A stretch of DNA of 63,992 nucleotides, counting the filler, from Reclinomonas americana ATCC 50394 (taxonomy: Eukaryota): assembly GCA_048213135.1 (NCBI GenBank). It is 56 parts of 56 records of this genome, joined end to end, with 100 filler letters (N's around TTAATTAATTAA, not from the genome) between each part and the next. Parts side by side here need not be neighbours in the genome. Positions count along the whole stretch, not along the records: positions 20,690 to 21,734 come from AFZH01026706.1; 55 more parts are not named here. One strand, written 5' to 3'. A model generated the notes under the pieces. It did not search any database and was not told the DNA's origin. It saw nothing but the letters and a program-made list of their open reading frames with translations. The translations under genes and the position numbers were made by a program. The number at the start of each line of letters is the position of its first letter. Position 1 is the stretch's first letter. Positions 1 to 63,992 of the stretch are shown here, in pieces.

Positions 1-1052
1 CTCCCCCTCTCCTTTCACATCGCCAAATTCATCCTCTTCGTTCCCACCAGTTGCAGAACCTACACGAGGAACGAGTCCCCGTGAGCCAACAACAATTCTC
101 AGCACCCCCCACAACCAGACAGCCGAGTCACTCACCGATTTCCTTGCTCTCTGCCTTGCCACGCCTCTCCTTTGTCTTCTTCTTCTTTTTGGCCTTTTGC
201 TGCATGCTGCGCTTCTTGCGCTCCTCAGCTTGCTGCCTTCGAAGCCTCCGCTCGGCATCCCGCTGCTGAGCAGCGACTTGCCGCTGCGCCTCACGAGCGG
301 AGGTTTTCGCTGTGGGCACACCGGATGACGAGTCCAATAGCCACTGGCCAAGTGTCCGCTGCTCGAGTGGCACACTGGGGTCCGCAGGGCGAGCAAGCGA
401 GAGCAAACGGAATGCAGAGCCCGAGTTTGCTGTTGACGACGGACCAGAGGTACTGCTAGTGGCGGTGGTGGTGGTGGTGGTGGTGGACGACGACGAACCG
501 GGCATACTGAAACCACCGTCCAGCCGCAGAGGCGCCGGTTGCATTGGCACGGATATGATGTGATCTGGCATGGCCGGCGGCAATTCAAAGTGCGGTACCG
601 CACCAAGTCGCGGCGACGGGCTGGCCACCGCTGCAGCTCCACAAGTGCACATGAGAAGATATGATACGCACGAAAACAAAGCAGGAAAAAAGGTGGACGA
701 AACCTGGCGACTTGGCAAGTACCGACCGACGACCCAGCGGTGGTGTCTGCGGTGCCGCGGTGGATGACGAGGACAAGGAGGAGAAAAGCATCGAACGCGC
801 TTTCAAAGTGTGCGGCGAACCAAGCGCGCCCAACAGAGGTGACGGTGCTGTGTTCGGCCCCAAGTGCGGCGACTTGCCAGCAACAGGCATGCGCGGTGAA
901 CCGGCTCCGACTTGACTGTTACCGCCAGCGGTCACTGGTCGCGGCGCCTGCCGAGGCGACATGCCCGGCGATGGCATAACAGGAGAGCCCATCACCGCAC
1001 CTGCACCGGATATTCGAGGCGAGCTCATCAGGGCGTTAGGGGGCAATGGCGG

Positions 1053-1152
1053 NNNNNNNNNNNNNNNNNNNNNNNNNNNNNNNNNNNNNNNNNNNNTTAA
1101 TTAATTAANNNNNNNNNNNNNNNNNNNNNNNNNNNNNNNNNNNNNNNNNNNN
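1053..1152. other. Artificial contig-join spacer (44 N + TTAATTAATTAA + 44 N); first of 55 identical spacers at ~1.15 kb intervals
   Basis: Identical 100-nt block recurs through the window; TTAATTAATTAA places stops in all six frames; flanking contigs are unrelated. Confidence 0.99.
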
Positions 1153-1193
1153 GTGTGGCTGGCTACCAACTCATTCCCCGCCCTTCCGTGCAG

Positions 1194-2174
1194 TTCACCA
1201 AGCACGGATCTGTGCGCATCATTTGCGATCTGGCGGAACGGCGAGCGTGGACATCGTCACACCCCGCCCCTGGCGTCCACGGTGGTAAGAGCGTTTTTGT
1301 TGCTTCATCTCCAATCTGTGCACGCTTGCTGACGGCTGGCTTGAGCAGAGCCACAGTTCGACTACGCGCCACAGTTTGAGTGGCCGCAAGTGCTGGCCGA
1401 CAGGGGCGCGTACACACTGACCGACGCACGGGAGACGCACACATCGTTCTTTTTGCGCTTTTGTGTGGCCGACACGGGGCGCGGTGTGCCGGCGGTTGAC
1501 ACGTCGCACCTGATGGAGCCGTACTTCCAGAGCAGTGCCATCAAGAACAACACCAAGTTTGCCGGCACCGGTCTTGGCCTCGGTAAGGAGGAGTCGTTTG
1601 GAAGAGTGTCGAGCTCGTCGTCGCCGTGCTCACATGCTCGTTGTACGCAGGTCTGGTGCGCGACATGTGCAAGACACTGTGGGACGGCGAGTTGTGGTGC
1701 GTTGCGGGCGGCTGTCGCTTTGGGAGGTTTCATGAAGAGCAGAATGATGATGATGATATTTGTGCAGGTTTACATCGGAGCAGCATGTGGGATCGTCGTT
1801 CTTCTTCACCGTGCCGTACCTGCCGACGGCAGAGTTGCGCTCTTTTTATTGCTATCTCCCACTCTTGCACGCGTGGCTGACTGCTCGACACAAACAGACT
1901 CTTTGTCTACGACGACATGACGCCTGTCGCTGGCTCGGCGACAAGCCCGGCTGCGGCCGGCGCACCCTCATCGTCAACATCACTGCCAGTGGCAGCGATA
2001 GCGGCGACGGCAGCAGCAGCGGCGGCGGCCAACTTCTCATCGTCGTCGTCGTCGTCTTCGTCGTCTTCGGCGGCGTTTGTCGGCGATGGCTCTCGGCCCG
2101 AGCTGTACTGCGTTCTTGTGGACGACAGTCGCATCATCACCAAGTCGCTGGAGCGATTGTGCCTGACGCATCCG
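1194..2174 (+). CDS. Eukaryotic hybrid sensor histidine kinase, partial (HATPase_c + start of receiver domain), spliced
   Basis: FTKHGSV (end of N box), VADTGRGV (G1), MEPYFQ (F), GTGLGL (G2), GSSFFFTVP, then receiver start YCVLVDDSRIITKSL; GT-AG introns e.g. 1583-1650. Confidence 0.85.
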
Positions 2175-2304
2175 GTGAGTGTCGGAGTAGAGGGGAAAGG
2201 GGGCNNNNNNNNNNNNNNNNNNNNNNNNNNNNNNNNNNNNNNNNNNNNTTAATTAATTAANNNNNNNNNNNNNNNNNNNNNNNNNNNNNNNNNNNNNNNN
2301 NNNN

Positions 2305-3355
2305 TGACCTGCTTCGGCGAGCAGTTCCTTGGCCTTCTCGGGGTCGTACGAGATCACGTCGGAGAGGTCCTCGTAGCCCGGGTCGAGCTCCGGGATCGGC
2401 CCGTAGAGCGTGGTGCCGGCGCCGACCGCCTCGATGAGGGCCTCATGGTCGATCGCCAGGCGCAGCGCTTCGCGCACGCGGACGTCGTCGAGCGGTGCCT
2501 TCTTGTTGTTGAAGGCCAGCGTCGCCTTGTCGGTGGTGCGACCCTTCGTGAGCGTGAAGTCGCCGGAGTCCTCGAGCTGCGATGCGAGGTTCGGGTCGAC
2601 CGCCGTCAGGACGTCGACGTCGCCTGCGAGCGCGGCGTTCACGCCGGCCGTGAAGTCGGGGATGTACTGGAACTCCACCTCGGCCACTCCGGCCGCTTCT
2701 CCCCAGTAGTCGTCGTTCCGCGCGAACGTGATGGTGCTGCCCTTGCTCCAGCGCGTGAGGGTGAAGGGACCCGTGCCGTTCTCGGCCGTCTTGAGGTCTG
2801 TCGTGTCGCCGGACTTGAAGATCAGGCCGGCGGGTCCGGTGAGCGCGAACAGGAAGTTCTGATTCGGCGCGGACAGCACGATCTCGACGGTCGTGGCGTC
2901 GGGGGCGGTGATCGAGGCGACCGAGGCGAACTCCGCGTTGCCCTGCACCGTCGTGTCGGTGCGCACGGTCTCGTAGGAGGCGACGACGTCGGCCGACGTG
3001 AGCGGCGTGCCATCGTGGAAGAGCACACCGTCGTTCAGCGTGAAGGTGTAGGTGAGTCCGTCGGCGGACACCTCGTAGTCGGAGGCGATCCGTCCCTCGA
3101 TCTCGTTGTCCTGCGTGCGTGTCACGAGACCCTCGTAGATGTTGTCGATGAGGATCTGCTCGATGGCGGCGCCGCTGGTGTGCCGGATGTCGAGGTTGGT
3201 CGGCTCGAGGACCAGACCGACGTGCAGGGTGGCGTCCGGGTCGGGCTTCCCGGGAGAGGACGACGGGGTCTCTGCGGGGGTGCCGGTGCAGGCGCTGAGG
3301 ATGACGGCGGTCGCCGCGAGGGCGGAGATCAGAGCAAGACGTCGGGTGCGTCGGA
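2305..3355 (-). CDS. Bacterial ABC transporter substrate-binding lipoprotein, family 5 (peptide/nickel), partial; Actinobacteria-like
   Basis: Lipoprotein signal RRTRRLALISALAATAVILSAC; IYEGLV, YTFTLNDGVLFHDGTPLTSADV, GTGPF, VREALRLAID, YDPEKAKELL; intronless, high GC3. Confidence 0.93.
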
Positions 3356-3630
3356 NNNNNNNNNNNNNNNNNNNNNNNNNNNNNNNNNNNNNNNNNNNNT
3401 TAATTAATTAANNNNNNNNNNNNNNNNNNNNNNNNNNNNNNNNNNNNNNNNNNNNACTTTTGACTGCACGCGGCACACGACGAGGCTCAGCGTGCGTGAA
3501 GCAACATGACTGCTCACGCGCACTCAGGGCTGCGTCACAGCAGCAGTTGCGCTTGCCTCGTGTCGCCACTGTCTTTGCAGATCATGACTCTTCCTGTTTG
3601 TCGTGAGCAGCAACGCGTCGGTTTCGCTTC

Positions 3631-4460
3631 GTGCTGGGCCTGCCGCTCCTGATGCTCTTCTTAGTCGTGTTGGTGTGCGTGACAACGGCTGTCCACGCTG
3701 ACAAGTGCGAAGATGATTGGGGTGCAGTGCTTGCCGGAACGTTGCGTCTGTTGCATTGTGTGTGTGCATGCATTTACCCGCCGCATGCTCATGCAACTCC
3801 GTCTTGCTTACGAGCGCAGCTACCCTGGTGCTGAGGCCATGGTTTGCTGCTTCAGCTGCTCTCCCTTCCCCCCTCACCGTTGTCATGCTCATCTCATCTG
3901 CACATAAATAGCTGTACGAGTCCACCGGCAAGTCTCCGCCGCGTGATGCAGGTGCCTCGCGTTGCCATCAAACGCTCACACTGCCGCTGCCGGCTGCTCA
4001 CCTGTCTCGCATTCGTAACAGGCGACTACAAGCGTTGCATCCAGCCCGATCTCACTCCGTCGGCGCACTACTGCCTGGTGACGGCCAATGTCAGCACGAC
4101 GCTGCAGGTGTGCGCCGATGTACGCTGCTCTTGTTGCTTCTTCGTCTGAGGCCACCATGCTTGTAGCCTACTCTTGGTATGTGTGTGCCGCATTCGTGCA
4201 CCTCCGAGACGCTGCCGGCCACCGCAGCCGAGTTTATCAGTTTGCTGTTCCCCAAGACCCCGATTCCCGCTTCTGCGTTGCGCTTCTTCTCTCCGGTCGT
4301 CGCTGCTGCTGTGTGTTGTGCGCCGACTAATTGTATGTGCGTGTGTGATTCACAGCATCACCGCGTCGTGCACCGACGAGCAGGTCGTCCACACACTGCC
4401 GCGTGAAGCACGAGGCGCCATTGTGTTGTTGGCCGGCCTCGGCACGCTGGTGTTGATTGG
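3631..4460 (+). CDS. Probable NRF-6/O-acyltransferase-like protein, N-terminal Cys-rich domain, spliced, partial
   Basis: Signal-like hydrophobic stretch, then exon pieces STGKSPP, GDYKRC..HYCLV, CVPHSCTSETL, ITASC followed by a TM helix; Cys spacing resembles the NRF domain. Confidence 0.5.
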
Positions 4461-4606
4461 TGCGTGTGTGTGTGAAGAGTAATGCATGTTCTCATGCCAC
4501 TCTCACNNNNNNNNNNNNNNNNNNNNNNNNNNNNNNNNNNNNNNNNNNNNTTAATTAATTAANNNNNNNNNNNNNNNNNNNNNNNNNNNNNNNNNNNNNN
4601 NNNNNN

Positions 4607-5569
4607 TTCCACTTGCACATCAGCATGATTGCGCAGGCGTTTTGCACACTTGCCGATGCGGAGGATACACTCACCGAGTCGATGCGAGTGGCCGACGAGT
4701 GTGCGGCGCAGACATTTGGAGGCATCAGCGGTGCTTCCATGCCGACACAGTGGGACGATCTGGAATTGGCGGTGTACTCGTGTGTCGATGAGCGTTTCGA
4801 AGCGGCCGCCATTCTCGACGACCCGGGTGTGGTGATTCTCCGTGAGGTCTGTTGCTATTGTTAACGTCGCACTGTCTCGTGTGTGTTCTCGTGTGCCTCA
4901 CTGCGCGCGTCGTCCGCCTGCAGTGGGTGGCCGGCACCGAAACTCCTCACACGGTGCAAATGAAGGAGCTGGCAGCCGAGTGTCGTGCCGCGGCGGCGGC
5001 GGCGCGCGAGCGTGCTGCCGGAATGGATGTGGCCATGAAGAGATTCGAGGCCGTGGTGTTGGTGGCGCGCACCGAGGCGGAGCACAAGTCGAATCCGAAC
5101 TCGCCCATGCGTCTGGCCTCGGAGGGTCTGCGTGCGCTGTTGGACAGTTTTGAGAGACGCCACGAGGATTTGCGGAAGCGCATCCTGTACTACGCCACCA
5201 TCGTGCAACGAGTGAGCGACATCCCGCAGTGGTTCATGCAGTGGGCCACCTCGGTCAGCACGCTCAACATGCAGGAGGTTGTCGAGTGGAAGCAGTTGGA
5301 GCATTCGAGTGCCCTCCCGCACCTCGTGCAGAGCTTTGCGCAGCGCCTGCAACGCGACATGGACATTCTGCAACGGCGCGTGCAAGTGCTGCAGGAGCAG
5401 GTGAAGTTGCACCAGACGAGGGCCGCCGACTGCCGCAAGGCCATGCTGCTCGACGAGGCCGCCAAGGAGGATGCGCTGGCAGAGGATGAGCAGAACCGCG
5501 TACTGTTGTTCCAATCGGCGCGCGACGTGGTTGAGCAGCGGCTGCACCAGTTGCAGGGCCGGACGGAGA
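4607..5569 (+). CDS. Eukaryotic coiled-coil protein fragment, unknown function
   Basis: Long codon-biased exons separated by a GT-AG intron (~4847-4923); heptad-rich helical sequence. Confidence 0.5.
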
Positions 5570-5623
5570 CAGTTGGACTCGACTTGTCACCTCGAGTTGC
5601 GTCACGCAGTGTTCTCGGTCTAC

Positions 5624-5657
<34 letters not shown>

Positions 5658-5771
5658 NNNNNNNNNNNNNNNNNNNNNNNNNNNNNNNNNNNNNNNNNNN
5701 NTTAATTAATTAANNNNNNNNNNNNNNNNNNNNNNNNNNNNNNNNNNNNNNNNNNNNCCTTTCCATTGCAG

Positions 5772-6028
5772 AGTACAGCTACCGCCCGATGCTCGGCCCT
5801 GTGCCGGAACTGCAGCTGCCGATGACCCTGCCGAATCTGCCCGACATTGCGGAGCTGTCGTGGGGAGCGGCCGTCGGTGCCGAGCTGCCCTCCATTGCGC
5901 CTTCGTCGGGCACAGCGGCGCTGCCAGATGTCGTCGGTTCCTCGTCCACGGCCTCGGTGCCGGCACCAGGTCCGCACCAGCCGCGTCCGTCGGCTCCCTC
6001 CGGCTCCGCCCCACCACCACCACCTCCG

Positions 6029-6063
<35 letters not shown>

Positions 6064-6745
6064 GGGTGGTGCACGCCCGCCTGGTCCCCCTGGCGCCCCG
6101 CCGCCACCGCCACCTCCAGGCATGCCGCCGCCACCACCTCCGCCTCCCGGTGCCCCACCGCCACCACCCGGCGCACCACCACCGCCACCGGGTGGTCTGC
6201 CCAGTGGCGTGCCACCCGTTGTGGCCGCTCCCAGCCGAGCGTTGCGTCTCTTGCTTTGCGCACACGTGTGTGTCGATCGATTCCTGCCGCTCACTCCTTG
6301 CTCTCCATCGCAGTGCACTGCTGGACAGCATCCGCAACCCCGGCATCCGTCTCAAGAAGGTCTCGCAGGAGGAGATCGAAAAGGAAAAGGACACCAAGCC
6401 ACCGCCAGCTGTTTCGTTCTCCACCCACATGTTCCTCATTCTCTTCCTTGCCACTCACGTGCTGTGCAGTCGGGCAACCCACAAATGGACATGATGGCCG
6501 CCCTGCAATCCAAGTTGAAATTGCGCCGCAAGGCCATGAGTGGCCGCGACGAGCCCGAAGCTCCGCGTGCCTCAGGCTCCGCACCTCCTCCACCCCCCGC
6601 CCCCGTGCCGGCCCCTGTGCCCGCCCAACAGCTGCCCGAGCTGCCCAGCTCCTCCTCAGCTCCTCCGGCCGCGCCTCGCCCGGCACTGCCGCCGCCTCCG
6701 CCTCGACCGCGCCCCGCAGACAGCGACAGCGATGAGGAGTGGTGA
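5772..6745 (+). CDS. WASHC1: WASH complex subunit 1 (Arp2/3 nucleation-promoting factor), C-terminal part, spliced
   Basis: YRPMLGPVPELQLPMTLPNLPDIA (end of WAHD region), poly-Pro, WH2 ALLDSIRNPGIRLKKV, central MMAALQSKLKLRRKAMSG, acidic tail DSDSDEEW-stop; introns begin at 6241 and 6411. Confidence 0.9.
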
Positions 6746-6932
6746 GCCGGCACTTGAGAGTCTGCAATTGAAGCGGAATTGGTGGAAGCCCGATCGACGG
6801 AATCTCGCNNNNNNNNNNNNNNNNNNNNNNNNNNNNNNNNNNNNNNNNNNNNTTAATTAATTAANNNNNNNNNNNNNNNNNNNNNNNNNNNNNNNNNNNN
6901 NNNNNNNNTGCTGGCAGGAGCGGCCTGCGATT

Positions 6933-7325
6933 TCACTTCGGCAGCGATGAGGCAGCCAGTTTCACCGCGTCACCGAGCTGCTTGCAGAACGCCGCAGCCG
7001 TGCTGCCCTGCGCTTTCGAAACCGCTTCGATGTCCTGGGTCACCCCCATCATCGACAGCGTACCCTTCTTGCCGAGCGCTTCGGCGGCGTCGCCGGCGCT
7101 CTTGTCGGCCGGCGGCGGGATCAGGGCCAGAACCTTGGTCTGAATCTCGACGACATCGGCGCCGACATGGCCCTTCTCGGCGCAGTAGCTGATGACGCCG
7201 AGCTGGTTGCGGCCGGCCTGGTAGGCAGCAGCGAGCTGGTCAGCCTGACTCTGGGCGAAGGCCTGACCGCTGGACAGAGCCGCCAACGCGGCAATGGCGC
7301 TGAAACGCTTGAAGGAAAGCAGCAT
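6933..7325 (-). CDS. Secreted small Ala-rich protein with two Cys (Alphaproteobacteria-like), 130 aa
   Basis: Sec signal MLLSFKRFSAIAALAALSSGQAFA, GAGAGA-like RBS, bacterial codon bias. Confidence 0.75.
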   Translation of the reverse strand: MLLSFKRFSAIAALAALSSGQAFAQSQADQLAAAYQAGRNQLGVISYCAEKGHVGADVVEIQTKVLALIPPPADKSAGDAAEALGKKGTLSMMGVTQDIEAVSKAQGSTAAAFCKQLGDAVKLAASSLPK

Positions 7326-7579
7326 GATAATCTCTCTCAAGTTGAACGCATCCGCAAATGCAAGCCCCGCTTCCCCAGCGCCCGCATAGCCTTCCAGCCC
7401 GATGCGACAAAGATACGGCAGAAAGACTCGGGCACGGCGAAAGCGAACCGCTCTTGTGACGATCTGATGCCGTTTCGCCGAAAGCGCCCCTGCCCGCTGC
7501 TGCCGCGGCTGAAGCGGAATGCCGTTCGTATTTTATGCGGCGTCCGCTTTTCCGCTTCGGCAGGAAGCCAATCCAGCCA

Positions 7580-7863
7580 TGAGACTTCTGCGCCAAGTGA
7601 AGCTTGGACGAACCGGCCCAACCCTCGACGAGCAGCTGACGCTGATCTGGAACAATCTGCGCGCGATCCTCGCTTCCGCGGAGATGACCGTCGACAACAT
7701 CGTGCGCCTGACCAGCTATCTGCGCGATGCCAGTTTCGTCGAAGCCGACCAGAGCGCTCGCCTCGCCGCTCTCGGCGGCCGCGCGATCCCGACGACCGCG
7801 ATCGTGGCGCAGACGCTGCATGAGGACTGGCTCGTCGAGATCGAGGTGATCGCCGCCGCCTGA
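7580..7863 (+). pseudogene. RidA/YjgF family protein, apparently lacking its N-terminal part
   Basis: EQLTLIWNNLRAIL..DNIVRLTSYL..WLVEIEVIAAA is typical RidA C-terminal sequence; upstream in-frame sequence lacks the usual 'lfvSG' strand. Confidence 0.6.
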
Positions 7864-9945
7864 ACGTACGCCCGGATCGCACGGATTCCGCTCATCTCGT
7901 TGGCAAAACGTTCACGCCGAGCTGCTAGCAGGTGCCCGGAAGTCGGCTGGGATGGNNNNNNNNNNNNNNNNNNNNNNNNNNNNNNNNNNNNNNNNNNNNT
8001 TAATTAATTAANNNNNNNNNNNNNNNNNNNNNNNNNNNNNNNNNNNNNNNNNNNNGCCGCCACCACGCGGGTCACTGGCCTCTTGCGCTGCGCGGTCACT
8101 GGCGAGACGGCGGTCACCTGCCGTACGTTGGACAGGGTGGCGAACTTTTCTGCCAGCGATGCACGGGGGCGGCGAGCGCTGAGGTCCACGTCGGCCCTCG
8201 CGTCCACCACTTCGTCGTCCATGTCCTCCAGGTCGGAGACGCCACGTGCGCGCTGCACGGCGGCGCGTCGTCGGTCCACTGTCGCTGCTGCCGTACGCAG
8301 ACGGGTCTGCGCCTGCACGCGCGCCACGGCCGTCGACGCCGCCTGCCGCTTAATCGGCACGCGGAGCGGGCTCCTCACATCGTCGTCCACATCGTCAGCG
8401 TAGCGATGCACGGCCGCTGCGCTGCCCACCGGCTCAATCTCATACTCGTCGCTGCGGAAGCGGCCGACCGCCAGTGGCACTGGCGACAGCGGCGCCGAAC
8501 GCACCGAGGTCGGGCGCGGCACTGGCGACACGGCGGCGGCGGCAGCCGAAACCGGTCGGCGAGTGACGGTCTCGCGAGGGGAGCCCGCCGGACTGTACCG
8601 CATGATCGTGAGACGGAGCACATACAGAGGAGGGCGAGGGAAGGCCAAGCAAGACTCAACGAGTTCACAATGCGGATCTTGAACTTCTTTGGCTGCTCCG
8701 CGGCCACAGGTGACGGGGAGGCGGAGAGCGGAGTGCGAGCACGACGTGCTGAGACGGGGGGAGGAGGAGGAGTCGCCATTCCCTGCGTGGTGCGCACCAC
8801 CGGTCGCGGTGGCGCCATGTTTGTCTTGACCGGGCGCACCACACCAGCTGCACCGCCGCCACCCACCACCACACTGCACACAGAACAGCAACAGGTCAGA
8901 CACCAGGCCAGATCGCCCAAAAAACAGCATCGCCCCACGCACCCTCGGCGCTGTCGTGCCAACAACCGCGCATCACGAATCGTGTTCATCGCCGACCCGG
9001 TCCGCTGCAGCGCCGGCGACCGCTGCATCACCACCTTGCCACCAGCCGCGGCATTGCCTCCACGACGGTTCGCCAGCACCGCCTGACGCTTCGTCGCCTG
9101 TGCACNNNNNNNNNNNNNNNNNNNNNNNNNNNNNNNNNNNNNNNNNNNNTTAATTAATTAANNNNNNNNNNNNNNNNNNNNNNNNNNNNNNNNNNNNNNN
9201 NNNNNGTTGTATGATGCCCATAGACGACAGAGAAGCGACAGCGATGAAGACGCCCCGTATGGAGTGTATGTTCTTCCGGCTGTTTCGCAAGCACACGCCG
9301 TGCGCTCGCATGCCGTCAGGCATGGCGAGACACGGAGATGTGCGTGTATTGAGAGGTTGTGGGGACCGCGGCGTCGGCCTCAGAGAGAGCATGGGAGAAA
9401 CAACCCTCTGATTATGTGTTGGAGATTGCCAGGATCGCTGCGGCTTGTAGTTTTAGTGGCGATCGGGAATGAAGGGCTGGCTGTGGATGTGGTACATGTT
9501 GTGAGAAGTGCAGGTCATTCTGTTCGCCGTCTTTGGACGGCATAGGTGTTGTTAAGAAGAGTGTGTGGGAGTGCTGTTTTTCTTTTCTGTCGGTGTGGTA
9601 TGTGGCTTTATCTAGGAACGTTGATGGGGCCGGGAGCTCGGGTGATCGGAGCTCAGTAGATGCCCATGCGCTGTGAGCGCGAGTAGCAATGACCGCGGGT
9701 TTGAACCCGGGAGCGGCGTAGAACACATGATAGTGGATGTGTAGATATCGAAGATTCTTTTCACCTTGTCGCCAAGGCGACAGAAGTGGTGTCAAGTGGG
9801 CACACGCTTGCGTGTGAGGGCACTTGTTTATCATGAGGAACCGCCTACGTGCGTACTCGTAACCGTGATCGTTGGCACTGTGTGCCCATGAGGGGAGAAC
9901 GGAATATCGATGGGTGATCGGAGTTATTTGAAGGATATGCCTGTT

Positions 9946-10029
9946 TCTGGCGTTCCGCACGGGCACCCCTGAGTAGGGTGGTGCGAATCTGGTGTTCCGC
10001 ACGAGCACCCCTGAGTCGGGTGGTGCGAG
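9946..10029. repeat. Two imperfect tandem copies of a 42-bp unit within an intronless 275-aa minus-strand ORF
   Basis: tctggcgttccgcacgggcacccctgagtagggtggtgcga at 9946 and a near copy at 9988. Confidence 0.85.
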
Positions 10030-11536
10030 GAGGCATACTGCCTTGGTCGCTATGCGCGAGAAACAGGATCGATAATTGGAGATTCGAAAGTGGAATCTTT
10101 TTCTAAGCTGAGGATCGGCGTTTCGGTTGTGGGGGTCGTTGCAAGGAGCGTGGGAAACGTCTCGCACCGGATTTAATCCGATGAGCACCCTCTTTGGGGT
10201 CGGAAAGACGGAAGAGGAAGAGAACCCAAAAATGGTCAATTCGAACCGGTTCGAANNNNNNNNNNNNNNNNNNNNNNNNNNNNNNNNNNNNNNNNNNNNT
10301 TAATTAATTAANNNNNNNNNNNNNNNNNNNNNNNNNNNNNNNNNNNNNNNNNNNNTTGTTTTGAAGAATGGCAGGCGCGCCGCGGGCGATTCCCATTGGT
10401 GTGGCCTCTGCCGCGGCTCCTCCGCGCGGCCGCCTCGGCTCCTCCCCCGCGCCGACCTCCATCGACGAGCTTCCGGAGCTGGAGCTGCCGCCGGCGAGCC
10501 CGCCCGTGACTGCACACATTCGCACCATGCTCGGCGCCGCCACTGCTGGCTCCTCCTCCTCGTCGTCGCTGCCACGTGGCATCCCGTCAGGCAGCGCGGC
10601 GGCCGCGCATAGTGGCTCGCCGGTGCTGGCGACACTGGCGGCGACGCGAGCGGCGGGGGTGATTGGCGCCGACGGCGGCAGTCAGGAGGTCGACGATGGC
10701 GGGGATGGCGATGATGGCGACAGCGATCTGGGTGTAGATCTGGATGATGATGAGGTGATTGGGGCGCGGCCGAGCAGCAGCAAGCGGCGGCCCGGGCGGA
10801 GGCGACAGCAGCGAGAGAAGAGGAGGAGGATGAGATGATGATGCAGATGGATGGAGTGGATGGCGCGGCGGTGGAGTGGCGCGGAGAGGGCGATGGCGCG
10901 CTGTTGACGGCGAGAACACGCAAGGAGCGTGGGCGGGCGGTGGTCGAACGCAGTTGCGCGCACATGTCTCACACTCACACAGACTGCACTCTTTCACTCA
11001 AACTGCTCGTGTGTTGCAGCGGCACACCACTGGACGCAGTTGCGCGCGCTGCTGGCCTCGCTGCAACGCGCATTCGACTCGGAGTTGGAGCGCTGTGTCA
11101 TTCGCAATCCGCTGCTCGTGTTGCGTGAGAGCTCTTCCACACAAGCCTTTTTGTAATGTGCCGTGACACTCACACTGTGTGAGCGCGTGTGTAGTTTTGG
11201 GTATCAGTGGCGAGATGCGGATGCCGAGGTGCGGTGGGAGGCCGGAGTGAGTGCGTCGTCGGCGGCGGCGGGGCCGCGACCGGAGGGCGAGGTGGTGCCG
11301 ACGGCCGAGTATGTGTCGCGGCTGAGCTCGTGGGTCAATGGCAAGCTGGGTTTCTCGCCGGTGACCGGCAACCCCCCTGTCGAGTGTTGCGTGAGGAGGG
11401 AAGGNNNNNNNNNNNNNNNNNNNNNNNNNNNNNNNNNNNNNNNNNNNNTTAATTAATTAANNNNNNNNNNNNNNNNNNNNNNNNNNNNNNNNNNNNNNNN
11501 NNNNCGTTGTATGCCTCGTTGAAGAAGACTGACTGT

Positions 11537-11581
<45 letters not shown>

Positions 11582-11979
11582 TTGCCCCGTTCCACTCGTT
11601 CTCCAATCCTGTGCGCTTGGTTGTCAACAGTTGGTGACTGTCACCAGCTTCTCCACTCATCGTCACTTCCTCTCGGTTCCCTCCTCGATGTATGCTTGTT
11701 GAGGAAGCTGGTTGTCATCTGTCTCTTTCTCTCTTTGCCCCACTCCACTCGCCCTCCATCCCTATGTGCTTGGTTGTCGACAACACTGACTGTCACCAGC
11801 TTCTTGCCAAATCATCGTATTCTTCGTCGGAATTCACGCTTCCCTTGCAGTGTGTTCTTACTCGTTGAATTACCGTCACCTCCTTGCTCTCTCCTTGCCT
11901 CCTTCTCTCTCTCTCTCTCTCATGTCCTTTCCCCGCTCCCTTTCCTTCCTCTCCAAGAAAAACTGACTGGTTTTCCGCC

Positions 11980-12274
11980 CACCTCGTTCGTCAATCCACC
12001 ACACAGTCCCGACGACAAGCACCTGGTCGCCGGCGGCAGCACCGGCATGCTCTTCTTCTGGGACGTGGGCTCCGGCCGCGCCGAACTGACCGTGGCCTCG
12101 CCCAGCGTCACCAAGTTGCGCGCACACCATTCAGCGCAACAATATCACACAACATTGCTCACCATTCCACACAGTTCGGTGACCTCAGTGGCGTGGAGCT
12201 CACTGACCAACGAGCTGCTCGTGTCGACATTAGAGTCGGGCGAAATTGCAGTCTTTGCGCCCTTCCGTGCGTGA
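11980..12274 (+). CDS. WD40-repeat protein C-terminus (possibly ATG16-like)
   Basis: SPDDKHLVAGGSTGMLFFWDV ... SSVTSVAWS ... stop. Confidence 0.6.
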
Positions 12275-12516
12275 CATAATAATAGTAATAACGAAGCAAG
12301 AAGGAAACCATGATGTGAATGTGAATGATATCAATGTTCATTCACGCTCTCTCTTTCAAGCAATTCGCGCGCGTGTTCTTGTGCGTGCGTGCATGTCTGT
12401 GTTAGAAGAAGAGGCCTCCGAATCCGAAACCAAAGATGCCAAACGGGTCGGCAGGAGCAGGCGGCGGCGCCGGTGCCTCCTCAGTCACCTGTTGCACACA
12501 TGTGAGCACAATGTGC

Positions 12517-12552
<36 letters not shown>

Positions 12553-13068
12553 NNNNNNNNNNNNNNNNNNNNNNNNNNNNNNNNNNNNNNNNNNNNTTAA
12601 TTAATTAANNNNNNNNNNNNNNNNNNNNNNNNNNNNNNNNNNNNNNNNNNNNGCTGAATGCAACACAACGCGTGTTGACGCGCGTGCGTGCGTGTGTGCG
12701 TGGAGACGTGTGTGTATTGACCACGCGTATGTGTGACACGCAACGTTTCAGCTTGTTGAAGCACCATAGAACAGCCATGTTCTTTCGGTGTTGTGTGAGT
12801 GAGGGTCGGCGACAGCGTGCACACGAATGTTGCGAGTGGAGCGGAAAATTATGTGACTGTGTGGAATTTGCATGTTACCGCGCGTGGTCGCGCAGAGTTT
12901 TTGTTTTTTGTGGTACACTCGTCCTTAACGACCAACAGTGAGAGTAGTTTAGTGGAGGGGAAAAGGAGAGAGGGATGGAGAAAGGGCGGAAAGAGCTCGA
13001 TGGAGGGGGGGGGGCAGAGGAGCAGAGATACAGAACGAGCGCGCCAGCCGTCGGACACCTCGCAATGG

Positions 13069-13701
13069 TCACGGCATGGACGCAGAGTCGTGATTGTGTC
13101 TTGATGCCATGCTGATCAGCGACTGACGCTGTGGGGAGGGCAAGACGACAAGGGAAGAGGGACAAGAGGTGAGTTGCTTGTTCCGCGTGTGCAGGGGAGG
13201 GGGGGTGTACGCAACATCGGGAGAAATCCCAAACGACGCAATAGCTTCGTCGCCAGCCTCCGAGGCCACGCGACGCGTCACCTTGAGGTGAGCACGCTCA
13301 CGCAGCCGCTTGATTGCATCCTGCGCAGGGGCGAATCGCACCGTGAGCCACGGTGCGACAGGAATATGGGAGCACGGACACACACACACACACTGTACCT
13401 GGATCTTATTCATAATCTCCGGCTTGGACACCTCGTGTGACACGACCGGGACCATGGCGTTCCGCACCTCGGCCGCAGTGACCTCCACTGGCCTGCTGAC
13501 AGGCAACGTGCCTTTCTCTCCAAGAATGAAGGCGTGCCTCTGTGCACGACAACCAGAGTCAGAGAAGAACGACCCACCACGACGAAACCCCGGAGAAAAC
13601 ACACACACACCGTCATCTCGTCCACCGACAAGCGGCGACGCGGATCACGCTCCAGCGCCCGTTGCATAAAGTCAATGAGCTCGGCCGACACCGACGCTGG
13701 A
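13069..13701 (-). CDS. Ser/Thr protein kinase C-terminus (CaMKK-like), spliced
   Basis: VSAELIDFMQRALERDPRRRLSVDEM / HAFI (subdomains X-XI) followed by VEVTAAEVRNA, similar to the CaMKK tail. Confidence 0.6.
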
Positions 13702-13801
13702 NNNNNNNNNNNNNNNNNNNNNNNNNNNNNNNNNNNNNNNNNNNNTTAATTAATTAANNNNNNNNNNNNNNNNNNNNNNNNNNNNNNNNNNNNNNNNNNN
13801 N

Positions 13802-14120
13802 GGGGGAAGACCAAAGGGGGAAGACCAAAGGGGGAAGACCAAAGGGGGAAGACCAAAGGGGGAAGACCAAAGGGGGAAGACCAAAGGGGGAAGACCAAAG
13901 GGGGAAGACCAAAGGGGGAAGACCGAAGGGGGAAGACCGAAGGGGGAAGACCGAAGGGGGAAGACCGAAGGGGGAAGACCGAAGGGGGGAAGACCGAAGG
14001 GGGAAGACGAAGGGGAAAAGCGAAAGCGGAAGACGGAAGGGGGGAAGACGGAAGGGGGGAAGATGGAAGGGGGGAAGACGGAAGGTGGGAAGACGGAAGG
14101 GGGAAGACCGAAGGGGAAGA
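13802..14120. repeat. Purine-rich minisatellite, ~14-bp unit GGGGGAAGACC(A/G)AA, probably intronic
   Basis: Direct tandem array degenerating rightwards. Confidence 0.95.
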
Positions 14121-14198
14121 CGACAGGGGGAAGCGAAAGGAGACACTATCATCAAGAAGAAGCACGCTGAGCAACAACCTTCTCTCACGCGCACTCAC

Positions 14199-14466
14199 CT
14201 CCGGGGTCGAAACGTCGCGCGTGAGCGCGCATGCTGCATACACGTGACTGCAGCGCACTTGCATGTGCTCCACACTCACACGGATTTCGTTCACACTGGG
14301 TCGCATGAGGTTATCGAGATCCAGCAACGGCGTCACGTCCACCGGCATCATGCAGCAGCTGAAGATTTGCTTCCGCGATGTGGGCTTGGTGATGGTCGCC
14401 TGCACTGGTCGATTGTTCACACGCAGCGACACGCCCGGGCAGTCGGCAGTGGAGACGAAGATGAAA
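14199..14466 (-). CDS. Exon resembling the region upstream of the SP-RING in PIAS/ZMIZ SUMO ligases
   Basis: CPGVSLRVNNRPV..PVDVT..NEIRVSV..CSHVYAA; bounded by AG and GTGAGT. Confidence 0.35.
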
Positions 14467-14818
14467 CTGCGCGGAGAGAGAGAGGAGAAAGTGGGGAAGG
14501 GGGAAGTGAGGGAGGGGTGAGAGGGAAAGGGGGAGGGACGGTAGAAGGAGAGGAGTGGGAGACGAGAAGAGTGAAGTGGGAATTACAAAGAGGAGAGGAG
14601 AGGATGGCGGGGAAGGGAAAGGGCGAGAGAAAAAATGGGCGCGGGATGGAGCAAGAGGGGGAAGGAGAGGGAAGGGGCTCGAACAGAAATGAGAGCATAG
14701 ATAGAAAGGTGGGAGGAGAAAAAAGAGGAAAAAGGAAGGGAGAGGAGGGAAGAAGAGGGAGAAGGGAGGGTGAGAGGAGAAGGGAGGGGAAGGGAAAGAT
14801 GGAAACTGCGATGTGGAC

Positions 14819-14850
<32 letters not shown>

Positions 14851-15014
14851 NNNNNNNNNNNNNNNNNNNNNNNNNNNNNNNNNNNNNNNNNNNNTTAATT
14901 AATTAANNNNNNNNNNNNNNNNNNNNNNNNNNNNNNNNNNNNNNNNNNNNGGGAGAGAGAGAGAGAGAGAGAGATGCACTGCTGTGTGTTGTCTCTCATG
15001 CTTTCGTGGTGCAG

Positions 15015-15949
15015 GGTGGCCGGAGGACTTGCTGAAACCGTGGGAGCGCACCGATTTCCTGGCGTTTTCATCGGGCGCAGAGCTCTTTGTGTTGTCGGGC
15101 CTCGATGCCGACGGTCATGTGTTGAACGACATGTGGTCGCTGCGACTCTGTTGCGCTCCCAGTCGTCGCAGTGTGTGTCCTCCCCTCCCTGCACTCACTC
15201 GCTTTGCACGCAGTTGACTGGAAGTGGAAGCAGGTGCTGCCGGGAACGCCGGTGCAGGGGCGATATGAGAGTGCGTGTGCGCGATCGGGATCGAGCAGCT
15301 ACATTTTCGGTGGCTACGTCAGCGGTGGACCGATTGGTGTGCAGGCCACGGACTTGTTTGAGAGTTTTGATATGCGCAGGTTTGCAATGTGTGTGTGTGT
15401 TGTAGAGGGAAAGAGTGTGGTTGTCTCAAACGCAGTGCGCTCGCACACGCAGTTCCACGTTCACGAGACTGTATCCGCGCGGACGAGCACCGAGCGCTCG
15501 ATGCGGCCACTGCATGGCGGCAGTTGGATCTCGGGTGTTTTTGTTTGGTGGCTACATTCCCGAGGTATGCTGTCCTTGACCGTCTCTGGTGCCTGATAGT
15601 TTGTGCTCACGCCTGTGGGATCGCGCAGCGCAACACATTCTCCAATGAGGTACTGTTTTTTTAGTCAACTCGTGTGTGGCCGACTGTGTTGTAACTTGCT
15701 CTCCCCTCTCTTCTCTCCACCAGCTCTTTGTGTACGACATTTCGACGAACACATGGACGGTAATTGACGTCCTTTCCTTGCTGCAAGCACGAACAGCGCG
15801 TCACTGACGAATTGTTGTGTTTGTGGTACAGCCGCTCGGCAATCAGAGCGATGTTATTCCGCGCTCGGCGGCCAGCATGGACGCGTATGGCCGGTGTCTG
15901 GTGATCAGTGGCGGGTGGAATCCCATCAAGGAGGCGCTGAATGATTGTC
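15015..15949 (+). CDS. Kelch-repeat protein, spliced, partial (copy 1)
   Basis: GRYESACARSGSSSYIFGG, PSARCGHCMAAVGSRVFLFGG, LFVYDISTNTWT, PRSAASMDAYGRCLVISGG. Confidence 0.85.
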
Positions 15950-18186
15950 GTACGGCCAGTGTTGGTGCGTCGGAGTGAGAGAAAAAGGGAAGTGAAGACN
16001 NNNNNNNNNNNNNNNNNNNNNNNNNNNNNNNNNNNNNNNNNNNTTAATTAATTAANNNNNNNNNNNNNNNNNNNNNNNNNNNNNNNNNNNNNNNNNNNNT
16101 ATGTACCCGGGCAGGAAGAAGCACAGGCGCTCCACCACAAAGATGCAGGCCAGGACCTCGGACTTGGCGCCATCCATCCATCCGACTGCCGACTTGGCCA
16201 CGGCATGGGGGGAGGGTGGCGGTGAGTGAACGAAAGGCAGATCGTTGCGACAGACAAACAGCCACGCTCGATCGCGAGCTCACCGGCATGTCAATCGACA
16301 CCCACGATACGGAGGTGCAGATGAGGAATGTGGAGCACAGTGCATGCAGGAATGGCCGACGAGGATACCGCCGCTGTCGCCGCCACGAAACAATCATGTT
16401 GCGCCACGTGTTGACGACACCAAGGGCACACACGGTCAGCACAATGAGGTCCGTGGAGAAGACGGCGACGTACGACAGTCGTGGCGATTCTTTCGATTCG
16501 GGTTGACACTGGTCGTTCCAAACCAGACAGGGGACCTGCGTGGAGACCTGGCTGGGTCAGCGAGGAAGTCATCTGTGGCACCTCGTCGCTCCGCTGCGAT
16601 CGGCGCACCTCCCCCTTCCCTCCCCCTTTCCCACGTGCACGCAACAACGAGCAACACAAACTCCACGGACGCCAGCGCTGCCGAGATCGTTGCACACAAC
16701 CCATACGGAACATCGAACAGGTCCACGGACGACAGCACCGTGTTCGTTGAACTCAACAGCATCTCGCCCTCCTGCCCATCGCCCACATTGATGACCTCGT
16801 GGAAAACTGGCATGCCCCGCCGACTCCGGCTCGGCTTGATGCGAGCCGTGACCAGCATGGGGAAGAGCCAGATGAGCGTCTGCGCACTGCCTCTCATCAG
16901 CCACGCATGCGCCTGTAACGACACACTGTGTGAACGCAGACACACCTCCGCAGCCGTGAGAAAGCAGCCACCGAGAAAGTTGTGGCCCACCACCGTCAGC
17001 CGTGTCATCATCATGGCGCAGAAGGTCACCTGTCTCGCCAGCTGGTGAGTGGCCATCATGGGAGAGAATGGAGGGGACGGAGGAGGAATACCGTGCAGAA
17101 CACAAAGTACGACGTGAGCACTGCATGGGCGAGGGTGAGGGAGGGATNNNNNNNNNNNNNNNNNNNNNNNNNNNNNNNNNNNNNNNNNNNNTTAATTAAT
17201 TAANNNNNNNNNNNNNNNNNNNNNNNNNNNNNNNNNNNNNNNNNNNNCGCGCCGATCGAACGCTTGACCATGGAGAGGAGAGTCGCGTTCCAGCGCGGGG
17301 AAAATCAATAAATTCTCTCGGGGGACGCCAGGCGGAGACAACATATTTAGCGACCACGCTGATATTCCCCGCAATGAGTGATACGGCGAAGAAAACAGGA
17401 TTGCAATGCCGGTACCGCCTAACGGTGAGTCGGACGGGCTGATCGCGCTCTCGGCGCTGATTCGAATCCTATCTTCAACCTCCTCGAGCGCTCCTCTTCA
17501 ATGAGGCGAAAAGAAGACGTCGAGCTCGATATCTTGGTCCGTCGACGTCGTGCAAGATCGACGTCTCAATTTGTTCTGCTTTGTTTGTCGCGTCCTACAG
17601 CATACGGGGTAGGAGGAGAACATGGTCTGCCGTCTGCCGTTCGCATACTTGCGACCAACAAATCCATCTCTCGACGTCGAGTCCTGCTCGATTTCCCTTT
17701 GTCTCCCCCTCGCGCCATGCGCCGCGCCTCCTCCTCCTCCTCCAGCCTCTCCAGGCGGCGCACCGCATCCTCCTCCACCGACGAAGACGACGACGACGAT
17801 CTCGTCGTTGTTGCGATGGACGACTCACAAGTCGACAATGCAGGCAACGACGACGACGACGATCCCACCGAAGAAGACAACGACGACGACATTACTGTCA
17901 CAAGAACAACCGCGTCTACAGTGAGACGCCGAGGCGGGCGTGGCAGTCGCTCTCGCCTGACCACAACGCGTCGCCGAGGTCGCGGAGGCAGCACCAGTCG
18001 CGGTGGTGGTGGTGCGAGTGCACCTCCTCCTCCTCCTCCTCCTCCGCTCATGCGACTGTCATCGCTCTCTGCGGCGGCGACGCTGTCGAATCCGTCGTCC
18101 ACTGCAGCCCCAGCTGCCACAATGGCCATTGCTCCAATGCAGTCGTTGCGTGTCTCTATCACACAGCACACACACATGCGCGCGCG

Positions 18187-18204
18187 CACACACACACACA
18201 CACG

Positions 18205-18292
<88 letters not shown>
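18187..18292. repeat. (CA)n microsatellite at contig end
   Basis: Direct sequence; similar (CA)n/(GA)n tracts end many contigs. Confidence 0.95.
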
Positions 18293-18392
18293 NNNNNNNN
18301 NNNNNNNNNNNNNNNNNNNNNNNNNNNNNNNNNNNNTTAATTAATTAANNNNNNNNNNNNNNNNNNNNNNNNNNNNNNNNNNNNNNNNNNNN

Positions 18393-19114
18393 GCGGAACC
18401 GAGGGACGCTGAGGCCGTGGACGATGTGGAGTTGGCGGTGGTGAGGATCGGGCGGTGGTTGTGCAGCATCACCGAGCGCGAGCGCTGTCGGATCACTTGG
18501 CAGCCTGTGTGCGGGGGCGGCAGCGGCGGAGTGAGGATACAGAGACACAACAAAGGGTGGGTGAGAGGGTCATCAAGTGCGAGATGAAGAACAGAAAGAG
18601 AGAGAGAGGGAGAGAGAGGAGGAGGAGGAGGAGGGCGCTGAGATAAAAATCGCAGAGGGAAGGAGAGATGCGTTCGCTGTCTCTTCGTGTGCCAATGAAT
18701 CGTACCTGAGTCAAGTTCCTCGCGCTGCATGATCAGGTGATAGTTGCGAAGAAAGTCGTCCAGCGTGATGGCGCTCCCGGTGCCGGTGGTTTCGTCCATG
18801 GCGGCCATGGTGCGGTGCAAACCATACAGCGGGTCCTCGACCCACGACACCATGCGCTTCTGCTTGAGTGGATTGTCGCGGAAGGCCAGACGCACGAGAT
18901 CTTTCACGAGCATGGTGAAGTGCTGCGAGAGGGTGGCGCGAGAGGTGAGAGAGGGCCCGGGGGGATAAAGAGAAGAGAGTCGACACCCAACCTCTCGATC
19001 GACATACAGCATGTCGTCGTCGCAGTAGTGGTACCACACGGCGGAGATCTCCTCCTCACTCAACACCATGGTCTCCTCCTCTTCCTCCTCGGCGGGGGGG
19101 ACGAGCTCGGACAT
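18393..19114 (-). CDS. EF-hand-like protein N-terminus, spliced
   Basis: MSELVPP..EISAVWYHYCDDDMLYVDRE/HF and AAMDETTGTGSAITLDDFL resemble degenerate EF loops. Confidence 0.4.
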
Positions 19115-19382
19115 GGCGCCTGCGAGGGGGGAAGGGGAAAGGGGGAAGTGAGGGGAGAGAGAAGGTGAGGGGGCAGAAGAGGAGGAAAGTATAGAGAAAA
19201 TGGAGGAACGACAAAAGAGTGAGGAAGAGAAGACTGAGTGAGCAAGTCTGTGAGCGAGACGACGCAAGAGGAGCACAAGGTGATGAGCGGAGAAGACGAG
19301 AAGAACACGGAACACGCTGTAAAAGGCGAAGACTGAGGCGAGGGCAGTGGAAAAAGAGAAGACAGAGAAGAGCAATAAAACG

Positions 19383-19434
<52 letters not shown>

Positions 19435-19811
19435 ACGACGNNNNNNNNNNNNNNNNNNNNNNNNNNNNNNNNNNNNNNNNNNNNTTAATTAATTAANNNN
19501 NNNNNNNNNNNNNNNNNNNNNNNNNNNNNNNNNNNNNNNNACGAGTAGGTGGACGAGAGAGAGAGAGAGAGTGAAAAGGAGTGAAGCAGGAAGAGAGATG
19601 GAGACACAGGGCGAACGACGCAGATCGTCCAGGGATGTGCGCTTCATCGCCAACTGACGACCATGCTCCCCTCTCTCCTTCGACAGCTTCACGGGCAATC
19701 TGTTCTCGGACTTTTACTTCCCGTCGAATCGCTGCTGGTCAGTCGTCTGTCTTTGCAGCTGTGCGTGTGATTGATCGATTCGTGACCGTGATGTGCTCTT
19801 CTTCTCTCCAG

Positions 19812-20130
19812 GATGAAGTTCAAGACCGATTCCTTCTCGTACACGTGCTGGGGCTACCGATTCACAGTCACGGCCAGCATGGGTGCGCGCCTGTCGGGCA
19901 CTGCCACCGCGTCACTGGAGTCGGCACTGGCCGTGGCTGCACTGCTCATGCGACCGCGTGACATGCATCTCCCCTTGAAGCTCTTTGCCGCCATGGTCAA
20001 GAGTCTGCCACACTGCAATCCGTCCACTGCGAAGCTGATGATGCGTCGCATCACCTCCATGTTCCGCCGATGGCAGGAGTTTGACATGAACTCTGTGGAT
20101 GCGGCGATTGCCAAGAAGGATGTGGTCAAG
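19812..20130 (+). CDS. Exon of a large protein with a CUB-like motif (as in HECTD4-like proteins)
   Basis: FKTDSFSYTCWGYRFTVTA motif; AG/GT boundaries. Confidence 0.35.
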
Positions 20131-20689
20131 GTGCGGTGATGAAGGAGAAGGCGATGGGGGAAGGGGGAGGGGGGAAGAGGAAAAGGGAGGGAGAGATTGA
20201 GGGAAAGGGAGGTGGAGAGAGAGAAAGGAAAGGAGAGAGTTGAAATGGGAGGGAGAAGAAGGAGAGGGGTGAAGAAAAGAGTTGGGAGAGAGATGGATGG
20301 AGAGTGCGAGAGAGAGAGGGGGGAAGAGGAGAGAAGAGAGAGTTGAAGAGAGATGTGGTGGTGGAGAGTAAAAGGAGAGGCGCTCTTGCACTCCATGCGT
20401 CTCTCTCCAACAGCTTCTACTCTCCACCCATCTCATCTCATCTATCTCCTCAACTCACTTCGATTTTCCTCTTCCTGCTTCGGAGAGAGAACGAGGAAGG
20501 TTGAAGAAGTATTGCCTTCTGGCTCTCTGCGCCGACAATGCCCACTCTCCATCATCTTTTCTTACATTTTTGTCGCTTCCTGCTTTGCANNNNNNNNNNN
20601 NNNNNNNNNNNNNNNNNNNNNNNNNNNNNNNNNTTAATTAATTAANNNNNNNNNNNNNNNNNNNNNNNNNNNNNNNNNNNNNNNNNNNN

Positions 20690-20899
20690 GAGTGGGCGTC
20701 CGCCTGGGGGTTGTCGCCACCGCCGGTGTCGCGCGATGCGATCGCCAGGGCGGCGCGTGGCTGTTTCGAAGTCTGGGGTGGCGAGCGGCCGGCCCTACGC
20801 GGGCTCAGTGAGGCCGACGTCCTGGCCATCTACGTCGTCGCGTTCAGCGAGTCGCGGATGCGCAGCTGTCTTTCGACCCTGAGAGAGGAGGTGAACTGA
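20690..20899 (+). CDS. C-terminal end of a bacterial gene translationally coupled to the first RiPP precursor; possibly the cluster dehydrogenase
   Basis: Open from the contig edge (EWASAWGLSPPP...LSEADVLAIY...EEVN*); TGA overlaps the precursor ATG (TGATG). Confidence 0.55.
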   Translation, partial: EWASAWGLSPPPVSRDAIARAARGCFEVWGGERPALRGLSEADVLAIYVVAFSESRMRSCLSTLREEVN

Positions 20900-21030
20900 T
20901 GGTCATCACGCAGGAGAACGGATTCGATTTCGAAGAGATCGACGCTGCGGATGCTCCGAGCGCGGACTCCTTCTGGTGGGGAATGTGGTCGGGCATCATC
21001 GTCGTCGGCACCGTCGTCGCGGCCACCTGA
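20899..21030 (+). CDS. mpaA: Daptide-type RiPP precursor peptide A1 (43 aa): MVITQENGFDFEEIDAADAP-SADSFWWGMWSGIIVVGTVVAAT
   Basis: RBS GAGAGGAGGTGA; leader FEEIDAADAP; hydrophobic core; C-terminal Thr; translated by hand. Confidence 0.88.
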   Translation: MVITQENGFDFEEIDAADAPSADSFWWGMWSGIIVVGTVVAAT

Positions 21031-21089
21031 TCGGCATTCCCGTTGTGCTCTCCGGGGACAAAACCAGGACGAAGAGAGGAGGTGACCAG

Positions 21090-21212
21090 ATGGAACTCTC
21101 GCCGCAACTTCGATTCGAAGAGATCGAAGGCATGGAGGCTCCCGACTCCGACTTCTATGTCGGGTTCAAGCTCGCGATCGTGCTCGGACTCATCGCCGTG
21201 GCCGCGACCTGA
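21090..21212 (+). CDS. mpaA: Daptide-type RiPP precursor peptide A2 (40 aa): MELSPQLRFEEIEGMEAP-DSDFYVGFKLAIVLGLIAVAAT
   Basis: RBS GAGAGGAGGTGA; leader FEEIEGMEAP; hydrophobic core; C-terminal Thr. Confidence 0.9.
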   Translation: MELSPQLRFEEIEGMEAPDSDFYVGFKLAIVLGLIAVAAT

Positions 21213-21255
21213 TCGTCGGCTCTCGGCCGGATGCAACGAAGAACGGAGGTGAAAC

Positions 21256-21381
21256 GTGCAACAGAACACCACAGGACTCTGGTTCGAAGAGCTCGACGAG
21301 GCAGACGCCCCGATGAGCCCGGAGGAATGGGCCTTCAACATCATCACGTTCGGAGCAGCGCTCGCCGCTCTCGCCACGTGA
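21256..21381 (+). CDS. mpaA: Daptide-type RiPP precursor peptide A3 (41 aa, GTG start): MQQNTTGLWFEELDEADAP-MSPEEWAFNIITFGAALAALAT
   Basis: RBS CGGAGGTGA; leader FEELDEADAP; hydrophobic core; C-terminal Thr. Confidence 0.88.
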   Translation: MQQNTTGLWFEELDEADAPMSPEEWAFNIITFGAALAALAT

Positions 21382-21387
21382 CAAACG

Positions 21388-21416
21388 GTGGGCGGTCGTC
21401 GATCGCGACCGCCCAC
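21388..21416 (+). terminator. GC-rich stem-loop between the precursor array and the methyltransferase
   Basis: GTGGGCGGTCG (21388-21398) / CGACCGCCCAC (21406-21416): perfect 11-bp stem, 7-nt loop, no U-tract. Confidence 0.65.
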
Positions 21417-21448
21417 TCCATCGCACCCACCCGACGAGAGGATGACAG

Positions 21449-21734
21449 ATGGTGGATACCAGCCCACCGAAGCCGAACGCCTCAGACAGCGGTCCCCGGT
21501 GTCTCGCCACGATCCTGACCGAGGGGAGAGAGCCGGCCGATCTGTACTCCGTCGAGGGATCGCGCCTCTACGAGAGGTTCGCCGAGTTCGATGACTCGGA
21601 GCAGCGCGAACTCCTTCGCCGATTGTCCCGGGCGGACGGCGACATCCTCGAGCTGGCCGCCGGCGGCGGACGGCTCACGCTTCCCTTTCTGTCTCTCGGC
21701 CGACCCGTCGTCGGGATCGATCTGTCGCCGGAGA
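21449..21734 (+). CDS. mpaM: Class I SAM-dependent methyltransferase, N-terminal part (daptide MpaM-like)
   Basis: Motif I ILELAAGGGRLT and motif II VVGIDLSPE; GAGAGGA RBS; directly downstream of the precursors; truncated by contig end. Confidence 0.8.
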
Positions 21735-22794
21735 NNNNNNNNNNNNNNNNNNNNNNNNNNNNNNNNNNNNNNNNNNNNTTAATTAATTAANNNNNNNNNN
21801 NNNNNNNNNNNNNNNNNNNNNNNNNNNNNNNNNNAGTGCATGATGTTGCATTCGCAGGCTACTTTTGCCCATGCTGCTCCATCATCCAGTCAACGACGGC
21901 GGTGGGAGGCAGCTTGGCGGGCTCGATGGCAGGTGCTATGGTCAGTGGCATGTAATGTGCACGACGGCAGCGAGGGATCATGATGTCGATCTTTTTACTG
22001 TGATTTTTTGTAGCTGCGACAGTTGCTACGAGTACATCATGTGTGTACGTGTGTGTATGTGTGTGTGTGAGAGAGAGAGAGAAGAAGGTCAGCAAGAAGC
22101 ACGTCATCTGAGCGGAGTGAGTAGAGCACCACGAAGAGCACATGCATATGTACAGCGATTTTTCCGACAGACTTGCTTGCATTATCGATGCACACAGTCA
22201 ATTCACCCTGCAGGCAGGTGCGTATGGAGACAAGTCAGACACAGGCAGAGAGGGAGAGGAAGAGAGGGCAGCGAGAGGGAGCGATGAGAGAAGCCATATC
22301 GAGGGAAGACGAATGCAACGCTGCGCAGAGTGAGAGACATTGAGAGCAAGCATCGCTCTCGAGATGTATCCAAGTCAAAGAGAGACAGACCACATGCACA
22401 AGGCAAGCACGAACAAAACGGCGATCGAGAAGAACCAAGTTTTCGGAAATTTGATTTCGCTCCATTTTGTGCGATATCGATTCCGCGCGCGAAGAGTGTT
22501 TGCAACCCACCCGAGAAAACAACATGGAAGAAGATCCGCAGGTGACTGGTCTCTGTGACTGCTTCAAGTCCTGCAAGCTGTGGTATGTGTGGTAATGCGT
22601 GCCAATGCATGTGTGTAGTTGAAGCGATTCATTGCGTGCGTGCGCCTGTGCAGCCTTTGCGGCACGTTCTGTTGGTGTCTGGTGGCTGGCAAGAATGCAC
22701 AGATGATCTCCATGGTGCAGTCGGGTAACATTGATGTTATGGAGCTGAGCCAGAAGTGCTCGTGCTCCATTTGTGTCGAGTCGTGCCTGAGGTG

Positions 22795-22852
<58 letters not shown>

Positions 22853-23014
22853 AAGAGTGTGTGTGTGAGAGAGAGAGAGGNNNNNNNNNNNNNNNNNNNN
22901 NNNNNNNNNNNNNNNNNNNNNNNNTTAATTAATTAANNNNNNNNNNNNNNNNNNNNNNNNNNNNNNNNNNNNNNNNNNNNCCTCCCCTCCTCCTCTCCCT
23001 CCCCTCCCTTCCTC

Positions 23015-23924
23015 ATGTCCCTGGCTCCCTCTCCACTCACTCTCCTCCCCTCCAAGCGCATCACTGGTCACAGTGGCTCAGTGACTTGTGTCGCCATCAC
23101 TCCCGATGGTCAGCACATAATCTCTGGGAGTGAAGACAGGACAGTGCGCGTGTGGTCTTTGGCGACTGGAGCTGAGGTGCGACGACTGGTGGTCACTGGC
23201 GAGTGGAGAGGAGGTGAGGCGATTCGAGGGCCACACTAGTGAAGTGAACTCTGTTGCCGTCACGCCGGATGGTCAGCACGTTGTTAGTGGCAGCTGGGAC
23301 ACGACTGTTCGAGTATGGTCCCTGGAGAATGGCGCAGAAGTACGACGGATGAAGGGACATAGAGGTGAGGTGCTGTCGGTTGCCATTGCACCCGATGGAC
23401 AGCACGTTGTGAGTTGCAGTGGAGACGGGACTATGAGAGTGTGGTCGATGACGACAGGCAAGGAAGTGCGACGGTTTGAAGGACACACTCGTAACAAGTT
23501 GCACGTCTCCGTCACCCCCGACAGTGAGCACGTTGTGAGTGGAGGCAATGCTGCGGACCCGATTGTGCGAGTGTGGTCAGTGGAAGAGAGGTGCAGCAGC
23601 TGGAGGGACACGATCTGTCGGTGCGCTCTGTTGCCGTCTTACCTGATGGTCGGCATGTCGTGAGTGGTAGCTTTGACAAGACAGTGCGAGTGTGGTCCAC
23701 TCCATGTGGCCTCGCTGTGTTTGAGCTCTACACAGCACGAGCGGCAATGCGAGCCGTGCAGGAGATGCAGCGAGATGACGAGGGCGAGGACGACGAAGAG
23801 CCTGATTCTTGGTGTCTGGTGGAGATTGTGATGCGCTGCTTCATCGTGGAGGAGGCGGTGGTGGTGCTGTACCGGCGCAGCATGGAACTCGAGTCGCACT
23901 TGTGTGAGGAGACAGAGAGAAAGG

Positions 23925-23929
<5 letters not shown>
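23015..23929 (+). pseudogene. Intronless WD40-repeat gene with two frameshifting deletions
   Basis: Repeats GHxxxVxSVAxTPDGQHVVSGSxDxTVRVWSL spread over three ORFs with frame breaks at ~23190 and ~23579. Confidence 0.8.
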
Positions 23930-23977
<48 letters not shown>

Positions 23978-24149
23978 TCGTCGTTCGTTTACGTTTACGT
24001 TACGTTCCGTCCTACCGAACGTAACNNNNNNNNNNNNNNNNNNNNNNNNNNNNNNNNNNNNNNNNNNNNTTAATTAATTAANNNNNNNNNNNNNNNNNNN
24101 NNNNNNNNNNNNNNNNNNNNNNNNNTGATGATGCATGATTGGACGCAAC

Positions 24150-24657
24150 GAGCGAGAAGCGATTGCGCATCAGCTTACGCCGGGGCTCATCGATGGTGAA
24201 GGTCTTGGCCAGCGGGGTGCTCTTCCTCTCCTTCTTCTTGCCCTCAATGGCCACCTTCTTCACCCTGTGGGCGGCAACAACAACAAGCAAAATTTGTAAG
24301 GACCACATGTCGCACTCACAACACTCACTCACTCACTCGCTCACGCACACAAGCCACCACCACGAAAATGCACATGAACAGCACATCACAGAGTTACGCA
24401 CAGAGAGAGACACAGCGCACAGCGTGCGACAGTGTGTGCGCGACAGTGTGTGAGTGTGCATGTGCACATGTGACCTCGCGCGCCCCACTCTTCCCGCTCA
24501 CACGGTCTCCTCACACACTCTGCACTCTCTCCCATGCTCACAAAGCACGCAACTTGTGATAGCGGCGGCGCTTGAGCGAATCCGAGCGGCCGTAGCGCTC
24601 GATGCCCTTGATGATGTTCGGGTTGCGCGTGCGCCCCTTCTTCTGTGCGTCAGCCAT
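24150..24657 (-). CDS. RPL6: 60S ribosomal protein L6 (eL6), first two exons
   Basis: MADAQKKGRTRNPNIIKGIERYGRS matches the eL6 N-terminal RNPxLxxGIxRYxRS motif; intron 24553-24265; Lys-rich exon 2. Confidence 0.8.
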
Positions 24658-25003
24658 CGATTCTCTGAGTAACGTACAAGAGTCCTCTCCTGATGGTGCT
24701 GCGCGGGTGAGCACAGGGCGACAATGGAAAGCACAACGGGGCGTCTGCGCGTGACTGACCGCTGAGGTATGTGATGTACTCCAGTCGGTCGAGTGGCGCC
24801 GGTGGGCGGACCGGACGTGTGGAAATCGCAACAGGCGTGCGGTGTGCGCGGTGCTTTGTCTGCGTGTGTGCGTGTGTGCAGTGGCGAGGAGGGTATTGAG
24901 CGTGCGTGTGCTGATCGTGAAAGAGAGTGGCTTGCTGACAAGTTCTGGGGATTATCATCATCGGTCGGTCGGTGGACTGGTGGAATCACTATCGTTATCT
25001 TCG

Positions 25004-25103
25004 ATGTTTTGGCGAGCGGTAGGCACTGCGATTCGAGAGACCGGGCAGGCACTGGACCGCCTGGGCAGCCGTCTGCAAGGAAAGGCTGGTTTCTTGGAGC
25101 AAT
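25004..25103 (+). CDS. Mitochondrial gamma-carbonic anhydrase (complex I subunit), first exon
   Basis: MFWRAVGTAIRETGQALDRLGSRLQG matches the IRETGQALDRLGxRLQG N-terminus of plant/protist gamma-CA. Confidence 0.85.
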
Positions 25104-26418
25104 GTTGCGTATGCAGTGACTGAAGAGTGAGAGAGAAGAGAGCAGAATGAGAGAGAGCGAGAAGAGTGCACTNNNNNNNNNNNNNNNNNNNNNNNNNNNN
25201 NNNNNNNNNNNNNNNNTTAATTAATTAANNNNNNNNNNNNNNNNNNNNNNNNNNNNNNNNNNNNNNNNNNNNCTTCTGCTCAAGCACCATCCGACGAAGG
25301 CAGTTCGCCCGAACCTCAGCAGCCGCCGGTGGAGCCCATGTCCAGCGCCGACTTTCTGCCGGCCGCGGGGACCTTGGACGCGACGCTGTACGGCGGCGGC
25401 GGTGGGCGACAGTCACCACCACTCACCGCTCGGCGACGACCCATTAGTGCGAGTGCGCACTCGATTCGTCGGCCACACACGCCACCACTGTATGGCACCG
25501 ACACTCGACCAGCGAGCGCCTCCAGTGTGCGCTCACGGCCAATGCCGCCGACACCACGGTCGACGCGTCATCGCTTCCGCGGCAAGCCGACGGTGCAGGA
25601 AGTGATGACTGCCGACCACGTGCCCACCCATCGGCGAGCGTTCCGGCGAGAGCTCAACCGATTGACTCGTGCCACGTATGAGCTGGCGGAGAGCAGCATG
25701 CTCCGACATCGGCGCAAACAACAACAGTCGCTGTTTGCGCATGTACCATTCGATGCCGCCAGTTTGCTGAAGGACGACCCGAGTGACGCGTGGAGCGCTG
25801 AGCTTGCCGATGATAGTGCCCTACCGCGCCTGTCGAATGTTGTGCGCTCGGATCGCGTGTTGATGGTGAGGGGGGAAGGAAGAGGGGCGAAGAAGGAAAG
25901 GTGAAGGGAGAGGAGAAGCGTAGAGAAGGGCGAAGGAAAGAGAGTGGTCAAGAGAGAACGAGAGAGAGAGAGAGAGAGATTGAGCGAGCGGAGAACGGGG
26001 AGTATGCGAGGCAATGGTATGCAGGCTTCGTAGTATTCGCTATGCTGATGCGAGTGGCAACAGAGTTCGCGGACGGAGCGGCCAGCGACGGGTCTCAGAC
26101 CGACGCCTCCCAAGGTACTAATTGTTTGGTCGCTGGTGGTGCACACGACACGACGACACTCATATCGTACTTGCAGGATCCACCTACGCCGACGAGTGGC
26201 GGGCAACAGCGACGTCGGCGACCAGTTGGAAAACAGAAATAATGAAAGGTAGTCAATTGTGTGGAGAGGGAGGGGAAGGGGAGGGAGGAAGCTATCTTTC
26301 GATTTGGGATTCGTGCTGNNNNNNNNNNNNNNNNNNNNNNNNNNNNNNNNNNNNNNNNNNNNTTAATTAATTAANNNNNNNNNNNNNNNNNNNNNNNNNN
26401 NNNNNNNNNNNNNNNNNN

Positions 26419-26461
<43 letters not shown>

Positions 26462-26636
26462 TACCTGTTTCCTCCATCGACATGATCGCTCACACCGATG
26501 ATATGATGCAACACTTTGTGACGGGACAGTAAAGATACTGGTTGAATGCATATAGAGATCCTCCTGCACAGAGAAAACAGACGCGCGACTTACTGCTGCT
26601 CACGGTCGATCGAAGAATATCGAAGTCTCGGCAGTT

Positions 26637-27434
26637 CTACATGTAAATCTTGATGTACCGACCCACCGGCCTGCGGCAGAGTGGGCACGAGGGCACGTGT
26701 TGTACACAGCTGCCGCACAAAACATGTCCGCAGTCGACCAGTGCGTGGTCTGGGCGCTCAGACCAGCACACGGGGCACGTCGGTGCCGCAGCAACTGGTT
26801 CCGGTTCCAGCGACGCCGCTGCCGATGAAGGCGTTCGCCCGGCGTGCTGCGGTGACGACGACGGTGCTACTGCTGCTGCTGCTGCTGCTGCAGAAGCACG
26901 ATGCGATGACGGTGGAGCTGATGGTGCTGCCGCACGGTATGATGAAGGCGGTGCTGACGGCGCCAGAGCTGCCTCGCGGTGTGATGACGGTGGAGCTGCT
27001 GGTGCTTCAGCTGCTGCTCGATACGACGCTGGCTCCGCCACTCGACGCGACGCCAGCGCCGCACCTGCGGCCTCGACTCGGTTCGACGACGGTGGAGCTG
27101 ACGGTGCGACAGCGGCAGCGCGATGCGACGACGGTGGTGCGGAGGGCGCCACTGCTGCTGCTGCTGCTGGTGCTCGGTGTGACGACGGCGCGCGAGGTGC
27201 TACGATTGACACTGGTGGTGGCTGGAGGGGCGGAGGAGCACGCCGCAGCAGCAACTGATCGGCGTCGTCGTTGAGAACGGCCTCCATCTCGTGGAATACG
27301 GTCCCATCCAGCTCGCCATTCGCATACAGCTCCATGGCAATGTCCATCGGCGTGCGATTCGTGGGGTCTTGCGCACGAATGTCGGCGCCATGGTCGACCA
27401 GCATGCGAACCATGTCCGCATGACGACCGGCCAC
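26637..27434 (-). CDS. Ankyrin-repeat + C-terminal RING-HC E3 ligase, last exon
   Basis: GRHADMVRMLVDHGADIRAQDPTNRTPMDIA; APSAPPSSHR repeats; CPVC..CGHVLCGSC..CPLCR. Confidence 0.9.
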   Translation of the reverse strand: MAGRHADMVRMLVDHGADIRAQDPTNRTPMDIAMELYANGELDGTVFHEMEAVLNDDADQLLLRRAPPPLQPPPVSIVAPRAPSSHRAPAAAAAVAPSAPPSSHRAAAVAPSAPPSSNRVEAAGAALASRRVAEPASYRAAAEAPAAPPSSHREAALAPSAPPSSYRAAAPSAPPSSHRASAAAAAAAVAPSSSPQHAGRTPSSAAASLEPEPVAAAPTCPVCWSERPDHALVDCGHVLCGSCVQHVPSCPLCRRPVGRYIKIYM

Positions 27435-27563
27435 CTGCGACAGACGGAAATCGTTCAGTTACCNNNNNNNNNNNNNNNNNNNNNNNNNNNNNNNNNNNNN
27501 NNNNNNNTTAATTAATTAANNNNNNNNNNNNNNNNNNNNNNNNNNNNNNNNNNNNNNNNNNNN

Positions 27564-27647
<84 letters not shown>

Positions 27648-28009
27648 GAGGGAGGGAGGGAGGGAGTGAGTGAGAGAGACAGAAACAGAGAAAAGAGTGT
27701 TTCTGCAACGGTCTCTTTTCGCGCGCGCAAGTGCAAGCACAGTGAACGAGTGGAGGGTATGTGCAGCAGCAGCACAAAGGTGGCAGGCACGAGGATCAAG
27801 GAGGAGAGAGAAGGGGGGGGAGTGGTATTATACCGCGGACACAGCAGCTGTTCGCATGCGCAGCGCAGTGAAACGCGTGCGAGAAAATATATGTGCTGCT
27901 GGTTCTCACGATACTGCGCTTCATCTGTGTGCATCGATGACGAGAAAGAGAGAGCAGTCATCGTGTGGAGACGCAGGGTCGTTGAGTGAGTGTGCGACCG
28001 TTGCTGTGC

Positions 28010-28046
<37 letters not shown>

Positions 28047-28738
28047 TTGGCGCGCGCGAAACAGAAAAATGTCCGTTTGCGCGTGTGTGTGCAAGTGTGC
28101 GTGTGTCTCGTGGTGGACTCACTTGCGGCTGCGGCAGTGCTGCATAGCACGCTCAGTGACAACAGTGCGACGATGCACAGCACTGCGTTGGAGTGGCGCC
28201 GGCGGAGGCAACGAGTGTGACCAGACATGTTGCGTCCTCTGTGCACGCACAAACAAGAATGAGGAGGTATGATGTGCGTGTGTGTGTGCGTGGGTGTGAA
28301 GCAGGAGGGGGGGGGGGGGGGGGGGGATGAGAGGCGGAGGTATACAGCGCGCGATCGTCGTTCATGATATGAGCGCATGCGCAACAAGAAACACAGAGTA
28401 CCGGGTACAACTTTTGTGGAAACCAGAGACTGTTTTTTGTGCACGGAAACAGTGGTGTGCGGTGACAAGCAAAGAAGGTGGGGAGATAGCAGAGAGTGTG
28501 ACAATGAAAGGAAACCCGAGGTGTGCTCACCGCGCGCGCAGCAGCAGCAGAAAAAAGTGGCGATTGATCATGAAAAGTCAGTCGATCGATTGAGGAAAGA
28601 TTTACATTNNNNNNNNNNNNNNNNNNNNNNNNNNNNNNNNNNNNNNNNNNNNTTAATTAATTAANNNNNNNNNNNNNNNNNNNNNNNNNNNNNNNNNNNN
28701 NNNNNNNNTCTCTTCTTCCTCCCTCCCTCCCTCCCTCC

Positions 28739-28777
<39 letters not shown>

Positions 28778-29514
28778 TTCTGTTTCTCTTGTAACCACTC
28801 TCACCTTGCACCAAGAACTGGCTCTGCGTCAAATCATACACGCCGGTGGCGAGCCACACACGCAGCGCCCACGTGGGTGACTGGGCGTTGAACATTTGCG
28901 TGTCGGAGCAAGACGAGAAGGCCTGCGGGAGGGCGCATGGTTCACTGGCGAGGGCGCCACAGGCGGAGGCGGAGGTGGAGCCGGAGGGGGAGGCGAATAC
29001 TGCGGAGTGAAGAGAAGAAGAAGGAGGAGGAACGAGAATGCGAAGGGTGAGTAGGGGAGGGAGAGGGACGGGAGGGAGAATGGGTAAGAGAGGAGAAGGA
29101 GAGGGCAAAGAGAGAGAGAGAGAATGGGGAAGGAGGGAAGGGGAGGGCAGAGAGAGGTAGAATAGGAAGGGAGGAGAAGGAGAGGGAGGGAGAAGGAGAG
29201 GGCAGTAAGAGGGGGAATGCAAAGGGTAGGAAGGCAGGGAAGGAGAAGGAGAAAGCAGAAAATGGGAATGGGGAAGGGAGGGAGAAGGAGAGGACAGCGA
29301 GAGGGGGAATGCAAGGGGTGAGAAGGCAGAGAGTGAGAAGGAGAAGGAGAGGGCAGAGAGGGAGAAGAGCAACTATGACCAGGGAGACAGAGAAGACAGC
29401 AGAGAGGAAGGCAGTGAGAAGAGGAGGCAATGAGAGAAGGAAGCAAGTGAGAAAGGAGATTGCTGAGAAGAGAGAGTGAAAGAAAGAACAGTCTCTCTGC
29501 ATGCGACTTCATCT

Positions 29515-29559
<45 letters not shown>

Positions 29560-29713
29560 TCTCTCACCTTCACACAGAGTGGCAGTCGAGGAGAAAGCGC
29601 ACACACTCACCAACACATTCACAATCACAATAAAAAGCACTAAAAACACAGAAAAAGCACGCATTGACAACTATGTGTGCTTTGAGACTCTTGTGAGAGA
29701 CACACAGACACTG

Positions 29714-29752
<39 letters not shown>

Positions 29753-29852
29753 NNNNNNNNNNNNNNNNNNNNNNNNNNNNNNNNNNNNNNNNNNNNTTAA
29801 TTAATTAANNNNNNNNNNNNNNNNNNNNNNNNNNNNNNNNNNNNNNNNNNNN

Positions 29853-30344
29853 GCCGTGTGCCTGCTCGTTCACTCGTGGTGTCAGGCGTTCCACCACGAC
29901 ATGGACAATTATCTAGAGGTGCGTATGTTGGAAGAGAGTGCATGCATGTTGGCGTGTTTACTGACGAAACACCATGAGTAGGCCTTCGGTCTAATGTGTC
30001 TGACGGCGATTGCCGGCGTGTTTACCTCTGCAATCGATGACGGCGCCAAGAAGATTGTCTGCCTCAGTATCCTCGGTGTGGCCTGTGCAGTGCTGGCACT
30101 TCCCATTTTCATCAAGTGGTGGCAGTTCCTCCGAGGCCTCTTGTGTCGATCACACCGCGGAAGGAGCAAGCGAGCAAGCACGGCTGGAGGCGGAGCAGCC
30201 CTGCACGACTCTCTGCTTCCGCAGCACGCGGGCGATGATAGTTTCTCGTCGTCGGCGACGTTTGCCATGGAAGAGATGGCGCCGAGGATGCTCGTGGATG
30301 AGGATACGGGGAAGGGGCGATTGCTGGCGAGTCAGGGGGAATGA
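29853..30344 (+). CDS. C-terminus of a multi-pass membrane protein
   Basis: LLVHSWCQAFHHDMDNYLE / AFGLMCL.. two further TM helices; GT-AG intron. Confidence 0.45.
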
Positions 30345-30403
30345 ATGGTCAGGGAGAAGGTCATTCGTGGAGGGTGGAGCGAGGGAGAGAGGGAGAAATT
30401 AAA

Positions 30404-30580
30404 GGGTGGAGGGTGGGGGGAGAGAAGGGTTGAGGGTGGAGGGAGAGAAGCTTAAGGGTTGAGGGTGGAGTGAAGAGAAGGGTTGAGGGTGGAGGTCAAG
30501 GGTTGACGGTGGAGGAGAGAAGGGTTGAGGGTGGAGGGAGGGGAAGGGTTAAGGGTGGGGGAGAGAAGGGTTGAGGGTGG
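30404..30580. repeat. Degenerate tandem repeat AGGGTTGAGGGTGGAGGGAGAGA
   Basis: Direct sequence. Confidence 0.8.
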
Positions 30581-32156
30581 AGTCACCGGCTGGAAGGCAC
30601 TTAGCAAACTCGCCATTCCACCGAGAATGCACGGTGAGCATCTCGCACAATATTTGCTGCGGTTGAGACAAACTCATTGCACCACGCCATCCATTCTGGT
30701 GTGGCACGCGCATAGAGTTCGCAAGTGTTTTTGTTGCCTGGCTCTGTTGGTTTTCCCTATGTGTTCTGACACCAACACCTCTTGCTACCTTTCTCGTTTC
30801 CTTTGTGGAATTCGGCGTCAAATCCATGCTTGTTACGAGCCGTGGTTTCTCTTGCAGAAACGCCAGCATTAGCCATCTCGACTTTTCTCGCTTTTTNNNN
30901 NNNNNNNNNNNNNNNNNNNNNNNNNNNNNNNNNNNNNNNNTTAATTAATTAANNNNNNNNNNNNNNNNNNNNNNNNNNNNNNNNNNNNNNNNNNNNGGCA
31001 CACACACACACAAACAACAGCAGCAACAATGACTGTATCGTTCTCACTACGTCGTGTTGTTCCTCGCTCGCATGCAGTTGTCCGAGTGTTCCTCAGCTGC
31101 CTCTCGTGCTACATGGCAACCGCAAGCACCATGCGAAGCGCTCTCATTCACGCAGCGGCTGCACAACGCATGCACACGCTGAAACAGGCGGAGTTGACCG
31201 ATGTGGTGCAACGGTGTGTGGACTGCAGCTGTGCTCGCAAAAGCATTGACACTCCGCAGTTTGAGTTCTCATATATACCCATTCCCAGATCTAGATTGCA
31301 ATTGCTTGCGGCCAGTGAGCGCATCGACAGTGTTGCCGATGTGCGTGTGGCAGACTTGCGCCATTCACTGGTCGACGACGCCAACAGAATCGAAGACGCA
31401 TTGATTACACAGCACGCATTGGTGTTTGATTGTGTTCGGCGGATTCTGTCGTACGTCAAGTGCCATTCTGCTGCTGCTGCTGCCGCCGCCGTTGTTGTTG
31501 GAGCGCCACAGCCGGCACCGGCACCATTGCCGCCTGCGCCGATGGAGATGTTGACACTCATGGAGATTAGCATGGCTCCGTCGCCGCCGGCCGCACTGGC
31601 TCTGTTGCAAGTGCAGTCCTCCCCCCTGTTGCAGCAGATGAATCCCGACACAGCGGCTGGGCCGACTGCGGAACTGCTCGCTCCCTACTTGTGTGGTGAG
31701 TACTCTCTTTTAGATCTCTCTCTCTCTGTTTGACAATCTGCTCAATTTGGGTGTACGACAGCAACGCATGCGATGGCGTTCCATAAAGGAGTCGATGCCT
31801 TCGTCGGCCCTTCGTTGCACACAGTCCAGCTGGCCATAGCTCACGAGCTGCTGGAAGGCCGACTGCAACCGACGTCTGACATCGTCATGAGTGATCCACT
31901 GCCGGCCGGACTACCGACATCACACAGCCTGGCTACGCTGCGGCAGCTATACGGCGTGTTTCGCGCCACGGCACTGAATCAGTGCTCGGCTTCATTGACG
32001 GCGTGTATCACGTTTCGAGAGAATGTGATTGTGAATGGAGANNNNNNNNNNNNNNNNNNNNNNNNNNNNNNNNNNNNNNNNNNNNTTAATTAATTAANNN
32101 NNNNNNNNNNNNNNNNNNNNNNNNNNNNNNNNNNNNNNNNNTGATTCGGCAGCCGC

Positions 32157-32612
32157 TCACGACGACTCCGGCTCCTGCGAGAGCCTGCGGGCGGCCTGTC
32201 TGTAGGCGTCCGCTGCGCCGCGGAAGTATCGCCTCACCCCGTCCAGCTGCTCAGGGTCCAATCCCTGCAGCACATCGCCGACGGGCGGACGCACCATCGC
32301 GAGGATCTCGTCGAGCCGCTCGGGCAGCACACCGGTGGATTCGATGACCAGCCGGCGCCGGTCCTGGGCGCTCACCACGCGACGAGCGACCCCGGCCGTT
32401 TCGAGCCTGTCGAGCAGGCGCGTCGTCGCGCCGCTGGTCAGCCCCAGCCGCTGGGCGAGCTCGCCGGCGCTGAGCGGACCATCGAGATCCAGCACGTTCA
32501 ACGCCTGGTAGTCGGAGGCGCCCAGCCCGACGGCATCCGCAGCGGCGAGATGGAAACCGACGATCGCCGCGAGATAGGTCCGGTACTCGGCCGAGAACGA
32601 GGAGTCATCCAT
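32157..32612 (-). CDS. MarR family transcriptional regulator (Actinobacteria-like)
   Basis: GLGASDYQALNVL..GPLSAGELAQRLGLTSGATTRLLDRLETAG..DRRR; alternative start at 32624. Confidence 0.92.
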   Translation of the reverse strand: MDDSSFSAEYRTYLAAIVGFHLAAADAVGLGASDYQALNVLDLDGPLSAGELAQRLGLTSGATTRLLDRLETAGVARRVVSAQDRRRLVIESTGVLPERLDEILAMVRPPVGDVLQGLDPEQLDGVRRYFRGAADAYRQAARRLSQEPESS

Positions 32613-32625
32613 CGGACTTCCCATT

Positions 32626-32645
32626 TATCTGCATGCGTGCAACTA
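32626..32645. promoter_or_regulatory. Imperfect palindrome, candidate MarR operator in a 41-bp divergent intergenic region
   Basis: TATCTGCA-TGCG-TGCAACTA (6/8 arm match). Confidence 0.5.
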
Positions 32646-32653
32646 TTAGATCC

Positions 32654-33115
32654 ATGCAGACAGATTACCAAGGATCCGAAACCGACCGCGCGCAGGACAC
32701 GCTGGCCATCCGCGCATCCCTCAACCGCATGGTCGAGGCATGGGACGACGGCGACGCCGCGAAGTTCGCCGCCGAATTCTCTGCGGAGGCGACCTACGTC
32801 ATCTTCGTCGGACTCGTCTACGAAGGGCGCGCCGAGATCGAGGAGGGACACGTCCCGGTGCTCGAGAAGTGGCAGAAGGGCACACGCATGTCACAGCACG
32901 TGCGCAGCATCCGGTTCCTCGGCGACGACGTCGCGACGGTGCTGAGCGAGGGCGGCATCGGCAAGCGGCGGGTGCGTCACGACAAGATCCAGACCTACGT
33001 GTTCCGCCGGGACTTCGAGGGCCGCTGGGCCTGCGAGTCGTTTCAGAACACGAAGATGAATCGACTGTTCATCCGGATCAACGCGCTCAGTACCCGGCGA
33101 ACGCGTCGGTCGTGA
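32654..33115 (+). CDS. SgcJ/EcaC family (SnoaL/NTF2-like) protein
   Basis: AWDDGDAAKFAAEFSAEATYVIFVG..GRAEIEEGH..SIRFLGDDVA..SFQNT. Confidence 0.85.
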   Translation: MQTDYQGSETDRAQDTLAIRASLNRMVEAWDDGDAAKFAAEFSAEATYVIFVGLVYEGRAEIEEGHVPVLEKWQKGTRMSQHVRSIRFLGDDVATVLSEGGIGKRRVRHDKIQTYVFRRDFEGRWACESFQNTKMNRLFIRINALSTRRTRRS

Positions 33116-33812
33116 GGTTCCGGGCCTTCTGCAGCGCGGGCGCGAGATCGGCGATCAGCCGGGGCGGCCGGAGATGAACGCGTGTNNNNNNNNNNNNNNN
33201 NNNNNNNNNNNNNNNNNNNNNNNNNNNNNTTAATTAATTAANNNNNNNNNNNNNNNNNNNNNNNNNNNNNNNNNNNNNNNNNNNNAAGGTGTGCATCTCT
33301 GCAACGAATACGACTCTTCCGAGATTACTCAATAATCAATTCACAACAACAGGTCACACCCGGACTCTTCCACGGCTACCACGTGCACTTGGTGATTCCC
33401 GAGTCGCAAGAGCACCTGCAGGAGCTGGCGCAGTTCTTCCAGCGCTCATCAAAAGGCAGCAGCTCGAGCCTCGAGTCACTGGACTGACACAATGGTGTGC
33501 TGTGTGCCCCTCTCGCGCGTCCTCCTTTTTATTCTTTTTGCAGGCAGCATATGAGAACAAGCTTGTTTTGTGTTTGGTGCTTTTTTCGTGTCTTATTCTG
33601 CCGCCGTGTACTTTTCCCGAGTGCCCCCCGCTCGTCGCATGCACACACGCATGCGTTATCGCACCTCCCCTCCGTACGTATTATCCGCCCCACCTCCTTC
33701 TGCTGCAAGCAGGATTATTATGTTGGCTAAAATGTATTGCGGTTCAACTTTTTTGACCGATTTGTTTTCGAAAGAAACAAAACACACCCACACACACACA
33801 CACACACACCCA

Positions 33813-34160
33813 CTACCAGCGCTGCTGCTGCTGTGGCGACGTTGGCGACGGGGCGTAGCCCGGAGTCGCAGTGGGCTTCTCACCAGACGGTGCGTAGTTG
33901 GCATACGGCGGCGGTGCCTGTGCCGGCGGCGGCGGCTGTCCGTATCCCGGTGGCGGCGGCTGTCCGTACATTGGCTGCCCGTAGGCCGGTGGCGGCGGCT
34001 GCCCGTACATTGGTTGCCCGTAGGCCGGTGGCGGCGGTTGTCCATACACCGGCTGTCCGTAGCCGGGGGGCGGCTGTGGCGGCGGTGCGCCGTAGCCCAT
34101 GGGTACTGCCTGGGGCATTTGCACGACGATACCCTCGGCGACGACGGGGATGTCGAGATC
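33813..34160 (-). CDS. Last exon with YGQPPPP repeats, unknown protein
   Basis: Tandem YGQP(M/V)YGQPPPP repeats ending in a stop. Confidence 0.6.
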   Translation of the reverse strand, partial: DLDIPVVAEGIVVQMPQAVPMGYGAPPPQPPPGYGQPVYGQPPPPAYGQPMYGQPPPPAYGQPMYGQPPPPGYGQPPPPAQAPPPYANYAPSGEKPTATPGYAPSPTSPQQQQRW

Positions 34161-34194
34161 TGAGGATGGGGGGAAGGGGGAAGGGGGAAGGGTG

Positions 34195-34325
34195 AGGAGA
34201 GGAGAGGAGAGGAGAGGAGAGGAGAGGAGAGGAGAGGAGAGGAGAGGAGAGGAGAGGAGAGGAGAGGAGAGGAGAGGAGAGGAGAGGAGAGGAGAGGAGA
34301 GGAGAGGAGAGGAGAGGAGAGGAGA
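34195..34325. repeat. (GGAGA)n pentanucleotide microsatellite
   Basis: Direct sequence. Confidence 0.95.
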
Positions 34326-36715
34326 GGGANNNNNNNNNNNNNNNNNNNNNNNNNNNNNNNNNNNNNNNNNNNNTTAATTAATTAANNNNNNNNNNNNNNN
34401 NNNNNNNNNNNNNNNNNNNNNNNNNNNNNAAACACCGGCACGTCGGCCACAGTCACGGTCATTGAGTGGAGACCAGCTTGCTCCAGTCGCTCGCAAATCT
34501 GCTCATGCGCTCTCGTCAGCCATGATTTGGACATGCAGAAACAACACACACACACGTTCTCACCTGATGCGTGCCATCCATGTTGTCGACAGACGCAAGC
34601 TCGGCTGACCACTCGTTCTCGGCAGAGGTGGCGTAAGGGCGCTGGCGAAGTGTCGGCTGTGTGCAGTGTTCAGTGAGCATGATGATCCCACAAGCGCGCA
34701 GGATGACCAACAGCCACAACCAACCATCCACGCTGCCACGGGCACCACCACGCGGTCCAGACGCAATGTCACCCGCACTTGTTGGCCGCCACGACTGCAC
34801 GGCTGCAGGTATCGATCGGCAATCTGCAACACAGCATCCATCTCCACCGGCGCCACACCACCCAACATGCCGAAGCCGGTGAGGGTGCAGTGTGCCGGCA
34901 CCGGAGCCGAGTCGGCGGTAAATGAGGCCCACTCGGCGGCACCCTCACCGCCAGCAATCTTGCGGAAGCGCTCGGAGAGTGTGTCACTTAGCGCCACCAC
35001 CTGGTCAAACAGATCGCGACCGCACGCCTCGTACACGTCGTGCGTGCATTCCTCTGCAGGACACGATACGATGCAGGGAGGTAATGTGTCAGACGGAGGA
35101 AATTGATCTTTTCTGGCAGTGGCGTGAACTACAGACCGCGCTCTGCCAGTTTGAGCAACAGCTTCAGAGACTCGCGCGAAGCCTCTGAGTCTGGCGAATC
35201 CCGATAGTGCTTCACCAACATTGGGATTACGTTTTGTGCCACCAACTCCGACGTGTTGGCCTCTGCTCAGCGGCACATGCCGGTGAGAAGTCAGCAGAAG
35301 AGGGCAGCCGTGGCTCAAGGAAAAGCACCCACCGTTTCTAATCAAGTGGCGCAGAATCTTCAGACTGGCCTCTTGCGCCTGCTTATCGGCCTCGGAGAGC
35401 TTGCTGCGTGACGAGCCCGACGACGCTACACGCCATGCACACAGCTGTCGGTGCGCGCAACACACAGCACAAANNNNNNNNNNNNNNNNNNNNNNNNNNN
35501 NNNNNNNNNNNNNNNNNTTAATTAATTAANNNNNNNNNNNNNNNNNNNNNNNNNNNNNNNNNNNNNNNNNNNNCGGCGGGGCGGCGGCGTCCGATGGCGA
35601 CAGCGGTGACTTGCCGAGCGACGGCAACGACGAGTGGCGCATGAACACGCGCGCTGCTGAGCGGGCGTGCTCACCGACATCGGTCGCGTCGTCACCAGCG
35701 GCAGCGACGACGACGGTGGCGCCGGCCGAAGAGTGCGCGCCGCCGCCGCCATACCGATCGCGAATAACGTGACTGCTGAGGCTCTCTGCGACTGTGCTGT
35801 TAACGCTGGGGCTTGCCAGTGAACCGGAGACACCGCACTGGCTGCTGACTCGGTGGCTGCCGCCGCCGCAGCTTTCGACGGTGGCGAAGTGTGAGACTTG
35901 TGCCATTCGGTTTGCAGACGCGAGAGAAGCAGTCGGCCGCCCTCTCGCTGCCGTTGCAGCCGATGCTCAACTGACGCCGCAGATGGCGCCGTCGTCGCAG
36001 GCACCGAGCGGCGTCGCTTTTCGGCCGACGGCGCAACCTCAAGTCCCTCCAACACCAACAATGCCATGGTCGCAGTCGACAGCCGCTGTGGCGGAGGAGA
36101 TGATAGTGGCGACGACGACGAGGAGGGGCCAGTGCCTGGTGCTGCGGGAGCTCGCGGTGCCATAGAGTGCACGATGGTGGCGGGGGAACCAGCACCGGAG
36201 GCCCGCGGCACTGCCGCGGGGACTGGCGACTCCATGCGGCTTCGTTGTGGTGGACTGGGCACGCCAAGACTACGCTCGCACACACTCTCTCTCACTGTCG
36301 CGGTGATGGAATTGACAAGCTGTGAGCGTAGAGTGATTGACTGCTTGATTTTTCAAGAAAACGGCTCCGTGTCGCGAGTTGAGTGGCGGGAAAAAACGCA
36401 TCTGTCTTTCTCAACCAGGACTTTTTTGAAATCCGAACCGTCATGGTATGGTGTGAGTCCGTGTACTGCTTTAGAGCGGGGTGCGGAAGGACACGCCGAA
36501 CCAGTGACACTTGGTGAGGGATTGGCGTGAATTTGCAAAAATAATACTGCAAAAAAATCCGCGTGACGACAACCTCCCACGCTGCGCAAGAAAAAGAAAA
36601 ATGCAAGCAAAAAGANNNNNNNNNNNNNNNNNNNNNNNNNNNNNNNNNNNNNNNNNNNNTTAATTAATTAANNNNNNNNNNNNNNNNNNNNNNNNNNNNN
36701 NNNNNNNNNNNNNNN

Positions 36716-36797
<82 letters not shown>

Positions 36798-60453: not shown

Positions 60454-61926
60454 CTAGAGAGGGGAAAAGGGGGAATGGATGAGGGGGGAAGGAAATGGGA
60501 AAGGGGGATAAAGGTGGAAGGGTGAGGGGAGAGATGGGGGGGGAGGAAGTATGAGACGGAAACAGGGGAAGGAGAGAAGANNNNNNNNNNNNNNNNNNNN
60601 NNNNNNNNNNNNNNNNNNNNNNNNTTAATTAATTAANNNNNNNNNNNNNNNNNNNNNNNNNNNNNNNNNNNNNNNNNNNNAAGATTAATCCTGCAAAGTT
60701 GAACATCAACGAGCAATTGATGCTGGCGACATTGTTTGTTGCGTGTTTCTCTGCATGCCGCCACTGATGCTGTCATAACGTGCTCCCATTTACCCATGAT
60801 CCCTGGGAGCAGAGGTGCAACAAGAAGAGGATACTGGTGAAGGCATTCGGCCTCATGGCGCCCGTGGTGCTGCCATCCACAGTCCTCCATCATCAGCGCG
60901 TTCTCTTCAGTCTTGCTTGTGACGAATGTGGCATGCCGTCGAAGGGACTGGGCTGCCCGTCAGCCGCAGTCATGTCTGCATTTGGAAAGAGTCTTGCCAG
61001 CGGTGCCTGCAATACACGCAACATGACATCCAAGTCAGTAGAGGGCGTGCTCGAGAGTGTGAGCAGCTTCATAGAGGTGAGTGTCGGTGTGTTATATGAG
61101 TATCCTTCCGATTGTAATGTGCGTGGTCCCTGACTCGACTTCGACGTGGATGTCGCCATCAGAAAAGCGAACTTCGAGGAGCTGAGCTGGTGGATGCTGT
61201 CGAGAGACCACTGATTGTGATTGATGAGCGTGGTTACTCTGAGGCATGCGGACCGTGTTTTTTTTGTTGTCGTGTATCAATGACTCTTGACTAACTTTCT
61301 CGTTTATCGGTTGACAGGAGTCAGCAGCGCTGACGCACAAAAGTGGCACTGCGAATGTTCTTCTGCCATTTGTCACACAGGCCATGCATATGCTCCGCAC
61401 CTGTCCTGGCCTGCTGACCACTCTGCTTCGAAATGGTTGCCTTTCGAAGGAGGAGATTGAGCGTGCCGGTGAGTGCTCCAAATGCAGTAATCTGAGAGCA
61501 CCTGCATTATTGCTCGTCGTGCCAGCATCGTAACTGACGTGCATGATGCAGTGCTGGGTGACGAGAAGCCGGTGAAGATGGAGGTGGTGAAGGAAGAGGA
61601 GGAGGAGGAGGAGGAGGATGAACAGGAAGACGAGGACGAGGGCATGTAGAGCAAGAAATTCAGAGTGGTGGTGATGGAGAAGGAGCTTGAAGTGGAGAGC
61701 AAGACATTGCTTAGGATGNNNNNNNNNNNNNNNNNNNNNNNNNNNNNNNNNNNNNNNNNNNNTTAATTAATTAANNNNNNNNNNNNNNNNNNNNNNNNNN
61801 NNNNNNNNNNNNNNNNNNTCTCACTCACTCGCACTCTTAACAGGTTGCGGTGAGCGATCGCGATCGTCGATCCCCTCTTCCCTCTCCTCTCTATGTATGT
61901 GTCACTCATATCGATTTGCTGCGAAG

Positions 61927-62608
61927 CACGGCGATGAACTACGAAATGCGTCACGGCGGTGGCATGCGAAACGCCTTTTCGCACTTGTACAATGAGGGTG
62001 GTCGTGGTCTTGGAGGTGTCCGTCGGTTTTATCGCGGTCTCCTGCCAGCGTTGCTGCAGGGCCCACTCAGTCGGTTCGGCGACACGGCCTCCAACGCCGG
62101 TGTGATGGCGTTTGTCAATCGCTACGAGGAAACCAAGGTCTTGTGTCTGCGATGACCAGAGCTCCTCATCGCGCACCGATTGTCTCACTTGCCCCCTCAG
62201 AACCTGCCAGTCGCCGTAAAGACGGTGGCGGCAAGTACCACGGCTGCGCTGTTCCGCATCTTCTTGATGCCGGTGAGCGACTGACCACGTGCATCTGTCT
62301 TCTGCATCTGTGAGCTCATCGCAACGCCTTGCATGCAGATCGACACCACCAAGACCATTATGCAAGTGGAGGGCAAGAACGGTATTCCCACGCTGCTCAG
62401 CAAGTACCGCGCTGGAGGAATCCCGGTGTTTTACGCCGGAGCACTCGCTGCCTCGGGCGCCACGCTGGTCGGCCACTTCCCCTGGTTCTTCACGTACAAC
62501 TCGCTGGATGCGTACTTGCCGAGGCCCAAGGACACCACACAAAAGCTGATGCGCTCCGCTTTTATGGGGTTTGTGTCCAGCGTTGTGAGCGACACCATGA
62601 GCAATAGC
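61927..62608 (+). CDS. Mitochondrial carrier (SLC25) family protein, spliced, partial
   Basis: RRFYRGLLPALLQGPLSRFGD; signature P/IDTTKTIMQ; VFYAGA. Confidence 0.9.
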
Positions 62609-62955
62609 GTTGCGTGCACTCGCCGAGACAGACGGGGAGGGGGGCAATGGATATGAGGGGATGGGAAGAGGAAGGGAGAGAGATTGGGTTGCGATCTTGC
62701 ACTCTCGTGCAGAAAGGGAAGGCTTGTGCGCTTCGGTTTACACTGGTGGACTGTGTCTCCTATCGCTTTGATCGTCTTCCTCGGATTGTTTCCTTCTTTC
62801 CACCGACCGACTGTGTGTGTCTCTCTCTTTCTCTCTCTCTTTCTCTCTCTCTCTCNNNNNNNNNNNNNNNNNNNNNNNNNNNNNNNNNNNNNNNNNNNNT
62901 TAATTAATTAANNNNNNNNNNNNNNNNNNNNNNNNNNNNNNNNNNNNNNNNNNNN

Positions 62956-63603
62956 TGTGGGTGTTGAATCCAGATGTGGCGATAGAGGAGACGATTGTCG
63001 CGTGGGGAATTCGAGCAAACCAACAGTGCTTTGTATTTGAGTACGGCAGCTTTAGTGCATGGGGCGCAGTTGTCCATTACAACGATGACATGCCGTGGGG
63101 GACACCAGTACCCGCGGCCGGCACGTGGCACCACTTGGTGTTTACATCGGATGGGACAACAGAGCGTGTGTATGCTGACGGATTTTTGTCGAATTCGGGA
63201 ATCAAGAACCCCAATATCTCCGCGTCCACACCCATCACTCTCGCGTCGCAGTACAACGGCGACGCAAGTCCGAAAACAACACTGCGTGGCACCCTGACGA
63301 TTGCTCGGCTGCGTATCCACAGCAGCACGTTGACGGCGGCGCAGGTGTTAAATAACTACATGGCGGAGCGCAGCACGTTTCTGTCGAACTCCTCTCTAGC
63401 TTGCACTGTTCCGGCGAGCGACTGCAGTGCTGTGGCGACCTCGCTCATCAGCATCGGCGCCAAGAGTGTGGCGAGTGGAGCGTTGACTGTGGCAAGTGTC
63501 ACTGCTGGCACGGGAGCGTTGATGGCACCCATGGCTGTGTGTCACATGCCAGTGTCCGCAAGCTCGTTTATCGAACAGGTGCAACCATTGATCACTGCTC
63601 GAG
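62956..63603 (+). CDS. LamG/concanavalin-A-like jellyroll domain in an extracellular protein, spliced, partial
   Basis: GTWHHLVFTSDGTTERVYADG..IARLRIHSSTLTAAQVLNNY; GTGCGT donor at 63604. Confidence 0.8.
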
Positions 63604-63992
63604 GTGCGTGACGGGCGCAGCGAAGGGTACCACCATTTCTTCCTTGTGGTCACTGACGACTGTGTTGGGTGCGGGTCATACAGCCACAATGACTGTCTCT
63701 GCAGTGTCGCCGAGTACCATCCATCGGAGATCGTGGCAACTTGTCTCTCTGACGGGAAGTTGCGTCGCCCTCATGTTTAGAGCATCTTGATCCGAAGCTC
63801 TACATGTCTCTAACCCGCGATCGTCGTAATGCAGCCAACTTTTTCGACTTGTCCACCAGCGGCGACTCTGCAGCAGCGGTGCTATCATCGAATACGGTGT
63901 GTGTGTTCCGGTGCACACCAGTCTCATCAGCACTTCTTACGACTTGTGTGCAATTGTGCAGAACTGCAGCGGCACACTGGTGGTGGTGGCAA

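What the first reader, a model, noticed from the sequence alone, without database searches (positions are those of the whole stretch)
20690..21734. Hidden daptide-type RiPP cluster: three tandem Thr-terminated precursor peptides plus a methyltransferase on a bacterial contaminant contig
Seen: three 40-43 aa ORFs (20899-21030, 21090-21212, 21256-21381), each with a strong GGAGGTGA RBS. A1 and A3 are absent from the ORF track, and A2 appears only as the tail of the mis-started ORF 20976-21212. They share an acidic leader F-E-E-(I/L)-(D/E)-x-x-(D/E)-A-P and have divergent hydrophobic 22-23 aa cores, all ending in Ala-Thr (SADSFWWGMWSGIIVVGTVVAAT; DSDFYVGFKLAIVLGLIAVAAT; MSPEEWAFNIITFGAALAALAT). 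A class I SAM methyltransferase follows. Established: daptides, described from Microbacterium, have such leaders and an invariant C-terminal Thr. That Thr is oxidatively decarboxylated, transaminated and dimethylated to N,N-dimethyl-1,2-propanediamine, giving membrane-interacting peptides with two amino termini. Inference: this is part of such a cluster from an actinobacterium in the protist culture, and the cores may be new congeners. A role against the protist is speculative.
Basis: partly seen in the sequence, partly recalled or inferred. Interest (0 to 1): 0.9.

Follow-up and report, generated by a model that had tools for sequence, protein, structure and literature searches.

The report
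Fragment of a known Microbacterium daptide cluster
This 1-kb bacterial contig is a real piece of a daptide peptide-antibiotic-like gene cluster from a Microbacterium, but the same peptides are already listed in public databases and in a published daptide catalogue, so it is ordinary.

Summary
Window 20690-21734 is one 1045-bp contig, one of 56 short contigs joined by N spacers. It carries three Thr-terminated 40-43 aa genes, each 3-4 nt behind a GGAGGTGA ribosome-binding site. A metagenome contig that is 99.0% identical over all 1045 bases carries the whole cluster in the order RRE protein, aminotransferase, dehydrogenase, A1-A3, methyltransferase, HExxH protease, ABC transporter. So the daptide reading is supported. 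It is not new. All three exact peptides are in public collections. Dataset S1 of Dommaraju et al. 2025 lists the cluster of Microbacterium sp. A8/3-1, with an identical A1, an identical A3 core and an A2 that differs by one residue. Two small extras emerged. This rare clade (2 of 57 loci with peptides in the genus sample) has Ala or Val at leader position -4, where Met-to-Ala stopped MpaA1 processing. A GC-rich hairpin after the last precursor gene recurs in 54 of 59 loci.

The parts
20690..20899 (+). 3' end (69 codons plus TGA) of the daptide dehydrogenase gene (MpaC/DapC type, Fe-dependent alcohol-dehydrogenase family). It runs in from the contig's left end, and its stop overlaps the A1 start (TGATG).
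   Evidence: One search gives the translation. NF041822 daptide_DH, E 3.9e-4, model positions 315-359 of 363; 67 of 69 residues identical to the C-terminus of the 422-aa dehydrogenase ORF of L013. That ORF scores 268.2 bits on NF041822 (cut-off 300).
20887..20894 (+). Ribosome-binding site GGAGGTGA of A1, 4 nt before the ATG.
20899..21030 (+). Precursor A1 (43 aa): a 20-aa acidic leader ending EEIDAADAP and a 23-aa core with three Trp, ending Ala-Thr.
   Evidence: NF041805 MpaA1 family, 38.5 bits (cut-off 40), E 5.8e-10; identical to the first precursor of Microbacterium sp. A8/3-1.
21078..21085 (+). Ribosome-binding site GGAGGTGA of A2, 4 nt before the ATG.
21090..21212 (+). Precursor A2 (40 aa): leader ending EEIEGMEAP and a 22-aa core ending Ala-Thr.
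   Evidence: NF041808 daptide-type RiPP, 34.5 bits, above the cut-off of 25; its 90% cluster has 13 members, several named 'daptide-type RiPP' in Microbacterium.
21245..21252 (+). Ribosome-binding site GGAGGTGA of A3, 3 nt before the GTG.
21256..21381 (+). Precursor A3 (41 aa, GTG start): leader ending EELDEADAP and a 22-aa core ending Ala-Thr.
   Evidence: NF041807 MpaA3 family, 27.4 bits (cut-off 40), E 2.1e-6; core identical to the third precursor of Microbacterium sp. A8/3-1.
21387..21417 (+). GC-rich hairpin (13 pairs including two G-U, loop of 5) starting 6 nt after the A3 stop, with no T tract behind it. Inferred to be a leaky terminator or an mRNA-stabilising 3' structure between the precursor genes and the methyltransferase gene.
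   Evidence: 81 nt fold at -31.4 kcal/mol, z -2.2; a hairpin of at least 10 pairs lies within 50 nt after the last precursor stop in 54 of 59 loci, against 6 of 84 spacers between precursor genes. Stem sequences differ between clades. The simple terminator scan did not call it.
21449..21734 (+). 5' part (95 codons) of the daptide methyltransferase gene (MpaM/DapM, class I SAM-dependent). It runs off the contig's right end.
   Evidence: NF041820 daptide_MTase, 82.3 bits, model positions 3-69 of 243; weak Methyltransf_25 match; 98% identical to the 274-aa ORF of L013, which scores 211.5 bits (cut-off 175).

Best explanation
The contig is the middle of a daptide biosynthetic operon from a Microbacterium that is a minor component of a mixed assembly. 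The gene order is dehydrogenase (tail), A1, A2, A3, hairpin, methyltransferase (head). The mechanism below is inferred by homology with the Mpa system of M. paraoxydans. Each precursor is translated with an acidic leader. An MpaB-type DUF-RRE protein binds the leader and hands the C-terminal Thr to the dehydrogenase, which oxidatively decarboxylates it to a ketone. A PLP aminotransferase converts the ketone to an amine. The methyltransferase whose head lies on this contig dimethylates that amine to N2,N2-dimethyl-1,2-propanediamine. An intramembrane HExxH protease cuts after the leader's last Pro, and an ABC transporter exports the product. The result would be three hydrophobic 22-23-residue peptides with two amino termini that insert into membranes. 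Their calculated [M+H]+ values are 2423.26, 2266.32 and 2307.22. Shown here: the genes, their family membership, the synteny, and the complete enzyme set in a 99% identical relative. Inferred: every chemical step and the activity of the products.
For: All five pieces hit daptide-specific NCBIfam models. The contig aligns end to end with L013 9242-10286 at 99.04% identity (10 mismatches, no gaps). L013 carries daptide_RRE (151.8 bits, cut-off 150), daptide aminotransferase (515.9/450), dehydrogenase (268.2/300), A1-A3, methyltransferase (211.5/175), HExxH protease (330.5/300) and an ABC ATPase. L001 (Microbacterium sp. 179-I 3D2 NHS) has the same set and order. The daptide methyltransferase model is over its cut-off in 59 of 401 sampled genomes of that genus and in 0 of 14 control genomes. 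Thr-terminated peptides with the leader motif lie beside it in 57 of the 62 sample loci read. My mass routine reproduces the published m/z 2363, 2232 and 2339 from the cores of L016 (PMC10036551 Fig. 2 legend). The peptides show purifying selection. The pathway, the leader motif ELExMEAP, cleavage after Pro and the -17 Da change come from PMC10036551 (sections 6, 7 and passages of 9-10).
Against: Only 1045 bp of this organism's cluster are present. No aminotransferase or Fe-ADH domain appeared among the 112 largest ORFs of the window's 56 contigs. No whole genome is held. So the cluster's completeness in this very organism is unproven. A1 (38.5 bits) and A3 (27.4 bits) fall below the equivalog cut-off of 40, and the L013 dehydrogenase falls below its cut-off of 300. 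A1 and A3 carry Ala at leader position -4, where M(-4)A in MpaA1 abolished oxidative decarboxylation. No product has been observed.
Confidence: 0.93

Rival explanations
1. The cluster is genuine, but only A2 is an efficient substrate. A2 is the only precursor with Met at leader position -4. A1 and A3, with Ala at -4, would be poorly processed or unprocessed, or would need a re-shaped RRE pocket.
For: In MpaA1, M(-4)A and L(-7)A abolished ketone formation (PMC10036551 section 10). Among 143 precursor-like peptides in 59 loci, position -4 is M 76, I 32, L 27, A 7 and V 1. All 8 Ala/Val cases are A1 or A3 of this clade.
Against: A1 and A3 are conserved with their Ala/Val at -4 in four loci that are only 67-99% identical in DNA, which argues that they are used. 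F(-10), I/L(-7), E(-8) and P(-1) are kept. In the T. fusca system, leader truncations and even a leader supplied in trans are tolerated (PMC12670281 section 12).
Confidence: 0.12
2. In this organism the locus is a decaying or incomplete remnant and makes nothing.
For: Only a 1-kb piece is seen. The other daptide genes were not found among the window's other contigs.
Against: All five reading frames on the contig are open. The 10 differences from L013 comprise 1 intergenic change, 5 synonymous changes and 4 conservative or single replacements in the enzymes, with none changing a peptide. L013 has every gene intact. The absence of the other genes is expected from a fragmentary assembly of 1-kb contigs.
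Confidence: 0.04
3. The final C-terminus is not Dmp but another daptide-type terminus, such as a primary or monomethyl amine or a YcaO-made imidazoline.
For: Such variants exist in other daptide clusters (PMC12670281 abstract and sections 6 and 12).
Against: A daptide methyltransferase gene directly follows the precursors. No YcaO, LanKC or other tailoring family was hit among the 22 ORFs of L013 or the 23 ORFs of L001 that I scanned. Only selected ORFs were scanned.
Confidence: 0.05
4. The three small ORFs are chance ORFs in high-GC DNA, or a gene on the opposite strand is the real one.
For: A 276-codon open frame lies on the minus strand (20847-21674), as is common in GC-rich DNA.
Against: That frame has no Pfam match (protein 37). 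The plus-strand frames have GC3 of 0.78-0.84, family-specific HMM hits, ribosome-binding sites, and third-position-biased substitutions.
Confidence: 0.01

Closest known systems
Predicted daptide cluster of Microbacterium sp. A8/3-1 (NZ_CP158357.1, 4110638-4111121), listed in Dataset S1 of Dommaraju et al. 2025, ACS Cent Sci (PMC12670281)
   Same: It has three precursors in the same order. A1 is identical over all 43 residues. The A3 core is identical. A2 differs by one core residue (Ile to Val), and the A3 leader differs by one residue (Asp to Asn).
   Different: There are a few substitutions. That cluster is also only a bioinformatic prediction, with no product characterised. I saw the dataset passages only, not the whole file.
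mpa daptide cluster of Microbacterium paraoxydans DSM 15019 (Ren et al. 2023, Nat Commun, PMC10036551)
   Same: It is the same RiPP class in the same genus. The order dehydrogenase, A1, A2, A3, methyltransferase is the same, as seen in L016, whose cores give the published masses. Both have an acidic leader with E(-8), a hydrophobic residue at -7 and P(-1), an invariant C-terminal Thr, and a hairpin after the last precursor gene.
   Different: The cores are different families: A1 is 37% identical to the L016 A1 over the whole precursor. The methyltransferase head is only 43% identical. Here A1 and A3 have Ala at -4 instead of Met or Ile. The A1 core has three Trp.
Hominicin of Staphylococcus hominis (PMC12749797)
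   Same: It carries the class-defining Dmp C-terminus made from Thr. It is a hydrophobic, membrane-active peptide (passages read).
   Different: Its cluster is the Bacillota type, with lanthipeptide-like dehydration, D-Ala formation, N-terminal dimethylation and the immunity protein HomI. It has proven antibacterial pore formation. Mpa daptides showed only haemolysis and no antibacterial activity.
tfDap and saDap clusters of Thermobifida fusca and Streptomyces azureus (PMC12670281)
   Same: They share the core DapB, C, D, M, P and T enzyme set.
   Different: They also carry YcaO (imidazoline terminus) and/or LanKC/LanJ tailoring. No such family was hit in the ORFs of L013 or L001 that I scanned.

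Membership tests
Daptide RiPP cluster | Precursor peptides with an invariant C-terminal Thr | tested here: met
   All 3 of 3 peptides end in Ala-Thr-stop. Thr is invariant in the 24-sequence alignment.
Daptide RiPP cluster | Conserved acidic leader motif (ELExMEAP-like) ending in Pro at the cleavage site, followed by a core rich in aliphatic residues | tested here: met
   The leaders end EEIDAADAP, EEIEGMEAP and EELDEADAP. E(-8) and P(-1) are invariant in the alignment. The last 12 core residues have mean hydropathy 1.8-2.6. One deviation: Ala at -4 in A1 and A3.
Daptide RiPP cluster | Match to curated daptide precursor models (NF041805-NF041808) | tested here: inconclusive
   A2 scores 34.5 bits, above the cut-off of 25. 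A1 scores 38.5 and A3 27.4, both below the equivalog cut-off of 40, although these are their best and specific hits (E 5.8e-10 and 2.1e-6).
Daptide RiPP cluster | Daptide-type SAM methyltransferase (MpaM/DapM) in the cluster | tested here: met
   The 95-aa head scores 82.3 bits on NF041820 over model positions 3-69. A fragment cannot reach the whole-protein cut-off of 175. The 98% identical full-length ORF in L013 scores 211.5.
Daptide RiPP cluster | Fe-dependent alcohol-dehydrogenase-type oxidative decarboxylase (MpaC/DapC) | tested here: inconclusive
   Only the last 69 residues are on the contig (NF041822, E 3.9e-4). They are 67/69 identical to the L013 ORF, which scores 268.2 bits, below the cut-off of 300 but far above any other family.
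Daptide RiPP cluster | DUF-RRE accessory protein (MpaB/DapB), PLP aminotransferase (MpaD/DapD), RRE-fused intramembrane protease and ABC transporter | not testable with these tools
   These genes are not on the 1045-bp contig, and no genome is held for the window. None was found among the 112 largest ORFs of the window. All are present and over their cut-offs in the 99.0% identical L013 and in L001.
Daptide RiPP cluster | Product carries a C-terminal (S)-N2,N2-dimethyl-1,2-propanediamine (-16.94 Da) | not testable with these tools
   This needs mass spectrometry or NMR. The expected [M+H]+ values are 2423.258, 2266.321 and 2307.221.

The most novel reading that the evidence does not exclude
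This rare Microbacterium clade has re-wired leader recognition. It accounts for 2 of the 57 loci with peptides in a sample of 401 genomes of the genus. It has Ala or Val at position -4, where Met-to-Ala kills processing in the Mpa system. It makes a Trp-rich trio of daptides whose combined membrane activity is directed at the eukaryote it lives with, rather than at bacteria. The conserved hairpin after the last precursor gene would set the ratio of precursor to enzyme.
Probability: 0.07. Interest if true: 0.55.

Novelty: already known. Interest (0 to 1): 0.18.

Why it matters
It matters little as a discovery. Daptides have been a described RiPP class since 2023, with curated NCBIfam models, and this peptide trio is already in public collections and in a published list of predicted precursors. 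Three modest points remain.

- A correct RiPP call was made from raw sequence on a 1-kb contaminant contig, which shows that such fragments in mixed eukaryote assemblies can be attributed.
- The clade is a natural variant at a leader position that was essential in MpaA1. That makes it a ready test case for how DapB RRE domains read leaders.
- The hairpin after the last precursor gene recurs across Microbacterium daptide operons. The two main daptide papers do not mention a hairpin, stem-loop or attenuator, and 'terminator' appears once, for the T7 terminator in a cloning method (term searches of their main texts). It probably sets precursor transcript abundance, as hairpins after structural genes are thought to do in other RiPP operons. 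That comparison is recalled, not checked here.

Tried and rejected
**Whole-genome look-up.** No genome is held for the window, so the rest of the cluster could not be sought in the same assembly.

**Pfam scan of the window's other contigs.** I scanned the two largest open frames of each of the 56 contigs (112 proteins, E <= 1e-5). No aminotransferase or Fe-ADH domain was found. The hits were a mix of eukaryote-type (WD40, RING) and bacteria-type (SBP_bac_5, aldo-keto reductase, 2-hydroxyacid dehydrogenase) domains.

**DNA search in 401 genomes of the genus**. Only G001 (73%) and G045 (67%) gave long matches, and G229, G148 and G191 gave short matches in the A2 region. The 138 'genomes with a match' at E <= 0.001 are mostly 25-50-nt chance matches in GC-rich DNA, and I do not count them.

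**Supplements of Ren et al. 2023.** Only 2 files could be read, and none of the three cores is in them. The precursor spreadsheet (MOESM4 xlsx) and the PDFs could not be read. So I cannot say whether these peptides were already among the 1441 precursors listed in 2023.

**RNAalifold on 58 post-stop segments**. MAFFT could not align the stems across clades, and the consensus had only 6 pairs at -0.33 kcal/mol. This attempt says nothing on covariation. The hairpin claim rests on single-sequence folds and on a count of perfect stems (stems of at least 9 pairs in 41 of 59 loci after the last peptide, against 3 of 84 inner spacers).

**Consensus terminator scan**. It did not call the hairpin, which has no T tract. 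Its one hit lies inside A2 and is at chance level.

**Complex prediction of the L013 MpaB-type protein with A1**. The result was no verdict. The score was 0.54, but a control with chain 1 replaced scored 0.41. This is evidence neither for nor against binding.

**Other calls without result.** One search was a comparison in the wrong reading frame and is void; one search replaced it. The search of earlier findings returned nothing for this genome.
Full report
**What is there.** The 63,992-base window is not one stretch of genome. It is 56 contigs of 1035-1052 bp joined by 100-nt N/TTAATTAATTAA spacers. The finding's coordinates, 20690-21734, are exactly one such contig of 1045 bp with GC 0.646. 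On its plus strand lie five coding pieces:
- an open frame running in from the left end (20690-20899, 69 codons), whose TGA overlaps the next ATG;
- A1 (20899-21030, 43 aa);
- A2 (21090-21212, 40 aa);
- A3 (21256-21381, 41 aa, GTG start);
- an open frame from 21449 that runs off the right end (95 codons).

Each peptide gene is preceded at 3-4 nt by GGAGGTGA. That octamer occurs 8 times in the whole window (shuffles: mean 2.63, largest 7), and 3 of the 8 are these sites. All three peptides end in Ala-Thr. Third-position GC is 0.78-0.84 in each of the five frames. The 276-codon open frame on the minus strand has no Pfam match.

**What it is.** Against NCBIfam release 20.0 all five pieces hit daptide-specific models:
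- A1 hits NF041805, MpaA1 family (38.5 bits, cut-off 40).
- A2 hits NF041808, daptide-type RiPP (34.5 bits, cut-off 25).
- A3 hits NF041807, MpaA3 family (27.4 bits, cut-off 40).
- The right-hand fragment hits NF041820, daptide methyltransferase (82.3 bits over model positions 3-69 of 243).
- The left-hand tail hits NF041822, daptide dehydrogenase (E 3.9e-4, positions 315-359 of 363).

Pfam adds only weak class I methyltransferase matches.

**Relatives with the whole cluster.** One scan of metagenome contigs with the methyltransferase head returned L013, from a 60,629-bp contig. The window's contig aligns to L013 9242-10286 over all 1045 bases at 99.04% identity, with 10 mismatches and no gaps. 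Of the 10 differences, 1 is intergenic, 5 are synonymous and 4 change a residue in the two enzymes. None changes a peptide. The NCBIfam scan of 22 ORFs of L013 gave, in order:

| L013 coordinates | Gene | Bits / cut-off |
|---|---|---|
| 5869-6921 | daptide RRE protein | 151.8 / 150 |
| within 6543-8186 | daptide aminotransferase | 515.9 / 450 |
| 8183-9451 | dehydrogenase | 268.2 / 300 |
| 9451-9933 | A1, A2, A3 | as (A3 28.1) |
| 10001-10825 | methyltransferase | 211.5 / 175 |
| 10822-12537 | HExxH intramembrane protease | 330.5 / 300 |
| 13389-14114 | ABC ATPase | not applicable |

Unassigned ORFs of permease size follow the ATPase. The one scan of genome contigs returned L001 from Microbacterium sp. 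179-I 3D2 NHS, whose methyltransferase head is 79% identical. L001 has the same genes in the same order. No YcaO or lanthipeptide-type tailoring family was hit among the ORFs I scanned in either locus.

**How common it is.** In 401 genomes sampled from the genus of G001, the daptide methyltransferase model is over its cut-off in 59, and 61 match at E <= 1e-30. It is over the cut-off in 0 of 14 control genomes. I read 62 loci from these genomes around the methyltransferase. Thr-terminated peptides with the leader pattern were found in 57 of them. The five without peptides are L047 (cut by a contig end), L049, L067, L068 and L070. The cores fall into families:
- The Mpa type accounts for the majority, 47 loci.
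- A second type accounts for 8 loci (L005-L007, L051, L063-L066).
- The window's type accounts for 2 loci (L001 and L004), plus L013 and the window itself.

The three cores of L016 give calculated Dmp-modified [M+H]+ of 2363.31, 2232.28 and 2339.29. These equal the m/z 2363, 2232 and 2339 reported for the M. paraoxydans products (Fig. 2 legend). This result shows that L016-type loci are the characterised mpa type, and it validates my mass routine.

**It is already catalogued.**
- An exact look-up found all three peptides in the public protein collection. A1 is on 8 contigs, one of 4,461,099 bp.
- A2 sits in a 13-member cluster with names such as 'daptide-type RiPP [Microbacterium maritypicum]'.
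- A3 sits in a 6-member cluster. Two members carry names, and these read 'hypothetical protein' or 'uncharacterized protein'.
- Dataset S1 of Dommaraju et al. 2025 (PMC12670281; passages seen by term search) lists three precursors for Microbacterium sp. A8/3-1, NZ_CP158357.1, at 4110638-4111121.
- There, A1 is identical to the window's, the A3 core is identical (leader Asp to Asn), and A2 has one core change (Ile to Val).
- The window's exact A2 core is absent from that file. It does occur in P0008, which NCBI names a daptide-type RiPP.
- That paper counts 1,034 putative daptide clusters and 3,013 putative precursors (section 6). The 2023 paper counts 483 and 1,441 (section 6).
- I could not read the 2023 precursor spreadsheet.

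**Mechanism (inferred by homology).** In Ren et al. 2023 (sections 6, 7 and passages of 8-10) the steps are as follows. MpaB, a DUF with a C-terminal RRE, works with MpaC to oxidatively decarboxylate the C-terminal Thr to a ketone. MpaD transaminates the ketone. MpaM dimethylates the amine to give Dmp. The leader is removed after the conserved Pro, for a net change of -17 Da. Applied to this contig, the cores begin after Pro20 (A1), Pro18 (A2) and Pro19 (A3). The expected [M+H]+ values are 2423.258, 2266.321 and 2307.221. The leaders carry net charges of -4 to -6, and the last 12 core residues are strongly hydrophobic. As for activity, Mpa daptides were haemolytic, more so in combination, and not antibacterial or antifungal. 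Hominicin, a Bacillota daptide, forms pores in bacterial membranes. A membrane-active trio is therefore the likeliest function. A role against a co-cultured eukaryote remains speculation.

First, leader position -4. Among 143 precursor-like peptides in 59 loci, -4 is Met 76, Ile 32, Leu 27, Ala 7 and Val 1. The pattern I searched with left that position free. All eight Ala/Val cases are A1 or A3 of the window's clade. In MpaA1, M(-4)A and L(-7)A abolished ketone formation. Either the RRE pocket has shifted in this clade, or contacts at F(-10), I/L(-7) and E(-8) suffice. Leader tolerance is wide in the T. fusca system. A structure-prediction test of A1 with the L013 RRE protein gave no verdict.

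Second, a 13-pair GC-rich hairpin at 21387-21417, starting 6 nt after the A3 stop. A hairpin of at least 10 pairs lies within 50 nt after the last precursor stop in 54 of 59 loci, against 6 of 84 spacers between precursor genes. Mean fold energies are -28.9 and -11.1 kcal/mol. The five misses are second-type loci, whose longer hairpins appear in 78-nt folds. Stem sequences differ between clades, so the structure rather than the sequence is kept. A formal covariation test failed for want of a usable alignment. I read the hairpin as a leaky terminator or a 3' stabiliser that raises precursor mRNA over enzyme mRNA. This is inference. The main texts of the two principal daptide papers contain no 'hairpin', 'stem-loop' or 'attenuat'. 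'Terminator' occurs once in the 2023 text, for the T7 terminator in a cloning method.

**Source organism.** A1's identity to Microbacterium sp. A8/3-1 (Microbacteriaceae) places the contig in that genus. Two other whole contigs of the window match G001: 2305-3355 at 87% and 45859-46898 at 82%. So does a 101-nt stretch (33084-33184) at 87%. Other contigs carry WD40 and RING domains and microsatellites. A minor Microbacterium component in a eukaryote's assembly is therefore well supported. What the eukaryote is was not examined.

**Verdict.** The finding is a fragment of a known, curated RiPP class, and its peptides are already in public lists. Novelty: already known. Interest is low. The -4 variation and the recurrent hairpin are small, testable side points.

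Noticed in passing
window 21387-21417; L001, L004-L007, L013-L069 after the last precursor gene: A strong GC-rich hairpin follows the last precursor gene. It has at least 10 pairs in 54 of 59 daptide loci, against 6 of 84 inner spacers. Stem sequences differ between clades. A search of the main texts of the two principal daptide papers found no mention of a hairpin, stem-loop or attenuator.
   Followed up: partly
window 20947-20949 (A1) and 21301-21303 (A3), leader position -4; also L001, L004, L013: Ala or Val sits at leader position -4 only in this clade's A1 and A3 (8 of 143 peptides). Everywhere else it is Met, Ile or Leu. Met-to-Ala at this position abolished processing of MpaA1.
   Followed up: partly
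window 2305-3355, 45859-46898, 33084-33184: Two other whole contigs of the window match a Microbacterium genome (G001) at 87% and 82%. They carry an SBP_bac_5 solute-binding protein and an aldo-keto reductase. A 101-nt stretch of a third contig (33084-33184) matches at 87%. The bacterial component is therefore spread over several 1-kb contigs.
   Followed up: partly
window 23121-23926, 50424-51461, 26640-27458, 22037-22100: These contigs carry WD40-repeat and RING-finger open frames and GT/GA microsatellites, so they look eukaryotic. The window is a mixed assembly.
   Followed up: no
L013 3518-4504 versus L001 800-3700: The cluster sits in different surroundings in the two relatives. A XerC-like tyrosine recombinase ORF lies about 1.4 kb upstream of the RRE gene in L013. 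PP2C phosphatase and FHA-domain genes lie upstream in L001. The cluster may move between genomic sites.
   Followed up: no
L067 (G353), L068 (G179): Two genomes have daptide-methyltransferase matches just over the cut-off, inside much longer open frames (614 and 764 codons). My pattern found no Thr-terminated peptides within 2.5 kb. These may be fused or differently organised clusters.
   Followed up: no
G170 contig C3 (L049, L061): One genome has two daptide methyltransferase matches about 230 kb apart on the same contig. Precursor peptides were found beside only one of them.
   Followed up: no
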